NCBI GenBank assembly: GCA_963730935.1
Contig: CAVSTP010000004.1
Span: 608,001-672,000 of the forward strand
Direction: 5' to 3'
DNA: 64,000 bases
From: an uncultured Nitrospiraceae bacterium
GTDB lineage: Bacteria > Nitrospirota > Nitrospiria > Nitrospirales > Nitrospiraceae
Part shown: one piece after another, positions 1 through 64,000 of the stretch
Position numbering within the stretch: position 1 is the stretch's first letter
How the letters are laid out: each line of letters starts with the position of its first letter
Program-made: the position numbers and the translations under genes
Notes under the pieces: model-generated
What the model saw: the letters and a program-made list of their open reading frames with translations, nothing else
Database searches by the model: none
Told to the model about the DNA's origin: nothing

Positions 1-1130
<1,130 letters not shown>

Positions 1131-1256
1131 AGGGGATTATCGTGGGGCCGGAGGAGGAAGGCAAGCTGGGCCGGTAGTCGACTCTTGCCGCCCTCTGGAG
1201 TCGTATGGTACCGTTTGACTCAACCCCCTCAGATCCGCAGGGATCGCGGAGACACC

Positions 1257-2135
1257 GTGAAACGCCACTACATGATAGTCGGTCTTGTGCTTCTCCTTCT
1301 CATCATGGCCTGTCCGTCCTTGTCCATGGCCGGCGATGACCTCAATAGCATCGGACAATCATCCGACTATTTCCCGGATACCATCGGCAGCCATTGGGAG
1401 TATCACGGTCAGATCGCGGAAGGGCCGCTGCAAACGATCGACCAAAAATTGTTCACGAACGTCTCGACTGTCGTGGGCACGAGGACCTTACGGGGAATGA
1501 CGGTGACAGTGTTTCACGACACCAATCCAGGGAATCACGGGCCGTCCGACAGTTTTTATCGCCGCGATGTGGTTGGCATCGTATATCACGGATCCGAACC
1601 CGGTACGCCGTTAGAGAAGCAGCTCATTCCATATCAAATCGTCCGGTTTCCAATCAAAATCTCCTCGACGATTCAACAGTTCGACAAGAAGGGCTTGGAC
1701 TTCGGTACGGACATGGACCGTGACGGCGTGAATGAAAAAGTTGATGCGCAGGGCACCTCGACGGTCGCAGGGCTTGAGACCGTCACGGTGCAGGCGGGGA
1801 CGTTCAAGGACGCAGTAAAAGTCGAGGCCTACATGCGGATGCGGATACAACTCTCCGGCACGCGGCGTACCGTCACCGGCACCGATGTTATGACGGCCTG
1901 GTTTGCCAAAGGGGTGGGACTCGTGAAGTACGTGGAGCGGCAGGAGCTTTCGCCACTCGAAGACCGCGGCGTGATCACCGAAATCACAGAGGAACTGGAT
2001 TCCTACGAAATCAAGCCGACCAAAGCGTCACTCGGTCGGAGCGAAACCCCGGCGGAGGGTCTGCTCGCTGACCACTCGGGTGACTACGAACTGCATGAGG
2101 TAGTCTTCGCCTCCCGCCTTCGCACCAACCCCTGA
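1257..2135 (+). CDS. Exported hypothetical protein (beta-rich; possible Ca-binding DxDxDG loop)
   Basis: Signal peptide from GTG at 1257; motifs TVTVQAGTF, WFAKGVGLVK, DMDRDGVNE. Confidence 0.7.
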   Translation: MKRHYMIVGLVLLLLIMACPSLSMAGDDLNSIGQSSDYFPDTIGSHWEYHGQIAEGPLQTIDQKLFTNVSTVVGTRTLRGMTVTVFHDTNPGNHGPSDSFYRRDVVGIVYHGSEPGTPLEKQLIPYQIVRFPIKISSTIQQFDKKGLDFGTDMDRDGVNEKVDAQGTSTVAGLETVTVQAGTFKDAVKVEAYMRMRIQLSGTRRTVTGTDVMTAWFAKGVGLVKYVERQELSPLEDRGVITEITEELDSYEIKPTKASLGRSETPAEGLLADHSGDYELHEVVFASRLRTNP

Positions 2136-4967
2136 AAGCCGGTACCCGCCGAAGGGTTGACGGTTGACGAACGCCCCGGTAATGGGCCGGTTCAAATACA
2201 GATTTCCCACGTCGAACCGTTCTCGCGCCATCTCGAGATTGGCCGGACTACGCGAATAGACGCCACCTGTCAATGCATACTCGGTCGAATTGGCGAGGCG
2301 GAGCGCCTCTTCGAATGAGCCGGCCTTCAGGACGGCTAGGACCGGTCCAAAGATTTCTTCCTGTGCGATCCGAGCTGTGGAAGCGACATCGGCAAAGACC
2401 GTCGGCCCCACATACCAGCCCGGCTGTGTGACACGGCCCTCAACCATCACACGCCCTTCCTGATTTCCAATCTTGATGTAGTCGAGAATGCTCGCCTGAG
2501 CCCGCTCGTCGATCACCGGTCCCACCTGTGTACCGGGATGTTCCGGATTGCCCACCCGCAAACTGGCGACAGCCTCTTGAAGACGCTTGAGAAAGAGGTC
2601 GTACACCGCAGCATGCACGATGGTCCGTGAACAGGCCGAGCATTTCTGGCCGCTGTAACCGGTGCTGGATGCGATCACGCCGGCCACGGCCTCATCAAGA
2701 TCGGCGGTTTCATCGATGATGATCGCGTTCTTACCGCCCATCTCGGCGATGACACGCTTAACCATCCGCTGGCCCGGCACAACCACAGCCGTGTCCTTCA
2801 GCAGGCCCAGCCCTACCTTCTTCGATCCCGTGAAGGCGATCGTCGTGATCGCCGGATGCTGCGCCAAGGCGCGACCGATCTCCGGACCTCCTGGGAGGCA
2901 AAACAGCACGGCCTCGGGAACACCGGCTTCGACCAGCACTTCAACCAGCAACTGGCCCATGATCGGAGAGCGCTCCGATGGTTTGAAAAGGACCGGATTG
3001 CCGGTGACAAGCGCCGCCGACACCATGCCCGTGGGAATGGCGAGAGGGAAATTCCACGGCGCAATGACCGCCGTGATTCCGCGCGGCTCCAGCAGACGAT
3101 GGTTGAGTTCTCCCGGTTCCTGGCCCAGGCGTTTGGGCTCGGAGAGCCGAAGCCATTCGGCTCCGTAGAATTCCAAGAAGTCGATCGCCTCAGCGGCATC
3201 CGCATCGGCCTCTCGCCTAGGCTTTCCGCATTCGAGCACCTCCCAGGCGGCGAGGTTATCACGGCGAGACCGCATGAGGGCTGCCGCCGCCCGTATGATC
3301 CCCACACGCCGCTCAGCAGGCATGGCGCGCCAGGCCGCCCAGGCTTGATCCGCGCGCCGCACGGCGGCTTCGACATCAGCCGCAGCGGCGGTGGGCACAA
3401 TCCCAATGATTTCCTCCGGTCGGCTCGGGTTATACGATGGCATGAGCGGGCCGCTCAGCGTCAGCCCGCCCGCGGCAGCACGCCACGTCTTGCCAAGCTG
3501 TCCTTTGACCTCGTCGATCGCGTTCTGCATCGCGGATCTCGCCTCCGGCACGGAAAAATCCCGCAACGGTTCATTGCGAAACCCTTGTGGAGCAGTAGGC
3601 CGGTCCGCCGGCGCTGGGGCTGGCGGCGCCAGCAGCGTCGACAGCGACTGGGACTCCAGAAATTCCTTCCGCAGGAACGATTCGTTCGAGGTGTTTTCCA
3701 GGAGACGCCGGACGAGATAGGCCATGCCCGGCAGCAACTCTCCGACCGGCGTGTAGAGGCGCAGCCGACGTCCCCGCCGCAGGACGGCTTCCTGAAAGGG
3801 CTCCGCCATGCCGAAGATCATTTGATACTCCCAGGTGTCCGGGGAAAGACGGAGTTGCTCGGCCATCGCCTCGATATAGGCCAGCGTCCGTAGATTGTGG
3901 GTCCCGAACGCCGGCCGGATCACAGCGCTCGCTTCTAAGAGCGTGCGCACGAGCGCTTCATAGTTTGCGTCGGTCTCCGCCTTATACTCGAACAACGGCA
4001 CAGGCCATCCCCGTTGCCGGTAGCGGATCGTATCTGAATCCCAGTAGGCGCCCTTCACCAGCCTCAACGTCACTGGTGTTCCGCGTTGTCGGGCCCATGC
4101 CAAAATGGCCTCGACGTCCTGCCTCGTCGCTCGATGGTAGGCTTGAACCGCCAATCCCGCGTGTGGAAAGGTTCGATACGCCGGCTCCATGAACAACCGG
4201 GTGAAGATCATGATCAGAAGGTCTTTCGTCTCGGCTTGTTCCATATCGAAAATCAGCGAGGCCGGCTCCCGCATCGCCGCATCGACGATCGGACGGAGAC
4301 GCCGCGCCACGGATTCGAAACTGCCCTCCGGATCGACCGGATCCAAATGAGGAGAAAGGGCGGAGATCTTCAGGGAGAGTTGCACACGCGGCACGGGTCC
4401 CAAGGGATCCTGCTCGAGCAGGGGAGTGCGCTCCCACGATCGGGCAACCTGCGCCAACGTTTCGAGAGCTTCTAGACAGCGATCACGATAGCGGTCGGCT
4501 TCCTGGTCGCTGATCGTCGCTTCGCCCAGCAGATCGACCGACCAGGCCTTGCCCTCGGTCCACAAGTGCGTCAAGGCCGGTGTCGCGCCGATGACCGACG
4601 AACCGGCAATGAACGTCCGCGCCATCTGTTCAACTTGGGCGCGAATCGCATGCCCGCTCAGCTTGGCGCCGACCCCGGTGGCCGCAAGGGCTTTCAACCC
4701 CCAGCCGAGGCCGAACGCCTGATCGGCCAATGCCCCGAAATACTCCTGTGCCAGCGTCACGACCCGCTGATCGTCGGTGACCGAAGGTAGTACATCGATG
4801 AAGCGGAATAACTGGGTCTTGAAGTCAAGGTTGTGCATGGCGAGGTTGATGGCCGCTTGGGACCACCAACGTCGCTCGAACAGGGTAGGCGACTCGCCCC
4901 CTGAGAGACGGGCCAGTTCTTCGCCGATCTGACGAACAGAGGACTCCAGGTCGTTGGTCACAGCCAC
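2028..4967 (-). CDS. putA: Bifunctional proline dehydrogenase / P5C dehydrogenase
   Basis: PRODH motifs RLVKGAYWD and YLVRRLLENTSN; ALDH motifs IAPWNFP, EMGGKNA, GQKCSA, EEIFGPV. Start revised to GTG near 4967 with AAGG upstream. Confidence 0.95.
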   Translation of the reverse strand: MAVTNDLESSVRQIGEELARLSGGESPTLFERRWWSQAAINLAMHNLDFKTQLFRFIDVLPSVTDDQRVVTLAQEYFGALADQAFGLGWGLKALAATGVGAKLSGHAIRAQVEQMARTFIAGSSVIGATPALTHLWTEGKAWSVDLLGEATISDQEADRYRDRCLEALETLAQVARSWERTPLLEQDPLGPVPRVQLSLKISALSPHLDPVDPEGSFESVARRLRPIVDAAMREPASLIFDMEQAETKDLLIMIFTRLFMEPAYRTFPHAGLAVQAYHRATRQDVEAILAWARQRGTPVTLRLVKGAYWDSDTIRYRQRGWPVPLFEYKAETDANYEALVRTLLEASAVIRPAFGTHNLRTLAYIEAMAEQLRLSPDTWEYQMIFGMAEPFQEAVLRRGRRLRLYTPVGELLPGMAYLVRRLLENTSNESFLRKEFLESQSLSTLLAPPAPAPADRPTAPQGFRNEPLRDFSVPEARSAMQNAIDEVKGQLGKTWRAAAGGLTLSGPLMPSYNPSRPEEIIGIVPTAAAADVEAAVRRADQAWAAWRAMPAERRVGIIRAAAALMRSRRDNLAAWEVLECGKPRREADADAAEAIDFLEFYGAEWLRLSEPKRLGQEPGELNHRLLEPRGITAVIAPWNFPLAIPTGMVSAALVTGNPVLFKPSERSPIMGQLLVEVLVEAGVPEAVLFCLPGGPEIGRALAQHPAITTIAFTGSKKVGLGLLKDTAVVVPGQRMVKRVIAEMGGKNAIIIDETADLDEAVAGVIASSTGYSGQKCSACSRTIVHAAVYDLFLKRLQEAVASLRVGNPEHPGTQVGPVIDERAQASILDYIKIGNQEGRVMVEGRVTQPGWYVGPTVFADVASTARIAQEEIFGPVLAVLKAGSFEEALRLANSTEYALTGGVYSRSPANLEMARERFDVGNLYLNRPITGAFVNRQPFGGYRLSGVGAKAGGEDYLMQFVVTRVVSEQTLRRGFAPTE

Positions 4968-5057
4968 GGGACACCTTCGTGAGCCGGCTAGGGAGCGCCT
5001 GTTTCTTTCAGTATACACCTGCGCCTGCCCTGTCATTTCGTTTGAGGAAAGAATTTC

Positions 5058-5086
5058 TTGATTAAAGTCCGCTACTTCGGTACTCT
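5058..5086 (+). promoter_or_regulatory. Putative sigma70 promoter of the desaturase gene
   Basis: TTGATT-17 nt-TACTCT. Confidence 0.5.
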
Positions 5087-5259
5087 TACGGTACAGGACT
5101 TCTCGGTCCCGGCCAGAGTAGGACAAGTGCACTTCCCCACACACCGGATAGTGACTCTTTGTCGGAGGAGACGGGCGAGAGATCTGCGTACGACGCGCGT
5201 TGCCAGGTGACGCGGTGACGCTCACAAACCTCATGTTCCTAAGAAACAGGGAGTAACGG

Positions 5260-6111
5260 ATGCCGGACACTGTTGGAAAGACGCCATTTGCCTATAAGAC
5301 CTTCATCCTGTTTTGCCTTGTTGCCGTCACCACGCTGATCGGCACGCCGCTTTTCGGTTATCTCTACGGCTATACACTCTTCGATTGGGTGCTCTTTGCC
5401 ATCCTCTATGTGGCAACGGGATTGGGGATCACCGTCGGGTATCATCGATTGATTTCTCACCGGAGTTTCGAATGCCATCCCTGGGTCAAAGCCCTGTTGC
5501 TGATCGCCGGCGGGTGGGCGCTCCAGAACTCGGCGCTCCGATGGAGCGCGGATCATCTTCGGCATCATGCGCGGACAGATCAGGAAGAAGATCCGTACAA
5601 TGCCCTGAAAGGCTTCTGGCATAGCCACTGCGTGTGGCTCTTCATCAATACACCCCATCGGACGGAAAATTACGAGCGGCAGTTGCGGAAAGATCCGATG
5701 ATCATGTGGCAACACCGGCACTATTGGGCAATCGTCATCTCGGGGCTCGCGTTTCCCCTCGTCCTGGGGTATTTCAACGGTGGCGTGATCGGCGCCATCG
5801 GGTGTTTTATGCTCGCAGGGATGTTCCGGATGTTTATGGTGCTGAACTCCACATTCGCGATCAATTCTCTCTGTCACATGTTCGGCACGCAGCCGCATGG
5901 CCAGCGCGACAGCAGCCGCGACAGCTGGCTCATCTCCTGCTTCACGTTTGGCGAGGGCTACCACAACTATCACCATACCTACGCCCGGGATTACCGCAAC
6001 GGCCCGCGCTGGTACAATGTTGATCCTTCCAAGTGGACAATCTACACGCTGTCCGTGCTGGGACTGGCCACCAACCTACGCCGGCTGGATTCTACCGTCC
6101 TGTCTGAGTAG
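5260..6111 (+). CDS. Delta-9-type membrane fatty acid desaturase
   Basis: Three His boxes HRLISH, HLRHH, HNYHH plus transmembrane segments. Confidence 0.93.
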   Translation: MPDTVGKTPFAYKTFILFCLVAVTTLIGTPLFGYLYGYTLFDWVLFAILYVATGLGITVGYHRLISHRSFECHPWVKALLLIAGGWALQNSALRWSADHLRHHARTDQEEDPYNALKGFWHSHCVWLFINTPHRTENYERQLRKDPMIMWQHRHYWAIVISGLAFPLVLGYFNGGVIGAIGCFMLAGMFRMFMVLNSTFAINSLCHMFGTQPHGQRDSSRDSWLISCFTFGEGYHNYHHTYARDYRNGPRWYNVDPSKWTIYTLSVLGLATNLRRLDSTVLSE

Positions 6112-6209
6112 ACGGTCCGGCCGAGCGATTCTGCCAGGGGCCAACCGACCCATTTTCTTTCCCCTCGTCCATCGCTTATGATGCAGAGAGTAGCGGAAGG
6201 AGCACAGCC

Positions 6210-7082
6210 ATGGCTGACGAACATTCCTCTGCCCAGCAACCTCAGGGCAAAGACACCCTGATCCCCGGAGTCAAACACGTCATCGCCATCAGCAGCGGGA
6301 AGGGCGGGGTCGGTAAATCGACCGTGGCCGCGAACCTCGCCTGCGCGCTGGCCTTGACCGGCGCCAAGGTCGGCCTCATGGACGCGGATGTGTACGGGCC
6401 GAACATTCCGATGATGATGGGCAGTACGACCGGCCCCGAACAACGGGACGGGAAGATCGTGCCGGTGGAGAATTATGGGGTGAAGCTCATTTCGATGGCC
6501 TTCCTGGTTCCGGAGGAGGCGCCGATCGTGTGGCGTGGCCCCATGGTGCATCAATACCTGCAAGCCTTTTTCCGCGACGTGTTGTGGGGAGAACTGGATT
6601 ATCTGTTGATCGACCTGCCTCCGGGAACCGGCGATGTGCAACTCTCGTTGTCCCAGATGGTGCCGCTGGCCGGCGCCGTGACCGTGACGACGCCGCAGGA
6701 AGTCGCCCTCTACGACGTGCGCAAAGGGATGGCGATGTTTCAAAAGGTCAATGTGCCGCTGCTCGGCATTATCGAGAACATGAGCTCGTTCGTGTGCGGT
6801 CATTGCGGCGAGCGCACCGACATTTTTTCCCACGGGGGAGGGGAGCGGGCCGCGTCCAAACTCGGCGTGCCATTCCTCGGCAGTATTCCCATCGATCCCG
6901 CCATCCGCGAAGGAGGCGACAGCGGACATCCCATCGTGGTGGCGAATCCTTCATCTCCTCACGCGGCCGCCTTCAAGGACATCGCCAAGAAACTCGTGGA
7001 GCGGTTGGGTGGAGCGGCCATGGGAGGTGCCTCAATCGAAAGCCTCCTCAAGAAAATTAAGCAGCCGTTTACCAATCAATAG
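6210..7082 (+). CDS. apbC: Mrp/ApbC/NBP35 Fe-S cluster carrier ATPase
   Basis: SGKGGVGKST, DADVYGP, WRGPM, DLPPGTGD, ENMSxFxCxHC. Confidence 0.93.
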   Translation: MADEHSSAQQPQGKDTLIPGVKHVIAISSGKGGVGKSTVAANLACALALTGAKVGLMDADVYGPNIPMMMGSTTGPEQRDGKIVPVENYGVKLISMAFLVPEEAPIVWRGPMVHQYLQAFFRDVLWGELDYLLIDLPPGTGDVQLSLSQMVPLAGAVTVTTPQEVALYDVRKGMAMFQKVNVPLLGIIENMSSFVCGHCGERTDIFSHGGGERAASKLGVPFLGSIPIDPAIREGGDSGHPIVVANPSSPHAAAFKDIAKKLVERLGGAAMGGASIESLLKKIKQPFTNQ

Positions 7083-7110
7083 GCAGCGTCGGGAGAGGAG
7101 GCAGAAGCGT

Positions 7111-7416
7111 ATGGGAGAGTTCATACGGGTCGCGGGCACCGACGATGTGAAGCCTGGCCATGGCCTGGTCGCCGAAGTCAACGGCAAGGCCTTGGCTGTC
7201 TTCAACATTGACGGGCAATTCCATGTCATCGACAACACCTGCCTGCACCGGGGTGGGCCGCTCGGGGAAGGGGAGCTGGAAGCGAGCGTCGTGACCTGCC
7301 CATGGCACGGCTGGCAGTTCAATGTCACGACCGGTGTCTGCGTCAACAATCCTTCCGCGAAAATCGAGACCTATCAAGTCAAAGTGGAAGGCACTGACGT
7401 CAAAGCGCTGTTATAG
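7111..7416 (+). CDS. Rieske-type [2Fe-2S] ferredoxin
   Basis: CLH...CPWHGWQF motif; ATG at 7111 after GAGGAG. Confidence 0.92.
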   Translation: MGEFIRVAGTDDVKPGHGLVAEVNGKALAVFNIDGQFHVIDNTCLHRGGPLGEGELEASVVTCPWHGWQFNVTTGVCVNNPSAKIETYQVKVEGTDVKALL

Positions 7417-7443
7417 CACTTCATCCGATCAGAAAGGACGGCC

Positions 7444-7809
7444 ATGGCAGCCTCCGCCAGCGCACAGCTCGAAATCGCCGCAGCACTCGTTCGCCTCTAT
7501 GTGTTCCTGAGCCAATATCTGGATCGCTGTCTGGATGACGGAGTCCGGCGCAGTACTCCGGACGGCGATCTTCAAACCCACCTCGCCCAAACACGCCTCG
7601 GGTTGATGGAAATTCTGTCCGTCAATCCGGTGGTGAAACGCAAGCTAACCGACGAATGCGACAGGATTTTGAACCTCGGCGCGTCCTGCCTGACTTCAAG
7701 TCCCATCACGACGAAGAACCGCGAGCTCATCCAAGCCGAGCGCGAGGTGCTCAAGCAGAAAACCAGCGCGTTGAGCGATCTGGTCGCCGTCTACCGCGCA
7801 TTGGACTGA
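7444..7809 (+). CDS. Hypothetical helical protein
   Basis: ORF with AAGGA upstream, in operon-like spacing. Confidence 0.7.
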   Translation: MAASASAQLEIAAALVRLYVFLSQYLDRCLDDGVRRSTPDGDLQTHLAQTRLGLMEILSVNPVVKRKLTDECDRILNLGASCLTSSPITTKNRELIQAEREVLKQKTSALSDLVAVYRALD

Positions 7810-7811
7810 CC

Positions 7812-8177
7812 GTGGGAACGACAGCTCAGGACACCTACCAGCTTGCCGGCCTCGATTCCCGCGAACGCGGCTTCAGCCGGCCGGTCGAAGTGCGACAAGA
7901 AGATCAGCGGTACCGCGCTTCGATGCGGTATGAAGCCACGCATGTCGTGACAGAGCCGGCGGACACTCAGGAGGCCGCACTCCAACTCCTCATCGCGACG
8001 CTGCATGGGCATGGGTATCGTCAGCTCAAGACACAAATCAGTTTCCGTTGCGGGACCTATTTGGGCTCCCGGGAGTCCTGGGTGGAATACCCTGATCCGC
8101 CGCTTGCAGTAAGGCGGGGAGCCGGTCTTGTCGCCGCCATTCGAAATTGGTTTCACTGGGACACCCTGTCGGCATGA
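7812..8177 (+). CDS. Hypothetical protein
   Basis: GTG just after previous stop; ATGA overlap with lipA. Confidence 0.65.
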   Translation: MGTTAQDTYQLAGLDSRERGFSRPVEVRQEDQRYRASMRYEATHVVTEPADTQEAALQLLIATLHGHGYRQLKTQISFRCGTYLGSRESWVEYPDPPLAVRRGAGLVAAIRNWFHWDTLSA

Positions 8178-9061
8178 CGCTGATTCCACTCACGCAGCTC
8201 CGCTCGGGCGGGGCCTCGACGGAACGCCTTCCAGCCTGGTTCAAAGTTGAGGCCAAAACCGGCCCGGATTACCTCGACCTCAAGCAAACGATCGACCGTT
8301 TAAAACTCCACACGATCTGTGAAGAGGCCCGTTGTCCCAACCGCTGGGAATGCTGGAATGCCCGTACCGCGACATTTCTGATTCTCGGCGATATCTGCAC
8401 GAGACGGTGCCACTACTGTTCGGTGGAGACGGGCCGCCCGCAGGCGGTGGATCCGGAGGAGCCCAGGCGTGTCGCCGAGGCGGTACAGGCGTTGGGACTC
8501 CGCCATGCCGTTATCACGTCGGTCAACCGGGATGAATTGACTGACGGCGGTGCCGCCGTGTTTGCCGACACCATTCGCCTCACCCGGGAACGCAATCCCG
8601 GCTGTACGATTGAGGTGCTGATCCCTGATTTCGAAGGCAACGCCGCCGCCCTGGAGGCGGTCTGCCTGGAACGGCCGGACATTCTCAATCACAATATTGA
8701 GACCGTCCCGCGGCTCTTTCCCGCCCTACGCCCGCAAGGGAAATATCAGCGATCGCTTGAACTCTTGGCTCGGGCTCATGCACAGGGGCTCCGGACAAAG
8801 TCAGGATTGATCGTTGGGATGGGGGAGAGGCCGGACGAAATCTGCACAGTCCTACAGGATTTACGGGCGGCCGGATGTGACGTCGTCACGATCGGTCAAT
8901 ACCTGCAGCCGACGAAAGAGCATGTGCCGGTCGTTCGCTATTATGAGCCGGCCGAGTTTGCTCGCCTCAAAGCCGAGGCCTTGGCCATGGGGTTTGCCCA
9001 TGTCGAATCCAGCCCATTAACCCGCAGTTCCTACCATGCCGCGCAGCATGCTCAGGTGTAG
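8174..9061 (+). CDS. lipA: Lipoyl synthase
   Basis: CEEARCPNRWEC, CTRRCHYC, NHNIETV, TIGQYLQP, RSSY. Confidence 0.96.
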   Translation: MTLIPLTQLRSGGASTERLPAWFKVEAKTGPDYLDLKQTIDRLKLHTICEEARCPNRWECWNARTATFLILGDICTRRCHYCSVETGRPQAVDPEEPRRVAEAVQALGLRHAVITSVNRDELTDGGAAVFADTIRLTRERNPGCTIEVLIPDFEGNAAALEAVCLERPDILNHNIETVPRLFPALRPQGKYQRSLELLARAHAQGLRTKSGLIVGMGERPDEICTVLQDLRAAGCDVVTIGQYLQPTKEHVPVVRYYEPAEFARLKAEALAMGFAHVESSPLTRSSYHAAQHAQV

Positions 9062-9212
9062 TTCATTCACCTGATTCCCGGTCACCAGATCGTCTCTCGG
9101 CTTCTCCGCCGGCGTTAAACAGATCCACGCTCGCTCCTTGTGGCTTTACATCCCGTATCCGAGTGCTACGCTTAAGTAGTCATGCCGAGGTTGCTGGAAG
9201 GAGTATTTCCAG

Positions 9213-9611
9213 ATGACAGGCGTCGAGATCTTTGCGTGGCTGGTCTTGGCATTCGCCGATGGACCCGATTGTCTACTTCAAGCTTCGGTCCATTGGCTTC
9301 CCGAGGGGCCGGCGTGGGTGCGAGAGGATGGGTGCGCCGTCCATTCACACCAAGAAGGGAGCCACATTGTGTTTTGGTCCGACGCTCGATGGGTCGCGAT
9401 CAAAATTCCCACCGGCGCACGGTCGCTGTCCTACCGGTGGGGGCGCACAGCGGCGTTTGTGAACGGGAAGAGCGTGACAGTCCACTTTGGGAACACGGGT
9501 GCCAGACAGACACGGCCTTCGCTGAGTCAGGACCGAGTGGACCTGCTCGATAAATGGAGAGTCAGCACTCCTCCGATTCTTCGACGATTGCATCGCCATA
9601 GCACGGTCTAA
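9213..9611 (+). CDS. Hypothetical protein, possibly exported
   Basis: AAGGAG RBS, hydrophobic N-terminus, TTTACA/TGcTACGCT-like promoter upstream. Confidence 0.5.
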   Translation: MTGVEIFAWLVLAFADGPDCLLQASVHWLPEGPAWVREDGCAVHSHQEGSHIVFWSDARWVAIKIPTGARSLSYRWGRTAAFVNGKSVTVHFGNTGARQTRPSLSQDRVDLLDKWRVSTPPILRRLHRHSTV

Positions 9612-9652
9612 CGGTCGATGGCTGCTCTCGTTTCTGCGGAGATATCTTCATC

Positions 9653-11302
9653 TTATTCCACTGCTGAGAGCACCTGAGTAATAAGGCTTTGCGCTTCCCG
9701 TTGTATCTGCGCCAGATGCTCCTGCCCCTTGAAGCTTTCGGCATAGAGCTTGTACACATCTTCGGTCCCTGAGGGACGGGCGGCGAACCAGCCCTGTCCT
9801 GTGACGACCTTGAGTCCGCCGATGGGAGCGCCATTGCCGGGGGCCTGAGTGAGCCGCGAGACAATGGGATCGCCCGCGAGCGTCGTCGCGCGCACTTGCT
9901 CCGCCGAGAGCTTCGAGAGCCTGTGCTTCTGGTCTGGCGTCGCGGGCGCATCGATGCGCGCGTACCGCGGTTCGCCCAATTCCCGTGTGAGCTCCCGGTA
10001 GAGTTCGGAAGGATCACGCCCGGTGCGCGCCATCATCTCGGCGGCCAGCAGGTCCATGATGATGCCGTCCTTATCCGTGGACCACACTGTGCCATCGTGC
10101 CGCAGAAACGAGGCGCCCGCGCTCTCTTCGCCGCCGAACCCCAGCGACCCGTCCAGCAATCCGTCGACAAACCACTTGAAGCCGACCGGCACTTCGACGA
10201 GCCGCCGCTTAAGTTTCGAGGCAACGCGATCAATGACGCTGCTGCTCACCAACGTTTTGCCGATGCCGGCGCCAGCCGGCCAACCTGGACGATGGGAGAA
10301 GAGATAGCCAATGGCCGCGGCGAGGTAGTGGTTGGGGTTCATGAGGCCGGCCGAGCGGGTCACGATCCCATGCCGGTCGTTGTCCGCGTCATTGCCGAAG
10401 GCGACGTCAAAGCGGTCCTTGAGCGCGATGAGATTCGCCATTGCGTAGGCGGACGAACAATCCATTCGGATTTTTCCGTCCCAATCAAGCGGCATGAACC
10501 GAAAGGTCCCATCCACGGCAGGATTCACGATGTCGAGATTGAGCCCGTAACGCTCGACAATGGGCGTCCAATAGGCGACGCCCGAGCCGCCGAGCGGATC
10601 GATGCCAAGCTTCAGGTTGGCGCCTCGGATCGGAGCAAAATCGACGACGTGCTCCAGGTCCTTTACATAGGCCCCCCGATAGTCATGCCGGTGCACGGAA
10701 GCCCCCCGTAGGGCCTGAGCCGCAGAAACCCGTTTGACGCCTTCAAGACCTTCCGACAAGAGGGCGTTCGCCCGCTCTTCGATCCACTTGGTGACCTGCG
10801 TGTCAGCCGGTCCGCCCTGCGGCGGGTTGTATTTGATCCCGCCGTCCTCGGGAGGATTGTGCGAGGGCGTAATCACGATGCCGTCGCTGTGTCCGGATGT
10901 TCGGCCGCGATTGTAGGTGAGGATCGCATGTGAAATGACGGGCGTCGGCGTATAGCCGTCGTCCTGATCAATCATGACCTCCACACCATTGGCGGCCAAG
11001 ACTTCAAGGGCTGTGTCGAAGGCGGGCCGCGACAGGGCGTGGGTATCTATGCCAAGGAACAGCGGGCCGGTGGTCCCTTGGCATTTCCGGTACTCACAGA
11101 TTGCTTGAACGATCGCGACAATATGATGACTGTTAAAGGATCGCTTGAAGGATGAGCCGCGATGTCCAGAAGTCCCGAATGCCACACGCTGAGCCGGCAC
11201 GGCAGGATCTGGAACGTCCCGGTGGTAGGCCTCGAGTAATTTGTCGAGATTAACCAACATCGAGAGAGGCGCCGGTTTCCCGGCCAAAGGATGAACGGTC
11301 AT
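9653..11302 (-). CDS. pgm: Phosphoglucomutase
   Basis: [32 protein letters not shown]. Confidence 0.96.
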
Positions 11303-11478
11303 GGCTTCTGTGTAGCCCGCCCAAGAGGCTGTGTCAACACGGAGTCGTCAGAGGGCAACCGCGGGGATTGGTTGACCCAGTAAGGCGAACGGAGTAAGAC
11401 AGCGGCGCGCAGATGCGACGATCGAGAGAAGCACGTAAGTTGACATAATATCCCTTATCGGACATTGATTATCGCGCC

Positions 11479-12102
11479 ATGTCGCTCGAATTCTTCGGTC
11501 GTCTCCAAAAGGAACTTTCGCTAACCGGCAGCGCGGTCTACGAATCCGTCGTGGCCGTGGCCGAGCGCGTCAATCGCAAGGTCCATGTCCTGCGGCTTCA
11601 CGGGCAAGCAGCCAGTTTGTTGACACAAATCGAAACGGTCCAAGGCGAACTGGGTCAGCAGCTCGCGGGGGCCTTGGCACGCCATTCCCCCCCGCGGCCC
11701 AGCGCATCACCCTCCGATGTCGAGCGCACCGTGAACGACGCCACGGACCGCGTGCATCTCCTCAAACAGACCCTCCTCCAAGTCGATGCCCAGATCCGGG
11801 CGTTGAAGCTCGAAGCGATTCAAGGAGATCTTCTCACGCTGCAGCGCGACCTCAGCTTGCGCGCCGCCGCCATTGAACGCCAATCGGTTTCACACGGCTC
11901 CAAGGCGGTGGGCAAACAGGTCTCGGACCTGGCCTGGCCGGCAACTGTCCGTCTCGTCACGGTGTTTCGCGGTCCATTTCTCATCCCGCCGACGGAGGAC
12001 TTCGTCTTCAGAGCCGACGATATCGTCATCGCCATCGGCCTTCGAGCCGACCTGGATCAGATCGCCTCGTGGTTCGCCGCCGCTCGGACGGGCAAGAGTT
12101 GA
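11479..12102 (+). CDS. Coiled-coil protein with C-terminal RCK_C/TrkA-C-like domain
   Basis: Helical N-terminus; C-terminus GSKAVGKQVSDL...VTVFRG...IPPTEDFVFRADDIVIAIG. Confidence 0.7.
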   Translation: MSLEFFGRLQKELSLTGSAVYESVVAVAERVNRKVHVLRLHGQAASLLTQIETVQGELGQQLAGALARHSPPRPSASPSDVERTVNDATDRVHLLKQTLLQVDAQIRALKLEAIQGDLLTLQRDLSLRAAAIERQSVSHGSKAVGKQVSDLAWPATVRLVTVFRGPFLIPPTEDFVFRADDIVIAIGLRADLDQIASWFAAARTGKS

Positions 12103-12152
12103 CACTCTCCGCCTTATAGGTTTTCGGGCCCACCTGAGGTACACTAGCATTC

Positions 12153-13553
12153 ATGCGGTCCCGACTCTGCATGGTCGTATGGCTCGCTGTCGGAATGACT
12201 GCCGCCGTCCCTTTCGTGCCAGCGGCCAGGGGTGCCGAGCCTGCCGGGCTCCCGCCCAACGCGTCCAACGGCTTACGGCTCCTGGAGGAGATGCAGACCG
12301 TCTTTACCGAGTTGGCCGAGGCGGCCAAACCTTCCGTCGTCAGTCTCTTTCCCATCAATCTCACCGGAAAAGGCCGCGAGTTTACGCCGGAACGAGTGCC
12401 CAACGCGCCAGGCTCCGGAGCCGGCGTCATCATCACACCCGACGGGCACATCATTACCAATAACCACGTGGTCGGCGACGCGACGGAAATCGAGGTTCGG
12501 TTGTCCGACAAGTCGAAGCTGATTGCCCAAGTCGTCGGCAAGGACCCGGACACGGATCTCGCCGTCTTGAAAGTCACCTCCGATCACCCGCTGCCGAACG
12601 CGACCTTCGGCGACTCGACCACCGTGCGCGTGGGCCAATGGGTGCTCGCCGTGGGCAATCCCTTCGGCTTGGAGCGGACCGTCACGCTCGGTGTGGTCAG
12701 CGGCATCGGGCGCGAAAATGTCAATCTCTCCCGCTATGAAAATTTCATTCAAACCGACGCGTCGATCAATCCCGGAAATTCCGGAGGGCCGCTCTTCAAC
12801 CTGCGAGGAGAAGTCATCGGCATCAACACAGCCATCATCAATTTCGCACAAGGCATCGGGTTCGCGATTCCATCCAACATGGCGAAGCAAGTCCTGCAGC
12901 AATTGGTGGAGCAAGGCCGGGTCGTCCGGGGCTGGCTCGGTGTCGGCATTCAACCGCTGACCCCGGAGCTGGCGAAAAAGTTCGGCGTGACCGAACAGGA
13001 AGGCGTGCTGGTCAACGAAGTGTTCGAGAAGGACCCCGCGGCTGCGGCCGGCATCAAGCCCGGCGACGTCATCACGCGCATCGAAGGGTCGGTAATCGAC
13101 AGCCCGAATCGACTGTCGCGGATTGTGGCCGGATTGTTACCGGGCGCCAAAGCGAAGGTCGAACTTGTGCGCAATCAACAACGCATGGTCATAGAAGTGG
13201 CCCTGACAGAACGCCGCGATCATGCCACCGTGGCCTCGCTACCGCTGGCTCAATCACGCTCCGAATCCAAACTCGGACTCGATGTCCAGGACCTGACGGC
13301 CGTTCTGGCCGAGAAATTCAAACTGCACGAAAGCCGCGGCGTGCTGATCACGAAGGTGGAGGCGGGCAGCCTCGCCCAGTCCGAAGGGCTGCGTGAAGGC
13401 GACCTCATCAAGGAAGTCAATCGCGCCGACGTGGGATCGGTGGGCGATTTCACTACCGCAGTCTCCAAGGTCCGCCGTGGCGATACCGTGCTCTTACGGG
13501 TCCTGCGCGAAAGTCGGGCGTTCTACGTGGTGCTGAAACCCGGCGAGCCCTGA
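12153..13553 (+). CDS. degP: HtrA/DegP-DegQ serine protease with two PDZ domains
   Basis: Signal peptide, TNNHVV, DLAVLK, TDASINPGNSGG, two PDZ domains. Confidence 0.93.
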   Translation: MRSRLCMVVWLAVGMTAAVPFVPAARGAEPAGLPPNASNGLRLLEEMQTVFTELAEAAKPSVVSLFPINLTGKGREFTPERVPNAPGSGAGVIITPDGHIITNNHVVGDATEIEVRLSDKSKLIAQVVGKDPDTDLAVLKVTSDHPLPNATFGDSTTVRVGQWVLAVGNPFGLERTVTLGVVSGIGRENVNLSRYENFIQTDASINPGNSGGPLFNLRGEVIGINTAIINFAQGIGFAIPSNMAKQVLQQLVEQGRVVRGWLGVGIQPLTPELAKKFGVTEQEGVLVNEVFEKDPAAAAGIKPGDVITRIEGSVIDSPNRLSRIVAGLLPGAKAKVELVRNQQRMVIEVALTERRDHATVASLPLAQSRSESKLGLDVQDLTAVLAEKFKLHESRGVLITKVEAGSLAQSEGLREGDLIKEVNRADVGSVGDFTTAVSKVRRGDTVLLRVLRESRAFYVVLKPGEP

Positions 13554-13632
13554 TTCCCAACGAACCGCGAACGTCAGAGACGGCACCGGGCGCGTCTCCC
13601 CGACACAGATGAGAGACGCGCCGTGCAATTGG

Positions 13633-15735
13633 CTAATGGGCGGCTACGGGCTGCTTGCTGGCCTTGGCCTCTTCCACGATCTTCGTCGCGACCTCACGCG
13701 GCACTTCCTCATAGCGCGCCAATTCCATCACGTAACTCCCTCCTCCTCCCGTGAGAGAATTAAGGGTGGTCGTGTAGGTCATGATCTCGCTCAGGGGGAC
13801 CAGCGCCTTGACGATCTCGGCGTGCCCCCGCGCTTCGACATGCAGGATGCGTCCTCGCCGGGCGTTGAGATCGCCGATCACGGCGCCAATATGCGCCGCC
13901 GGCGCCTCGACCTCGACGGTCATCATCGGCTCCAGTAAGATGGGATGCGCCGTTTCCATCGCTTTCTTAAATGCCATCGATGCGGCAATCTTAAACGACA
14001 TTTCCGAGGAATCGACGACGTGGTAGGACCCGTCGTACACGGCGACGCGGACGTCGACGACCGGAAAACCAGCCAACGTGCCATGGAGCATCGCCTCGAC
14101 GACGCCCTTCTCAACCGCCGGGATGAAATTGCGGGGAATCACGCCGCCCACCACCCGGTTCGTAAATGCGAAGCCCTCCCCGCGCGAAGACGGCGTCAAT
14201 TCCAGCCAGCAATCCCCGTACTGCCCATGGCCACCCGTCTGTTTCTTGTACTTGCCTTGGGCCTGCGCCGTGGCGCGAATCGTTTCCCGGTACGGAATCT
14301 TCGGCGTATGGATGACGACCTCCGCCCCGTACTTGCGCTGCAATTTCTCCAGCGCCAGATCCAAATGCAGTTGGCCCGTCCCGCTCAGCACCATTTCCTT
14401 CGTATCGGCATTCCGCGTGAAGCCCAAGGTGGGATCTTCTTCGATCAACTTGTGCAGTCCCAGGCTGACCTTATCGATGTCGGCACTCGACTTGGGTTCG
14501 ATCGCAAAGGACAGCACCGGCTTGGGCAAAGCCGGCCAGGAATAGACGATGGGATGCTGCTCGTCACAGAGCGTGTCCCCGGTCTGCGCATCCTTGAGCT
14601 TCCCGATTGCCACGATATCTCCGGCGCCCGCCGCGGCGACGGCCGTGTGCTTCTTGCCCAGCAACTGATACACATGACCGCTTTTCTCTTTGATTTTTCT
14701 CGTCCCGTTGTACAACAGCGAATCGGCCTGCAAGGTGCCGGACGCCACACGGACATACGACAGCCGACCGACGAATGGGTCGATAATGGTCTTGAAGATG
14801 ACGCCGGAAAAAGGCGCCTCGGCTGTCGCAGGGCGCGTGACCTCGTGGCCGCCGTCCGCATCCTGTCCCGTGAGCGGCCTGCGTTGCGCCCGGTCGGCTG
14901 GCGACGGCAGCAGGTCGACGATCGCATTGAGGAGCGGGACCGTGCCGATATTCTTGAGTGCCGATCCCGTATACAGCGGCACGATGCTCCCCGCCTGCAT
15001 CCCCGCCCGAAGTCCCCTCAATAGGTCTGCCTGCGAGAGTTCGGCGCCAGAGAGGTACTGTTCCAACAATTGATCGTCGCACTCGGCGGCCGCCTCCTGA
15101 ATCCGCTTGCGCGCGTCGGCCAGCATCGCCTCGGCGCCAGGCGGCGCCGGTTGCTGCTGCCACTTCGCGCTGTCGGCCCGGGAGTGCATCGCCGCCTGAG
15201 TCACAAAATCGAGGACGCCCACCCACTGCGCCCCGTCTTTGAGCACGCACGACATCGGCAACGGCGTGAGGTCCAAATCCCGATGGCAGGCCGCCAGCAA
15301 CTCTTCCATCGAGCCGGATTCTTTCTCCAGTTCGTTGACGAAGATGAGGCACGGCAGGCCGAGCGCCTTCACCTGTGACCACAGCCGGACGAGTTCGCTT
15401 CGGATGCCGCTCGCCGGACTGAGAACGACGATCACGCCATCCGCCGCCTGCAAGGCGGTGATCGCTTCGCCGAGCAAACTGAGCGCTCCGGGAGTATCGA
15501 GCAAATTGATGGTGGTGTGATTCCAGGAGCAGCGGAGAAGACTGGTGCTGACGGAACTGCGGTGGTGAATTTCTTCCGGCTCAAAATCCGAGACGGTCGT
15601 GCCTTGCATCACCGAACCGAGAGTCGGTATGCCACCGGTGGTTAAGAGGATCGCTTCGGCCAATGACGTTTTGCCCGCCCCTCGATTGGCGATGACAGCC
15701 ACATTTCTGAGAGACCTCGCACCCGGCTCGTTCAT
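13633..15735 (-). CDS. Elongation factor G paralogue (EF-G2-like) with degenerate G domain
   Basis: Domains III-V motifs EEDPT, GQLHL, KKQTGGHGQYG, DGSYHVVDSS, EPMM; G1 ANRGAGKTS. Confidence 0.92.
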   Translation of the reverse strand: MNEPGARSLRNVAVIANRGAGKTSLAEAILLTTGGIPTLGSVMQGTTVSDFEPEEIHHRSSVSTSLLRCSWNHTTINLLDTPGALSLLGEAITALQAADGVIVVLSPASGIRSELVRLWSQVKALGLPCLIFVNELEKESGSMEELLAACHRDLDLTPLPMSCVLKDGAQWVGVLDFVTQAAMHSRADSAKWQQQPAPPGAEAMLADARKRIQEAAAECDDQLLEQYLSGAELSQADLLRGLRAGMQAGSIVPLYTGSALKNIGTVPLLNAIVDLLPSPADRAQRRPLTGQDADGGHEVTRPATAEAPFSGVIFKTIIDPFVGRLSYVRVASGTLQADSLLYNGTRKIKEKSGHVYQLLGKKHTAVAAAGAGDIVAIGKLKDAQTGDTLCDEQHPIVYSWPALPKPVLSFAIEPKSSADIDKVSLGLHKLIEEDPTLGFTRNADTKEMVLSGTGQLHLDLALEKLQRKYGAEVVIHTPKIPYRETIRATAQAQGKYKKQTGGHGQYGDCWLELTPSSRGEGFAFTNRVVGGVIPRNFIPAVEKGVVEAMLHGTLAGFPVVDVRVAVYDGSYHVVDSSEMSFKIAASMAFKKAMETAHPILLEPMMTVEVEAPAAHIGAVIGDLNARRGRILHVEARGHAEIVKALVPLSEIMTYTTTLNSLTGGGGSYVMELARYEEVPREVATKIVEEAKASKQPVAAH

Positions 15736-15814
15736 AGGACCCTCCTTGGTCATTGCGAAAGGCGTCTGTGCCTTCGCAAATCCTGATAATTACATGGTGG
15801 CTTGCTCCCCCGTG

Positions 15815-16522
15815 TCATGCATGATGCGTTAACCAGCCCTCGTCGGCAAAACTGACATAGCGCCCGTCGCCTACAACAAGATGATCCAGCACTCGAATGC
15901 CCAGCACGTCCCCCGCCGAAACCAACCGTGCGGTCAGAACGTGATCTTCTTGGCTTGGTGTCGGATCACCGCTCGGATGATTGTGCAGAAAGATGACCGC
16001 GGCGGCGGATTCCTTCACCGCCATCGTGAACACCTCCCGGGGATGCACGATGCTGAGCGTCAAGCTGCCTTCGGACACGGTGGCATCGCGCAGGATCGCA
16101 TGCTTGGCGTCCAGCAGGACCACTTTGAAAATCTCATGACGGAGGTTCCGCAATGCGGGATGATAGTGCTCGAACAGCACGCGGCTCGAGGAGATTCTTG
16201 TCCCCGTCGACAGCGGAGACGCCAGCGACCGTTTACCCAGTTCCAGCGCGGCCTTGACCTGCGCGGCCTTCGCCTCCCCGACTCCCTCGACGGCACACAG
16301 CTCCTCGATCCCGCAATGGGCCAAGCCGGCGACGCCGCCGAGCCGATCAAGCACTTCCATGCTCACTTGCACGGCCGAGGATCGCTGCCGACCGACGCGC
16401 AGGAGAATGGCGAGGAGTTGCGCATCCGTCAAGGCATCGGCGCCCTGCGCCAGGAGCCGCTCGCGCGGACGTTCGCTTGCCGGCCAGTGGGCAATGCCGT
16501 GCCGCACCGTCTTTCTGCTCAC
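15815..16522 (-). CDS. radC: RadC family JAB/MPN protein
   Basis: ERPRERL, VHPREVF, HNHPSGDPTPSQED, LDHLVVG; GTG start with GAGGAG. Confidence 0.93.
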   Translation of the reverse strand: MSRKTVRHGIAHWPASERPRERLLAQGADALTDAQLLAILLRVGRQRSSAVQVSMEVLDRLGGVAGLAHCGIEELCAVEGVGEAKAAQVKAALELGKRSLASPLSTGTRISSSRVLFEHYHPALRNLRHEIFKVVLLDAKHAILRDATVSEGSLTLSIVHPREVFTMAVKESAAAVIFLHNHPSGDPTPSQEDHVLTARLVSAGDVLGIRVLDHLVVGDGRYVSFADEGWLTHHA

Positions 16523-16645
16523 GTCGAACTCCTCGAACAAAAATATGACACGTTGAACGTTTTTGTACTACGGAAACGCCCTCCCCAGCCCCCCTGGTAA
16601 CAAATACGTACCGCCTAACATGTTGAAATTACGTATCGACAAAAA

Positions 16646-16662
16646 TTGGTTCGGCTTTTGCT
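16646..16662 (+). promoter_or_regulatory. Putative sigma54 (-24/-12) promoter
   Basis: TTGGTTCGGCTTTTGCT, GG-N10-GC spacing, upstream of the small Cys protein. Confidence 0.55.
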
Positions 16663-16703
16663 TCGCTTGCCCACAGCTGCGCACCGCAACCAGGGAGGAC
16701 TCG

Positions 16704-16898
16704 ATGGAATGTCCGAAATGCAAAGGGCTCATGATGCTCGAGCGGTTCTCCGACTTCTTTCTGATCTTCTACGCATGGAAGTGCATCAACTGCGGCGCCA
16801 TCATCGATCGCACGATTTCCAACAACCGGCGCAAAAGTCTCGCCGCCCGCGATGCACAGCCGGTGCAACCCGCGCAACCTTCTGCCGCCACGCGCTAA
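16704..16898 (+). CDS. Small zinc-ribbon protein (CxxC...CxxC)
   Basis: MECPKCKGLM...WKCINCG; GGAGGA RBS. Confidence 0.8.
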   Translation: MECPKCKGLMMLERFSDFFLIFYAWKCINCGAIIDRTISNNRRKSLAARDAQPVQPAQPSAATR

Positions 16899-17236
16899 CT
16901 CTCCGCTCGCGTGCAGGCGCGAGCGCGGGGTTGTGCGCACGACAACGCCGCGAGTCTCCTGCCTGACGCCTCTCGTCTTCCTCGTACTCTCACCGTACAG
17001 AATTATAGTCAGCCCCACGCGCAGCGTCAAAATGCCAGTAATGCCTCTGCGAGAATTTTTTGGGGTACGGCCCGCAGCCAGGTCTGACGCCGGCTCAACG
17101 GCGCTCGTCACCTTGACCCCTTCAAAAACGCTATGTTAGAGTTTGTCGTTTGTGAAAGCCTCTCGCCTATCAGAATGCTGAATACAAAGCGACGACGGCC
17201 TCTCGAAGGGGCTAGTCCGCAACCAACGAACAGGTT

Positions 17237-17806
17237 ATGCGAGTGATCGCCGGTTCCCACCGAGGTCGGCGCCTGAGTGGGCCACGGGGGACCACGCTGC
17301 GGCCCACGTCGGACAAGGTCCGCGAGGCGCTGTTTTCCATCCTGGGGACGCGCATCCCCGGCAGCCGTTTTCTGGATTTGTACGCGGGCACGGGCGCAGT
17401 AGGCATCGAGGCGTTGAGCCGCGGCGCAACGATCGTGACCTTCGTCGAATCGGATCCGAAGGCGGTGCAGGTCATGCGGAAGAATTTGACGGCGTGCGGC
17501 ATGCTGGAACAGGCGGTGGTGCGAGTCGGACCCACACAGACGTTTTTGCGGCAGCCACAGTCCTGGGACGGTCCATACGATGTGCTGTTTGCCGATCCTC
17601 CGTATGCCGACGGGGAAGCCGTTGAGCTCGTCCTCGGCAGCTGGCACCTTGGTCTCTTGTCATCGGAGGCGCTCATGATCATTGAACAGGACGCACGAGC
17701 CCAGATGCCGGAGGAAACGGATCGCGCCAGACTCATGCGTCGCTACAACTATGGGGATACCGCCCTGTTTCTGTATGGTCAGGCACCGAGCGGGTCGGCC
17801 TCATGA
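17237..17806 (+). CDS. rsmD: 16S rRNA m2G966 methyltransferase
   Basis: MRVIAG, RPTSDKVREALF, LDLYAGTGAVGIEALSRG, DPPY. Confidence 0.95.
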   Translation: MRVIAGSHRGRRLSGPRGTTLRPTSDKVREALFSILGTRIPGSRFLDLYAGTGAVGIEALSRGATIVTFVESDPKAVQVMRKNLTACGMLEQAVVRVGPTQTFLRQPQSWDGPYDVLFADPPYADGEAVELVLGSWHLGLLSSEALMIIEQDARAQMPEETDRARLMRRYNYGDTALFLYGQAPSGSAS

Positions 17807-18291
17807 AAATCGGCATCTACCCAGGCACGTTCGATCCCATCACGCACGGGCACACCGACATCATCACCCGTAGTCTGCGCGTCTTTGATAAAGTGATGGT
17901 TGCCGTCGCACCGAACCCGACTAAACACCCGCTCTTCAATTTGGCCGAGCGGGTAGAGATGGTGCAGCTGGTGCTGAAGGACATCGGCCAAGTCGAGGTG
18001 GTGACGTTCGATGGTCTTCTGGTCGATCATGTGCAGCGATCCGGGGCCCATGCCATTATCCGCGGGCTCCGCGCGATCTCGGACTTTGAGCACGAATTTC
18101 AAATGGCCCTCATCAACCGCAAGCTGGCGAAACAGGTTGAGACCGTGTTCTTGATGTCAAGCGAGGAATATTCATACCTGTCCTCGACGATCATCAAAGA
18201 CGTGGCCAACCATGGAGGCTCGCTGACCGAGTTTCTCCATCCCGAGGTCGCACGCCGGCTTCAAGCCCGAATACGGAGGGTCAAGTCATGA
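17803..18291 (+). CDS. coaD: Phosphopantetheine adenylyltransferase
   Basis: YPGTFDPITHGH, IRGLRAISDFEHE, LSST. Confidence 0.97.
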   Translation: MKIGIYPGTFDPITHGHTDIITRSLRVFDKVMVAVAPNPTKHPLFNLAERVEMVQLVLKDIGQVEVVTFDGLLVDHVQRSGAHAIIRGLRAISDFEHEFQMALINRKLAKQVETVFLMSSEEYSYLSSTIIKDVANHGGSLTEFLHPEVARRLQARIRRVKS

Positions 18292-19481
18292 AGCTCGCGG
18301 CCCGCGTCAGTCGCATCGCCCCCTCGCCGACCCTTGCCATGGCAGCGACGGCGAAAGCCATGGCGGCTCAAGGCATCGACGTGATCGATTTTTCCACGGG
18401 AGAACCGGATTTCGATACGCCGGAACCGGTCAAGGCAGCGGCCGAGGCGGCGATCCGCTCGGGGTTCACCAAGTACACGCCGTCATCCGGCATTGATGAA
18501 CTGCGCGGCGCGATCGTCGACAAGCTCAAGGTCGAGCAGGGTCTCCAATACGAGAAATCTCAAATCCTGGTGTCGTGCGGCGCCAAGCACTCGCTGTACA
18601 ACCTCGCGGAAGCGTTGTTGGAGGAAGGGGATGAAATCATCATTCCGACGCCGTACTGGGTCTCGTACTCCGATCAGGCGCTCCTGAACGATGCGACGCC
18701 GGTGTTGCTGGCTACCAAGGAGTCCGAGGGGTACGCCATTGATCCCGCAGAGCTCGAGCGGCGTATCACCCCCAAAACCAAAGCGCTGATCATCAACAGC
18801 CCCTCTAATCCGACCGGCGCAACATATGGACGCCGGATGCTCGAACGCATCGCCGCGATCGCCATTCGACATCATCTTGTCGTGATCTCGGATGAGATCT
18901 ACGAGAAGGTGCTCTACGACGGGGCGAGCCACGTCAGCATCGCTTCGCTGGGACCGGAAATCGCGGGGCGAACCGTCGTCATCAACGGCGTCTCCAAGGC
19001 CTACGCAATGACCGGCTGGCGGATCGGCTATGCGGCGGGACCCAAAGACCTGATCACCGCGATGGGGAACATTCAAAGCCAGAGCACCTCAAACCCCTGC
19101 TCGATTTCCCAGAAGGCGGCCGTTGCCGCTCTGCGATTCGGCGAGCCGTTCACGAAGCAAATGGTGACCGAGTTCGATCGCCGGCGTCGTGTGATTGTGG
19201 AGGGGTTGAATGCGATTCCGGGCGTGTCCTGCTCGATGCCGGGCGGGGCTTTCTATGCCTTCCCAAATATCCAGGGCGTCCTTGGGAAGCACGGTCCGAC
19301 CGGTCCGGTCAACTCACCGACGGACCTCGCGACCTATCTCCTCAAGAACGCGCAGATCGCAGTCGTGCCGGGCGAACCGTTTGGCAGCGAGAGTCACATT
19401 CGCCTCTCTTATGCCACGAGCATGGACACGATCACGAACGGATTGAAGCGGCTGCGGGGAGCGCTGGAGGAGCTGAAGTAA
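18288..19481 (+). CDS. aspC: Class I PLP-dependent (aspartate) aminotransferase
   Basis: GEPDF, NSPSNPTG, SDEIY, SKAYAMTGWRIG. Confidence 0.9.
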   Translation: MKLAARVSRIAPSPTLAMAATAKAMAAQGIDVIDFSTGEPDFDTPEPVKAAAEAAIRSGFTKYTPSSGIDELRGAIVDKLKVEQGLQYEKSQILVSCGAKHSLYNLAEALLEEGDEIIIPTPYWVSYSDQALLNDATPVLLATKESEGYAIDPAELERRITPKTKALIINSPSNPTGATYGRRMLERIAAIAIRHHLVVISDEIYEKVLYDGASHVSIASLGPEIAGRTVVINGVSKAYAMTGWRIGYAAGPKDLITAMGNIQSQSTSNPCSISQKAAVAALRFGEPFTKQMVTEFDRRRRVIVEGLNAIPGVSCSMPGGAFYAFPNIQGVLGKHGPTGPVNSPTDLATYLLKNAQIAVVPGEPFGSESHIRLSYATSMDTITNGLKRLRGALEELK

Positions 19482-19526
19482 CAACAGAGAAGGACCGGTT
19501 ACCGTCACACCCTAGGAGGACCACCT

Positions 19527-19892
19527 GTGCCGATTTATGAGTATCGGTGCGACAGTTGTTCGTATCAATTCGAAGTGAAACAGAGCATCAAGGACGACGC
19601 GTTGACCACCTGCGAGCGATGCGGCAAATCTCTTCGCCGCCTCATCTCCTCGTCGGGCCTCATGTTCAAGGGGAGCGGCTGGTATGTGACCGATTATTCG
19701 AACAAGCTGAAGCCGCCATCCGAAGGAGAGAAAACACCAGCCGCGGCCGAAGAAAAGAAAGAGCAAGCCGCCGGATCCTCGGCCGCGTCGCCAGCGAGTC
19801 CATCCACCGCCCCCGCGAGCGGCTCCTCGAGCAGCGCATCGCCGGCGTCCGGCGCATCCACGCCGAACACATCGAACACGTCGAACAAATAA
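19527..19892 (+). CDS. FmdB-family zinc ribbon protein with low-complexity tail
   Basis: MPIYEYRCxxC...CxxCG...FKGSGWYVTDY. Confidence 0.88.
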   Translation: MPIYEYRCDSCSYQFEVKQSIKDDALTTCERCGKSLRRLISSSGLMFKGSGWYVTDYSNKLKPPSEGEKTPAAAEEKKEQAAGSSAASPASPSTAPASGSSSSASPASGASTPNTSNTSNK

Positions 19893-19905
19893 TCAGTCGA
19901 GTCCG

Positions 19906-20349
19906 CTAGTGCACGGTCGTCGACTTCGTCAACGTCTTCTTTTTCAGAGGCGCTTTGCTCGCGGTCTTGACCGAAGGCTTGGTCGCGGGCCTGACGGTCG
20001 CAGACTTGGTGGTTGCGGCCTTGACGGTCGCCGGCTTGGAGGACTTGACCAGGCGCTCCTGCAGCGACGTGACGCTGCTCTGCAGACTCGCGATCATCGC
20101 GCTTTTATCCCGATTGGTCCGAACGAGATCGTCGACCTGCGTTTGCAGATCGTCCTTTGCCTTCGTCACCGACGTCATCTGCGTTTGCAGTTGGGCCTTC
20201 TCCATCGTCACGGTCTGCAGTTCGGACCGGAGCTGCTCGACCTGCGTCTGCAGCGCCGGCGGCCAGTAATCGCACCCGGACAACATCGCCGCCATGACGA
20301 TGACCAGCCCTACCGCTCGTCCCCCTTGTCGCTCCCGACGGATTAGCAT
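19906..20349 (-). CDS. Coiled-coil lipoprotein with Lys/Thr/Ala-rich tail
   Basis: AAGGAGG RBS; lipobox LSGC; heptad-rich middle. Confidence 0.8.
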   Translation of the reverse strand: MLIRRERQGGRAVGLVIVMAAMLSGCDYWPPALQTQVEQLRSELQTVTMEKAQLQTQMTSVTKAKDDLQTQVDDLVRTNRDKSAMIASLQSSVTSLQERLVKSSKPATVKAATTKSATVRPATKPSVKTASKAPLKKKTLTKSTTVH

Positions 20350-20396
20350 CGATCCCTCCTTTATATGGGCACTGCTGGCCCTGCTGTATACCACAT

Positions 20397-21047
20397 TTAG
20401 GCGTTCTTGAGGGAAAATCCTCTGGCGTGAAGCGCCGCCTCGATGGCGCTCCGAGGGATAGCTCCCTCGCGGACGATGCGAAGCGTCTCGTCCGCCTCGA
20501 CGACCGTGGAAGGTAGTCCGCCCGGAGTGGGCCCCGCGTCAATAATCAGGTCCACCTTGGCGCCAAACGCCTGTTCCACTTCGCGCGCCGTGTGAGCCGG
20601 CGGAGTTCCCGTCCGGTTGGCGCTCGTTCCCGTCAGCGGGCCGACCTGCTGAAGCACCTCGCGCAACGGCCGACAGGAGCTGAGTCTGATACCCACCCGG
20701 CCGGTGCCGGCGGTGAGCGCGGGAGGGACCGAGGCTCGGGCAGGAAACAGAATGGTCAAGGCGCCCGGCCAAAACGTCTCCATTAAGACCGAGGCAGCGG
20801 AAGGCACATGCTCCGCGAAGGACGCGAGATTTTTTGGCGAGCCGACCAACACGAGAATCGGCTTTCCCTCTACCCGTCCCTTGGCGGCAGACAATCGATC
20901 CAGGGCGGTCCGGTCAAACGGGTTCACGCCCAGTCCGTAGAACGTCTCGGTCGGGATGGCGACGAGCCCTCCCCGTAGAAGCACGGCTCTGACCTGTTGT
21001 CCGAGAGAATCGAGGGCTGTTGCGGAGTACGGAATGATCGAAGCCAT
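20397..21047 (-). CDS. tsaC: Threonylcarbamoyl-AMP synthase (Sua5/YrdC)
   Basis: PTETFYGL, KGR, FWPGALT, TSAN, PSTVV. Confidence 0.93.
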   Translation of the reverse strand: MASIIPYSATALDSLGQQVRAVLLRGGLVAIPTETFYGLGVNPFDRTALDRLSAAKGRVEGKPILVLVGSPKNLASFAEHVPSAASVLMETFWPGALTILFPARASVPPALTAGTGRVGIRLSSCRPLREVLQQVGPLTGTSANRTGTPPAHTAREVEQAFGAKVDLIIDAGPTPGGLPSTVVEADETLRIVREGAIPRSAIEAALHARGFSLKNA

Positions 21048-21067
21048 AAGGAACCGGCGGGAGCCGG

Positions 21068-22342
21068 CTAGCCGCGCGGGGCGAGTGCTCTATACGCAAT
21101 GTCGTGACGGTAGTGACATCCCTTGAACGCGATCTGCTTCGCCGTGCGGTACGCCGCCGCCTGCGCGTCCGCCAACGTGGCTCCTCGTCCGGTGATGCCC
21201 AACACGCGCCCGCCCGTGGTGACGATGTCCTCCCCGTGTCTCGCAGTTCCCGCATGAAAAACGGTCGCGCTCTGTGGGTCAAGGCTGTCCAATCCGCGAA
21301 TGGGTTCGCCGACGTCATAGGGGCCCGGATAGCCGGCGGACGTCATGACCACACACACCGCGTGCCCGTCGTGCCACTCCACCTGCACCTGATCCAGCCG
21401 GTGTTCGACGACCGCTTCGAGGACGTCGAGAAGATCCGTCTTCAGCAACGGTAGCACGACCTGCGTTTCAGGATCTCCCATGCGGGCGTTGAACTCCAAC
21501 ACGTAGGGAACTTCGTGGACGATCATCAACCCGGCATACAACACCCCTTGAAAGGGCGAACCCAACCGCGACATGACGTCGACGATCGGTTGTAGTATGT
21601 CTCGCGTCACCTGGGCACGCAAGGCCGACGTTCCTAACGGTGCGGGGCAATAGGCGCCCATGCCACCGGTGTTCAAGCCCGTATCGCCGTCGCCGATCCG
21701 CTTATGGTCCTGGGCGGGCAACATCGGCGCGACCGTGCGCCCGTCGGTGAACGCCATGATGGTCAGTTCTTCGCCCTGAAGACATTGTTCGACCAGGACC
21801 TGCTTTCCAGCGTCGCCGAACACCGCCTTTTCCATCGAGTCGACAATGGCATCACGTGCCTCCTCGCGCGTTTGGGCAATCAAGACACCTTTGCCCTGTG
21901 CCAGCCCATCGGCTTTGATTACGACAGGCATGTCATGATGCTCTACATAGGCGAGCGCCTCCGCCGGCAGGTCGAAAGCCTTGGCGCGGGCCGTGCGAAT
22001 GCCGGCCTTTGCCATGATCTCTTTTGAAAAAATCTTGCTCGCTTCGAGCCGTGCGGCATTCCTCGTGGGACCGAAAATTTTCAGCTTTGCCTTGCGGAAT
22101 TCGTCGGCAATCCCCAGGGCCAGGGGCGCTTCCGGTCCCACGACCGTGAGATCGATTCCTTTCCGTTGCACGAAGGCTTTTAAGCCCGCAATGTCGTCGG
22201 CCTTAATCGGCACACAGGTCGCGAGCGACGCGATGCCCGCGTTTCCCGGCGCACAGAAGAGACGGGGTTGGCGCGGGCTGTGAGCAAGCTTCCAGACCAT
22301 CGCATGTTCGCGGCCCCCGCTGCCGACGACGAGAACTTTCAC
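21068..22342 (-). CDS. purD: Phosphoribosylamine-glycine ligase
   Basis: GSGGREHA, KADGLAQGKG, QDHKR, NTGGMG, EFNARMGDPE; GTG start at 22342. Confidence 0.96.
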   Translation of the reverse strand: MKVLVVGSGGREHAMVWKLAHSPRQPRLFCAPGNAGIASLATCVPIKADDIAGLKAFVQRKGIDLTVVGPEAPLALGIADEFRKAKLKIFGPTRNAARLEASKIFSKEIMAKAGIRTARAKAFDLPAEALAYVEHHDMPVVIKADGLAQGKGVLIAQTREEARDAIVDSMEKAVFGDAGKQVLVEQCLQGEELTIMAFTDGRTVAPMLPAQDHKRIGDGDTGLNTGGMGAYCPAPLGTSALRAQVTRDILQPIVDVMSRLGSPFQGVLYAGLMIVHEVPYVLEFNARMGDPETQVVLPLLKTDLLDVLEAVVEHRLDQVQVEWHDGHAVCVVMTSAGYPGPYDVGEPIRGLDSLDPQSATVFHAGTARHGEDIVTTGGRVLGITGRGATLADAQAAAYRTAKQIAFKGCHYRHDIAYRALAPRG

Positions 22343-22376
22343 GGCATTATTTCCCAGGTGTCGGAGATTTGAGAAA

Positions 22377-22541
22377 GGATGTTCAAACGGCCTGTCTATC
22401 TCACCCACCCAACCCTCGCGCCGTGGGACGCGTTCTTTCCCAAACGAGGCCGCAGCGAGCGAGATGCCGAGGCATACCGTGCCTCGTACGCTGAGGCATT
22501 GAGCGATGCGAGAACGAGGCTCGAAGGCCGTTTCAACATCC
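22377..22541. mobile_element. MITE-like palindromic element with terminal inverted repeats
   Basis: Left end GGATGTTCAAACGGCCT; right end AGGCCGTTTCAACATCC (16/17 inverted match); internal hairpins; no coding capacity. Confidence 0.75.
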
Positions 22542-22542
22542 G

Positions 22543-24096
22543 TCAGTGGCGGAAGTGTCGCATGCCGGTCAAAATCATCGCCATTCCGTGTTCATCGGCC
22601 GCCTTGACGACCTCTGCATCGCGAATGGAGCCGCCAGGCTGGATGACTGCGGTAATGCCGGCTTGCGCCGCCGCATCGAGACCGTCTCGGAACGGGAAGA
22701 AGGCATCCGACGCCATCACGCAGCCTTTCACGGGCAGCTGCGCCTTCATGGCCGCAAGCTTTACGCTATCCACGCGGCTCATCTGTCCGGCGCCGATGCC
22801 GACGGTTTGCCCGGGCTTGGCATAAATAATGGCGTTGGACTTGACGTGCTTGGAGACCTTCCAGGCAAACGCGCAGGCGGCGTATTCCTCGTCCGTCGGC
22901 TTCCGGACCGTCGGCACGGGCAGCGTCCGCAAATCCGTCAAGCTCCCCAGGTCCCGATCCTGGACGATGAGGCCGCCGACCAGTTTTCTCAGATCAAAGC
23001 CTTCCTGCTTCACCTTTGTGAGAGGCCCGACGTCCAGCAGTCGGAGATCCTTCTTGCGCTTGAGCTCGGCCAGCGCATCATCGGCGAATCCGGGCGCGAT
23101 CACCACTTCAACGAACGTCGAGGTGATTTCTTTGGCCGCGGCGAGATCCACCGGACGATTGAACGCGATCACGCCGCCGAACGCCGACACGGGATCGGTC
23201 TCGCGCGCCTTGACGTACGCGTCCACCGGCGTGGCACCCAGCGCCACTCCACAGGGATTGTTGTGCTTGATGATCGCGACCGCCGTCTCGTCGTATTCCT
23301 TCGCCAATTCCAGGGCGGCATTGGCATCAAGGAAATTGTTGTACGACATCGCTTTGCCGTGGAGGATCGTGCCTCGCGAGACGGACGGCTCGTTCGATTG
23401 ACGTTCCCGATAAAAGGCACCTTGCTGATGCGGATTTTCGCCATAGCGCAGGATCTCGGCGAGATCGAATTGGAGCGAGAGGACCTTGGGAAACTTGACG
23501 TCGCCGCTGTGGACCTGCTGTTCGAGGTACCCAGCAATCACACTGTCGTAGCGCGCCGTGTGCTGAAAGACCTTCATGGCCAACTCTCGCCGCAACGCCG
23601 GCGTCACGGTGTCCTCCTGCAGCGCCTTGAGCATCCGCGAGTAATCGGCGGGATCGACCACGACGAGCACATCGTCATGGTTTTTCGCTGCCGACCGCAG
23701 CATGGACGGGCCGCCGATATCGATGTTTTCGATCGCGTCCTCGAACTGACAGTTGGGTTTTGCGATCGTCGATTCGAAGGGGTACAGGTTCACCACCACC
23801 ATGTCGATCGGGCCGATATGGTGCTCTTTCATTTGCTCGACATGAGCCGGCACGGATCGACGTGCCAATAATCCGCCATGGATCTTCGGATGGAGGGTCT
23901 TGACGCGGCCGTCGAGAATTTCCGGCGAGCCGGTGTAGGCCGCCACATCCGTCACCGCGACGCCCGCGTCGCGCAGCGTCTTGGCTGTGCCCCCAGTGGA
24001 TAGGATTTCGGCGCCGAATGCGGCAAGCCCCTTTGCCAGATCGACGACCCCGGTCTTATCTGAAACACTGATCAATGCCCGCTTCATGCTGGCCAT
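22543..24096 (-). CDS. purH: Bifunctional AICAR transformylase / IMP cyclohydrolase
   Basis: [42 protein letters not shown]. Confidence 0.97.
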
Positions 24097-24255
24097 GCGA
24101 CAACTCCTTGCATCGACTCGAGTTTATGATTAGCGCGGTGGAAGGGATGGGCGGAGGATAGCAAAGGAGGTGGACAAGTTCAACTTGGTTGTTCCCGCTT
24201 AGGCCAAACCCCAGGCTGGCTTGCTTCCGTGCGTTTATGATACCGTGCGGTTAAA

Positions 24256-25146
24256 GTGATGCTTGCAATTGAATGGCTGAAGCGCATGGAACGCAGGACC
24301 ATTCTGGGCGGTGGGGTCTTCGCTCTGACACTGTTGGCGCTCGTCTGTATTCCCCGCCACCTTCCGTTATCGGCCTCTCCGCCTGCACTGGTCCCGGCGA
24401 ACTTTCATGCGCGACTTGAACAAGGCACGCTGATGCTCCGGGGATCCCTGCCGGACGCCGGCGCTCGTGACCGCATCCTGGAACGGGCCCGCGCCACTTT
24501 CGGCCCGGCCCAGGTGCGTGTGCTCGATCAACTCACGATCGACGGCCGCATTGCCGCTCCCTCCTGGGTCAACCACCTGCCAGCCGTGCTTCCTGTGCTT
24601 GAACAGATGCAGGGCGTCCGATCGGTGATGATCGACGGCCGCTTCCTGGTTCTGAGCGGAGCCGTGCCGTCCGAACAGGCGAGAACTAGTATCTTGCATA
24701 CCGTCTCGCCCTTGCGCTCACTCGGCTTGGAACTGGAAGATCATATGACGGTTGCCGCGACGACCGCGGCGGCCCCCTCGTTGCAGGCACGGTTGAATGA
24801 CTTGTTAGCTCGCAACCAGATCGAGTTCGATTCCAATCAGGCCACCTTGACCGCACGCGGTCGGACGTCATTGGACCGGCTGATCCCCGTGTTGACCCAA
24901 GCGCCCCATACGTCGATCGAGATTGGCGGACACACCGACAGCTTCGGCGCACCGGACTATAATAAGGACCTGAGCCGGCGCCGAGCCGAAGCCGTGCGGG
25001 ACTATCTGACCGCCCATGGGGTCACCCATGAGCTGACCGCCGTCGGCTATGGCGCGAGCAAGCCGCTGGCGGCCGGCGTCTCACGAGCCGCCCTTCAACG
25101 GAACCGCCGGATTGAGCTGCGCGTGCTGGAGACCAACTCGCGATGA
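24256..25146 (+). CDS. Membrane-anchored BON-like + OmpA C-terminal (peptidoglycan-binding) protein
   Basis: N-terminal TM, two LxGxxP...LxV BON-like repeats, OmpA motifs GHTD, LSRRRAEAV, GYG, NRRIE. Confidence 0.85.
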   Translation: MMLAIEWLKRMERRTILGGGVFALTLLALVCIPRHLPLSASPPALVPANFHARLEQGTLMLRGSLPDAGARDRILERARATFGPAQVRVLDQLTIDGRIAAPSWVNHLPAVLPVLEQMQGVRSVMIDGRFLVLSGAVPSEQARTSILHTVSPLRSLGLELEDHMTVAATTAAAPSLQARLNDLLARNQIEFDSNQATLTARGRTSLDRLIPVLTQAPHTSIEIGGHTDSFGAPDYNKDLSRRRAEAVRDYLTAHGVTHELTAVGYGASKPLAAGVSRAALQRNRRIELRVLETNSR

Positions 25147-26318
25147 TCGCTCTCGCCTTCCAAATGGTCGTCTGCCTCCTCGTGGCTGCCGCGATCGGTG
25201 CGGCCGTCGGCTGGATGCTTCGGCACCGTTCAGCAGAGTCGCATGCCCAGAGCCTCACCGATCTCGAAACGGAGTTGCGCGTCAAGGGGCAGGCGCTGGA
25301 CACGGCGATTTACGAGCTCAAAGTGAAAACTGCGGCCGTCATGGCGCTCGAATCCAAGGTGGCTTCGCTCGAAAGCCTGGGCCGATCCGCGCAAGAGGAG
25401 CTGGCCTCCCGGCAAGACCGGATCGACCGTCTGCAGCAGGACCTCAAGGAGAATCAGGCGTGCAGTCAATCGGCGCGATCGGAGTCTCAGACACAGCTGG
25501 AGCGACTCGCCGATCAAGAGACGACGTTGGCGGCGTTCGCCAATGAAGTCCGTCAGTCCAACGCTGCTCGCACCAAGGTGCAGGAGGAGCTTGCCGGCAA
25601 AGAGCAAGAACTTGTCGATCTGCAACAGCGGCTGGCTGAAGCGGACCGCTGGCGTGAGGAATTCGAACGGCTCCAGACGAAGCTCGAGGAATTGGAACCG
25701 GCGCAGGGCCGTCTGCACTGGCTCGAAGTCCAGTTGAGCGACAAGGATGCCCATCATCGGCAGGCCGTCAACCGGCTTGAACAGGACCTCGCCGCGCGCG
25801 ACCGCCGCCTCGCCGAGCAGGCGGAACAGAGCTTATTGCTGGAGGAGCGGGATCGTCGCATCACCACGCTCGAACAGCGCCTGGCCCAGCTGCACGCGCT
25901 GCAAGCAGAACTCGCTGGCCAGGCGAAGATCATGGGCGATCAAGAAGAAGAGATTTCCCGTCTGCGCAAACGGCTCGGAGAAGTCCGCGCTGCACTGCGG
26001 GTGCGGGAGGACAGCGCTCCCGTGCTCGCGCGGCCCAATGGCCCCGCTAATCAACTCAGCCTGCAGATGCCGGCCCCGAAGGCGACCGCTGGGCCACGGA
26101 AGGACGACCTGAAAAAAATCCATGGCATCAGCCTGGCCATCGAGCGCGCGCTCAATAAGATGGGCACGTTTACGTATGTGCAGATCGCCAGATGGAAACC
26201 GAGTGACCTCGCCCGTATTGCGAAGAAACTGGACAACCTGCCCGCACGCGTCAAGCCGGACCATTGGATCGCCGACGCGAAAAAACAGCATCGTGAGAAA
26301 TACGGCGAAAAACTCTAG
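25143..26318 (+). CDS. Membrane-anchored coiled-coil protein with C-terminal helix-hairpin-helix-like domain
   Basis: N-terminal TM, long coiled coil, DDLKKIHGI...ALNKMG...QIARW...WIADAK; ATGA overlap with upstream gene. Confidence 0.8.
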   Translation: MIALAFQMVVCLLVAAAIGAAVGWMLRHRSAESHAQSLTDLETELRVKGQALDTAIYELKVKTAAVMALESKVASLESLGRSAQEELASRQDRIDRLQQDLKENQACSQSARSESQTQLERLADQETTLAAFANEVRQSNAARTKVQEELAGKEQELVDLQQRLAEADRWREEFERLQTKLEELEPAQGRLHWLEVQLSDKDAHHRQAVNRLEQDLAARDRRLAEQAEQSLLLEERDRRITTLEQRLAQLHALQAELAGQAKIMGDQEEEISRLRKRLGEVRAALRVREDSAPVLARPNGPANQLSLQMPAPKATAGPRKDDLKKIHGISLAIERALNKMGTFTYVQIARWKPSDLARIAKKLDNLPARVKPDHWIADAKKQHREKYGEKL

Positions 26319-26338
26319 CCGCCTCCTCCAACTGTGCG

Positions 26339-26367
26339 TTGACTTGCCGCCACTGCCCACCTAGAAT
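26339..26367 (+). promoter_or_regulatory. Putative sigma70 promoter of dnaE (near-leaderless)
   Basis: TTGACT-17 nt-TAGAAT, 8 nt before ATG. Confidence 0.65.
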
Positions 26368-26375
26368 CGCGTCCC

Positions 26376-29300
26376 ATGACCGCTTCGTTCGTCCACCTGC
26401 ATCTGCACACCCAATTCAGTCTCCTCGACGGCGCCAATCAGATTGAACCTCTGGTTCGCCAGATCAAGACCTTCGGACAGCCGGCCGTGGCGATGACCGA
26501 TCATGGCAACATGTTCGGCGCCATCGAGTTCTACCGCAAAGCGAAAGAAATCGGCGTCAAGCCCATTATCGGCTGCGAAGCCTACATGGCGCTCGGCAGT
26601 CGGCATGCCAAGAAGGACAGCGGGCTGGCGCACAACGACTACTACCACCTCATCCTCTTGGCCAGAAACCTGACGGGCTATCAGAACCTGATCAAGCTGG
26701 TGAGTAAAGCATACCTTGAAGGATTCTATTACAAGCCGCGGATGGACAAGGAAATCCTTAAAGAACATCACGAAGGTTTGATCGCGCTGTCTGGGTGCCT
26801 GAGCGGAGAGATTCCGTACCTCATCGGGCAAAAGGACATGACCGGCGCCATGGCGGTCGCGGGTGAATTTCAAGAGCTCTTCGGGAAAGAGCACTTCTAT
26901 CTCGAAGTGCAGGCGAACGGCCTCGACCATCAACGGATCGCCAATGCCGGTCTCATAGAAATCCATAAGAAACTCGGCATCCCGCTCGCCGGCACCAACG
27001 ACTGTCATTACCTGAAGAAGGAGGACGCCCGGCCGCATGAGCTCATGCTCTGCCTCCAGACGGGCAAGACGCTGAGCGATCCGGCCCGAATGAAGTTCGA
27101 TACCGACCAGCTCTACGTGAAGTCGACCGAAGACATCGCGCCGGCATTTGCAGAATTTCCCGGGGCCGTCACCAACACCTGTCGGATCGCCGATCACTGC
27201 GAACTCGAGCTGGCGCTCAACAAGACGCATCTGCCGCAGTACAAGGCTCCGGAAGGGTACACGCGCGAATCCTATGTCGAGTACCTGGCGATCGAAGGCC
27301 TGAAGTCCCGTTTGACGGAACGCCCGAGCACCATCCCCGTGGCGGTCTACGAACAACGCCTGCGTGAAGAGTTGATGGTCATTTGTTCCATGGGATTCGC
27401 CGGCTATTTCCTGATCGTCTGGGACATCATCCGGTTTGCCCGCAGCCGTGGCATCCCTGTGGGGCCGGGTCGGGGATCCGCCGCCGGCAGCCTGGTCGCC
27501 TATGCGCTACGCATCACCGATCTCGATCCACTCGTCTATACGTTGCTGTTCGAGCGGTTCCTCAACCCCGAACGGGTGTCGCTCCCCGATATCGACATGG
27601 ACTTCTGCATGGACCGCCGGGGAGAAGTCCTCAATTATGTCGTCGACAAATACGGATCGGATCACGTGGCCCAGATCATTACGTTCGGGACGCTCGGCGC
27701 CAAGGCCGCCATTCGAGACGTGGGGCGCGTCCTTGAGATGCCCTACGCGGATGCCGACAAAGTCGCAAAACTGGTCCCCAACCAGCTGAACATCACGCTC
27801 GAGCAGGCACTCGAGACGGAGCCCCGGCTCCGTGAACTGGTCGACACGGATCCAAAGGTGCGGGAGCTCATGACCATCGCGCGGTCGCTCGAGGGGCTCG
27901 CCCGTCATGCCTCGACCCACGCGGCCGGCGTGGTCATTTCGGAAGAGCCGCTGACGGATCACGTGCCTCTCTATAAGGGCGCCAACGACGAAATCGTCAC
28001 CCAATATTCGATGGGCGATGTTGAGAAAATCGGATTAGTGAAATTCGATTTTCTCGGCCTCAAAACGCTCACGATGATCCGCCGGGCCGAAACCCTGATT
28101 AATGAAAGCCATCCCGGACCGCCGCCGTTGAGCGTGGATCTGTTGCCCTTTGACGACGCCAAGACCTTTGCCTTGCTTTCGTCCGGGAAAACCACCGGCA
28201 TTTTCCAGCTCGAAAGTTCCGGGATGCGCGATTTGCTGGCCGGCTTCAAACCGGACCGCTTCGAAGACATCATCGCCATCATCGCGCTGTATAGGCCGGG
28301 CCCGATGGACCTGATTCCGGATTTCATCAAGCGAAAGCAGGGCAAGGTGCCCATCGTCTACGAGCTTCCGGAACTGGAGCCGATCCTGAAGGACACATAT
28401 GGGGTCATCGTGTATCAGGAGCAGGTCATGGCCATCGCGAACACCGTGGCCGGGTTTACCCTCGGCCAGGCAGACATTCTCCGGCGCGCCATGGGCAAAA
28501 AGAAACCGGAAGAAATGGAAAAGCTGCGCGTCAAGTTTTTGGAAGGCGCCCGGCAGAAGAAGATCGCGGAGAAGAAAGCCGAGAAACTCTACGAATTAAT
28601 TCAGAAATTTGCCGGCTATGGCTTCAACAAGTCGCATGCGGCCGCGTACGCCGTCGTCTGCTATCAAACGGGCTATCTGAAGGCGCACCATCCCACCGAG
28701 TTCATGGCGGCGCTCATGACGAGCGATATGGGCAATCAAGACAAGGTCGTGGGCTACTTCACCGAATGCCGCGATCTCGGCATCAAGGTGCTGGGTCCCG
28801 ACGTGAATGAAAGCCAGAAAAATTTTGGCGTCGTCGAGGGCGCCATCCGGTTCGGCCTGGCAGCGATCAAGAACGTCGGGGAAGGCGCCGTGGATTCGGT
28901 GCTGGCCATCCGTGCCGACAGCGGGCGGTTTACGTCGTTCTTTGATTTTTGCCGGCGCGTCGACCTCCACAAAGTCAACAAACGGATGCTGGAAGGGCTG
29001 ATCAAAGCCGGCGCCTTCGATTCGCTGGGCGCCAAGCGCTCACAGTTGATGGCGATGCTCGATCAAGCCATCGAGGACGGCGCCGCCGCGCAACGGGAAC
29101 GCGAGATGGGCCAGACCAGCATCTTCGGCGAAGATCTGAATGGCGGCGAAGCTGCGCACGATCACGTGGAGCCCACCCTGCCGAACGTACCCGAATGGGA
29201 TCAGCCTCAGCGGTTGAAATACGAACGCGAACTTACCGGCTTCTACATCACGGCCCACCCGCTCACGCGTTACGAGGCAACGATTCACGCGCTCGCCACG

Positions 29301-29837
29301 GCCACGACCGCCGGCATTACAGAACTGTCCGACGGCAAGGAAGTGCGCCTGTGCGGTATCATCGCGACGGTGAAATCCATGCTGACCAAAAAAGGCGACC
29401 GGATGGCATACGTGACGCTCGAAGATCTTCAGGGGACGGTCGAGGTGATCGTATTCCCCGACCTGTTCAAGACCGTCGGCGATTTGATCGCTCCCGAGCG
29501 TCTCATCCGGGTCACGGGCACGATCGACCGAGGAGACAAAGGCACCAAGATCCGGGGCGCCAAGATCGAACCGCTGGCCGATGTCCAAACGCAGTCCATC
29601 AAGCGCATTCATATCCGGCTCGCAACTGAGCCCGAGGTCAAGGATCAGTTGCCGCGGCTGCTGGATGTTTTCAAACGGCACCCCGGCGCCACCGCGGTCT
29701 CACTGACCTTTCGAACGGAGAGCGCCCTCGAAGCGGAAACCGCCCCTCTCCCCCATCTAACTGTAAGCGCCACCGAAGACTTTGTCGCAGATGTTGAGGA
29801 AGTGCTAGGCAAAGGGGCCCTGTCTCTGGTATCGTAG
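26376..29837 (+). CDS. dnaE: DNA polymerase III alpha subunit
   Basis: PHP HLHLHTQFSLLDG, GRGSAAGS, PDIDMD, KFDFLGL, OB fold. Confidence 0.98.
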   Translation: MTASFVHLHLHTQFSLLDGANQIEPLVRQIKTFGQPAVAMTDHGNMFGAIEFYRKAKEIGVKPIIGCEAYMALGSRHAKKDSGLAHNDYYHLILLARNLTGYQNLIKLVSKAYLEGFYYKPRMDKEILKEHHEGLIALSGCLSGEIPYLIGQKDMTGAMAVAGEFQELFGKEHFYLEVQANGLDHQRIANAGLIEIHKKLGIPLAGTNDCHYLKKEDARPHELMLCLQTGKTLSDPARMKFDTDQLYVKSTEDIAPAFAEFPGAVTNTCRIADHCELELALNKTHLPQYKAPEGYTRESYVEYLAIEGLKSRLTERPSTIPVAVYEQRLREELMVICSMGFAGYFLIVWDIIRFARSRGIPVGPGRGSAAGSLVAYALRITDLDPLVYTLLFERFLNPERVSLPDIDMDFCMDRRGEVLNYVVDKYGSDHVAQIITFGTLGAKAAIRDVGRVLEMPYADADKVAKLVPNQLNITLEQALETEPRLRELVDTDPKVRELMTIARSLEGLARHASTHAAGVVISEEPLTDHVPLYKGANDEIVTQYSMGDVEKIGLVKFDFLGLKTLTMIRRAETLINESHPGPPPLSVDLLPFDDAKTFALLSSGKTTGIFQLESSGMRDLLAGFKPDRFEDIIAIIALYRPGPMDLIPDFIKRKQGKVPIVYELPELEPILKDTYGVIVYQEQVMAIANTVAGFTLGQADILRRAMGKKKPEEMEKLRVKFLEGARQKKIAEKKAEKLYELIQKFAGYGFNKSHAAAYAVVCYQTGYLKAHHPTEFMAALMTSDMGNQDKVVGYFTECRDLGIKVLGPDVNESQKNFGVVEGAIRFGLAAIKNVGEGAVDSVLAIRADSGRFTSFFDFCRRVDLHKVNKRMLEGLIKAGAFDSLGAKRSQLMAMLDQAIEDGAAAQREREMGQTSIFGEDLNGGEAAHDHVEPTLPNVPEWDQPQRLKYERELTGFYITAHPLTRYEATIHALATATTAGITELSDGKEVRLCGIIATVKSMLTKKGDRMAYVTLEDLQGTVEVIVFPDLFKTVGDLIAPERLIRVTGTIDRGDKGTKIRGAKIEPLADVQTQSIKRIHIRLATEPEVKDQLPRLLDVFKRHPGATAVSLTFRTESALEAETAPLPHLTVSATEDFVADVEEVLGKGALSLVS

Positions 29838-29880
29838 CGCACCGAATAGGAGAGGGTCCCGGTCCGGAGACATATCGCTT

Positions 29881-30849
29881 ATGCGCGATTATCTTGAGTT
29901 TGAAAAGCCGCTCCGCGAAATCGAGGAGAAGATCGAAAAACTCGCAGCCTCGGGCGGCGCAAAAGCCGGTGTTCAGGACGAAATCCGCAAACTGCGGATG
30001 AAGCTCGCCCAACTAGAGCATGAGCTGTACGGAAAGCTGACCCCCTGGCAGCGGACCCAACTTGCCCGGCATCCCCAGCGCCCAAGCACCCTCGATTACA
30101 TAGGTGAAATCTTCCGTGACTTTCTGGAATTCCACGGCGACCGGTCATTCGGCGACGACAGAGCCATTGTCGGCGGCTTTGCCCGCTTCAACGATCGGTC
30201 GATCATGGTCATCGGGCACCAAAAGGGCAAGACCCTCAAGGAACGCATGCAACGGAACTTCGGAATGCCCAATCCGGAAGGCTATCGGAAGGCCCTGCGT
30301 CTCATGAAGATGGCGGAGAAATTCGGCCGACCCATTGTCACGTTCATCGATACCCCAGGCGCTTATCCCGGCATCGGGGCCGAAGAGCGCGGCCAGGCCG
30401 AAGCCATCGCGAGAAATCTGTATGCCATGTCGCGGCTCGCCGTACCGATCATTTCGATCGTCATCGGCGAAGGCGGAAGCGGAGGCGCGCTGGCGCTCGG
30501 TGTGTCAGATCGCATCCTCATGCTCGAGCACGGCGTCTATTCCGTGATTTCTCCGGAAGGCTGTGCCGCAATTCTTTGGGATGATCCCGCTAAAGTGCCG
30601 GATGCCGCCGCGTCCCTGAAGATGACCGCCCAGGATCTCGTAGACCTCCGCATCGTGGATGATGTGATTCCTGAACCGCTCGGCGGTGCCCACCGTGAAC
30701 CGAAAGCCGTCACCGATCGAGTGGCCAAGGCGCTTACCAATCAACTGTTTCAACTCACCGATCTTTCGCTCGACCAACTGCTGGCCCAACGGAACCACAA
30801 GTACCGCCGTATGGGCGCAGTAAGCGGCCTCGACCTCACTGCCAACTAA
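29881..30849 (+). CDS. accA: Acetyl-CoA carboxylase carboxyltransferase alpha
   Basis: LEFEKP, ARHPQRP, NFGMPNPEGYRKA, GEGGSGGAL. Confidence 0.97.
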   Translation: MRDYLEFEKPLREIEEKIEKLAASGGAKAGVQDEIRKLRMKLAQLEHELYGKLTPWQRTQLARHPQRPSTLDYIGEIFRDFLEFHGDRSFGDDRAIVGGFARFNDRSIMVIGHQKGKTLKERMQRNFGMPNPEGYRKALRLMKMAEKFGRPIVTFIDTPGAYPGIGAEERGQAEAIARNLYAMSRLAVPIISIVIGEGGSGGALALGVSDRILMLEHGVYSVISPEGCAAILWDDPAKVPDAAASLKMTAQDLVDLRIVDDVIPEPLGGAHREPKAVTDRVAKALTNQLFQLTDLSLDQLLAQRNHKYRRMGAVSGLDLTAN

Positions 30850-30939
30850 GCCAACTAAGTTGACCGGCAGTCCGACCGGCTTCCTCCGTCCAGCCGGGTT
30901 TGCACCGGTCCATGCAGTGAGGGGGAAACGGCAATCTCG

Positions 30940-30967
30940 TTGACAGCCCGCCTCATATTGCTATGAT
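30940..30967 (+). promoter_or_regulatory. Putative sigma70 promoter (extended -10)
   Basis: TTGACA-16 nt-TATGAT with TG at the extended position. Confidence 0.55.
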
Positions 30968-31040
30968 TCGGGTAAGCGCAGGAAATGCATCGTTGCAGTA
31001 CCTGCCGTGTGGAAAGCCACCATTCGCCCAGGAACCGCGG

Positions 31041-31367
31041 ATGGAACAGCGAAAATTTCAGCGATTCTCGGACAACTCCGATGTCGTGTTTTCGAGTGAC
31101 ACGGTCAAGGGAGAAGGACGTGTGGAGAATCTCTCGCTCGGAGGCGCGGCGATCCTCAGCGATCTCGCCATCCCTCGCGGAGAATATCTTGCGCTGAAGA
31201 TTACGTTCCCCACCCAGGCCGCTGTAATCGAGATCGAACTGGCGCCCGTTCGGTGGATCAAACCAGGGAGCTTCGGAGTGGAATTCATCCGGATCGCGCC
31301 AGGGTCACAGCAGCGACTCAAAGACTACCTCGCCACCTTGGAAGGCGCCGCCTCGGACGCTGCGTAG
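31041..31367 (+). CDS. Stand-alone PilZ domain protein
   Basis: RKFQR (RxxxR) and NLSLGG ([D/N]xSxxG) c-di-GMP motifs, GVEF. Confidence 0.88.
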   Translation: MEQRKFQRFSDNSDVVFSSDTVKGEGRVENLSLGGAAILSDLAIPRGEYLALKITFPTQAAVIEIELAPVRWIKPGSFGVEFIRIAPGSQQRLKDYLATLEGAASDAA

Positions 31368-31374
31368 ACTCTCC

Positions 31375-31992
31375 TCACGCGCTTGGGAAGCCCCGCAGAG
31401 ACCGACGTCGTTGCCCCGCCAGGAAACACTCCGCTGTGTGATCATTCACCATACCCACCGCCTGCATGAACGCGTAGACGATCGTGCTGCCGACGAACCG
31501 AAACCCTCGCTGTTTGAGATCCTTCGAGAGCAGATCGCTCTGCCGGGTCCTGACGGGGATGTCGGTGCCACGCTTCCACCGGTTAACGATCGGCTTCCCT
31601 TCCACGAACTGCCAGAGATAGATGTCGAACGTTCCGAAGACGTGTTGGACCGCGAGGAAGGCCTGGGCGTTCGTCACCGCGGCGTCGATTTTCAAGCGGT
31701 TTCGGATGATCCTCGTATCACGCAGTAATACGCTCTTCTTGATCCGGTCAAACCTGGAGATCCGGACCGGATCGAAGTCGGCAAAAGCCTGACGATACCC
31801 CTCCCGCCGGCGCAACACCGTATCCCAGCTCAGACCTGCCTGCGCTCCTTCCAAGAGCAACATCTCAAAGAGCCGACGGTCATCATGCACGGGCCTTCCC
31901 CACTCGGTGTCGTGATAGCGAATCATATGAGGGGTGACTCCAGCCCAGCTGCACCGCCGTTTCTTGATGTCCGAAGAAGAGCGGTCAGCCAT
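31375..31992 (-). CDS. tag: DNA-3-methyladenine glycosylase I
   Basis: RCSW, YHDTEWG, LEGAQAGLSW, IIRNRLKI, GMVNDH..C. Confidence 0.95.
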   Translation of the reverse strand: MADRSSSDIKKRRCSWAGVTPHMIRYHDTEWGRPVHDDRRLFEMLLLEGAQAGLSWDTVLRRREGYRQAFADFDPVRISRFDRIKKSVLLRDTRIIRNRLKIDAAVTNAQAFLAVQHVFGTFDIYLWQFVEGKPIVNRWKRGTDIPVRTRQSDLLSKDLKQRGFRFVGSTIVYAFMQAVGMVNDHTAECFLAGQRRRSLRGFPSA

Positions 31993-32319
31993 AGGGCCCA
32001 TTCTAGACGGCTGGACCGACGCAGCTCAACGGCAAGGGTGACGATGCGTGTGGACTCGCGCGTTTCCTAGTCAGCGAATTCCGAGGCGAAATCACGCGCG
32101 AGGACAGGTTGTCCCCGCTGCGCAGTGTCCTTCCGCTTAATATGGATGAGTTGGACCATGAATTCTTTTCAACCCGCAGAATAGTTGTTGTTGTTCATAG
32201 ACATGCCTGGATGCTGCGCGTTTCATGACACCGGTACGATATGTGCTTTGAGCAGTATTCTCGGTGTACCACTCAAAGACTCACGGGCCAGTCCTTACAC
32301 ATGACGGAAGGAGGGTGAC

Positions 32320-33891
32320 ATGAAATCGCCGACACTGCCGGTCTGCATCGCCATACTTGTCCTTGCCGGCTGCAGCCACACCATTCCCGAAACCGCAACC
32401 AAACCGCAGGCGCCGCCTCAACTCGGAAAAACACCTCCGGTCATCCAGCCGCTGAGCGCCGGTCAAAAACAGGCGCAGGCTCCCGAGTCATTATTGCCGG
32501 TGACGATGACGGCCGACCTCACGCCGGTGCAGAAGACGATCCAAGCGGCATTGCCCGAACGATTTACCGAAGAGCACCATCCGCTCAGCAGCGACTATCG
32601 CTGGCGGTTTATCCGTGAAGGCGAGCCTCAGGTGCAGATTCAAGACGGGCTAGTGAAATTCAATGCGACCTACCGAGGAGAGATTGAATCCACCGCCGCC
32701 CGCGCCTGCCGGCTGGATCCGCTCTACACCGTGCTCGAAGGCACAGGACATCTTGCGATGCGTGAACAGGAGCAGGGACTGCTCGTGACGATGAGCGATC
32801 CACAGACTTCATTCAGTCTGAAGCCGGAAAGCGATACCAAGTGCAACATGTTCAATATGCCGGTGCAGGATCAACTCGCCGAACTCTTCAAACAGGAAGC
32901 GGTGAAACAGCAGATCACCCAGTCGATCGAAGAGGCGGGCTACATCATCCCGTTGAATCTGGTCTGGGACCGGCTGCAGGAGGCTATACCAGTCGGGTCG
33001 GCCAACAACAAACTGTGCTTCTACGGAAAGGCCAAGGATTTTGCGATCGGCTCCATGAAGGGCCCTGCCCAGAACACGACGATCACCGGCGTGGTCCGGC
33101 AAACGCCGGTCGCGCTGTATCAGACGCCCTGTCAAAAGGCAACCGCGGCACCCCTTAAGGTTCATATGGACAACTCGGCGGCTGCGCTGCAGGAGGGCCA
33201 GCCCTATAAACTGCTGCTTTCGGTCCCGGTGCCCTATGCCGTTCTCAATCAACAATTACAAGAGAAGTTGTATCACCAGGAGGCACACCTTCCGACCACC
33301 CTAGGCAGCACGCTCGTCATCGAACGCGTCGTCGCCTCTGACGTCAACGGCCGTACTTTGCTCGCCGTCGATACGAGCGACGCCGTCAAGGGCACGCTGT
33401 ATTATTGGGGGACACCGCAGTTGGAACACGAGGGGAACATCATCACGATCCCCGACCTTCAGATCGCCAATGAAACTAAAATGGCCCTCGAGGAAATCAA
33501 GTCAGGCTATTGGCAGATGGTGAACGACGAGCTGCAACCGCGCTTGCGGCAAGCGTCGACCATTGACCTGACGCAGCGGATCGGCAGCATGAAACAAGCC
33601 CTGAGCGGCCAACACAAGTCGGGCGGATTGAACATGGATCTGCTGTTCGCGAAACAGGAAGCGAGCCAGGTCGTCAGCACCAAGGACGCCTTGGTCGCCG
33701 ACGTGTTGCTCGAAGGCACGGCCAGTGCCGCCAGCCGGCTGCCGGTGAAGCAAGCGTCGCGCACCGACGTGATCCAACCGGTGGCTGTCGACAAAGCCGC
33801 GCCCGTCGACAAATCGGCGACGATACAAAAGTCCCCGGCGAATGAAAAGTCGCCGAAGGAAGCGCGCGTTCCCGAAGAAGAACGGCGGTAG
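32320..33891 (+). CDS. Lipoprotein, DUF4403-like
   Basis: Lipobox LAGC; GTLYYWGTP...IPDL segment recalls DUF4403. Confidence 0.7.
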   Translation: MKSPTLPVCIAILVLAGCSHTIPETATKPQAPPQLGKTPPVIQPLSAGQKQAQAPESLLPVTMTADLTPVQKTIQAALPERFTEEHHPLSSDYRWRFIREGEPQVQIQDGLVKFNATYRGEIESTAARACRLDPLYTVLEGTGHLAMREQEQGLLVTMSDPQTSFSLKPESDTKCNMFNMPVQDQLAELFKQEAVKQQITQSIEEAGYIIPLNLVWDRLQEAIPVGSANNKLCFYGKAKDFAIGSMKGPAQNTTITGVVRQTPVALYQTPCQKATAAPLKVHMDNSAAALQEGQPYKLLLSVPVPYAVLNQQLQEKLYHQEAHLPTTLGSTLVIERVVASDVNGRTLLAVDTSDAVKGTLYYWGTPQLEHEGNIITIPDLQIANETKMALEEIKSGYWQMVNDELQPRLRQASTIDLTQRIGSMKQALSGQHKSGGLNMDLLFAKQEASQVVSTKDALVADVLLEGTASAASRLPVKQASRTDVIQPVAVDKAAPVDKSATIQKSPANEKSPKEARVPEEERR

Positions 33892-33906
33892 GTCCTTCCC
33901 GTCCTT

Positions 33907-33938
33907 GAGGGAGGTCGGTCCGACCTCCCTCTTGTTTT
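33907..33938 (+). terminator. Rho-independent terminator between convergent genes
   Basis: GAGGGAGGTCG-GTC-CGACCTCCCTC followed by TTGTTTT. Confidence 0.8.
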
Positions 33939-34908
33939 ACCAGGCATAGGCTTCCGGGGCCGGTCCACCCGGCCCCGGGAACAGTTCGTCCATCCGCTTC
34001 AAGGTCTCTGCGCCCAACGTGAGATTCATCACGCGCATCGTGCCGTCCAACTGTTCCAGCGTCCGAGGACCGATGATCGGAGACGTCACGGCGGGTTGAT
34101 GCAGCAGCCACGCCAGCGCCACATCGGCCTGGCGCTCACCAAGTTCCTGGCAGAGCCGTTCGAACGCTTCGAGTTTCGCGCGGTGCTTCTGCACCGTCTG
34201 TTGGAGATCTTGATCGGCGCGCCGGCCGACGGTCGCGGGAGTTAAGGCGCCGGCCAGCAACCCTCGAGCGAGCGGACTCCAGGGAATGAGCCCGATGCCA
34301 TACGCTATACAGGCCGGAATGACTTCGAGTTCGATCGTCCTCTCGGTCAGATTGTAGAGACTCTGCTCAGAGACGATGCCGAGGAAGTGACGGCTGCGGG
34401 CGAGCTCCTGCCCCTGCGCCAGCTGCCACCCGGCAAAATTGCTGGTGCCGGCATACAGAATCTTCCCCTCCCGCACCAACTGCTCCATAGCCTGCCAGAT
34501 TTCGTCCCAGGGCGTCTCGCGGTCGACATGGTGCATCTGGTACAGATCGATGCAGTCCGTCTGAAGACGCCGCAAACTCGCTTCACAGGCGCGCTTGATG
34601 TGCAACGCCGAGAGCCGCGATGCATTCGGCCAATCCCCCATTCGACCGTACACCTTGGTCGCGAGCACGACCTTCTCCCGTCGCCCGCTGCCCTGCGCAA
34701 ACCAACGCCCGAGAATCTGTTCGGTCCATCCCTCTCCAAGCTTCCACCCGTAGACGTTCGCCGTGTCGAAAAAGTTCAATCCCAGCTCCAGCGCACGGTC
34801 CATGATCGCAAAACCGTCCGCTTCGGTGCTTTCCGGTCCAAAATTCATGGTGCCGAGACAGAGCCGGCTCACCTTGACGCCCGAGCGCCCGAGTTGTACG
34901 TATTGCAT
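33937..34908 (-). CDS. Aldo/keto reductase
   Basis: LGRSGVKVSRLCLGTM, DTANVYG, ATK, DLYQMH, WSPLARG. Confidence 0.92.
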   Translation of the reverse strand: MQYVQLGRSGVKVSRLCLGTMNFGPESTEADGFAIMDRALELGLNFFDTANVYGWKLGEGWTEQILGRWFAQGSGRREKVVLATKVYGRMGDWPNASRLSALHIKRACEASLRRLQTDCIDLYQMHHVDRETPWDEIWQAMEQLVREGKILYAGTSNFAGWQLAQGQELARSRHFLGIVSEQSLYNLTERTIELEVIPACIAYGIGLIPWSPLARGLLAGALTPATVGRRADQDLQQTVQKHRAKLEAFERLCQELGERQADVALAWLLHQPAVTSPIIGPRTLEQLDGTMRVMNLTLGAETLKRMDELFPGPGGPAPEAYAW

Positions 34909-34927
34909 GGCCCCACTCTCCTCAGCG

Positions 34928-35773
34928 TCAGATGCCGATCGTCTCGATGCGTTCGACCTCGTCCGGCGTGAGCGTGAACTGATCGGCCCGCAGATCGTCC
35001 GCCATGTGCTGGGCATTCGTGGTGCCCGTCAACGGGACCATGCCGATCTGCATGGCGAACCGAAAGACTACTTGTGCCACGCCGGTGCCGTATGTTTCAG
35101 CCATGGCGCGAATGGCGGGGTCGATAAAGACTTCCCTGTTTGCGGTGAGCAGCGAGAAGCCTTGGTACACAATGCCCTGAGTGCGACACAGATCGCGCAC
35201 AGCTTTGTCCCACCCGAAGGCCGCATAGCAACGATTTTGGACGACCATTGGACGATGCGCCGCCCGATCACACAGGAGCGCGAGTTGGCCTGCCGAGACG
35301 TTGCTGACCCCGATCAGTTTCGTCCTGCCGCTTGTGTACAGCGATTCAATGGCCGCCCACACCTCCCAATCCTCCGGTCCCAAGCCGCCGCGATGATACG
35401 GACCGTGCAGGACGTAGGAATCGAGATAGTCGGTGTGAAGATGGGCCAGTGAACTTTCAAAAGATTGCAGGACCTGGGCGGTGATGCTGGCGGTGACATC
35501 ATAGGGCGTGCGGTGGTCCTGTCCATTGACGGGCGTGAATTTAGTTTGGAGGAACAATCCGTCGCGTGCCACGCCTTCCTCGCGCAAGCGCAGCAGCGCC
35601 TCCCCCACCAGCGTCTCGTCATAGTGAATCAGCTGGTTTGCCGTGTCGATCGCCGTGAAGCCCGCCTTGACGGCTTCGAGCACGAGCGGCGTGGTGGCCT
35701 CCTTCTTCCAGGCAGTTCCATACATGAATCCAGGAATCGTGACCCCATTGTAGCTCGTCATGGTCATGGCCAT
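34928..35773 (-). CDS. Aldo/keto reductase (second, divergent)
   Basis: YGTAWK, IDTAN, QTKF, LDSYVLH, IGVSN. Confidence 0.88.
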   Translation of the reverse strand: MAMTMTSYNGVTIPGFMYGTAWKKEATTPLVLEAVKAGFTAIDTANQLIHYDETLVGEALLRLREEGVARDGLFLQTKFTPVNGQDHRTPYDVTASITAQVLQSFESSLAHLHTDYLDSYVLHGPYHRGGLGPEDWEVWAAIESLYTSGRTKLIGVSNVSAGQLALLCDRAAHRPMVVQNRCYAAFGWDKAVRDLCRTQGIVYQGFSLLTANREVFIDPAIRAMAETYGTGVAQVVFRFAMQIGMVPLTGTTNAQHMADDLRADQFTLTPDEVERIETIGI

Positions 35774-35861
35774 GGCCCAGTCGTCCTCCTTGCGCTGCTG
35801 CTTCCTCACCATACACAGTTCCCTGTCGCAGTCTCAACGTGAGAATTGGTACAGTGCGGTC

Positions 35862-36185
35862 ATGGATTCTGACCATCAGATCGTCGAGTTGCGGATGAGT
35901 TATCGGTATGCCAAGCAGCATCCATGGGTGGTCCAAGCCGTCAACGGCTTTCTGTCGGCCTATTTCATGGAGCAGCCGGGCTTTCGTGTGCAGCGACACT
36001 TTGATGAGTTGGAATCCGGCATGCATGTCTGGCTGTGCGAAGTACCGGAAGCGAAGACGATGAGTCGGTTGCTGCGGCGCCTGAAAGCGGATCTGCCCGC
36101 CTTCCGTCACACGGAACATCAGGCGACCACCGGCTCGCGGCCGCAGTACATGATTGATTGTCCAGAGCCCTCTCCAACCGGCTAA
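35862..36185 (+). CDS. Hypothetical protein
   Basis: ORF directly after an extended -10 TGGTACAGT. Confidence 0.65.
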   Translation: MDSDHQIVELRMSYRYAKQHPWVVQAVNGFLSAYFMEQPGFRVQRHFDELESGMHVWLCEVPEAKTMSRLLRRLKADLPAFRHTEHQATTGSRPQYMIDCPEPSPTG

Positions 36186-36266
36186 GGTTTCAGGCCGTCA
36201 GAATTTGCCGGAGACGTGTCCAAATGCCGGGAGAATAGTATACTGAGGAGACGGGAGGTGTGTGCG

Positions 36267-37355
36267 ATGCCTCGGGTGCTCGTGCTCGGCGCAGGAAAGA
36301 TCGGCTCGCTGGTCGCCTGCCTGCTCTCCCAGCAAGGCAGCTACGACGTCCATCTAGGGGACGTAACGCTCGATACCCCGAAGCATTTGGTGGAAGACCT
36401 TGGTCTTTCCCGCGTCACACCCGCAGTTCTCGACGTGAGGGAGGGAGAAGCGGTCGCAACCTATCTGAGCGCGCATCCGGTCGACGCGATCATCTCGAGC
36501 CTGCCCTACTTTTGCAATCCGACCGTTGCCACGCTGGCCTTGAAGCACGGCTGCCACTATTTCGATCTGACGGAGGATGTCGAGGTCACCGATCAGATCC
36601 GGACGATGGCCGAGGGCGCGGCGCATGCCTTCATGCCGCAGTGTGGTCTGGCCCCTGGCTTCATCAGCGTCGTCACACACGACCTCATGACGCATTTCGA
36701 AACATTGGACCACGTCAAGATGCGCGTGGGCGCGCTCCCCGTGCACCCCAGCAATGCGCTCAAATATTCGCTGACCTGGTCCACCGACGGCCTGATCAAT
36801 GAATACGGCAATCTCTGCTACGGCATCGAAGAAGGCCGCAAGATTCCCCTGCAGCCCCTGGAAGGCTACGAGACGATCGAGCTGGACGGACTCTTGTACG
36901 AGGCTTTCAATACGTCGGGCGGGTTGGGCACGCTGGCCGACACCTCAGTGGGGCGCGTGAAAACGATGAACTATAAAACCTTGCGCTATCCCGGTCACTG
37001 CGAAAAAATCCACCTGCTGATGAAGGATCTCCGGCTCAACGAAGACCGCAAGACGCTCAAGCGGGTGCTTGAGCACGCGATTCCACAGACATTGCAAGAT
37101 GTCGTGCTGATCTATGCGTCGGTGACCGGAACGAAACAGGGCGAATTTTTCGAAGAAAGCTACGTCAAGAAAGTCTATCCCCAATGCATCAAAGGTAAGC
37201 TCTGGTCGGCCATCCAGGTGACTACCGCCTCGAGCGTCTGCTGCGTCATGGACCTCGTGCTGCGGCATCCCCACGCCCCCCGTGGCTTCGTCACGCAGGA
37301 ATCGATTCCCTTGAAAGATTTTCTGGCCAACGACTTTGGAGTCTATTACCGATGA
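36267..37355 (+). CDS. Saccharopine dehydrogenase family / lysine 6-dehydrogenase-like
   Basis: GAGKIG, YFDLTED, CGLAPG, TWSTDGLINEY, EAFNTSGG, YKTLRYPGH. Confidence 0.88.
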   Translation: MPRVLVLGAGKIGSLVACLLSQQGSYDVHLGDVTLDTPKHLVEDLGLSRVTPAVLDVREGEAVATYLSAHPVDAIISSLPYFCNPTVATLALKHGCHYFDLTEDVEVTDQIRTMAEGAAHAFMPQCGLAPGFISVVTHDLMTHFETLDHVKMRVGALPVHPSNALKYSLTWSTDGLINEYGNLCYGIEEGRKIPLQPLEGYETIELDGLLYEAFNTSGGLGTLADTSVGRVKTMNYKTLRYPGHCEKIHLLMKDLRLNEDRKTLKRVLEHAIPQTLQDVVLIYASVTGTKQGEFFEESYVKKVYPQCIKGKLWSAIQVTTASSVCCVMDLVLRHPHAPRGFVTQESIPLKDFLANDFGVYYR

Positions 37356-38881
37356 GTACCATCCATGCCGCGCTCAAAGCGCTCGGCATTCAGGCCGTGA
37401 ATTCGGGAGGCAGCACGGGCAAACACTGGTGGTCCGATCATGCGGCCCGCTCGTTGCTCCAGTCCGTCAACCCGGCGACCGGCGAAGCCATTGCTGCGGT
37501 CCGATCCTGCACGGCCCAAGACTATGAGCACATCGTGGCGCAGGTCTGCGAAACGTTCACGACATGGCGCACGGTCCCTGCGCCGAAGCGGGGCGAGTTG
37601 GTTCGTCTGATCGGCCAGGCCTTGCGGGAAAAAAAGGACCAGCTCGGCACACTCGTATCGCTCGAGGTCGGAAAGATCAAGGCCGAGGGCGACGGCGAAG
37701 TACAGGAAATGATCGACATGGCCGACTTCGCCGTCGGGCAATCGCGCATGCTCTACGGCGCGACGATGCAGTCTGAACGGCCCGCTCATCGGATGAGCGA
37801 ACAGTGGCATCCCCTCGGACCGGTCGGTGTCATCACCGCCTTCAACTTTCCGGTGGCGGTCTGGGCCTGGAATGCGTTTCTCGCCGCCATCGCCGGTGAC
37901 CCCGTCATCTGGAAACCCTCGCCGAAAGCGCCGCTGTGCGCCATTGCAGTGCAGCAGATCTGCAACCAGGTCATGGAGCAGCAGGGGTACTCGGGCATTT
38001 TTTCGCTGTTCATCACCGATCAGCCGTCGCTGGCCGAGACCATGGTCCGCGATCCCCGGTTGCCCTTGATCTCGTTCACCGGATCCGTTCCCGTGGGCCG
38101 GCACGTGGCCGCGCTGGTCGGCCAGCGGCTGGGCCGCACACTCCTCGAGCTGAGCGGCAACAATGCCGTCATCGTCGATGACAGTGCGGACATGGATCTG
38201 GCCGTTCGGGCCATCGTCTTCGGTGCGGTCGGGACCGCCGGTCAGCGGTGCACGACGACCCGGCGGGTGCTCGTTCATGAGTCCTGCGCGGATGAGTTGC
38301 TCGACCGCCTGGTCAAAGCCTATAAGCAAGTGCGCATCGGCAATCCGCTGGATGCGGACGTGCTGCTGGGCCCGCTCATCGATCACGTCGCCGTCGAGAC
38401 CTACCGTGCCGCGATCGACGAGATCAAGAAGGAAGGCGGCGAGATCGTCCACGGAGGCCGCGTGTTGAGCCGTCCGGGCTACTTTGTGGAGCCGACGATC
38501 GTGCGAGCCAAACCGCAGTGGCCTCTGGTGCAACGGGAGACCTTTGCACCGATTCTCTATGTCATGACCTACCGGACGCTCGACGAAGCGTTGGCCATCC
38601 AGAACGGGGTCCCGCAAGGCTTGTCGTCGGCGATCTTCACGAATAATTTGCGGCACGGCGAACGGTTTGTGTCAGCGTCGGGCAGCGACTGCGGCATCGC
38701 GAACATCAATATCGGAACCTCCGGAGCGGAAATCGGCGGGGCCTTCGGGGGCGAGAAGGAGACCGGCGGCGGCCGGGAAGCCGGATCCGACGCCTGGAAA
38801 GCGTACATGCGGCGGCAAACCAACACGGTCAATTGGGGCACCGATCTACCCTTGGCACAAGGCATTAAATTCGGCTCCTAA
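37352..38881 (+). CDS. ALDH7-type aminoadipate-semialdehyde / P6C dehydrogenase
   Basis: EGDGEVQEMID, AFNFPVAVWAWN, LELSGNNA, GTAGQRCT, GAEIGGAFGGEKETGGGRE. Confidence 0.9.
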   Translation: MSTIHAALKALGIQAVNSGGSTGKHWWSDHAARSLLQSVNPATGEAIAAVRSCTAQDYEHIVAQVCETFTTWRTVPAPKRGELVRLIGQALREKKDQLGTLVSLEVGKIKAEGDGEVQEMIDMADFAVGQSRMLYGATMQSERPAHRMSEQWHPLGPVGVITAFNFPVAVWAWNAFLAAIAGDPVIWKPSPKAPLCAIAVQQICNQVMEQQGYSGIFSLFITDQPSLAETMVRDPRLPLISFTGSVPVGRHVAALVGQRLGRTLLELSGNNAVIVDDSADMDLAVRAIVFGAVGTAGQRCTTTRRVLVHESCADELLDRLVKAYKQVRIGNPLDADVLLGPLIDHVAVETYRAAIDEIKKEGGEIVHGGRVLSRPGYFVEPTIVRAKPQWPLVQRETFAPILYVMTYRTLDEALAIQNGVPQGLSSAIFTNNLRHGERFVSASGSDCGIANINIGTSGAEIGGAFGGEKETGGGREAGSDAWKAYMRRQTNTVNWGTDLPLAQGIKFGS

Positions 38882-38905
38882 CCTTGGTGGAAGAGGACGG
38901 GCGCT

Positions 38906-39502
38906 ATGGATATGAACCGCGAGCTCGATGGGTTGCTAGAACGGATGGTGACGGAGTATGTGGCACGCAACCGGGCGGCGAAAATCCTGAGAGGCTTGCT
39001 CGAGGAGGCCGGTGTGGGGTTTTACCCGGTCGTCGATCACGTGACATTGCGCACGCTGGACATCGACCGGCGCGCTGAGGCGTTCGTCACACTCGGGTAT
39101 ACCTATGATGAAACCTTGCAGTACGACGACTGGTACGCGAAGGTGTACCGGAAGACTGGCTATCCGGCCCTCTTCGTGGATCAAGCCTATGCGGACACCC
39201 GGGGGAAAACCAGCATCATCCCGGGATGGGTGGCCGCCTTCGGCGACCAGGTCTTTCACCATGTGGCGGTGCGCGTCGAGGATATCGACCGGGCGGTCTC
39301 CCGGCTGAAGAGCAACGGCGTGGAGTTTGCGGGTAGCGTCGTCGGCCCCGCCGGCGGCCAACTCCGTCAGATTTTTTCAGCCCCAGAAATGGTGAGTGGA
39401 CAGCCGTTCACAGTGCTCGAACTTGCAGAGCGGCATCGCGGCTATCAGGGGTTCCTCCCGCCGCAAGCCGACAGCTTGATGAAGTCGACCGCTCCGCAGT
39501 GA
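38906..39502 (+). CDS. VOC-fold metalloenzyme, DUF1338/HglS-like
   Basis: DHVTLRT...HHVAVRV...LRQIF...LELAER...YQGF, a His/His/Glu triad pattern. Confidence 0.65.
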   Translation: MDMNRELDGLLERMVTEYVARNRAAKILRGLLEEAGVGFYPVVDHVTLRTLDIDRRAEAFVTLGYTYDETLQYDDWYAKVYRKTGYPALFVDQAYADTRGKTSIIPGWVAAFGDQVFHHVAVRVEDIDRAVSRLKSNGVEFAGSVVGPAGGQLRQIFSAPEMVSGQPFTVLELAERHRGYQGFLPPQADSLMKSTAPQ

Positions 39503-39505
39503 GCG

Positions 39506-40645
39506 TCAAGCGGAGTGGGATGCAGACTGCACGCGCGCATCAACCGGCTTCAGGAAGGCTGGGCCTTCAATGGGGAGCCGGATCTCGAACGTCGTGCCCA
39601 GGCCCGGCTCGCTCTCCACGGTGATGCGTCCCCCGTGCATGTCGACGACGTCCTTGACGATCTTTGTGCCCAGTCCCGTCCCGCCGGTCTTATTACTCAC
39701 CAGACGATTCGTGAACAGATGGTCCCGTATCTCGGCAGACATACCATTACCCGTGTCCGTCACGCGGAGCCGGATGCAATCGTCCCCGGCCTCGTGGAAC
39801 CCGCCGATCGTGACGAGGCCGTGAGACGGCACCTCGGGGATCGCATTATTGACGAGATTATAGAGCAGTGAATACAGCCGCGCTTCATCTCCGGCGATCG
39901 CCGGCAACCCCTGCAATCCCTCCATGCGCAGTGTGACCTGTCGCTGTTCTGCGGCCGAGCGCAAGGACTTGACGACGCTCTCGGCGATCTTGCCGATGAC
40001 GCAGGGTTCGAACTTTTGCGAGACACGCGTCACCGCCGCATAATCGGCGATCGCCTTCATGCGGTCCTGAATGCGGCGGGAGGTGTTGCGGAACATCGTG
40101 ATCACCTCCTCGCATGCCGAGTGGCTTTGTTCGGCACGCGCCCGCTCCATCGTCGGTAGGTGGCGGAAGACATCGTCAATCTCTTCGGCGAGGAGATCGG
40201 TGCCGACGACCAGCGGCATCAGAAGATTTTTGACGTCGTGCGTAATCTCTCCCATCAGCTTCGTGATCTCCACCCGCTGACCCATCCGATCGATGATCGT
40301 GGACACCGTTTGGTCGATCTGACCCTGTTCGAAGGGCTTGGTGATGAAATCGACGGCGCCTTCCTTCATCGCCTCGACCGCGAGCCGAATGGTGCCGTAG
40401 GCCGTCACGACGACGATCGGCAGGTTCGGCCACCGTTTTCTAATCAGTTTGAGCGCTTCGATCCCGTTGAGACGGGGCATCGAGACGTCGAGAAACGCCA
40501 GATCTAGCGCATGCGCTTCGACGGCCGCGAGCGCCGCCTGGCCATCGGCCGCGGTGACGACCTCATGGCCGAGCCAGCGCAATCGTTCCGAGAGACTCAT
40601 GCTGATATCGGGATCGTCGTCGGCGACCAGTATGCGAATAGCCAT
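39506..40645 (-). CDS. Cytoplasmic hybrid receiver + histidine kinase
   Basis: REC (ADDD, DVSMP, KPF), H-box THDVKN, N box NLVNNA, DTGNGM, GTGLG. Confidence 0.92.
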   Translation of the reverse strand: MAIRILVADDDPDISMSLSERLRWLGHEVVTAADGQAALAAVEAHALDLAFLDVSMPRLNGIEALKLIRKRWPNLPIVVVTAYGTIRLAVEAMKEGAVDFITKPFEQGQIDQTVSTIIDRMGQRVEITKLMGEITHDVKNLLMPLVVGTDLLAEEIDDVFRHLPTMERARAEQSHSACEEVITMFRNTSRRIQDRMKAIADYAAVTRVSQKFEPCVIGKIAESVVKSLRSAAEQRQVTLRMEGLQGLPAIAGDEARLYSLLYNLVNNAIPEVPSHGLVTIGGFHEAGDDCIRLRVTDTGNGMSAEIRDHLFTNRLVSNKTGGTGLGTKIVKDVVDMHGGRITVESEPGLGTTFEIRLPIEGPAFLKPVDARVQSASHSA

Positions 40646-40671
40646 GGCGTTCCTCCTGCGAGCGGTAACTC

Positions 40672-40687
40672 AGCAAGAAATGCGCCA
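40672..40687 (-). promoter_or_regulatory. Putative sigma54 promoter of the hybrid kinase
   Basis: Minus strand TGGCGCATTTCTTGCT, a near-consensus -24/-12. Confidence 0.7.
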
Positions 40688-40788
40688 TTTTTCTCGACAC
40701 AGATTTTCAACGGTTTGAGCGGAAAGGCCTGAAGAACCAACGCCTTAACTGGATCAGTTTAGATGGAGGCCGGATCAAAATGGATTCG

Positions 40789-42393
40789 CTAGCCCATGTC
40801 TTTCAAGATGTGGTCGGGATTCCGATCATGGCCAATGCTCTTCATGAGGGCGTCTTGAAACAGCACGACCACCCGCCCGCGCTGGTCCTTCACGATCATG
40901 GAGGTGGAAGGCGCCTTGAAGGTGGCCGGGTCGCCCTCCAGCCAGGCACTACATGTGAAGGGCAACGCATCGAGCACGGTCTCCACGCGATATTCATGAC
41001 GCAGCCGGTATTGCAACACATCGAACTGCAACCGGCCGACGGCGGCGACCAGCGATTCCAGATCGTTGAGACTGCGCATGATTTGCACCGTGCCTTCCTG
41101 CGCCATCTGTTCGATCCCTCTGTCGAACGCCTTGCGCTTGCCGACGTCGGTCGGCCTGATGCGAGCGAAGATCTCCGGCTGAAATTGCGGCAACGGCTTG
41201 AAGGCAAAGCCGCCGGTTGTCGAAATCGTGTCGCCGATGGCAAAGACGCCGGGATTGATGATGCCGATGATGTCGCCGGGAAATGCCTCCTCGACTGTGG
41301 CGCGTTCCTGCGCGACGAGGCTGTGCGGCCTGGACAGACGGATGTCGCGCCCCAGTCGCCGATGCTTCACCACCATATCCCGCTCGAAACGACCCGAGCA
41401 GACGCGGAGGAACGCCGTGCTGTCGCGATGCTTGGGGTTCATGTTGGCCTGTAGTTTGAAGACGTAGGCGCTGAACGGCCGTTCAATCGGATCTATGGCC
41501 AGTTCGCTTCCATCATCGCCATCGGCCGGGCGTGCGCCGGGAGAAGGCGCCAGACGCACGAACGCGTCCAGGAAGCTTTCCACGCCGAAATTCGTCAGCG
41601 CCGACCCGAAAAATACCGGCGTCACGTCTCCGTCTAAAAATTGTTCGTGCGAAAGCGGATTGCCGGCAATGGCCAGCAGTTCCAAATCGTGCTGGACCTG
41701 CCCCATGACGTCCGCGGACACGCGCCCGCTTGCAGCCAGGTCTGCCAGTGCCATCGTCTGCACGTCGACTTTCGTGGCGCCACCGTGTGCGGTCTTACTG
41801 AAGAGCGCCACGCGGTTGTCATCGCGCATCACGATGCCCGCAAAGTCGCTACCCGATCCGATCGGCCAGTTCACGGCGCTGGCATGAATCGTCAAAGCTT
41901 GCTCCACCTCAGTCATCAAGTCCAAGGGCGGACGCCCGGGAAGGTCCATCTTGTTCACGAACGTCAACACCGGAATGCGGCGGAGGCGACAGACGGCAAA
42001 GAGCTTCCGCGTCTGCGTTTCGACACCTTTCGCTGCATCGATGACCATAATGGCGCTGTCGGCGGCCGTCAGCGTCCGGTAGGTGTCTTCCGAAAAGTCC
42101 TGGTGTCCCGGGGTGTCGAGAAGATTGATCACGGCATCTTTGTAGGGAAACTGCATCGCAGAGGCGGTAATGGAGATACCCCGCTCCTGTTCCATGCCCA
42201 TCCAGTCGGAGGCCGCCGTCTTGCCCCCTTTGCGCCCGCGCACCATCCCGGCCGTCCGGATCAACCCCGAGTACAGGAGGAGCTTCTCCGTCAACGTCGT
42301 TTTCCCGGCGTCCGGGTGACTGATGATGGCGAACGTCCGGCGCTTGGCCGTGGCGGCTGCCAATTCACTCTGTTCAGTTGAGGCCGTGCGCAT
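40789..42393 (-). CDS. prfC: Peptide chain release factor 3
   Basis: RRTFAIISHPDAGKTT, DTPGHQDFSEDTYR, NKMD, VGRLQFDV. Confidence 0.97.
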   Translation of the reverse strand: MRTASTEQSELAAATAKRRTFAIISHPDAGKTTLTEKLLLYSGLIRTAGMVRGRKGGKTAASDWMGMEQERGISITASAMQFPYKDAVINLLDTPGHQDFSEDTYRTLTAADSAIMVIDAAKGVETQTRKLFAVCRLRRIPVLTFVNKMDLPGRPPLDLMTEVEQALTIHASAVNWPIGSGSDFAGIVMRDDNRVALFSKTAHGGATKVDVQTMALADLAASGRVSADVMGQVQHDLELLAIAGNPLSHEQFLDGDVTPVFFGSALTNFGVESFLDAFVRLAPSPGARPADGDDGSELAIDPIERPFSAYVFKLQANMNPKHRDSTAFLRVCSGRFERDMVVKHRRLGRDIRLSRPHSLVAQERATVEEAFPGDIIGIINPGVFAIGDTISTTGGFAFKPLPQFQPEIFARIRPTDVGKRKAFDRGIEQMAQEGTVQIMRSLNDLESLVAAVGRLQFDVLQYRLRHEYRVETVLDALPFTCSAWLEGDPATFKAPSTSMIVKDQRGRVVVLFQDALMKSIGHDRNPDHILKDMG

Positions 42394-42941
42394 GCTGTCG
42401 CGCAGCATATCATAGCGGACGACCTGGGCGGGAGACTCCGCATGGCTGACAGCTATTGCGCGTTTGGATCAGGGTAATACGAAGGACTCCATTTTGCCGA
42501 TGTGGATACCGTAGTGAGGATTCCCAGTGCCCGATGACAAGGCATTGATGAGGGGAAGAAACAACTCGTGAGAGACCCAGGCGTCGGGATCAAGAAGCAC
42601 TGTCATTTCTGACAGTATCCATGCGCCTTTTTCTATGAGAAGAGTGCCTGCGTAAAAATCCGGAGGAGGACAATTGAAACTCACGAGAGGTTTGAGCCCT
42701 GGGGAAAAACATCATGTATGTCGGCGCACCGATCCTGGCGATCGCCGCGGATCTAGCACTCCCCCCGGATAACCAGTTCCCGGCGGTTGTTGGTTCCGGG
42801 AGCAGTTGGCGCGGAGTCCTTCCTGCCGACACCGCCCCTTGCACCACGCGGTACGCCCCTTCCCGTCGGTGGAACCGACTAGGTCGACTCCTCGTTGTGC
42901 GGGACCGCATGTCTTCTTAGAGTAGCGACACGGAGGTGGAC

Positions 42942-44486
42942 ATGAATGTCTTGCTCGTGCATCCCGGCCCCCTGATGTATACGAAAATCTATCTGCGCCT
43001 CGAACCGCTCGGCGTTGAACTGGTTGCCTCGGCGGCGCGGGCGCTCGGTCACCGGGTGACCCTGCTCGATCTGCAGGTGGAATCCCACCGTGACTACCTT
43101 CGCCTGTTACATGAACAGCGGCCGGAAGTCGTGGGGTTTTCGTGCAATTATCTCGCAAATGTGCCGGAGATCGTCGACCTCGCCAAGTTAACCAAACAGC
43201 TGCTGCCTACTTGTCGGGTCTTCGTAGGAGGGCATAGCGCCTCGTTCGTTGCGCAGGCGATCCTCGAGCATGCCGACGGCGCGATCGATTGCGTAGTGAA
43301 GGGCGAAGGGGAATCGGCCGTGGGTCCGTTGCTCGAGGCGTTCGCCGGTGAGCACAGGGCCTTGGGACTTGTGCCAGGCGCCGTGACGCCCATGGGCGAG
43401 GGGCCATCGGTTCGAATGCTCGAGCACCTCGATGACCATCGGCCGGCCCGGGATCTGGTTCGCCACCGCCGCAAATACTTCATCGGTGTGCTTGACCCTT
43501 GCGCGTCCATCGAATTTACCAGGGGTTGTCCATGGGACTGCTCCTTCTGCAGCGCCTGGACCTTCTACGGCCGCAGCTATCGCACTCGCAGCGCCGAAGC
43601 CATCGTTGATGACCTGAGCCGCGTGCGAGAGCCGGGGGTCTTTATTGTCGATGACGTCGCTTTCATTCAGGCCAAACAAGGGATGGCCATCGGTGAAGCG
43701 ATTGCCCGTCGCGGCATCAACAAACAGTACTATCTCGAAACGCGCGGCGACGTGCTGCTGCGAAACAAGGAGGTGTTCCAATTCTGGAAGACCCTCGGTC
43801 TCGCCTACATGTTCATCGGCATTGAAGCGATCGACGAAGAGGGCCTCGCCCTCCATCGCAAACGCATCACGTTAAGCAAGAATTTTGAAGCGCTGGACTT
43901 CGCCAGGTCTCTCGGAATTACGGTCGCCATCAACCTGATTGCCGATCCCTCGTGGGATCGCCGACGGTTCGACGTCGTCCGCCAGTGGTGTTTGGAGATT
44001 CCGGAGATCGTAAACATCAGCGTCAATACTCCGTATCCGGGGACGGAGACCTGGCACACGGAAGCACGGCGCGTGACGACCCGCGACTATCGTCTCTACG
44101 ATATTCAACATGCGGTGCTGCCCACGACCTTGCCTTTGCCTGAATTCTATGCAGAACTGGTCAAAACGCAGCAGGTCTTAAATACCAAGCATCTCGGCTG
44201 GACGGCGCTGAAATCCACGGCCCGTATTGCCGCGGGACATTTGCTGCGGGGTCAGACCAATTTCGTGAAGATGCTGTGGAAGTTCAACAGCGTGTACAAC
44301 CCGAACCTACAGATGGCCGACCACGCTCGCCCGGTGATCTACCAAATGCCTCTGCCGCCGGAGCCGGTCGCCGACATCGCCTCTCACCTCCTGTATATTC
44401 ATCGCAGTCAGGGGCGGGCCGGCCGCGTGCTGGACGAGGCGACCGAGCAGTTTGTCGAAACGACCCGCATGCGCAACACCGGCTAG
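42942..44486 (+). CDS. hpnR: B12-dependent radical SAM methylase, hopanoid C-3 methylase-like
   Basis: N-terminus LLVHPGPLMYTKIYLRLEPLG, B12-binding GGHSAS, RGCPWDCSFC, TPYPGTE; recognised as HpnR family from memory. Confidence 0.75.
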   Translation: MNVLLVHPGPLMYTKIYLRLEPLGVELVASAARALGHRVTLLDLQVESHRDYLRLLHEQRPEVVGFSCNYLANVPEIVDLAKLTKQLLPTCRVFVGGHSASFVAQAILEHADGAIDCVVKGEGESAVGPLLEAFAGEHRALGLVPGAVTPMGEGPSVRMLEHLDDHRPARDLVRHRRKYFIGVLDPCASIEFTRGCPWDCSFCSAWTFYGRSYRTRSAEAIVDDLSRVREPGVFIVDDVAFIQAKQGMAIGEAIARRGINKQYYLETRGDVLLRNKEVFQFWKTLGLAYMFIGIEAIDEEGLALHRKRITLSKNFEALDFARSLGITVAINLIADPSWDRRRFDVVRQWCLEIPEIVNISVNTPYPGTETWHTEARRVTTRDYRLYDIQHAVLPTTLPLPEFYAELVKTQQVLNTKHLGWTALKSTARIAAGHLLRGQTNFVKMLWKFNSVYNPNLQMADHARPVIYQMPLPPEPVADIASHLLYIHRSQGRAGRVLDEATEQFVETTRMRNTG

Positions 44487-44513
44487 CTCGGCGGATCGTC
44501 GCTCCCTGCGCGG

Positions 44514-44912
44514 TCACGTGCGCCCCTGTTCGGCCTGGCCCTGCCAGAGCATGTCGTAGCCCAGTTCCTTCGTGTCGGCGCACATCGCGGCGAGCGCGGC
44601 AAACTTGCGCGTGAACAGTTCGTTCGCGTGCGACCGCTCGTGATCCTCAAACGAGCGCCAATAGGTCACGATCACGTAGTGATTCTCCGCGGTCTTGGAA
44701 CCGGACAGCGTTCCCTCTTCCGACACGAACCCCGAGAAGCGAAATACCTGCCCCGCGAGAAATCCGCCCTTGTCTCCTCCATACGTCTCCTTGACGACAC
44801 TGCACAGTTCTCCGACTGCCAGTTCGATGTCTTCGAACGTGATTCCAGGTTTCAGGGTGACGCTGTTGAATAACATCTTGGCCCCGAACGGCAGTGTGAT
44901 TGGTCCAAACAT
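44514..44912 (-). CDS. Dimeric alpha-beta barrel (ABM-like) protein
   Basis: GGAGGAG RBS; LKPG...GFLAGQVF...YVIVTYWRSFEDHERSH pattern. Confidence 0.6.
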   Translation of the reverse strand: MFGPITLPFGAKMLFNSVTLKPGITFEDIELAVGELCSVVKETYGGDKGGFLAGQVFRFSGFVSEEGTLSGSKTAENHYVIVTYWRSFEDHERSHANELFTRKFAALAAMCADTKELGYDMLWQGQAEQGRT

Positions 44913-45024
44913 ATGCTCCTCCGAGACGTGTGGCCTGGCCGCCGGCGTCACGGTCCGCAGCCGGTCTATCTATCTATGTGGGCGCGCAGACGCCTGCATC
45001 GGCACCCGGGATCATTCTACCGCG

Positions 45025-46647
45025 CTATCTGCCGCGCTCTCGTGTCACGCGGCGCTCACCGATACCCAAACGCAGGGCTTCGATGTCCAACTCATGTTCG
45101 AGCCGATGCAACACGTCGTCGCTGATCGTGCCGTTATCGCGCATGCCGATTAACGCCACCCGCTCGGCAGTGAGCGTCTCGTGGCGCAACCGCCGGAAGG
45201 CCTCCACCGTCTCGGCCGCACATTCGGGGTCCACGGCGCCATTATTCGCGAATTGATGCCGACGTCGGGTGTAATGGTCGCGCAGGCGGTCCACATGCTC
45301 GGCGGGCGGCCACGGCTGTTCCGACAATTCTTCCAGGCGCGTCAAGGCCATCGACGCGGCATGCGCACGAGCCCGCATCTCTTCTTCTTCCAGCACTCGA
45401 TTGTCGTCCTCGACCCGCAGGGCGCGAATCAGGGGCGCGAGCGAGAGTCCCTGCAGGACGAGCGTGGCCAGGATCACCGAAAAACTGATCAAGATGATTT
45501 CCGCGCGGAAGGGCAGCGGCGCGCCGGTGTTCGTCGTCAGCGGCAGCGCCAGTGCCGCAGCGAGGGTGACGATGCCGCGCATGCCGGTCCAGCCGATGAG
45601 AAAAATGTTCGGCCAGGGCGGAAGCGGATCCCGTGTCCGGATGGTTCGGCTGACCCAACGGGGGATAAGCGCTGCAAGGGGCACCCAGCCAAGACGGACC
45701 AGGATGGCGGTCAGGCTGATGATCGCACCGGTTGCCAACAGCGTGCCGAATCGCTCGGCGGGAACGGCCTGGCGGAGCGCACCAAGTTGTAAGCCGATCA
45801 GGATGAAGATAAACCCGTTCAACACAAAAATGAGAAGATCCCAGACCGCGCGGGCTTGTATGCGGGTGACCGGCGAGACCGCTTCGCTGAAATATTGTCG
45901 GACGTATAAGCCGCCTGCGACACACGCCAGTACGGCCGACGCGTGCGCCTGTTCCCCCACGACCCACGCCACGTACGGAGCCAGCAACGTAATGGCGATC
46001 TCTGTGAAACTATCCTGCGTGGCACAGAGGGCCCATCGCGTCGCCATCCCGACGGCGAGACCAATCGCAACACCTGCCACGCCGGCAAAGACCACGTCAA
46101 AGACCGTCGGCCCGAATGCAATGCTTCCGCCTACCGCTGCTCCGACCGCCGTGCGGTATAGAACCAGCGCTGTGGCATCGTTGACCAGGCTCTCTCCTTC
46201 AAGAATCGTCACGATGCGCCGAGGAATGTGCAGCCGCCTCGCAATCGCCGTGGCGGACACCGCATCGGGAGGCGAGACAATGGCGCCCAGAGCAATGGCC
46301 TCGGCCCATTCCATCCCCGGCAACAAGAGGCGTGCCACGTATGCCACGGCCGCGGTGGTCGCGAGCACCAGTCCAACCGCTAACAACGAGATCGGACGGA
46401 TGTTGTAGCGAAATTCCCGCCAGGAGGTGAAGTACGCCGCCGCCCACAAGATCGGCGGCAGAAACACCAGAAATACGAGATCGGGCCTCAACGTGACGAC
46501 CGGCAGCCCTGGGACCAGCCCCAAGACCAATCCCCCGATGACCAGCAGAATCGGATACGGAACGACGATTTTTTGTGCGAGAGTGGTGAGGGCGAGCACG
46601 ACACCGAGGAGGAGAATGACGACTTCGAGTTGATGCAACCCATCCAT
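45025..46647 (-). CDS. CPA1-family Na+/H+ antiporter
   Basis: FLPPIL, SPPDAVS, LEGESLVNDATAL, GMRGIVTLAAAL, LQGLSL. Confidence 0.93.
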   Translation of the reverse strand: MDGLHQLEVVILLLGVVLALTTLAQKIVVPYPILLVIGGLVLGLVPGLPVVTLRPDLVFLVFLPPILWAAAYFTSWREFRYNIRPISLLAVGLVLATTAAVAYVARLLLPGMEWAEAIALGAIVSPPDAVSATAIARRLHIPRRIVTILEGESLVNDATALVLYRTAVGAAVGGSIAFGPTVFDVVFAGVAGVAIGLAVGMATRWALCATQDSFTEIAITLLAPYVAWVVGEQAHASAVLACVAGGLYVRQYFSEAVSPVTRIQARAVWDLLIFVLNGFIFILIGLQLGALRQAVPAERFGTLLATGAIISLTAILVRLGWVPLAALIPRWVSRTIRTRDPLPPWPNIFLIGWTGMRGIVTLAAALALPLTTNTGAPLPFRAEIILISFSVILATLVLQGLSLAPLIRALRVEDDNRVLEEEEMRARAHAASMALTRLEELSEQPWPPAEHVDRLRDHYTRRRHQFANNGAVDPECAAETVEAFRRLRHETLTAERVALIGMRDNGTISDDVLHRLEHELDIEALRLGIGERRVTRERGR

Positions 46648-46793
46648 AGACGTATCGATTCCGTCTGCCGCACGGTAGGCTACGCGGCCAAAAGGATGGA
46701 GTCAAATGGATGAAAGGTCACTCCCGCGATTGGGCGAGCGCCTCCCACCCCCTTGTCAACCGAGGGTCGGGGGCCAGGCAGGACTCGCGATGA

Positions 46794-47117
46794 TCAGCGG
46801 ACCGGCGGTGCGACGTCAGGGATCTGCAAGGTGATCGAAAGAGCCGGCCCGTCCGGAGCAACTTTTGCGGCGATCTTGTCTCCGGTTTTGAGCTTCGCGG
46901 AGGCACCTTCTATCTTGGTTTCCGGGGTCACTCGTAGACGCACTTCGTGCCCGGACATTTCTCGTACCACCAGCTCGTTTCCTTCCCAATAGAGCACATC
47001 GCCCTTAATCTCAGAGCCAACAGTGGTGGTTGGAGTGTTGGTGGGTGGCGAAGGTTCTGCCCAGGCCGAATGCCCAACGCCCGAAACCAGGAGCAATAAA
47101 GTGAACAGAAGCGTCAT
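46794..47117 (-). CDS. Small exported beta-barrel-like protein
   Basis: GGAGGAGG RBS, signal peptide, TTGACA-17-TAGGCT promoter at 47169-47141. Confidence 0.75.
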   Translation of the reverse strand: MTLLFTLLLLVSGVGHSAWAEPSPPTNTPTTTVGSEIKGDVLYWEGNELVVREMSGHEVRLRVTPETKIEGASAKLKTGDKIAAKVAPDGPALSITLQIPDVAPPVR

Positions 47118-47290
47118 ACCCTAGCCTCCTCCCTAGTCTCAGCCTACAAATCCCCACGACCCTTGTCAAATCGGCAAGAGTGCTGGCTCAGGCCGCCACT
47201 GCATCACCCCCCGTATCAGGGAACGAAGCCACGGAAATCTAGGGGTCGGACGAGACGCGATTTCCCGAAAAACACGCGATCGTAACCGGT

Positions 47291-47632
47291 ATGCGGTCGA
47301 TGCTCCGACAAACCGCGGTCGGTGGGCTGTGGCTGATCATTGGCGTTCTTCCCGTCTTCGCACAGGCCGACAGGATGGGTGGACCGGTCGAGTTCCGCTC
47401 CGCTGATCGGCCGATTCCTGCACCGACGCTTAGGTCTGCCGACTCAGCGTCATCCGACGCCAACAAGTCTCTCACGATCGGTCCTCCGGCAGTGGACGAC
47501 GTGCTCAAGCAGATCGACCGAGAACTGGGCCGAACAGGGACGAGAACCGACGCCGAGTCTGGCCGCCAGGGCTCATCCCCAGAGACCGGCGAGGCCGACA
47601 GACGCGGTTTAGGCGGAAGTACGTTCAAGTGA
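47291..47632 (+). CDS. Hypothetical exported low-complexity protein
   Basis: Signal-like N-terminus ending VFAQA. Confidence 0.5.
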   Translation: MRSMLRQTAVGGLWLIIGVLPVFAQADRMGGPVEFRSADRPIPAPTLRSADSASSDANKSLTIGPPAVDDVLKQIDRELGRTGTRTDAESGRQGSSPETGEADRRGLGGSTFK

Positions 47633-47700
47633 CCACGGGATTCCGATATGAGGAGGAAGGCAAGGAGACCAAGGGCAAATCAAAACTCTAAGGAGGCTTC

Positions 47701-47928
47701 ATGAAAGCGTTGATTCGTCTAATTGTCGCCCTGTTGTTGTCATGGCCCGGTCTGGGCTGGGCTGAGGACGCGTCTCACGGCGGGTACCGTGGTATTGCCA
47801 CGATCTATTACGCATTGATCTGGGGAATCCTCGTCTATGGCTTATGGGACGCCTTCGGTAAGAAAGCGTTCTATGTTGGAGCCCCGGTGATGGCCGTGAT
47901 CATCTATTTCCTCCTCCCCTCAACGTGA
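47701..47928 (+). CDS. Small membrane protein with signal peptide
   Basis: AAGGAGG RBS; signal peptide plus two TM helices. Confidence 0.75.
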   Translation: MKALIRLIVALLLSWPGLGWAEDASHGGYRGIATIYYALIWGILVYGLWDAFGKKAFYVGAPVMAVIIYFLLPST

Positions 47929-47967
47929 AGAGGCGCAAGTTAGGGAACAACAGACGAGGCCGTCGAC

Positions 47968-48711
47968 CTATTGGGTCAAGAGATCGGACGGATCCAGCAC
48001 GTCGTGAAACACGGTGGCCAGATCGAGGAGCGCTCGGCTCCCGTCTCCGACATACACCGACCCATGCATGGTTGCCAGGGTTTTCGGGCTGAGGGTCGCC
48101 AAGCGTTTGAGCGTGGTATCCGTCAACGTGCAGTACGGAAGATAGTTCGCCAGCGGTCCCTGTTGATACTCCACGAGCACCTCCCGGCACCGGCCGATGA
48201 TGTCCGACTGCGTCACCGGCTCCACATTCCCTAGCTGATGGAATAAATCAGAGCACAACAACGTCCGCTGCGTCTCTTCGAACAGGAGACCCGCTTCCCA
48301 ACAGTGCGGGACATGCGGCGTCGCAAGAAACCGGAAGCGATAGTGCCCCGTTGCTAAAATTTCGCCGTCCGTCATTCCTTTCGCGGGACGCAGGGACAAA
48401 CAGTCGTCAACGCTCACTAGCTTGCCCACCAGACTGCACACCGCAGTGGCATGCGGCGCCAGCGTCTGCCATTCCGGCAACGTGCCGCACTCATCGGCTT
48501 CGAAATGACTGAACGCGATCCACCGCAGGCGAGCAGGATCGATGAGCGAACCCACCGCCTCCTTCGCTTCGGAAAACAGCATCCTCGGGCCGGTGTGAAA
48601 GAGGAGCGGCTCCTCGTCCCGCACGAGGAATTGACTGAACTGCATATTGAACGGCTCAATGAAGGTCGTGATGCGGAAGAGATCAGGAGCCACCTCGGTA
48701 ATCTGCGTCAT
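47968..48711 (-). CDS. MBL-fold di-iron protein (FprA/ODP-like N-domain)
   Basis: [22 protein letters not shown]. Confidence 0.82.
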
Positions 48712-48836
48712 TATTCCTCCTTGTGAAAAAACAGATCATGGCTTCCTCGACAGAAGCGTTCATTCCACGACCGCTTCCCGGTCTTAGGGACTATGTGTCG
48801 GATCTAGCGAACGAGAGGGAACTTACCAATCCAGTG

Positions 48837-49502
48837 CTATGGCGGCAGTGCATAGTCCCGCCCCAGGCGAGAGGTTTGAAACAATCGAAACTGCATGTGC
48901 CTGACATCTAAAAAAGGATATTGCTGTTTGACCATCTGTTTGTAGTGTTCGAACCCTTCGCGCCCTCCCGGATAGTAGCGCCAAATGGTCGGCTCCTTGT
49001 AACAGTCCAATCCGAAGTGCCCGATGTAGACCAATTCCCCGGCCTTCACGGTGAACGTCCCTCCGATCGGCTTGCCTCCTTCGAAGAGCCGCGCACGACC
49101 CACATTCGTAATCTTCGCATCGGTCGTCGATGCCACCTTGATGGCGAACGTTGCCAGGCCATACTCGCCCGGATCCAACATCAGCACGTAGTTTGTGGCC
49201 GGCCCTCCTCCATAGGATGGAGAGCCTTCCAAGACGACATCGGCCGTGGCATTGTCAGCCGTGGTCTCATTCGGCAGCCGGTCGAAACCGAAGGACCACA
49301 GTTGTCCATTCACAAATTGCCCACAGTTCCACGTACGGCCCCATAGTGCAGAGAGGACCACGAATCCCTTGGCCGCATCTTTTCTATAAGACTCCGGGGT
49401 CACTTCCTGTTTGGGCCTGGTGACCGCAGATGACGTGCAACCGGCGAGGAGAATGAGCAGTGCCGTGAGCAGCGCACATCTTTTGACCGTATCAGCTTCC
49501 AT
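48837..49502 (-). CDS. Hypothetical lipoprotein
   Basis: Lipobox LAGC; PGEYGL...GTFTVKAGELVYIG. Confidence 0.75.
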   Translation of the reverse strand: MEADTVKRCALLTALLILLAGCTSSAVTRPKQEVTPESYRKDAAKGFVVLSALWGRTWNCGQFVNGQLWSFGFDRLPNETTADNATADVVLEGSPSYGGGPATNYVLMLDPGEYGLATFAIKVASTTDAKITNVGRARLFEGGKPIGGTFTVKAGELVYIGHFGLDCYKEPTIWRYYPGGREGFEHYKQMVKQQYPFLDVRHMQFRLFQTSRLGRDYALPP

Positions 49503-49641
49503 GCGCAGGACCCTACGCTCTCACCAGCCGAACGTCAACAATGGGCCTGGATGGCGGCCGGATCAGGGAACATCGGTCGATGGATGGCAGAGGCAGAATG
49601 CGGTTACGAAATCGCGCAGAGCGACAAAGCAGAAGGATGGC

Positions 49642-50004
49642 TCATTGGAACTTACTGGTGCTCGTTATTCGATTTGAAATCGCCGCGCCCACCTTTGCGG
49701 TCACGATCGAAGGCACCGCGAAGAAACCCAACACCACCATTCCGAGCGGAAACAGATTACCAAACCCTTGATTGGCCAACATCCAGGCACCTTGACCCAA
49801 GTAGGGAACAATCCCCCATCGCCATGTGCGATCAGGCTGCACAAACCCCAGTACACCGGCAATCACACCGAGGGCAGGAATCCCAAAGGTGAAATATAAA
49901 TTCGAGTCCCAGGCCTCTCGCTTGCCCGAGACAGAGGAGATCAGGATCCACACCACAATCCCAGACGTAAACGCGGCCGCATAGAGCCAGGAGTCTTTCT
50001 TCAT
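49642..50004 (-). CDS. Small integral membrane protein
   Basis: About four TM helices; REAWD motif. Confidence 0.7.
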   Translation of the reverse strand: MKKDSWLYAAAFTSGIVVWILISSVSGKREAWDSNLYFTFGIPALGVIAGVLGFVQPDRTWRWGIVPYLGQGAWMLANQGFGNLFPLGMVVLGFFAVPSIVTAKVGAAISNRITSTSKFQ

Positions 50005-50077
50005 AGGACAAAACGTACCCTCCAACCGGAGATGCGTCAAGGTTCAGCGGAGAAACGGCAAGGTCAGAAGATACGTT

Positions 50078-50413
50078 TTATTCTTTGGTGTCGGCGGTAA
50101 GGTACTCGATGATGACTCTCGCATCGGCGAGCGGATCAGTGGTGAAGGGAGCAGCGTCTCGTCGAGGCACGGCGGTGCTCAATCGCTCCGCCGCCTGGCG
50201 GATGGGAAGCGGGAACGCCTCCAGCTGATGAATCCGACGGAGATGTTCCATTGCATCGCCGCGCCAGAGCGGTTCAGGCAGACCAGCCAGCCACGCCTCG
50301 GTCACGAGGGCCACGGCTCGCCTGGCACAAACGCGCGCCTTGCCATCGTTGCCGTCGTTCCATGCCAGCTCTGCCGCAGCAAGTTCTTGATCAAGGAGCG
50401 TCTGGTTGACCAT
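50078..50413 (-). CDS. Hypothetical helical protein
   Basis: Starts 1 nt after the USP stop; GKARVCARRA. Confidence 0.7.
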   Translation of the reverse strand: MVNQTLLDQELAAAELAWNDGNDGKARVCARRAVALVTEAWLAGLPEPLWRGDAMEHLRRIHQLEAFPLPIRQAAERLSTAVPRRDAAPFTTDPLADARVIIEYLTADTKE

Positions 50414-50414
50414 G

Positions 50415-50900
50415 TCATTCCACCACCCAGATCGCAAATCCTTTGGCATCGCGCAGCAATTGATCGGTCACGCCGCCGCCGAAGAGCCGTTTGATGCCGG
50501 ACGACCCATGCCGCCCGACGACGATGGTTTCATGCTTGCCATTCCGCGCCTCTTCCAGAATATTTCTCGCGATATCGTCCTCATGGCCGATCCTCAACGC
50601 CACCCGACTGCGATCGAAGCCGGATTGCGCCAGCGTCTCGAACGCCTTGAGCAGGAATGGACACTCACGTTCTGCTTCCTGTCGAATCCAGGCTTCCTGG
50701 TCCTTGCGCAGTTGCTCACCCAATCGGGCTTCGGCGACGGGATTCTCCGATCCGCCATGCTCCAGCAGTCCCCGAGGCATAGGCTTGAGGACATGAAACA
50801 GCGTGACGGCGGTTTTAGGCGTCTCGCGCAGGAGCGACCCCACATACTTCACCGCGCGATTTGAGTTTTCCGATTCATCGACAGCCACAAGAAATCGCAT
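50415..50900 (-). CDS. Universal stress protein
   Basis: LVAVDESENSNRA, IVVGRHG...FGGGVTDQLL. Confidence 0.9.
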   Translation of the reverse strand: MRFLVAVDESENSNRAVKYVGSLLRETPKTAVTLFHVLKPMPRGLLEHGGSENPVAEARLGEQLRKDQEAWIRQEAERECPFLLKAFETLAQSGFDRSRVALRIGHEDDIARNILEEARNGKHETIVVGRHGSSGIKRLFGGGVTDQLLRDAKGFAIWVVE

Positions 50901-50999
50901 AACGTCCTCCCTGGCAAGCGGTGCGTATTGAATGGTGGACGGTCAATTATAGTATGCCGACAGATTCTCCGATTCTAGGGACCGCCCTGGGCAGTTCAA

Positions 51000-51025
51000 A
51001 TGCTCCCTCCAAGCTTGCTCGTTTC
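51000..51025 (+). repeat. Repeat module A, copy 1
   Basis: ATGCTCCCTCCAAGCTTGCTCGTTTC, identical to 53097-53122. Confidence 0.9.
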
Positions 51026-51202
51026 TTCCCTACTCAGCTGAGAGAGGTCGGACTTAGCGGGTGGCGCCGGTCTGGGAGCCTTTCTCACCCACCCAGCCCC
51101 TGCCGCGCCGAAACGCGGCTTTCACCAAGCGCCCGCAGCGATAACCACTCGCCACTTTCCTTCCCAGAATTGGGTGAGCCAATGCGGTCCTGCTGCACGA
51201 CG

Positions 51203-51269
51203 GCGAGCACTGTTCGATAGTCCGTTCACGCGAAGCGCCAACGGACCGAGTTGCACAGCCGAGCAGATG
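51203..51269 (+). repeat. Repeat module B, copy 1 (hairpin GTCCGTT/AACGGAC)
   Basis: Close match to 53029-53093. Confidence 0.88.
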
Positions 51270-51414
51270 CGAAGCTTAGTACGGTCGGTTGAGGCACTGG
51301 AGCGTGCGGCGTCCCATTCTGTGCTTTGGATGAGCTGATGCAAGGCGCGTGCGGTCGAGGGGAAGCATCGGAGCAAGCAGGATCTCCCGCTGGCACTTGC
51401 CTATTGTCGCCAAT

Positions 51415-52257
51415 TCAGACAGCAGCGATGTGGTTATTGAGCAGTCGGCACCCGGCGAAGAGTGTCGCCTCTTCATTCCGGATCCAGCGGCTGATGACAC
51501 CCAGATAGACAAGCATATCCGCGACCGCCTTAATGTCTTGGATACCGGTATCGGATTGGGCCTCGACGGGATTCACCGGTTTCCCGCGCTCGATGAGGTA
51601 GCACAGGAGCCGCCGCTCGAGGCCTTCGCCGATATCCGCAGCCAGACGCCGCACGAATGGCTCCCACTGGCACCGGCTGGCCGCGACTGCGTGATCACTG
51701 TCTTCACTGTAATGGAGATAGTGGAGAAGCAGCTTCGTCAGGTAGGGGTGATTTCCCGTCCACGCGGCCAGGGAGGTATTCGTATCTTTGCCGATCAACC
51801 GTCGCGTCTCCCCGTCAAGCAGGACTGATAAGGGAAACAGGCGAAAGTTCAGGCCGGTTTCTGTCACGGAGTGGCCCAGCAGTGTCCGGAGCCGTCGGCC
51901 ACCGCTCACCACGACGCCGGCTGTTCCCGCCGCCGACAGGCGCATGAGCAGCGGTGCGATCGCCGGGCCATCGATAGCGTCTAGATTCTCCAACACCACG
52001 ATCGATCCGGAAACCCCATTGAGCGGGGACGACGGATCCGTGCCGCAATCCACCTCGATCACCGTGCGGTCGGACAGTCCTTGCAGAGCGGTACGCACCA
52101 GCGAGGTCTTCCCCAGTTTCGGCCCGCCGATCACCGCCAGGGATTCGCCTCCCGCAATACGCCGACGAAGATTCCTGACCAGGCCTTGTCGACCGATGAA
52201 CGCATCTCCGGTGGCAGGACAAGGAGTGAACGGCGGAATGGATTCACCGATTCTCAA
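51415..52257 (-). CDS. P-loop ATPase (STAND/AAA-like) with probable winged-helix C-terminus
   Basis: FIGR, Walker A GGPKLGKTS, Walker B-like IVVLENLD, TGNHPYL; TTG start with GAGG upstream. Confidence 0.75.
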   Translation of the reverse strand: MRIGESIPPFTPCPATGDAFIGRQGLVRNLRRRIAGGESLAVIGGPKLGKTSLVRTALQGLSDRTVIEVDCGTDPSSPLNGVSGSIVVLENLDAIDGPAIAPLLMRLSAAGTAGVVVSGGRRLRTLLGHSVTETGLNFRLFPLSVLLDGETRRLIGKDTNTSLAAWTGNHPYLTKLLLHYLHYSEDSDHAVAASRCQWEPFVRRLAADIGEGLERRLLCYLIERGKPVNPVEAQSDTGIQDIKAVADMLVYLGVISRWIRNEEATLFAGCRLLNNHIAAV

Positions 52258-52325
52258 GAAGCACCTCGGGATGTAAAGGACGAGCCAATAGGACCCGACT
52301 AAACCACGCGGAGGAACACCTCTGC

Positions 52326-52955
52326 CTAGGTGCCGGCAGGGGCATCTTCCATGGGATCGGCGTAAACTGCTCGCCAGCGATTCAACCCTAGCATTCCCTC
52401 TCCGTAAGGGATCACAGTCACCTGACTTCGATGCTCCGCGATGGCCAGTCTTTTTTTCTCTACATAGGCGTCGATGTATTCGATTCGATCCCATCTTGCG
52501 AACGGACCCCAGACCTCGTACGCCCAGGCGCCTCCGCTTAGCGCGAGACCAGATTCACCCATACTATCTCTCACCAGACTGCCCGCCTGACGGTGGGCCG
52601 TATGCCGATCGAGCTCTTCGTGAAGCGTATAGATCTCAGTAGTCTTAATGTGAGTCATGAGCTCAATCAGTTTTCGCCTGACTGCCTTGACATCGACCTC
52701 GTCCGACGCGTCAGGCTGCGCGCAGAAGATCACGTCCTTCACACCCAAGACCTCCGCTGCCCGCAGCGCCTCAGCCCGCCGCACTTCAGCCATTCGTTGC
52801 TCGGTCCAGCCGAAGGGGTTCGACGCCCGGCCACCGTCTGTCACGATGAGAGAAGTAATCTCGGCTCCTTCCTCAACCAGTTTGGCAACGGTGCCTCCCA
52901 TGCCGATTTCCATGTCATCGGGGTGCGCGCTGACAATGAGAATTTTTCGACTCAT
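52326..52955 (-). CDS. PIG-L/LmbE family deacetylase (C-terminus cut by an amber stop)
   Basis: AHPDDMEIGMGG, TDG, RRAEALRAAEVLG, HTAH, HRSQ. Confidence 0.88.
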   Translation of the reverse strand: MSRKILIVSAHPDDMEIGMGGTVAKLVEEGAEITSLIVTDGGRASNPFGWTEQRMAEVRRAEALRAAEVLGVKDVIFCAQPDASDEVDVKAVRRKLIELMTHIKTTEIYTLHEELDRHTAHRQAGSLVRDSMGESGLALSGGAWAYEVWGPFARWDRIEYIDAYVEKKRLAIAEHRSQVTVIPYGEGMLGLNRWRAVYADPMEDAPAGT

Positions 52956-53028
52956 AGGCTGGATGAATGAGATGTGCCCATTCTACGTTTACGAAGGAAC
53001 CGAGTCCATCGCACAAATGGAAGAGGCT

Positions 53029-53122
53029 GCGAGCAGGTTCGATGGTCCGTTCAGCGAAGCTTCAACGGACCGAGTTGCGGAGCCGAGTAGATGTAGATGC
53101 TCCCTCCAAGCTTGCTCGTTTC
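53029..53122 (+). repeat. Repeat modules B (53029-53093) and A (53097-53122), copy 2
   Basis: Match 51203-51269 and 51000-51025. Confidence 0.88.
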
Positions 53123-53157
53123 CTTCTTTCCTCAGTGACTGACGGCGTGTCCCGAAA

Positions 53158-53351
53158 GGGATGCCTTCGCGTTTTGTGAACGTTACCGGAGGCCCGAGGA
53201 TCCATCAGGCTGAGCCGGGAAGGAAAACTGGAACTGACCGAAGAATCACGGTTGGTACAACCGCGTCTGAGAAAATTCCAGAAGGCTTCCACCCGGCGAA
53301 GCCCCAATGGATCGGGCCGGGAGGTACATGAACAAAACGCGAAGGCATCCC
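53158..53351 (+). repeat. Rod-like structured element C, copy 1
   Basis: Perfect 20-bp closing inverted repeat GGGATGCCTTCGCGTTTTGT / ACAAAACGCGAAGGCATCCC with nested stems; homologous to 55989-56167. Confidence 0.88.
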
Positions 53352-53409
53352 ATCACAAATTTCAAATTCCAAAAAGACCTCCTCACATTTTTCTGGTACT
53401 CTTCCCCCC

Positions 53410-54264
53410 ATGCCTCCCCGCTCCAACCTTCGCTCCCCTCGCCGCCGACGGTCACGCCGCCCCTTTACCCTGAAGAAGCAGTGGCGCTTCATCCGTTGGC
53501 GCTGGCGCGAGGGGCGAGCCTTCGTGCGCGCCCTCTCGGCCGCTCATCTCGCCGTGAGCATTCCCGTCACAATCGTGCTGGTTCTCATAGTCTGGCTTGG
53601 CGTCAATTGGACCTACCACGTCATCAGAAAACCGAGCGAAGTACTATTCCCCTTGGACAGCGCGTTCGACAAAAATTTTGCTGAGACCTGGCGGGAGTAC
53701 GGCCCGCTCTTTCGCGAACATGCCACGGCCGTCATCACTCCCGAATTGCTCGCCGCGCTGGCCCAGGTCGAAGGGAGCGGCAACCCCATCGCCAGAACGT
53801 ACTGGCGCTGGCGCGCGTCGTGGAATCCTCTCGAATGGTATCAGCCAGCTTCAAGTGCGGTAGGCATGTATCAGATCACGTCCGGTACGTTTCAGGCTGC
53901 CAGGCGCTATTGCATTCACGATCATGTTGTTGCGGAGGACGGTCCCTGGCACGATGTCCGGTCATGCTGGTTCAATCGTCTCTACACGCGCGTGCTGCCC
54001 AGTCATGCGATCGAGCTGACGGCCGCTCTCCTCGACCGTCAGGTCGCGCAGGCGATCGGGACCCGATCAGGCGCGACATTGCAAAAGAAGCAGGATCTCG
54101 CCGCGATCATTCACCTGTGCGGGTCCTCGGCCGGGCACGCCTACTCCGCGAGCGGGTTCAAACTCGTTCCCCGGCAGCACTGCGGTGATCACGACGTACA
54201 GACTTACCTTCGGAAGGTTAATCAGGCCAAACAGCAGTTCACCAGGCTGGCAGGACGCGCTTGA
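53410..54264 (+). CDS. Membrane-anchored lytic transglycosylase (SLT-like)
   Basis: TM helix; LLAALAQVEGSGNP; SSAVGMYQI. Confidence 0.8.
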   Translation: MPPRSNLRSPRRRRSRRPFTLKKQWRFIRWRWREGRAFVRALSAAHLAVSIPVTIVLVLIVWLGVNWTYHVIRKPSEVLFPLDSAFDKNFAETWREYGPLFREHATAVITPELLAALAQVEGSGNPIARTYWRWRASWNPLEWYQPASSAVGMYQITSGTFQAARRYCIHDHVVAEDGPWHDVRSCWFNRLYTRVLPSHAIELTAALLDRQVAQAIGTRSGATLQKKQDLAAIIHLCGSSAGHAYSASGFKLVPRQHCGDHDVQTYLRKVNQAKQQFTRLAGRA

Positions 54265-54409
54265 ACCGTAACATGAGATTGATGTTTTAGGGGGAAACAC
54301 GCGAATACGTGCAGAGAATTCGTTTCTGCTGGTCGGCTAGCCCCCACCCCGCTTCTTGTGATAACCTGAGACTACACTCGCCGGTTCGACCGTAAGGCAA
54401 TCACAACCG

Positions 54410-55264
54410 ATGAAGATCATCCGCGCAGGTCGACTCCTGCTCATCACCGTTCTGTTCGTATCGCTGGCCTTTGCCGGGTGCGTGGCCACGACATTGGTGT
54501 ATAACCATGCCGATTGGCTGATCGCGCGTCAGATCGACGGCTACTTCGATCTCAACCGTTCGCAAAAAAGGTTTCTCTCGTCGCGGTTGAGCGACATTCT
54601 GAGCCATCATCGTCACGAAGCGCTGCCCCGCTATGAATCGGTGCTGCACCAGGCCAGAGACCGCGCACAGGACGGGCTGACTCCAGACGACCTCGACTGG
54701 GCCTTCCTCCAATACGATCAGCTGAGAGTCGATCTCTTTGCTCGCTTCGTGTCCGATGGAACGGAATTCGTCCGCCAGGTCAACGATCCCCAGGTCAGCC
54801 GGTTGAAGAAAGCGTTGCAGAGCCACTTGGCGCAGGCGGAAGCCCTGCTTCAAGATGATGTCGCCGTACGCCTGACCAAGCGTACGGAGCGAATCCTCGG
54901 CTTGGCCAGAGAATGGCTGGGGCCGCTCTCGATGCAGCAGGAACAGGAGATCACCCGCCTGACGATGAACTTTCCCGATACGTTGCCCTTCTGGTATGCC
55001 CACCAGAAGCACCGTCATGAGCAACTCGTGGCGTTGATCGAATCTCGAAAAAGCGATCAGACGGCCGCGCGGCTTGAGGATTGGTTGGTCAACCAGGACA
55101 AAGACGCAGATCCACAGTTCGCCGAGATGATGAAGCAGCTGCGCCGCCACATTACAGGTCTGGCAATCAGCCTCGATCGCTCCGCCACCGCGGCACAGCG
55201 TCGGCACTTCCTCTCCAAGGTGGACGAACTTGCGGCCACCGTCCGGCGTCTGCAAGCCGCCTAG
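54410..55264 (+). CDS. Helical lipoprotein (DUF6279-like)
   Basis: Lipobox FAGC; YNHADWL...YFDL...Q...HRHEALPRY. Confidence 0.75.
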   Translation: MKIIRAGRLLLITVLFVSLAFAGCVATTLVYNHADWLIARQIDGYFDLNRSQKRFLSSRLSDILSHHRHEALPRYESVLHQARDRAQDGLTPDDLDWAFLQYDQLRVDLFARFVSDGTEFVRQVNDPQVSRLKKALQSHLAQAEALLQDDVAVRLTKRTERILGLAREWLGPLSMQQEQEITRLTMNFPDTLPFWYAHQKHRHEQLVALIESRKSDQTAARLEDWLVNQDKDADPQFAEMMKQLRRHITGLAISLDRSATAAQRRHFLSKVDELAATVRRLQAA

Positions 55265-55494
55265 ATCTTCAATCCCCGACCAGCTGGCCCGTCTCCGGAT
55301 CGATCCCGGCGAACATCGTGCGGGGCTGGCCGCCGATGGGGCCGATCTGGCTGGACGCCGCTCGACGGCGGCGGTTAGCGCTTCGGTCTTCTCAACAGCA
55401 CCCCTACCGCGGCTTCGCGCACCCTGTTATCGCTGTCGCTGTCGGCGACCCTCGTCAGGGCCGGCTAGATAGGGCGCCTCGAGCGCTCAGGTGA

Positions 55495-55956
55495 CTATCC
55501 TATCCGCTGTTCAAGCTCATCGATCAAGACCCGTTGGCCGGGAAGAAGCTTCCGTCTCGCCAGCGCAACGTCGCACCAGAGTGCGCGATCGACTTCTGGA
55601 AAACTTTGCACGCGTCCCGACTCTGGGGGCCATTCCATAGAAAAGCTGTTGCTGCGGATGGACGCGGCATCGAGATCCCCTTCGACCGCCCATGCCCGGA
55701 TAATTTTTCCGCTTGGCTGCTTGGCCGGCGGCAACTCGACGCAAGACCCGCTCAGTTCCGCTCCGGTCTCTTCAGCAAATTCCCGTTTCGCCACCGACAG
55801 CGGATCTTCACCTTCGACATACTCCCCCTTCGGAATCGACCAGGCACCGTCGTCTTTCTTGGCCCAGAACGGACCGCCGGGATGGACGAGCAACACTTCG
55901 ATTCCCGTTTCACGCCTCCGATAGAGGACAATTCCCGCACTCAGCTTTGCAGCCAT
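55495..55956 (-). CDS. NUDIX hydrolase
   Basis: HPGGPFW, PKGEY...AKREFAEETG, FPEVDR. Confidence 0.9.
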   Translation of the reverse strand: MAAKLSAGIVLYRRRETGIEVLLVHPGGPFWAKKDDGAWSIPKGEYVEGEDPLSVAKREFAEETGAELSGSCVELPPAKQPSGKIIRAWAVEGDLDAASIRSNSFSMEWPPESGRVQSFPEVDRALWCDVALARRKLLPGQRVLIDELEQRIG

Positions 55957-55988
55957 CCGTGATGTATCACTTTCTACAACAAGGCTAC

Positions 55989-56167
55989 CTTGGCCTTCGC
56001 GAACGTTACCGGAGGAGCGAGGTATCCACCGGGCTGAGCCGGGAAGGAAAACTGGAACTGACCGAAGCACCGCGGTTGTGAACAACCGCGGCTGAGAGAA
56101 TTCCAGAAGGCCTTCCGCCCGGCGAAGCCCGAAAGGATCGCTCCGGGAGGACGTGAGCGAGGTCAAG
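55989..56167 (+). repeat. Rod-like structured element C, copy 2
   Basis: Shared core GGCTGAGCCGGGAAGGAAAACTGGAACTGACCGAAG; apical hairpin CCGCGGTTGT-GA-ACAACCGCGG. Confidence 0.88.
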
Positions 56168-56184
56168 ACAGCCGTTCTCCCCTC

Positions 56185-56610
56185 CTAGCCTTCCAGCTTG
56201 GCATTCATCTCGATGGTCGTATTCAACAATTTTGAGATCGGGCAGCCGGTTTTTGCTGCCTGCGCGGCCTTGTCCCATGCCGCCTGATCTGCTTTTGGCA
56301 CACGTCCTTTGACATCGAGAAGGATGTGCGTCACCGCCCAGCCCGCCTCAAGTTTGTCCAAGGTCACCGTGGCCTTCGTCTCTAGTTTCTCTGGCGTCAA
56401 TCCGGCATTGCCCAACTGCGCGGAAAGCGCCATAGTGAAACAGCTAGCGTGGGCGGCGGCAATCAATTCCTCCGGATTGGTGCCTTTCCCGTTTTCAAAG
56501 CGCGTCCCGAAGGAATACTGCTGGTTGGTCAACACCCCGCTGTCACTCGACACCGTTCCTTTGCCACTTTTCAAATCGCCTTGCCAGACCGCCGATCCTG
56601 AACGTTTCAT
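56185..56610 (-). CDS. osmC: OsmC peroxiredoxin
   Basis: AVWQGDLKSGKG, GTNPEELIAAAHASCF, CPISK. Confidence 0.93.
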   Translation of the reverse strand: MKRSGSAVWQGDLKSGKGTVSSDSGVLTNQQYSFGTRFENGKGTNPEELIAAAHASCFTMALSAQLGNAGLTPEKLETKATVTLDKLEAGWAVTHILLDVKGRVPKADQAAWDKAAQAAKTGCPISKLLNTTIEMNAKLEG

Positions 56611-56687
56611 GGGTCCCTCCAGTTAGAATGATCGTACGATGCAATCGTCGGCGCCAATCTACGCCGGCGAGGGTTAGACGGCCCGTA

Positions 56688-57242
56688 TTATGGACCATGC
56701 ACGTCTGGCCGTGGGTCTGGGACAAACCCGTGACGGTTCGGCATCTGGACCGCCGGAAGCGTCGCCGAATCGATCACAGCATTCTCGGCGATGATACCGT
56801 TTTGATGGAGCAGCCAGGCGGTCACAGAATACACTTCGTCCGGCGTCAGGGATTGCGGCGCATCAAGGGGCATGGCGCGGTGAATGTAATCGTAGAGGGT
56901 TGTTGCATAAGGCCAATAGCTTCCGATGGTTTTTACCGGGGCGGTCGTGGTCAGGCTGTGTTGGCCGCCGACCAACCGGTCCATCGGGCCTTCGGTTCCG
57001 GATGCGCCGTGACACCTCGCGCATTTCGCAGCATAGACTGTAGCGCCCTGAGGGACAGTGCCTCGGCCCGGCGGCAACCCTTCGCCGCTCGGAGCGACAT
57101 CGATATTCCAGAGACGAATGTCTTCGGCCGTCGCCGGTTGTCCCAACCCCAGGTGGGCCGGTTCTTCCTCTGCCGGACGATTCGTCATCACACAGCCGGC
57201 TAACAGCGCCAGTATCAGGCTTAGCGTGCCATGCTTACGCAT
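56688..57242 (-). CDS. Monoheme cytochrome c lipoprotein (SoxD/SorB-like)
   Basis: Lipobox LAGC, GLPPGRG, CARCH, TIGSYWPYATTLYDYI...AMP. Confidence 0.88.
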   Translation of the reverse strand: MRKHGTLSLILALLAGCVMTNRPAEEEPAHLGLGQPATAEDIRLWNIDVAPSGEGLPPGRGTVPQGATVYAAKCARCHGASGTEGPMDRLVGGQHSLTTTAPVKTIGSYWPYATTLYDYIHRAMPLDAPQSLTPDEVYSVTAWLLHQNGIIAENAVIDSATLPAVQMPNRHGFVPDPRPDVHGP

Positions 57243-58521
57243 GGATGTTTCGCACTCGTCCATCCCGGTCGACTTTCCAGCTTTGGATGCCATTATAGTG
57301 GTAGCTCGATTGGGAACCACGGACCTTGATCAGCGCATCCCGGGACGGTTGCCGGTATCCTGTTTGGTCCACGCACCGGCTTTGGAGCACCGTCTCCTCG
57401 CCATTCCAGGTCCAGGGGATACGAAATCTTGTGTGGCACTTGGACAGCACGGGTTCCTGCAGTTCCGCGGTGCGCCAAGTTCGCCCCCCGTCCACTGTCA
57501 CCTCGACCTTCACGACCCGTCCCCTTCCGCTCCAAGCTAAACCGCGAATCTCCTGAAAGCCGGGACGGATCTGCTGGCGCCCTGACGGACTCGTAATCAC
57601 CGATTTGGCTTCCATGACCAGGCTGAATTGATAGGCGGTGCCATTGGGCATGAGATCGGTATATTTCGAGGTCTCCCAGCGTGTCATGAAGGGTGTCGAC
57701 CCCACCTTCAGGCGGCGAAGCCATTTGATGTTGATGTTGCCCTCGAAACCAGGAAGAAGGAGACGGACCGGATAGCCCTGCTCCGGCCGCAAGGCTTCCC
57801 CGTTTTGCCCGTAGCACACCATGGCGTCTGAGAGAACCTCACCCGTCAGTGGCACGCTTCTGTTCAACCCGGCGGCGTCGCCGCCTTCTGCTAGCACCCA
57901 TGCTGCCTCCGGTTTCAGCCCCGCCGCCTCCAACAGGGTGGCGAGTTTGACGCCCGTCCACTCGCTGGTGCTCGTCAGGCCATGCAATTCCTGAACGGTG
58001 TGATCTTGCGCGTCGCGCCACTCATGACGGCTGTTTCCGGCGCATTCGATGAACGCCAGCCGAGAGACCGACGGGAAGCGCTGTAAGTCGTCGAGCGTGA
58101 AGAGCACCGGCCGCGCGACCAGGCCATGAAGTAGGAGTCGATGCCGCGAGGGATCGATCGCCGGCACGCCGTTATGGTGTCGTTCGAAGTGCAGGGATGA
58201 AGGTGTCACGATGCCGTGAAGGTCCTGGAGCGGTGTGAGGGAATGGGATTCTCCAGCGGATCTGCTCGCCGACTCGAACGTGGACCGCTGGCCATAGGAC
58301 CGCGCCGGCGAGCCGGGAACCAGCATGGGGTCGGAACCTAGATCCGCAGCGAAGGACGTTGCCTTCGGCAATAGCAGCGCCGAGGAACTCAGGGCGATCA
58401 GCGATGCGCCGCCCGTGAGGAAATGCCGGCGGCCGATGGTCCGTGCAAGGCCGCCTGAAGCCTTTCCAGCTTCGGACGCCGAGGACCGGTCCGCCTTCTC
58501 CCGATCGCCTTTTCTCTTCAT
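57235..58521 (-). CDS. soxC: Tat-exported molybdopterin sulfite dehydrogenase (SoxC/SorA family)
   Basis: Tat RRHFL, TPSSLHFERHH, ECAGN, QNGEALRPEQGYPVR, KWL, GLAWSG. Confidence 0.88.
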   Translation of the reverse strand: MKRKGDREKADRSSASEAGKASGGLARTIGRRHFLTGGASLIALSSSALLLPKATSFAADLGSDPMLVPGSPARSYGQRSTFESASRSAGESHSLTPLQDLHGIVTPSSLHFERHHNGVPAIDPSRHRLLLHGLVARPVLFTLDDLQRFPSVSRLAFIECAGNSRHEWRDAQDHTVQELHGLTSTSEWTGVKLATLLEAAGLKPEAAWVLAEGGDAAGLNRSVPLTGEVLSDAMVCYGQNGEALRPEQGYPVRLLLPGFEGNINIKWLRRLKVGSTPFMTRWETSKYTDLMPNGTAYQFSLVMEAKSVITSPSGRQQIRPGFQEIRGLAWSGRGRVVKVEVTVDGGRTWRTAELQEPVLSKCHTRFRIPWTWNGEETVLQSRCVDQTGYRQPSRDALIKVRGSQSSYHYNGIQSWKVDRDGRVRNIHA

Positions 58522-58524
58522 GGA

Positions 58525-59538
58525 TTATTTGTATCCGACCACCATGCCATCGGGCCCGGTCAGCGCCTCGACCTTCGTCCGGCTGAAGCCGGCCTCCTTC
58601 ATCCACTTGCGGCAATCGGCACCGGTAAAATCAAACCCTCCGTGTGTTTCGATAAGCATGTTCAGACTCATCAGAAGGCCGAAGGCGTTGGTCTTTCGCT
58701 CATCGTCGATCAACGCTTCATGCACGATGAGCGCACCCTTCGGCGGCAGGGCCGCATAGGCCTTGCGCAGCAGCATCATCTTGTCGTCGAGATTCCAGTC
58801 GTGAAGGATATGGCCCATGATGATCACGTCTGCCTGCGGCATGGATTCTTTGAAAAAATCGCCCGGCACGAATCGCAGGCGCGAGTCCACGCCCCGCGCC
58901 TTGGCATAGGCTTCGAAGACTGGTTGCACCACGGGCAGGTCCATGCCCATGCCGGTGAGGTGTTTATGGGCCAGCGCCATCTCGACGGCCACCCCGCCCT
59001 GTGCGCAGCCGACGTCCACGAAGGTACGGTATTGTTTCCAGGGAAATTTCTTGGCGATGACCCTGGCGGAGCCGAGACTGAGACCGGTCATGGCCTTGAG
59101 GAACCCTTCAAGCCGTTGAGGGTCCGCATAGAGCGTCCCGAAAAAGTCTTCGCCTGTCTTGGCCTCGTTCTGCGCCTTTCCGGTGCGCAGCCCTTCCGTC
59201 AACGAACCCCAAAACCGGTAGAGACGGGTATTGGCCATTTCCAGGATGCCGCCCACATAGGAGGATTTGTTGCGGTCCAGAAACAGCGCCGTTTCCGGGG
59301 TATTGGCATAGCGCGTCCCTGTTCGCTTGAGCATGCCCAAGGCCACGAGCGCGTCGAAGAAGTCCCGTGCACTTCGCGGGTGCAATCCCAGCTGCAGCCT
59401 CAGCGTCTCGGCATCGCGTGGTCCAAGCGCCAAGACGGTGAAGAGTCCTAACTCAATGGCGCTCAGCAGGGTCTTTGAACCCAAAAATCCGACGCCCAGC
59501 TGCATGATCTTCGCGGGAGAGAGGGCTCGCTTTGCCAT
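58525..59538 (-). CDS. SAM-dependent O-methyltransferase (dimerisation + Methyltransf_2)
   Basis: DVGCAQG, DLP, GDFF, ILHDW. Confidence 0.9.
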
Positions 59539-59571
59539 AGCCACGTCCTTTCTTCAGCCAGCAGTACGGAC

Positions 59572-59600
59572 AGGCTACGCATGCCACCGGAAGGTGTCAA
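59572..59600 (-). promoter_or_regulatory. Putative sigma70 promoter of the methyltransferase-soxC-cytochrome c operon
   Basis: TTGACA-17 nt-TAGCCT on minus strand. Confidence 0.6.
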
Positions 59601-59647
59601 CGGGGTCGAGAAGACGAAGGTGAGATCACAGGGAGGATCGAATAGCA

Positions 59648-59672
59648 CCGGCGGGAGGTCTGCCCCCGCCGG
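59648..59672 (-). terminator. Hairpin downstream of the truncated haemoglobin gene
   Basis: CCGGCGGG...CCCGCCGG 8-bp stem; weak U tract. Confidence 0.45.
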
Positions 59673-59684
59673 ACAGGGCCCCAT

Positions 59685-60125
59685 CTATTTCTTTTCCACG
59701 ATGTCGGCCTTCATCGGCCCAAGCACGGCGAGCAGTTCATCCTTCTCTACCTTCCCGACCTTGTGATGGTCCAGCGCCGCGAGCAGATCTTCCACTAAGG
59801 CGCCGAAAGCAGCATCGGTTACCCCCATTCCGGCATGGGTCTGTTTCATCGTCCGGCCGGTATATTTGCACGGACCGCCGCTGGCCTCGCAAATCTGATT
59901 GACCAAATGCATCTTGAGCTTCGTGAGATCAGTGCTTGCAAAATACACGTTGATCCGCTTGTCTCCACCGACTTTTGCGACGAACGTGTCGACCACGGCG
60001 GTAATCGAGTCCTTGCCGCCAAGCCGCTCATACAGTGACTTCCCTTTGGAGCCCTCTGCCCAGGCAGCTCCCGTTGACACCAGCACGCTCAAGACCACGA
60101 CGATGATGATTCTCTTCCCCATCAT
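59685..60125 (-). CDS. Group I truncated haemoglobin with signal peptide
   Basis: SLYERLGG, F at CD1, GGPCKYTGRTM...H(F8); signal peptide ending AWA. Confidence 0.9.
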   Translation of the reverse strand: MMGKRIIIVVVLSVLVSTGAAWAEGSKGKSLYERLGGKDSITAVVDTFVAKVGGDKRINVYFASTDLTKLKMHLVNQICEASGGPCKYTGRTMKQTHAGMGVTDAAFGALVEDLLAALDHHKVGKVEKDELLAVLGPMKADIVEKK

Positions 60126-60173
60126 GCCCTCCTTCTCGTGATGACCATGGACGCCTAGGACCTGATTGCTCGG

Positions 60174-60428
60174 TTACGCCGTCAATGGAACAATGAAGCC
60201 GCCCGACTCATGAAACTGCCGCTGTTGCTGTTCGCTGAACATCACCAACGGCTCTGCATGGCAAAACTGGCATTCCTCCGCCGTCACGGAGACGGCCGCA
60301 TACCCCTGGGAGGCGACATACTCATTGGCCAACCTCAATGCCGTCGCCTCATCGCTGGTCATGACATCGAAGTGAAGCATGCGATCCGAAGCCTTCACCC
60401 AGGTATCGAACACTCTGACGGTATGCAT
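60174..60428 (-). CDS. DUF2024-like small protein
   Basis: VFDTWV...HFDV...ECQFCH...GGFI; GGAGG RBS. Confidence 0.8.
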   Translation of the reverse strand: MHTVRVFDTWVKASDRMLHFDVMTSDEATALRLANEYVASQGYAAVSVTAEECQFCHAEPLVMFSEQQQRQFHESGGFIVPLTA

Positions 60429-60611
60429 GAGAACCTCCATTAGTAAGGATTCCTATTTAACTAGCAGACCGCCGTCCTGTCGTCAAGCCCCTGCGTAGGA
60501 GGGGTGAGGTGCGTTGAACGGCATCGTCCGAGGGCTCCTCCCAGGCAATCCATCCAAGCGGATGGGCTAGGATGCCGCACACTGGGCTCACCTCTGCCAG
60601 GAGCTGATGTG

Positions 60612-61269
60612 ATGGTGAACCGTCTAAGCGGGATGCTGCGGGTAGCGGTGTGTTGTATCTTCCTCACCGCCTGCGGAGGCACGAAGGAAAGGCCGATCCA
60701 ATACATTTATCTCGCGCCTGGCGCCAGCGATGCGACCGGCGTCGGTGCTCTGCCGTTGATGGGAGGCTATGTGTATCTGATCGCCCGTGAACTCGACCGA
60801 GAGCTTCACGGGGTGTTCCTGGTCAATCTGGGCGTTCAAAGAACAGGCCCGCGTGGCGAAACAGCTCGGGACGAAAGCCGAACTGGTGACGCTCTGGACG
60901 GGTGCCAACGATCTCGTGAACGGGGACGACCCGAAACAATTTCAACAGGAATTGCGCGGGCTGCTCGGCATAGTGAAAGAAGATATTTCGCGCACGATCG
61001 TCGTAGCCAATCTACCCGATTTGATGATGCTCCCTCGCTTCCGAACGAGTCCAAGTCCGTCCGTCACTCGGGCACGCATCGAGGCCTTCAATCGCGTGAT
61101 CGCCGAGGAAACCCGCTCGGCCGGTGGTGCACTGGTCGACCTGCACGCGAGTCCCGTTCGCGACGATCTCGTCTTTGACGTGGACGGGTTTCATCCCAAT
61201 AACGCGGGCCATCAGGAGATCTCGAGACAGTTCTTGCAGGTAATTCTCCCCAAGGTGCATCGAGGATGA
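60612..61269 (+). pseudogene. Frameshifted SGNH/GDSL lipoprotein hydrolase
   Basis: Frame A: lipobox LTAC, GASDATG, VNLGV. Frame B from ~60838: GANDL and DGFHPN..GH. Confidence 0.8.
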
Positions 61270-61277
61270 GGAGCGGA

Positions 61278-62741
61278 TCAGGCGGCGGACGACGTATCCT
61301 CTGTGATCTGGTGTGCCGATAACGGAGCGGCGATCTGTTCCAACGAACGGCCTTCAGCCTTGACGCCCAGCATGAGCTCCACCACCGCGCCCACCAGCAT
61401 CAATCCAGCCCCAAGCAGATAGCCGTAAAACACACTCGTCACTGACGTTTCGATCATCCGGCCGTAGAGCCAGGGTGCGATAATGCCCGCCCCTTGCGCC
61501 ACCATAAAGAAAAAGGCGATCGCCATGGCGCGGATTTCCATCGGGAAGATCTCGCTGACGGTCAGGTAGGCGGCGCTGGCGCCGGCCGAGGCAAAAAAGA
61601 AGATCGACGACCAGGCCAATAGGTGCGTGGTCACGGTAAACGAGGCGGTCCAAAACAGGTACCCGGTCAGCGCCAGCAGCACTCCCGCCGTGGCATATGT
61701 GAAACTAATCATCTGCTTCCGGCCGATCGTGTCGAAAAATCGTCCCAACAGCAGGGGTCCGAGAAAATTCCCGAGCGCAAAGGGCAACAGATAGAGGCCG
61801 ATCGTCGTCGTCGGCACGTCGTAGTACTTGGTCAGGACGAAGGGAAATGAGAACGAGACCGCGTTGTACATGAAGGATTGCGTGATCATCAACGCCAACC
61901 CCAGCACCGTTCGCCGTGGATAGGACTGAAAGAGCTCCCGCGCCACGGTGCCTATGGTCGCGCCGTGCGGACGCGTGCGCACGGTGATCGAGCCTCTCGC
62001 TTCGGGTAGGGCCTTTAATCCTTCATCCCGCGAGACCTGGCGTTCAATGCGCGAGACAATTTCATCGGCTTCCTCAATCCGGCTGTGGGTCATGAGCCAT
62101 CGCGGACTTTCCGGGACGAATCGCCGAACCAGCACGATCGCAATGCCAAGCACCGCCCCGAAAATAAAACAGAGACGCCATCCCAACCACTCAGGAATGA
62201 TGCGTGTGTTCAGCAGGACGACGGACAGCAGGGCGCCGGTCGCCGACCCGAGCCACCAGGTGCCGTTGATCGCGAGATCCGTGTGGCCGCGGCGACGGGC
62301 AGGTATCAGTTCGTCGATCGCAGAGTTGATGGCGGCATATTCCCCTCCGATGCCGGCTCCCGTCAAAAAGCGGAAGCACATGAGGCTTGTCAGGTCCCAC
62401 GCAAACGCCGTGAGGATCGTCGCCGCCAGATACAGCAGCAACGTGATCATGAACCATTTTTTCCGTCCCTGCCGGTCCGTGAGATAGGAAAACACGAGCG
62501 CCCCAATGACCGATCCCGCGAGATAGGCCGAGGCCGCCAACCCCACCTCGGACTCCGTGAGCGCCAGCGTCGTCGGATGCGTGAGGACCGGTCCCAAGGC
62601 CGCAACGATCGAGACCTCAAGACCGTCGAGCAGCCAGGTCACCCCGAGCGCTGACACGACAAGCCAGTGCCAGTTCGACCAGGGTAAACGATCCATCCGC
62701 TGAGGAATATTCGTGACGATGAAAGGAGGGGGCTCGACCAT
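61278..62741 (-). CDS. MFS transporter (sugar porter-like)
   Basis: DRQGRK, GIGGEY, PESPRWL, DTIGRK, SEIFP..IR. Confidence 0.92.
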   Translation of the reverse strand: MVEPPPFIVTNIPQRMDRLPWSNWHWLVVSALGVTWLLDGLEVSIVAALGPVLTHPTTLALTESEVGLAASAYLAGSVIGALVFSYLTDRQGRKKWFMITLLLYLAATILTAFAWDLTSLMCFRFLTGAGIGGEYAAINSAIDELIPARRRGHTDLAINGTWWLGSATGALLSVVLLNTRIIPEWLGWRLCFIFGAVLGIAIVLVRRFVPESPRWLMTHSRIEEADEIVSRIERQVSRDEGLKALPEARGSITVRTRPHGATIGTVARELFQSYPRRTVLGLALMITQSFMYNAVSFSFPFVLTKYYDVPTTTIGLYLLPFALGNFLGPLLLGRFFDTIGRKQMISFTYATAGVLLALTGYLFWTASFTVTTHLLAWSSIFFFASAGASAAYLTVSEIFPMEIRAMAIAFFFMVAQGAGIIAPWLYGRMIETSVTSVFYGYLLGAGLMLVGAVVELMLGVKAEGRSLEQIAAPLSAHQITEDTSSAA

Positions 62742-62744
62742 CGG

Positions 62745-64000
62745 TCACCATCCCAATTGCCAGCGATGCCCGTTCCGCTCGAGCAATTGGTCTGCCTCAG
62801 TCGGCCCCCATGTCCCCGCCGTATAGAATACAGGCTCCCGCTTGCCGGCGACCAGAGGGTCGTAGAGTCGCCAGGCGGTCTCAGTAAAGTCGGCGGTGAC
62901 GAAGAGCGTTTGATCGCCGATCATGATGTCCCGCAAGAGCGTCTCATAGGCTTCAGGCAGCTCGCCTCCAAAGGCCTGCTTGTAATCGAATTGGAGCGCG
63001 CGGTTCGTGAAGCTGAATGGCCGGCCCGGAGTCTTGACTGAAAATCCCAGCGCAAACCCTTCGCTGGGCTGTAGTGTGATGATGAGTTGGTTGGGATCGA
63101 GGCTGTCGGGGTCGAGGGAGCGAAACACGAGGATGGGCGCCTGTCGAAAGATCACGGAGACCTGCGTGATCTTGCGCGGCAGACGTTTGCCTGTTCGTAG
63201 ATAGAAGGGCACGCCGCGCCAGCGCCAATTATGGATTTCCATTTTCAGGGCCACGAAGGTTTCAGTCAACGACTCCGGCGGGACGCCTTTTTCCTCCCGA
63301 TAACCGGGAATCCTGTGACCATCGAATTCCCAAGTCTGATACTGACTGAACACAACGTCACGCGGGTCGATCGGCGGAATGGAGCGCAATACTTTCAATT
63401 TCTCCGCTTGGATCGCGTCCGCGTCGAAGGACACAGGGACTTCCATGCCCACCACCGTCACCAGTTGCGTCAAATGGTTCTGGACCATATCGCGCAAGGC
63501 GCCCGCTTCGTTGTAGTAGGCCCCGCGGTGCTCGACGCCGAGATCCTCGGCCACGGTCACCTGCACGCATTCCACCGACTCGCGCTTCCAGATGGACTCA
63601 AAAATGGGATTCGCAAACCGGAAGGCCAGCAGATTTTGCACCGTTTCCTTACCCAGGTAGTGGTCGATCCGATAGATCTGCGATTCGTCGAGATAGCGGT
63701 GCAGGAGGGTATTCAATGCACGGGCCGAGTGGAAATCGTGTCCGAATGGCTTCTCGAAGACCACGCGCACCCATCCGCGGCTCTTTAGCAGGCAGGCCTG
63801 AGCAAGACGTTCGACCGCCCCCGGAACGGCCGTCGGCGGCAGGGCCAGATAGAAGACACGGTTTTCCGGCAGATTACGGGCGAGTTCCACCTGCCGGATG
63901 TACTTGCCCAGTCTCTCATAGTCTTCGGGTTCGCCTCGACCAACCGATTGGTAATGAAGATATTCATCACACCAGCGACGCAAATCCGGCGCATTGCGCG
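62745..64000 (-). CDS. zwf: Glucose-6-phosphate 1-dehydrogenase, C-terminal part (start beyond window)
   Basis: FYLALPP, EKPFG, RIDHYLGKE, RDMVQNH, RWRGVPFYLRTGK. Confidence 0.96.
   Translation of the reverse strand, partial: RNAPDLRRWCDEYLHYQSVGRGEPEDYERLGKYIRQVELARNLPENRVFYLALPPTAVPGAVERLAQACLLKSRGWVRVVFEKPFGHDFHSARALNTLLHRYLDESQIYRIDHYLGKETVQNLLAFRFANPIFESIWKRESVECVQVTVAEDLGVEHRGAYYNEAGALRDMVQNHLTQLVTVVGMEVPVSFDADAIQAEKLKVLRSIPPIDPRDVVFSQYQTWEFDGHRIPGYREEKGVPPESLTETFVALKMEIHNWRWRGVPFYLRTGKRLPRKITQVSVIFRQAPILVFRSLDPDSLDPNQLIITLQPSEGFALGFSVKTPGRPFSFTNRALQFDYKQAFGGELPEAYETLLRDIMIGDQTLFVTADFTETAWRLYDPLVAGKREPVFYTAGTWGPTEADQLLERNGHRWQLGW

Follow-up and report, generated by a model that had tools for sequence, protein, structure and literature searches.

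Background

The attC sites of integrons are conserved in structure over sequence, lie behind stop codons and have their folded strand opposite the gene. According to Bertels and Rainey 2011 (PMC3116915), RAYT mobilises REPINs, which have a highly conserved REP at each of their two termini and flank a RAYT gene. For the bcr1 repeat of Bacillus, compensatory changes and a 5-bp target duplication are described (PMC3184786), and ISL3 elements are reported to generate 8-bp repeats and possibly to prefer AT-rich sites (PMC3469429).

Here we describe an uncatalogued hairpin repeat of about 195 letters, called the rod below, which is dispersed in genomes of the Nitrospira family. The window in which it was noticed is a 64,000-nucleotide stretch from an uncultured Nitrospiraceae bacterium (GenBank assembly GCA_963730935.1, contig CAVSTP010000004.1, positions 608,001 to 672,000). 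The rod is a structured repeat of the REPIN, ERIC and bcr1 kind, but it departs from all three in its termini and in the lack of target duplications. In the full window Rfam gave no match that reached gathering score and one chance match (E 5.6) outside both copies, in agreement with the preliminary description, which had recognised no known family. A literature search of partial coverage found no account of the rod, and it was not found in the plasmid and phage collections searched.

Results

Copy 1 occupies 53158..53351 on the plus strand, is closed by the perfect 20-bp stem first reported for it, and is flanked by two divergent gene starts, a minority context in which it lies behind no stop codon. 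The neighbours on either side, both outside the element, encode a PIG-L family deacetylase (52326..52955, minus strand) and an SLT-like protein (53410..54264, plus strand; a weak Pfam match, below cut-off). Copy 2, also on the plus strand, has as neighbours a NUDIX hydrolase (55495..55956, minus strand) and an OsmC-like protein (56185..56610, minus strand), and its 3' end is 12 nt from the opposite-strand osmC stop codon that faces it, which is the majority context. The fold-back first given for copy 2 at 55989-56167 is present, but its stem runs slightly further, to 55983..56173. The two copies have the same orientation and are 88% identical across 150 nt. As RNA, copy 1 folds at -102.5 kcal/mol (z -8.78, reached by 0 of 200 shuffles) and copy 2, taken over 55989-56167, at -93.9 (z -6.80); DNA folding gives z -8.79 and -6.64. 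The pair of same-orientation fold-backs in the preliminary description is thereby borne out, and its double change from GGCCCGA/TCGGGCC in copy 1 to GGAGCGA/TCGCTCC in copy 2 can be read in the sequence, as can the inner helices that it listed. Both copies that it named are real, but the whole genome holds four rods rather than two. As RNA the minus strand of copy 1 folds better (-110.8), so one copy alone cannot tell the strand.

The most conserved part of the rod is a core, the 5' half of which in copy 1 (53222..53238, plus strand) comprises a GGAA helix, an asymmetric loop, a CTGGAA helix and a tandem G-A module. The 3' half lies at 53273..53290 on the same strand, and directly after its AGAAGG many relatives insert an optional side hairpin. 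Ahead of copy 1 are a 5' leader and pyrimidine tract of a shared type (53097..53135, plus strand) and, further upstream, a 57-nt piece left over from an older rod that belongs to a different family (53037..53093, plus strand), which copy 1 has partly replaced and which persists intact at this position in the related genome G015. Elsewhere in the window, at 51006-51250, another leader is followed by nested repeat pieces that include this older rod family.

The fold and its covariation are established. In an alignment of 56 copies (sequences below 86% identity, with side-hairpin forms and copies more than 86% alike left out), both-side changes occur in 29 of 43 pairs, in 333 cells; none of 500 shuffles reaches that, and slid controls give at most 15 pairs. 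Among 23 copies obtained by BLAST the corresponding figure is 27 of 39 pairs. The compensatory changes first proposed from two copies are strongly present among the 56, and this supports the accompanying proposal in so far as the covariation is selection-like and concerns a single-stranded fold whose loops are rich in purines. Purines make up 75% of the unpaired interior columns in the same copies, with tandem G-A modules among them. Part of the near-invariance of the core reflects the way of searching, as many copies were retrieved by the core pattern. Distant copies have an altered core helix with the loop kept, and a distant family still shares the G-A modules and the positions of the loops with the family of the window rods. 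Conservation is lowest at the termini: the outer 20 nt show 36-37% identity between copies, yet 9-22 of their positions are paired (at least 14 in 55 of 56 copies). Outer stems are often perfect but unrelated between copies, as in the 20 bp of copy 1 and the 35 bp of L271.

A search of 33 genomes of the genus with a covariance model built from the 56 copies found 1-15 rods each in 25 and none in 8, of which 4 are at least 90% complete. Among 151 genomes of the phylum the model matched 13, namely this genome, 10 of 25 from its own family and 2 of 5 from one other family, and a DNA query matched 114 of 201 family genomes, in 31 of 39 genera. A pattern scan of GTDB returned at least 128 loci; 78 of the 80 listed with names are from Nitrospirota and the remaining two have no profile match. 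Nine matches to the 20-nt core pattern in viral contigs were all chance matches without a rod, and the base pattern gave 0 there.

Two further rod families were seen. One, of about 110 nt, has a core motif with 12 matches (G000 C3:585076-585184, C3:705187, C2:234023 and nine more) and sits at purQ, behind 5S rRNA and in other places; one such rod lies in the tip of a long rod with a 4-nt repeat on either side (L290). The other, of about 125 nt, has at least 12 copies (G000 C2:43286, C4:775953, C4:782509 and others), in which the purine-loop strand mostly faces opposite-strand stop codons.

Rods are present, absent or replaced at orthologous sites, and they nest in one another. At the copy-2 site the same rod is found in G000, G023, G004 and G048, the site is empty or holds a remnant in G011, G012, G013 and G043, other rods occupy it in G014, G015, G042 and G047, and other sequence in G006 and G045. 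At the copy-1 site G015 carries a different rod whose end falls on the same base and G047 a third. Behind purQ, the 5' arm of a rod that is whole in G015 is kept in the present genome and a shorter rod replaces the remainder. Newer rods stand where older rods had their tips, in as many as three layers, and rod-in-rod nests occur at L082, L113, L139, L290, L512, L514, L515 and L520. Rods are also freely deleted, truncated or interrupted. The rod is thus mobile DNA in its behaviour, coming and going between close relatives, and the empty, remnant and replaced orthologous sites support the mobile repeat that the preliminary description had offered as one option. Among high-identity pairs of empty and filled sites there was no clean one that defines an insertion signature. 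Many sites are old and common to several genera (purQ, ahcY, secA, gltD), so movement may be rare or past. Arrays in which rods alternate with toxin-antitoxin genes occur at L102, L013 and L028. In the first of these (L102:3928-7419) four same-facing rods, two of them cut right after the core, alternate with a methyltransferase and toxin-antitoxin-like pairs; the arrangement is cassette-like, and no integrase was seen within the locus.

Rod copies are intergenic and the neighbouring genes are unrelated in function. The 158 copies counted form 95 site clusters, with gene calls from our own codon model. In 39 of these clusters the rod 3' end, read on the purine-loop strand, has a stop codon of the opposite strand no more than 60 nt away, whereas no cluster has a same-strand stop at that distance from the 5' end; the 5' side is nearly always gene-free. 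The genome holds 26 leaders of the type at 53097..53135, many of them preceding rods of several families, and part of the asymmetry arises because these 5' leaders travel with the rods. The two other rod families of the genome have a similar orientation. We infer that the stop-codon bias combines the 5' leader with selection against polar insertions. Outward-facing leader-plus-rod pairs at 13 loci have cargo that is unrelated or absent, with no gene in common. Two regulatory roles were rejected: a cis-regulatory leader, as the neighbours are unrelated and mostly on the other strand, and an outer stem that serves as the neighbour's intrinsic terminator, as no A-run lies upstream. At L017 and L165 rods stand directly behind a 5S rRNA gene, and the rod of L165 is flanked on both sides by terminator-like hairpins.

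The preliminary description had suggested an HUH-type transposase, and a link to one was looked for and not found. Y1 transposases occur in 14 of the 33 genus genomes, are absent from G024 (15 rods), G048 (9) and G043 (6), and do not track rod copy number; none of 23 Y1 loci, nor one further locus, carries a rod. The genome's only Y1 transposase (L170, G000 C4:809747-810085) is RAYT-like and has on both sides, in inverted orientation, another short repeat, which recurs nearby. Y2 transposases of the IS91 type were found in 0 of 5 genomes, in a search whose controls were likewise silent. IS110, reverse transcriptase and ISL3 transposase each number 0 in this genome. Reverse transcriptases were absent from 4 of 4 high-copy family genomes, and of the two in one distant genome neither stands beside a rod. 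IS66 transposases were found in 0 of 5 genomes, and the ends of distant rods presumably resemble those of IS66. No rod was present at the GIY-YIG and DUF559 loci checked, and 582 neighbouring ORFs held no recurring linked enzyme beyond syntenic genes. Integron integrases occur in 5 of 33 genus genomes, and a rod was present at 1 of 7 integrase loci examined. At L235:2300-6500 (G041) a broken integron integrase with its own attC-like cassette sites adjoins the rod behind gltD.

A transposase link was found for one subfamily, which excludes the window copies. Direct repeats around the inverted ends were 8 bp long in 2 of 241 copies and in no shuffles, and repeats of 5-7 bp stayed near the shuffle level. 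The two copies led to a subfamily of 265-281 bp whose ends of about 25 nt align with the ends of Nitrospiraceae ISL3 elements, a DDE family. Three intact 1314-bp ISL3 elements have perfect 8-bp repeats and match, by tblastn, a Pfam-confirmed ISL3 transposase; one of them (L491) encodes a 423-aa protein. Fourteen rod-bearing units have ISL3 ends, and their duplications match at 8 of 8 positions in 4, 7 of 8 in 3, 6 of 8 in 4 and at most 3 of 8 in 3. The same ends also enclose unrelated interiors, which would make the rod a passenger there, and none of the ISL3 loci tested contains a match to the rod interior. Most likely, to judge from these sequences, the 265-bp subfamily rode an ISL3 transposase, which would be a clear case of a repeat hitch-hiking on the ends of another element. 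Miniature elements in which ISL3 ends enclose other interiors were seen at L480, L489, L477, L499, L501 and L485; they measure 265 to 580 bp, and the 265-bp length recurs with three different interiors. Of the linked transposase that the preliminary description proposed to look for, this ISL3 link was the only one found; the window copies have no ISL3 ends.

Discussion

Covariation, however strong, is not by itself enough for an RNA gene, and in the rod it is the mark of DNA that is gained and lost. Tandem G-A pairs, a conserved feature of the rod, are also stable in RNA. GNA and GNNA loops are described as exceptionally stable in DNA, and functional RNAs as favouring GNRA and UNCG (PMC13037366). 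Among 142 distinct apical loops, which come from related copies and are hence not independent, GNA accounts for 26 of 50 triloops, GNYA for 20 against 13 for GNRA, and UUCG for none. G-T makes up 2.3% of paired cells against 1.2% for A-C (only 54 to 29 cells). Speaking against DNA, the G-U share of minimum free energy folds hardly differs between the two strands (5.3 and 5.1%) and is near the 6.8% of tRNAs, though lower than the 10.4% of 16S rRNA and the 13.1% of tmRNA, and copy 1 has its better RNA fold on the other strand. The loops and the 2% of G-T favour DNA weakly, and the rod likely folds as single-stranded DNA rather than being an RNA gene.

What else might the rods be? A multi-copy trans-acting ncRNA, a protein sponge or scaffold made from the purine-loop strand with upstream room for a promoter, would agree with the strong covariation, the conserved purine-rich loops, the optional side hairpins, the gene-free 5' side and the better RNA fold of the purine-loop strand (49 of 56 copies). 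It is nevertheless improbable: the rod was not found in some largely complete genomes of the genus, its copies are deleted, truncated and interrupted, and the loops offer no UUCG and few GNRA. The purine-loop strand has no sigma-70-like promoter or terminator at either window copy, the upstream regions of 241 copies show no -10 box enriched at a set position, and one subfamily starts about 15 nt after a terminator-like hairpin. The protein-binding ncRNA suggested in the preliminary description thus gained no positive support. The RNA data were assembled contigs from eight of the 22 runs listed; in these, copy 1 was uncovered in four of four runs and part of copy 2 covered in one of four, but missing cover of this kind is not evidence; one contig of depth 5.6 skips 143 nt of copy 2, a hint only. 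Four further runs had no rod-sized contig among the pieces listed, an absence that we do not count as evidence either. Unlikely, too, is a 3'-UTR element read from the pyrimidine-loop strand on the mRNA of the upstream gene and acting on its stability, on termination or on the release of ribosomes, a role that has been put forward for REP and ERIC. The preference for stop codons at the 3' end and the better minus-strand fold of copy 1 speak for it, and we count for it the account in PMC12306157 of REPs within 15 nt of a stop affecting translation. Against this, the neighbours are functionally unrelated, copy 1 follows no stop codon, and the other strand is the one favoured both by the G-A modules and by G-T being more frequent than A-C; a possible effect on mRNA would not account for spread or nesting.

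It is quite improbable that the whole family consists of ordinary MITEs, in which the outer stems would be terminal repeats of DDE insertion sequences and the duplications would have eroded in old copies. The ISL3-ended subfamily with its intact relatives and one distant copy with a perfect 8-bp repeat (L272) fit such an origin, but 8-bp repeats are rare in the family as a whole, the termini are its least conserved part, and the genome has no ISL3 transposase. At the window copies neither conserved terminal inverted repeats nor a target-site duplication was found, and at 13 other loci with the terminal motif of copy 1 an insertion sequence occurs in none within the 250-520 nt examined. For the window copies the ordinary-MITE reading is largely refuted. 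Template switching occurs in quasi-palindromes, and functionless palindromes that switching from arm to arm keeps paired and that the repair of broken hairpins reshuffles, without any enzyme of their own, would explain perfect yet unrelated outer stems and the failure to find an enzyme. Such an origin is very improbable: internal loops should vanish, yet loop positions and G-A modules reach the distant family, and arrival at new sites is left unexplained.

We favour, at a probability of roughly 60%, the following reading: a non-coding hairpin repeat of the Nitrospiraceae undergoes gain, loss and replacement, its folded form is likely single-stranded DNA, and a putative structure-recognising nuclease or transposase likely moves it in trans. 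The rod would be non-autonomous DNA, with its folded single strand as the form that is recognised. The enzyme, encoded elsewhere, would cut a hairpin in its folded state and put in a new rod, in many cases together with its leader, and the old tip would be deleted. The base of the old hairpin would then become the new outer stem, a relic of the last landing site, which may have been an older rod or an ISL3 miniature element. Surviving copies are mostly just behind stop codons, antisense to the gene. A wider proposal, which we regard as tentative and on balance doubtful, is that rods of about 110-220 nt with G-A patterns form a superfamily of DNA elements that swap tips guided by structure, without terminal sequence, and stack like Russian dolls, with toxin-antitoxin or other cargo behind stop codons and an undescribed class of transposase. 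If a dedicated enzyme exists, it could provide a tool for structure-programmed DNA insertion, and the nests are ready substrates for finding it.

With the rod, a major group of nitrifiers gains a structured repeat that had not been catalogued. Its likeness to attC is one of placement, behind stop codons with the folded strand opposite the gene, and of some toxin-antitoxin arrays such as that at L102; unlike attC sites, rods are mostly solitary and beside core genes, integrases are confined to few of the genomes, and the boxes RYYYAAC/GTTRRRY were not found at the rod stem base. One subfamily resembles ISL3-family MITEs in its ends and in its AT-rich 8-bp repeats, but differs from them in its interior. 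ERIC, Nezha and bcr1 are, like the rod, dispersed repeats of 100-200 bp that fold stably, are often found at the 3' ends of genes and have empty and filled sites in relatives (PMC3184786). As described there they have conserved terminal repeats and target duplications, which the rod lacks outside the ISL3-wrapped subfamily, and the rod differs from them, as far as that description goes, in nesting in its own kind. With the REPIN/RAYT system it shares a non-autonomous, extragenic and multi-copy nature, a hairpin of single-stranded DNA or RNA, compensatory changes in the stem and a transposase presumed to act in trans. It differs from that system in that none of the Y1 loci tested carries a rod, the RAYT-like gene of the genome having other flanking repeats. 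Its conservation is inside out, with interior loops kept and termini free, and together with nesting by tip replacement this sets it apart from REPINs and MITEs.
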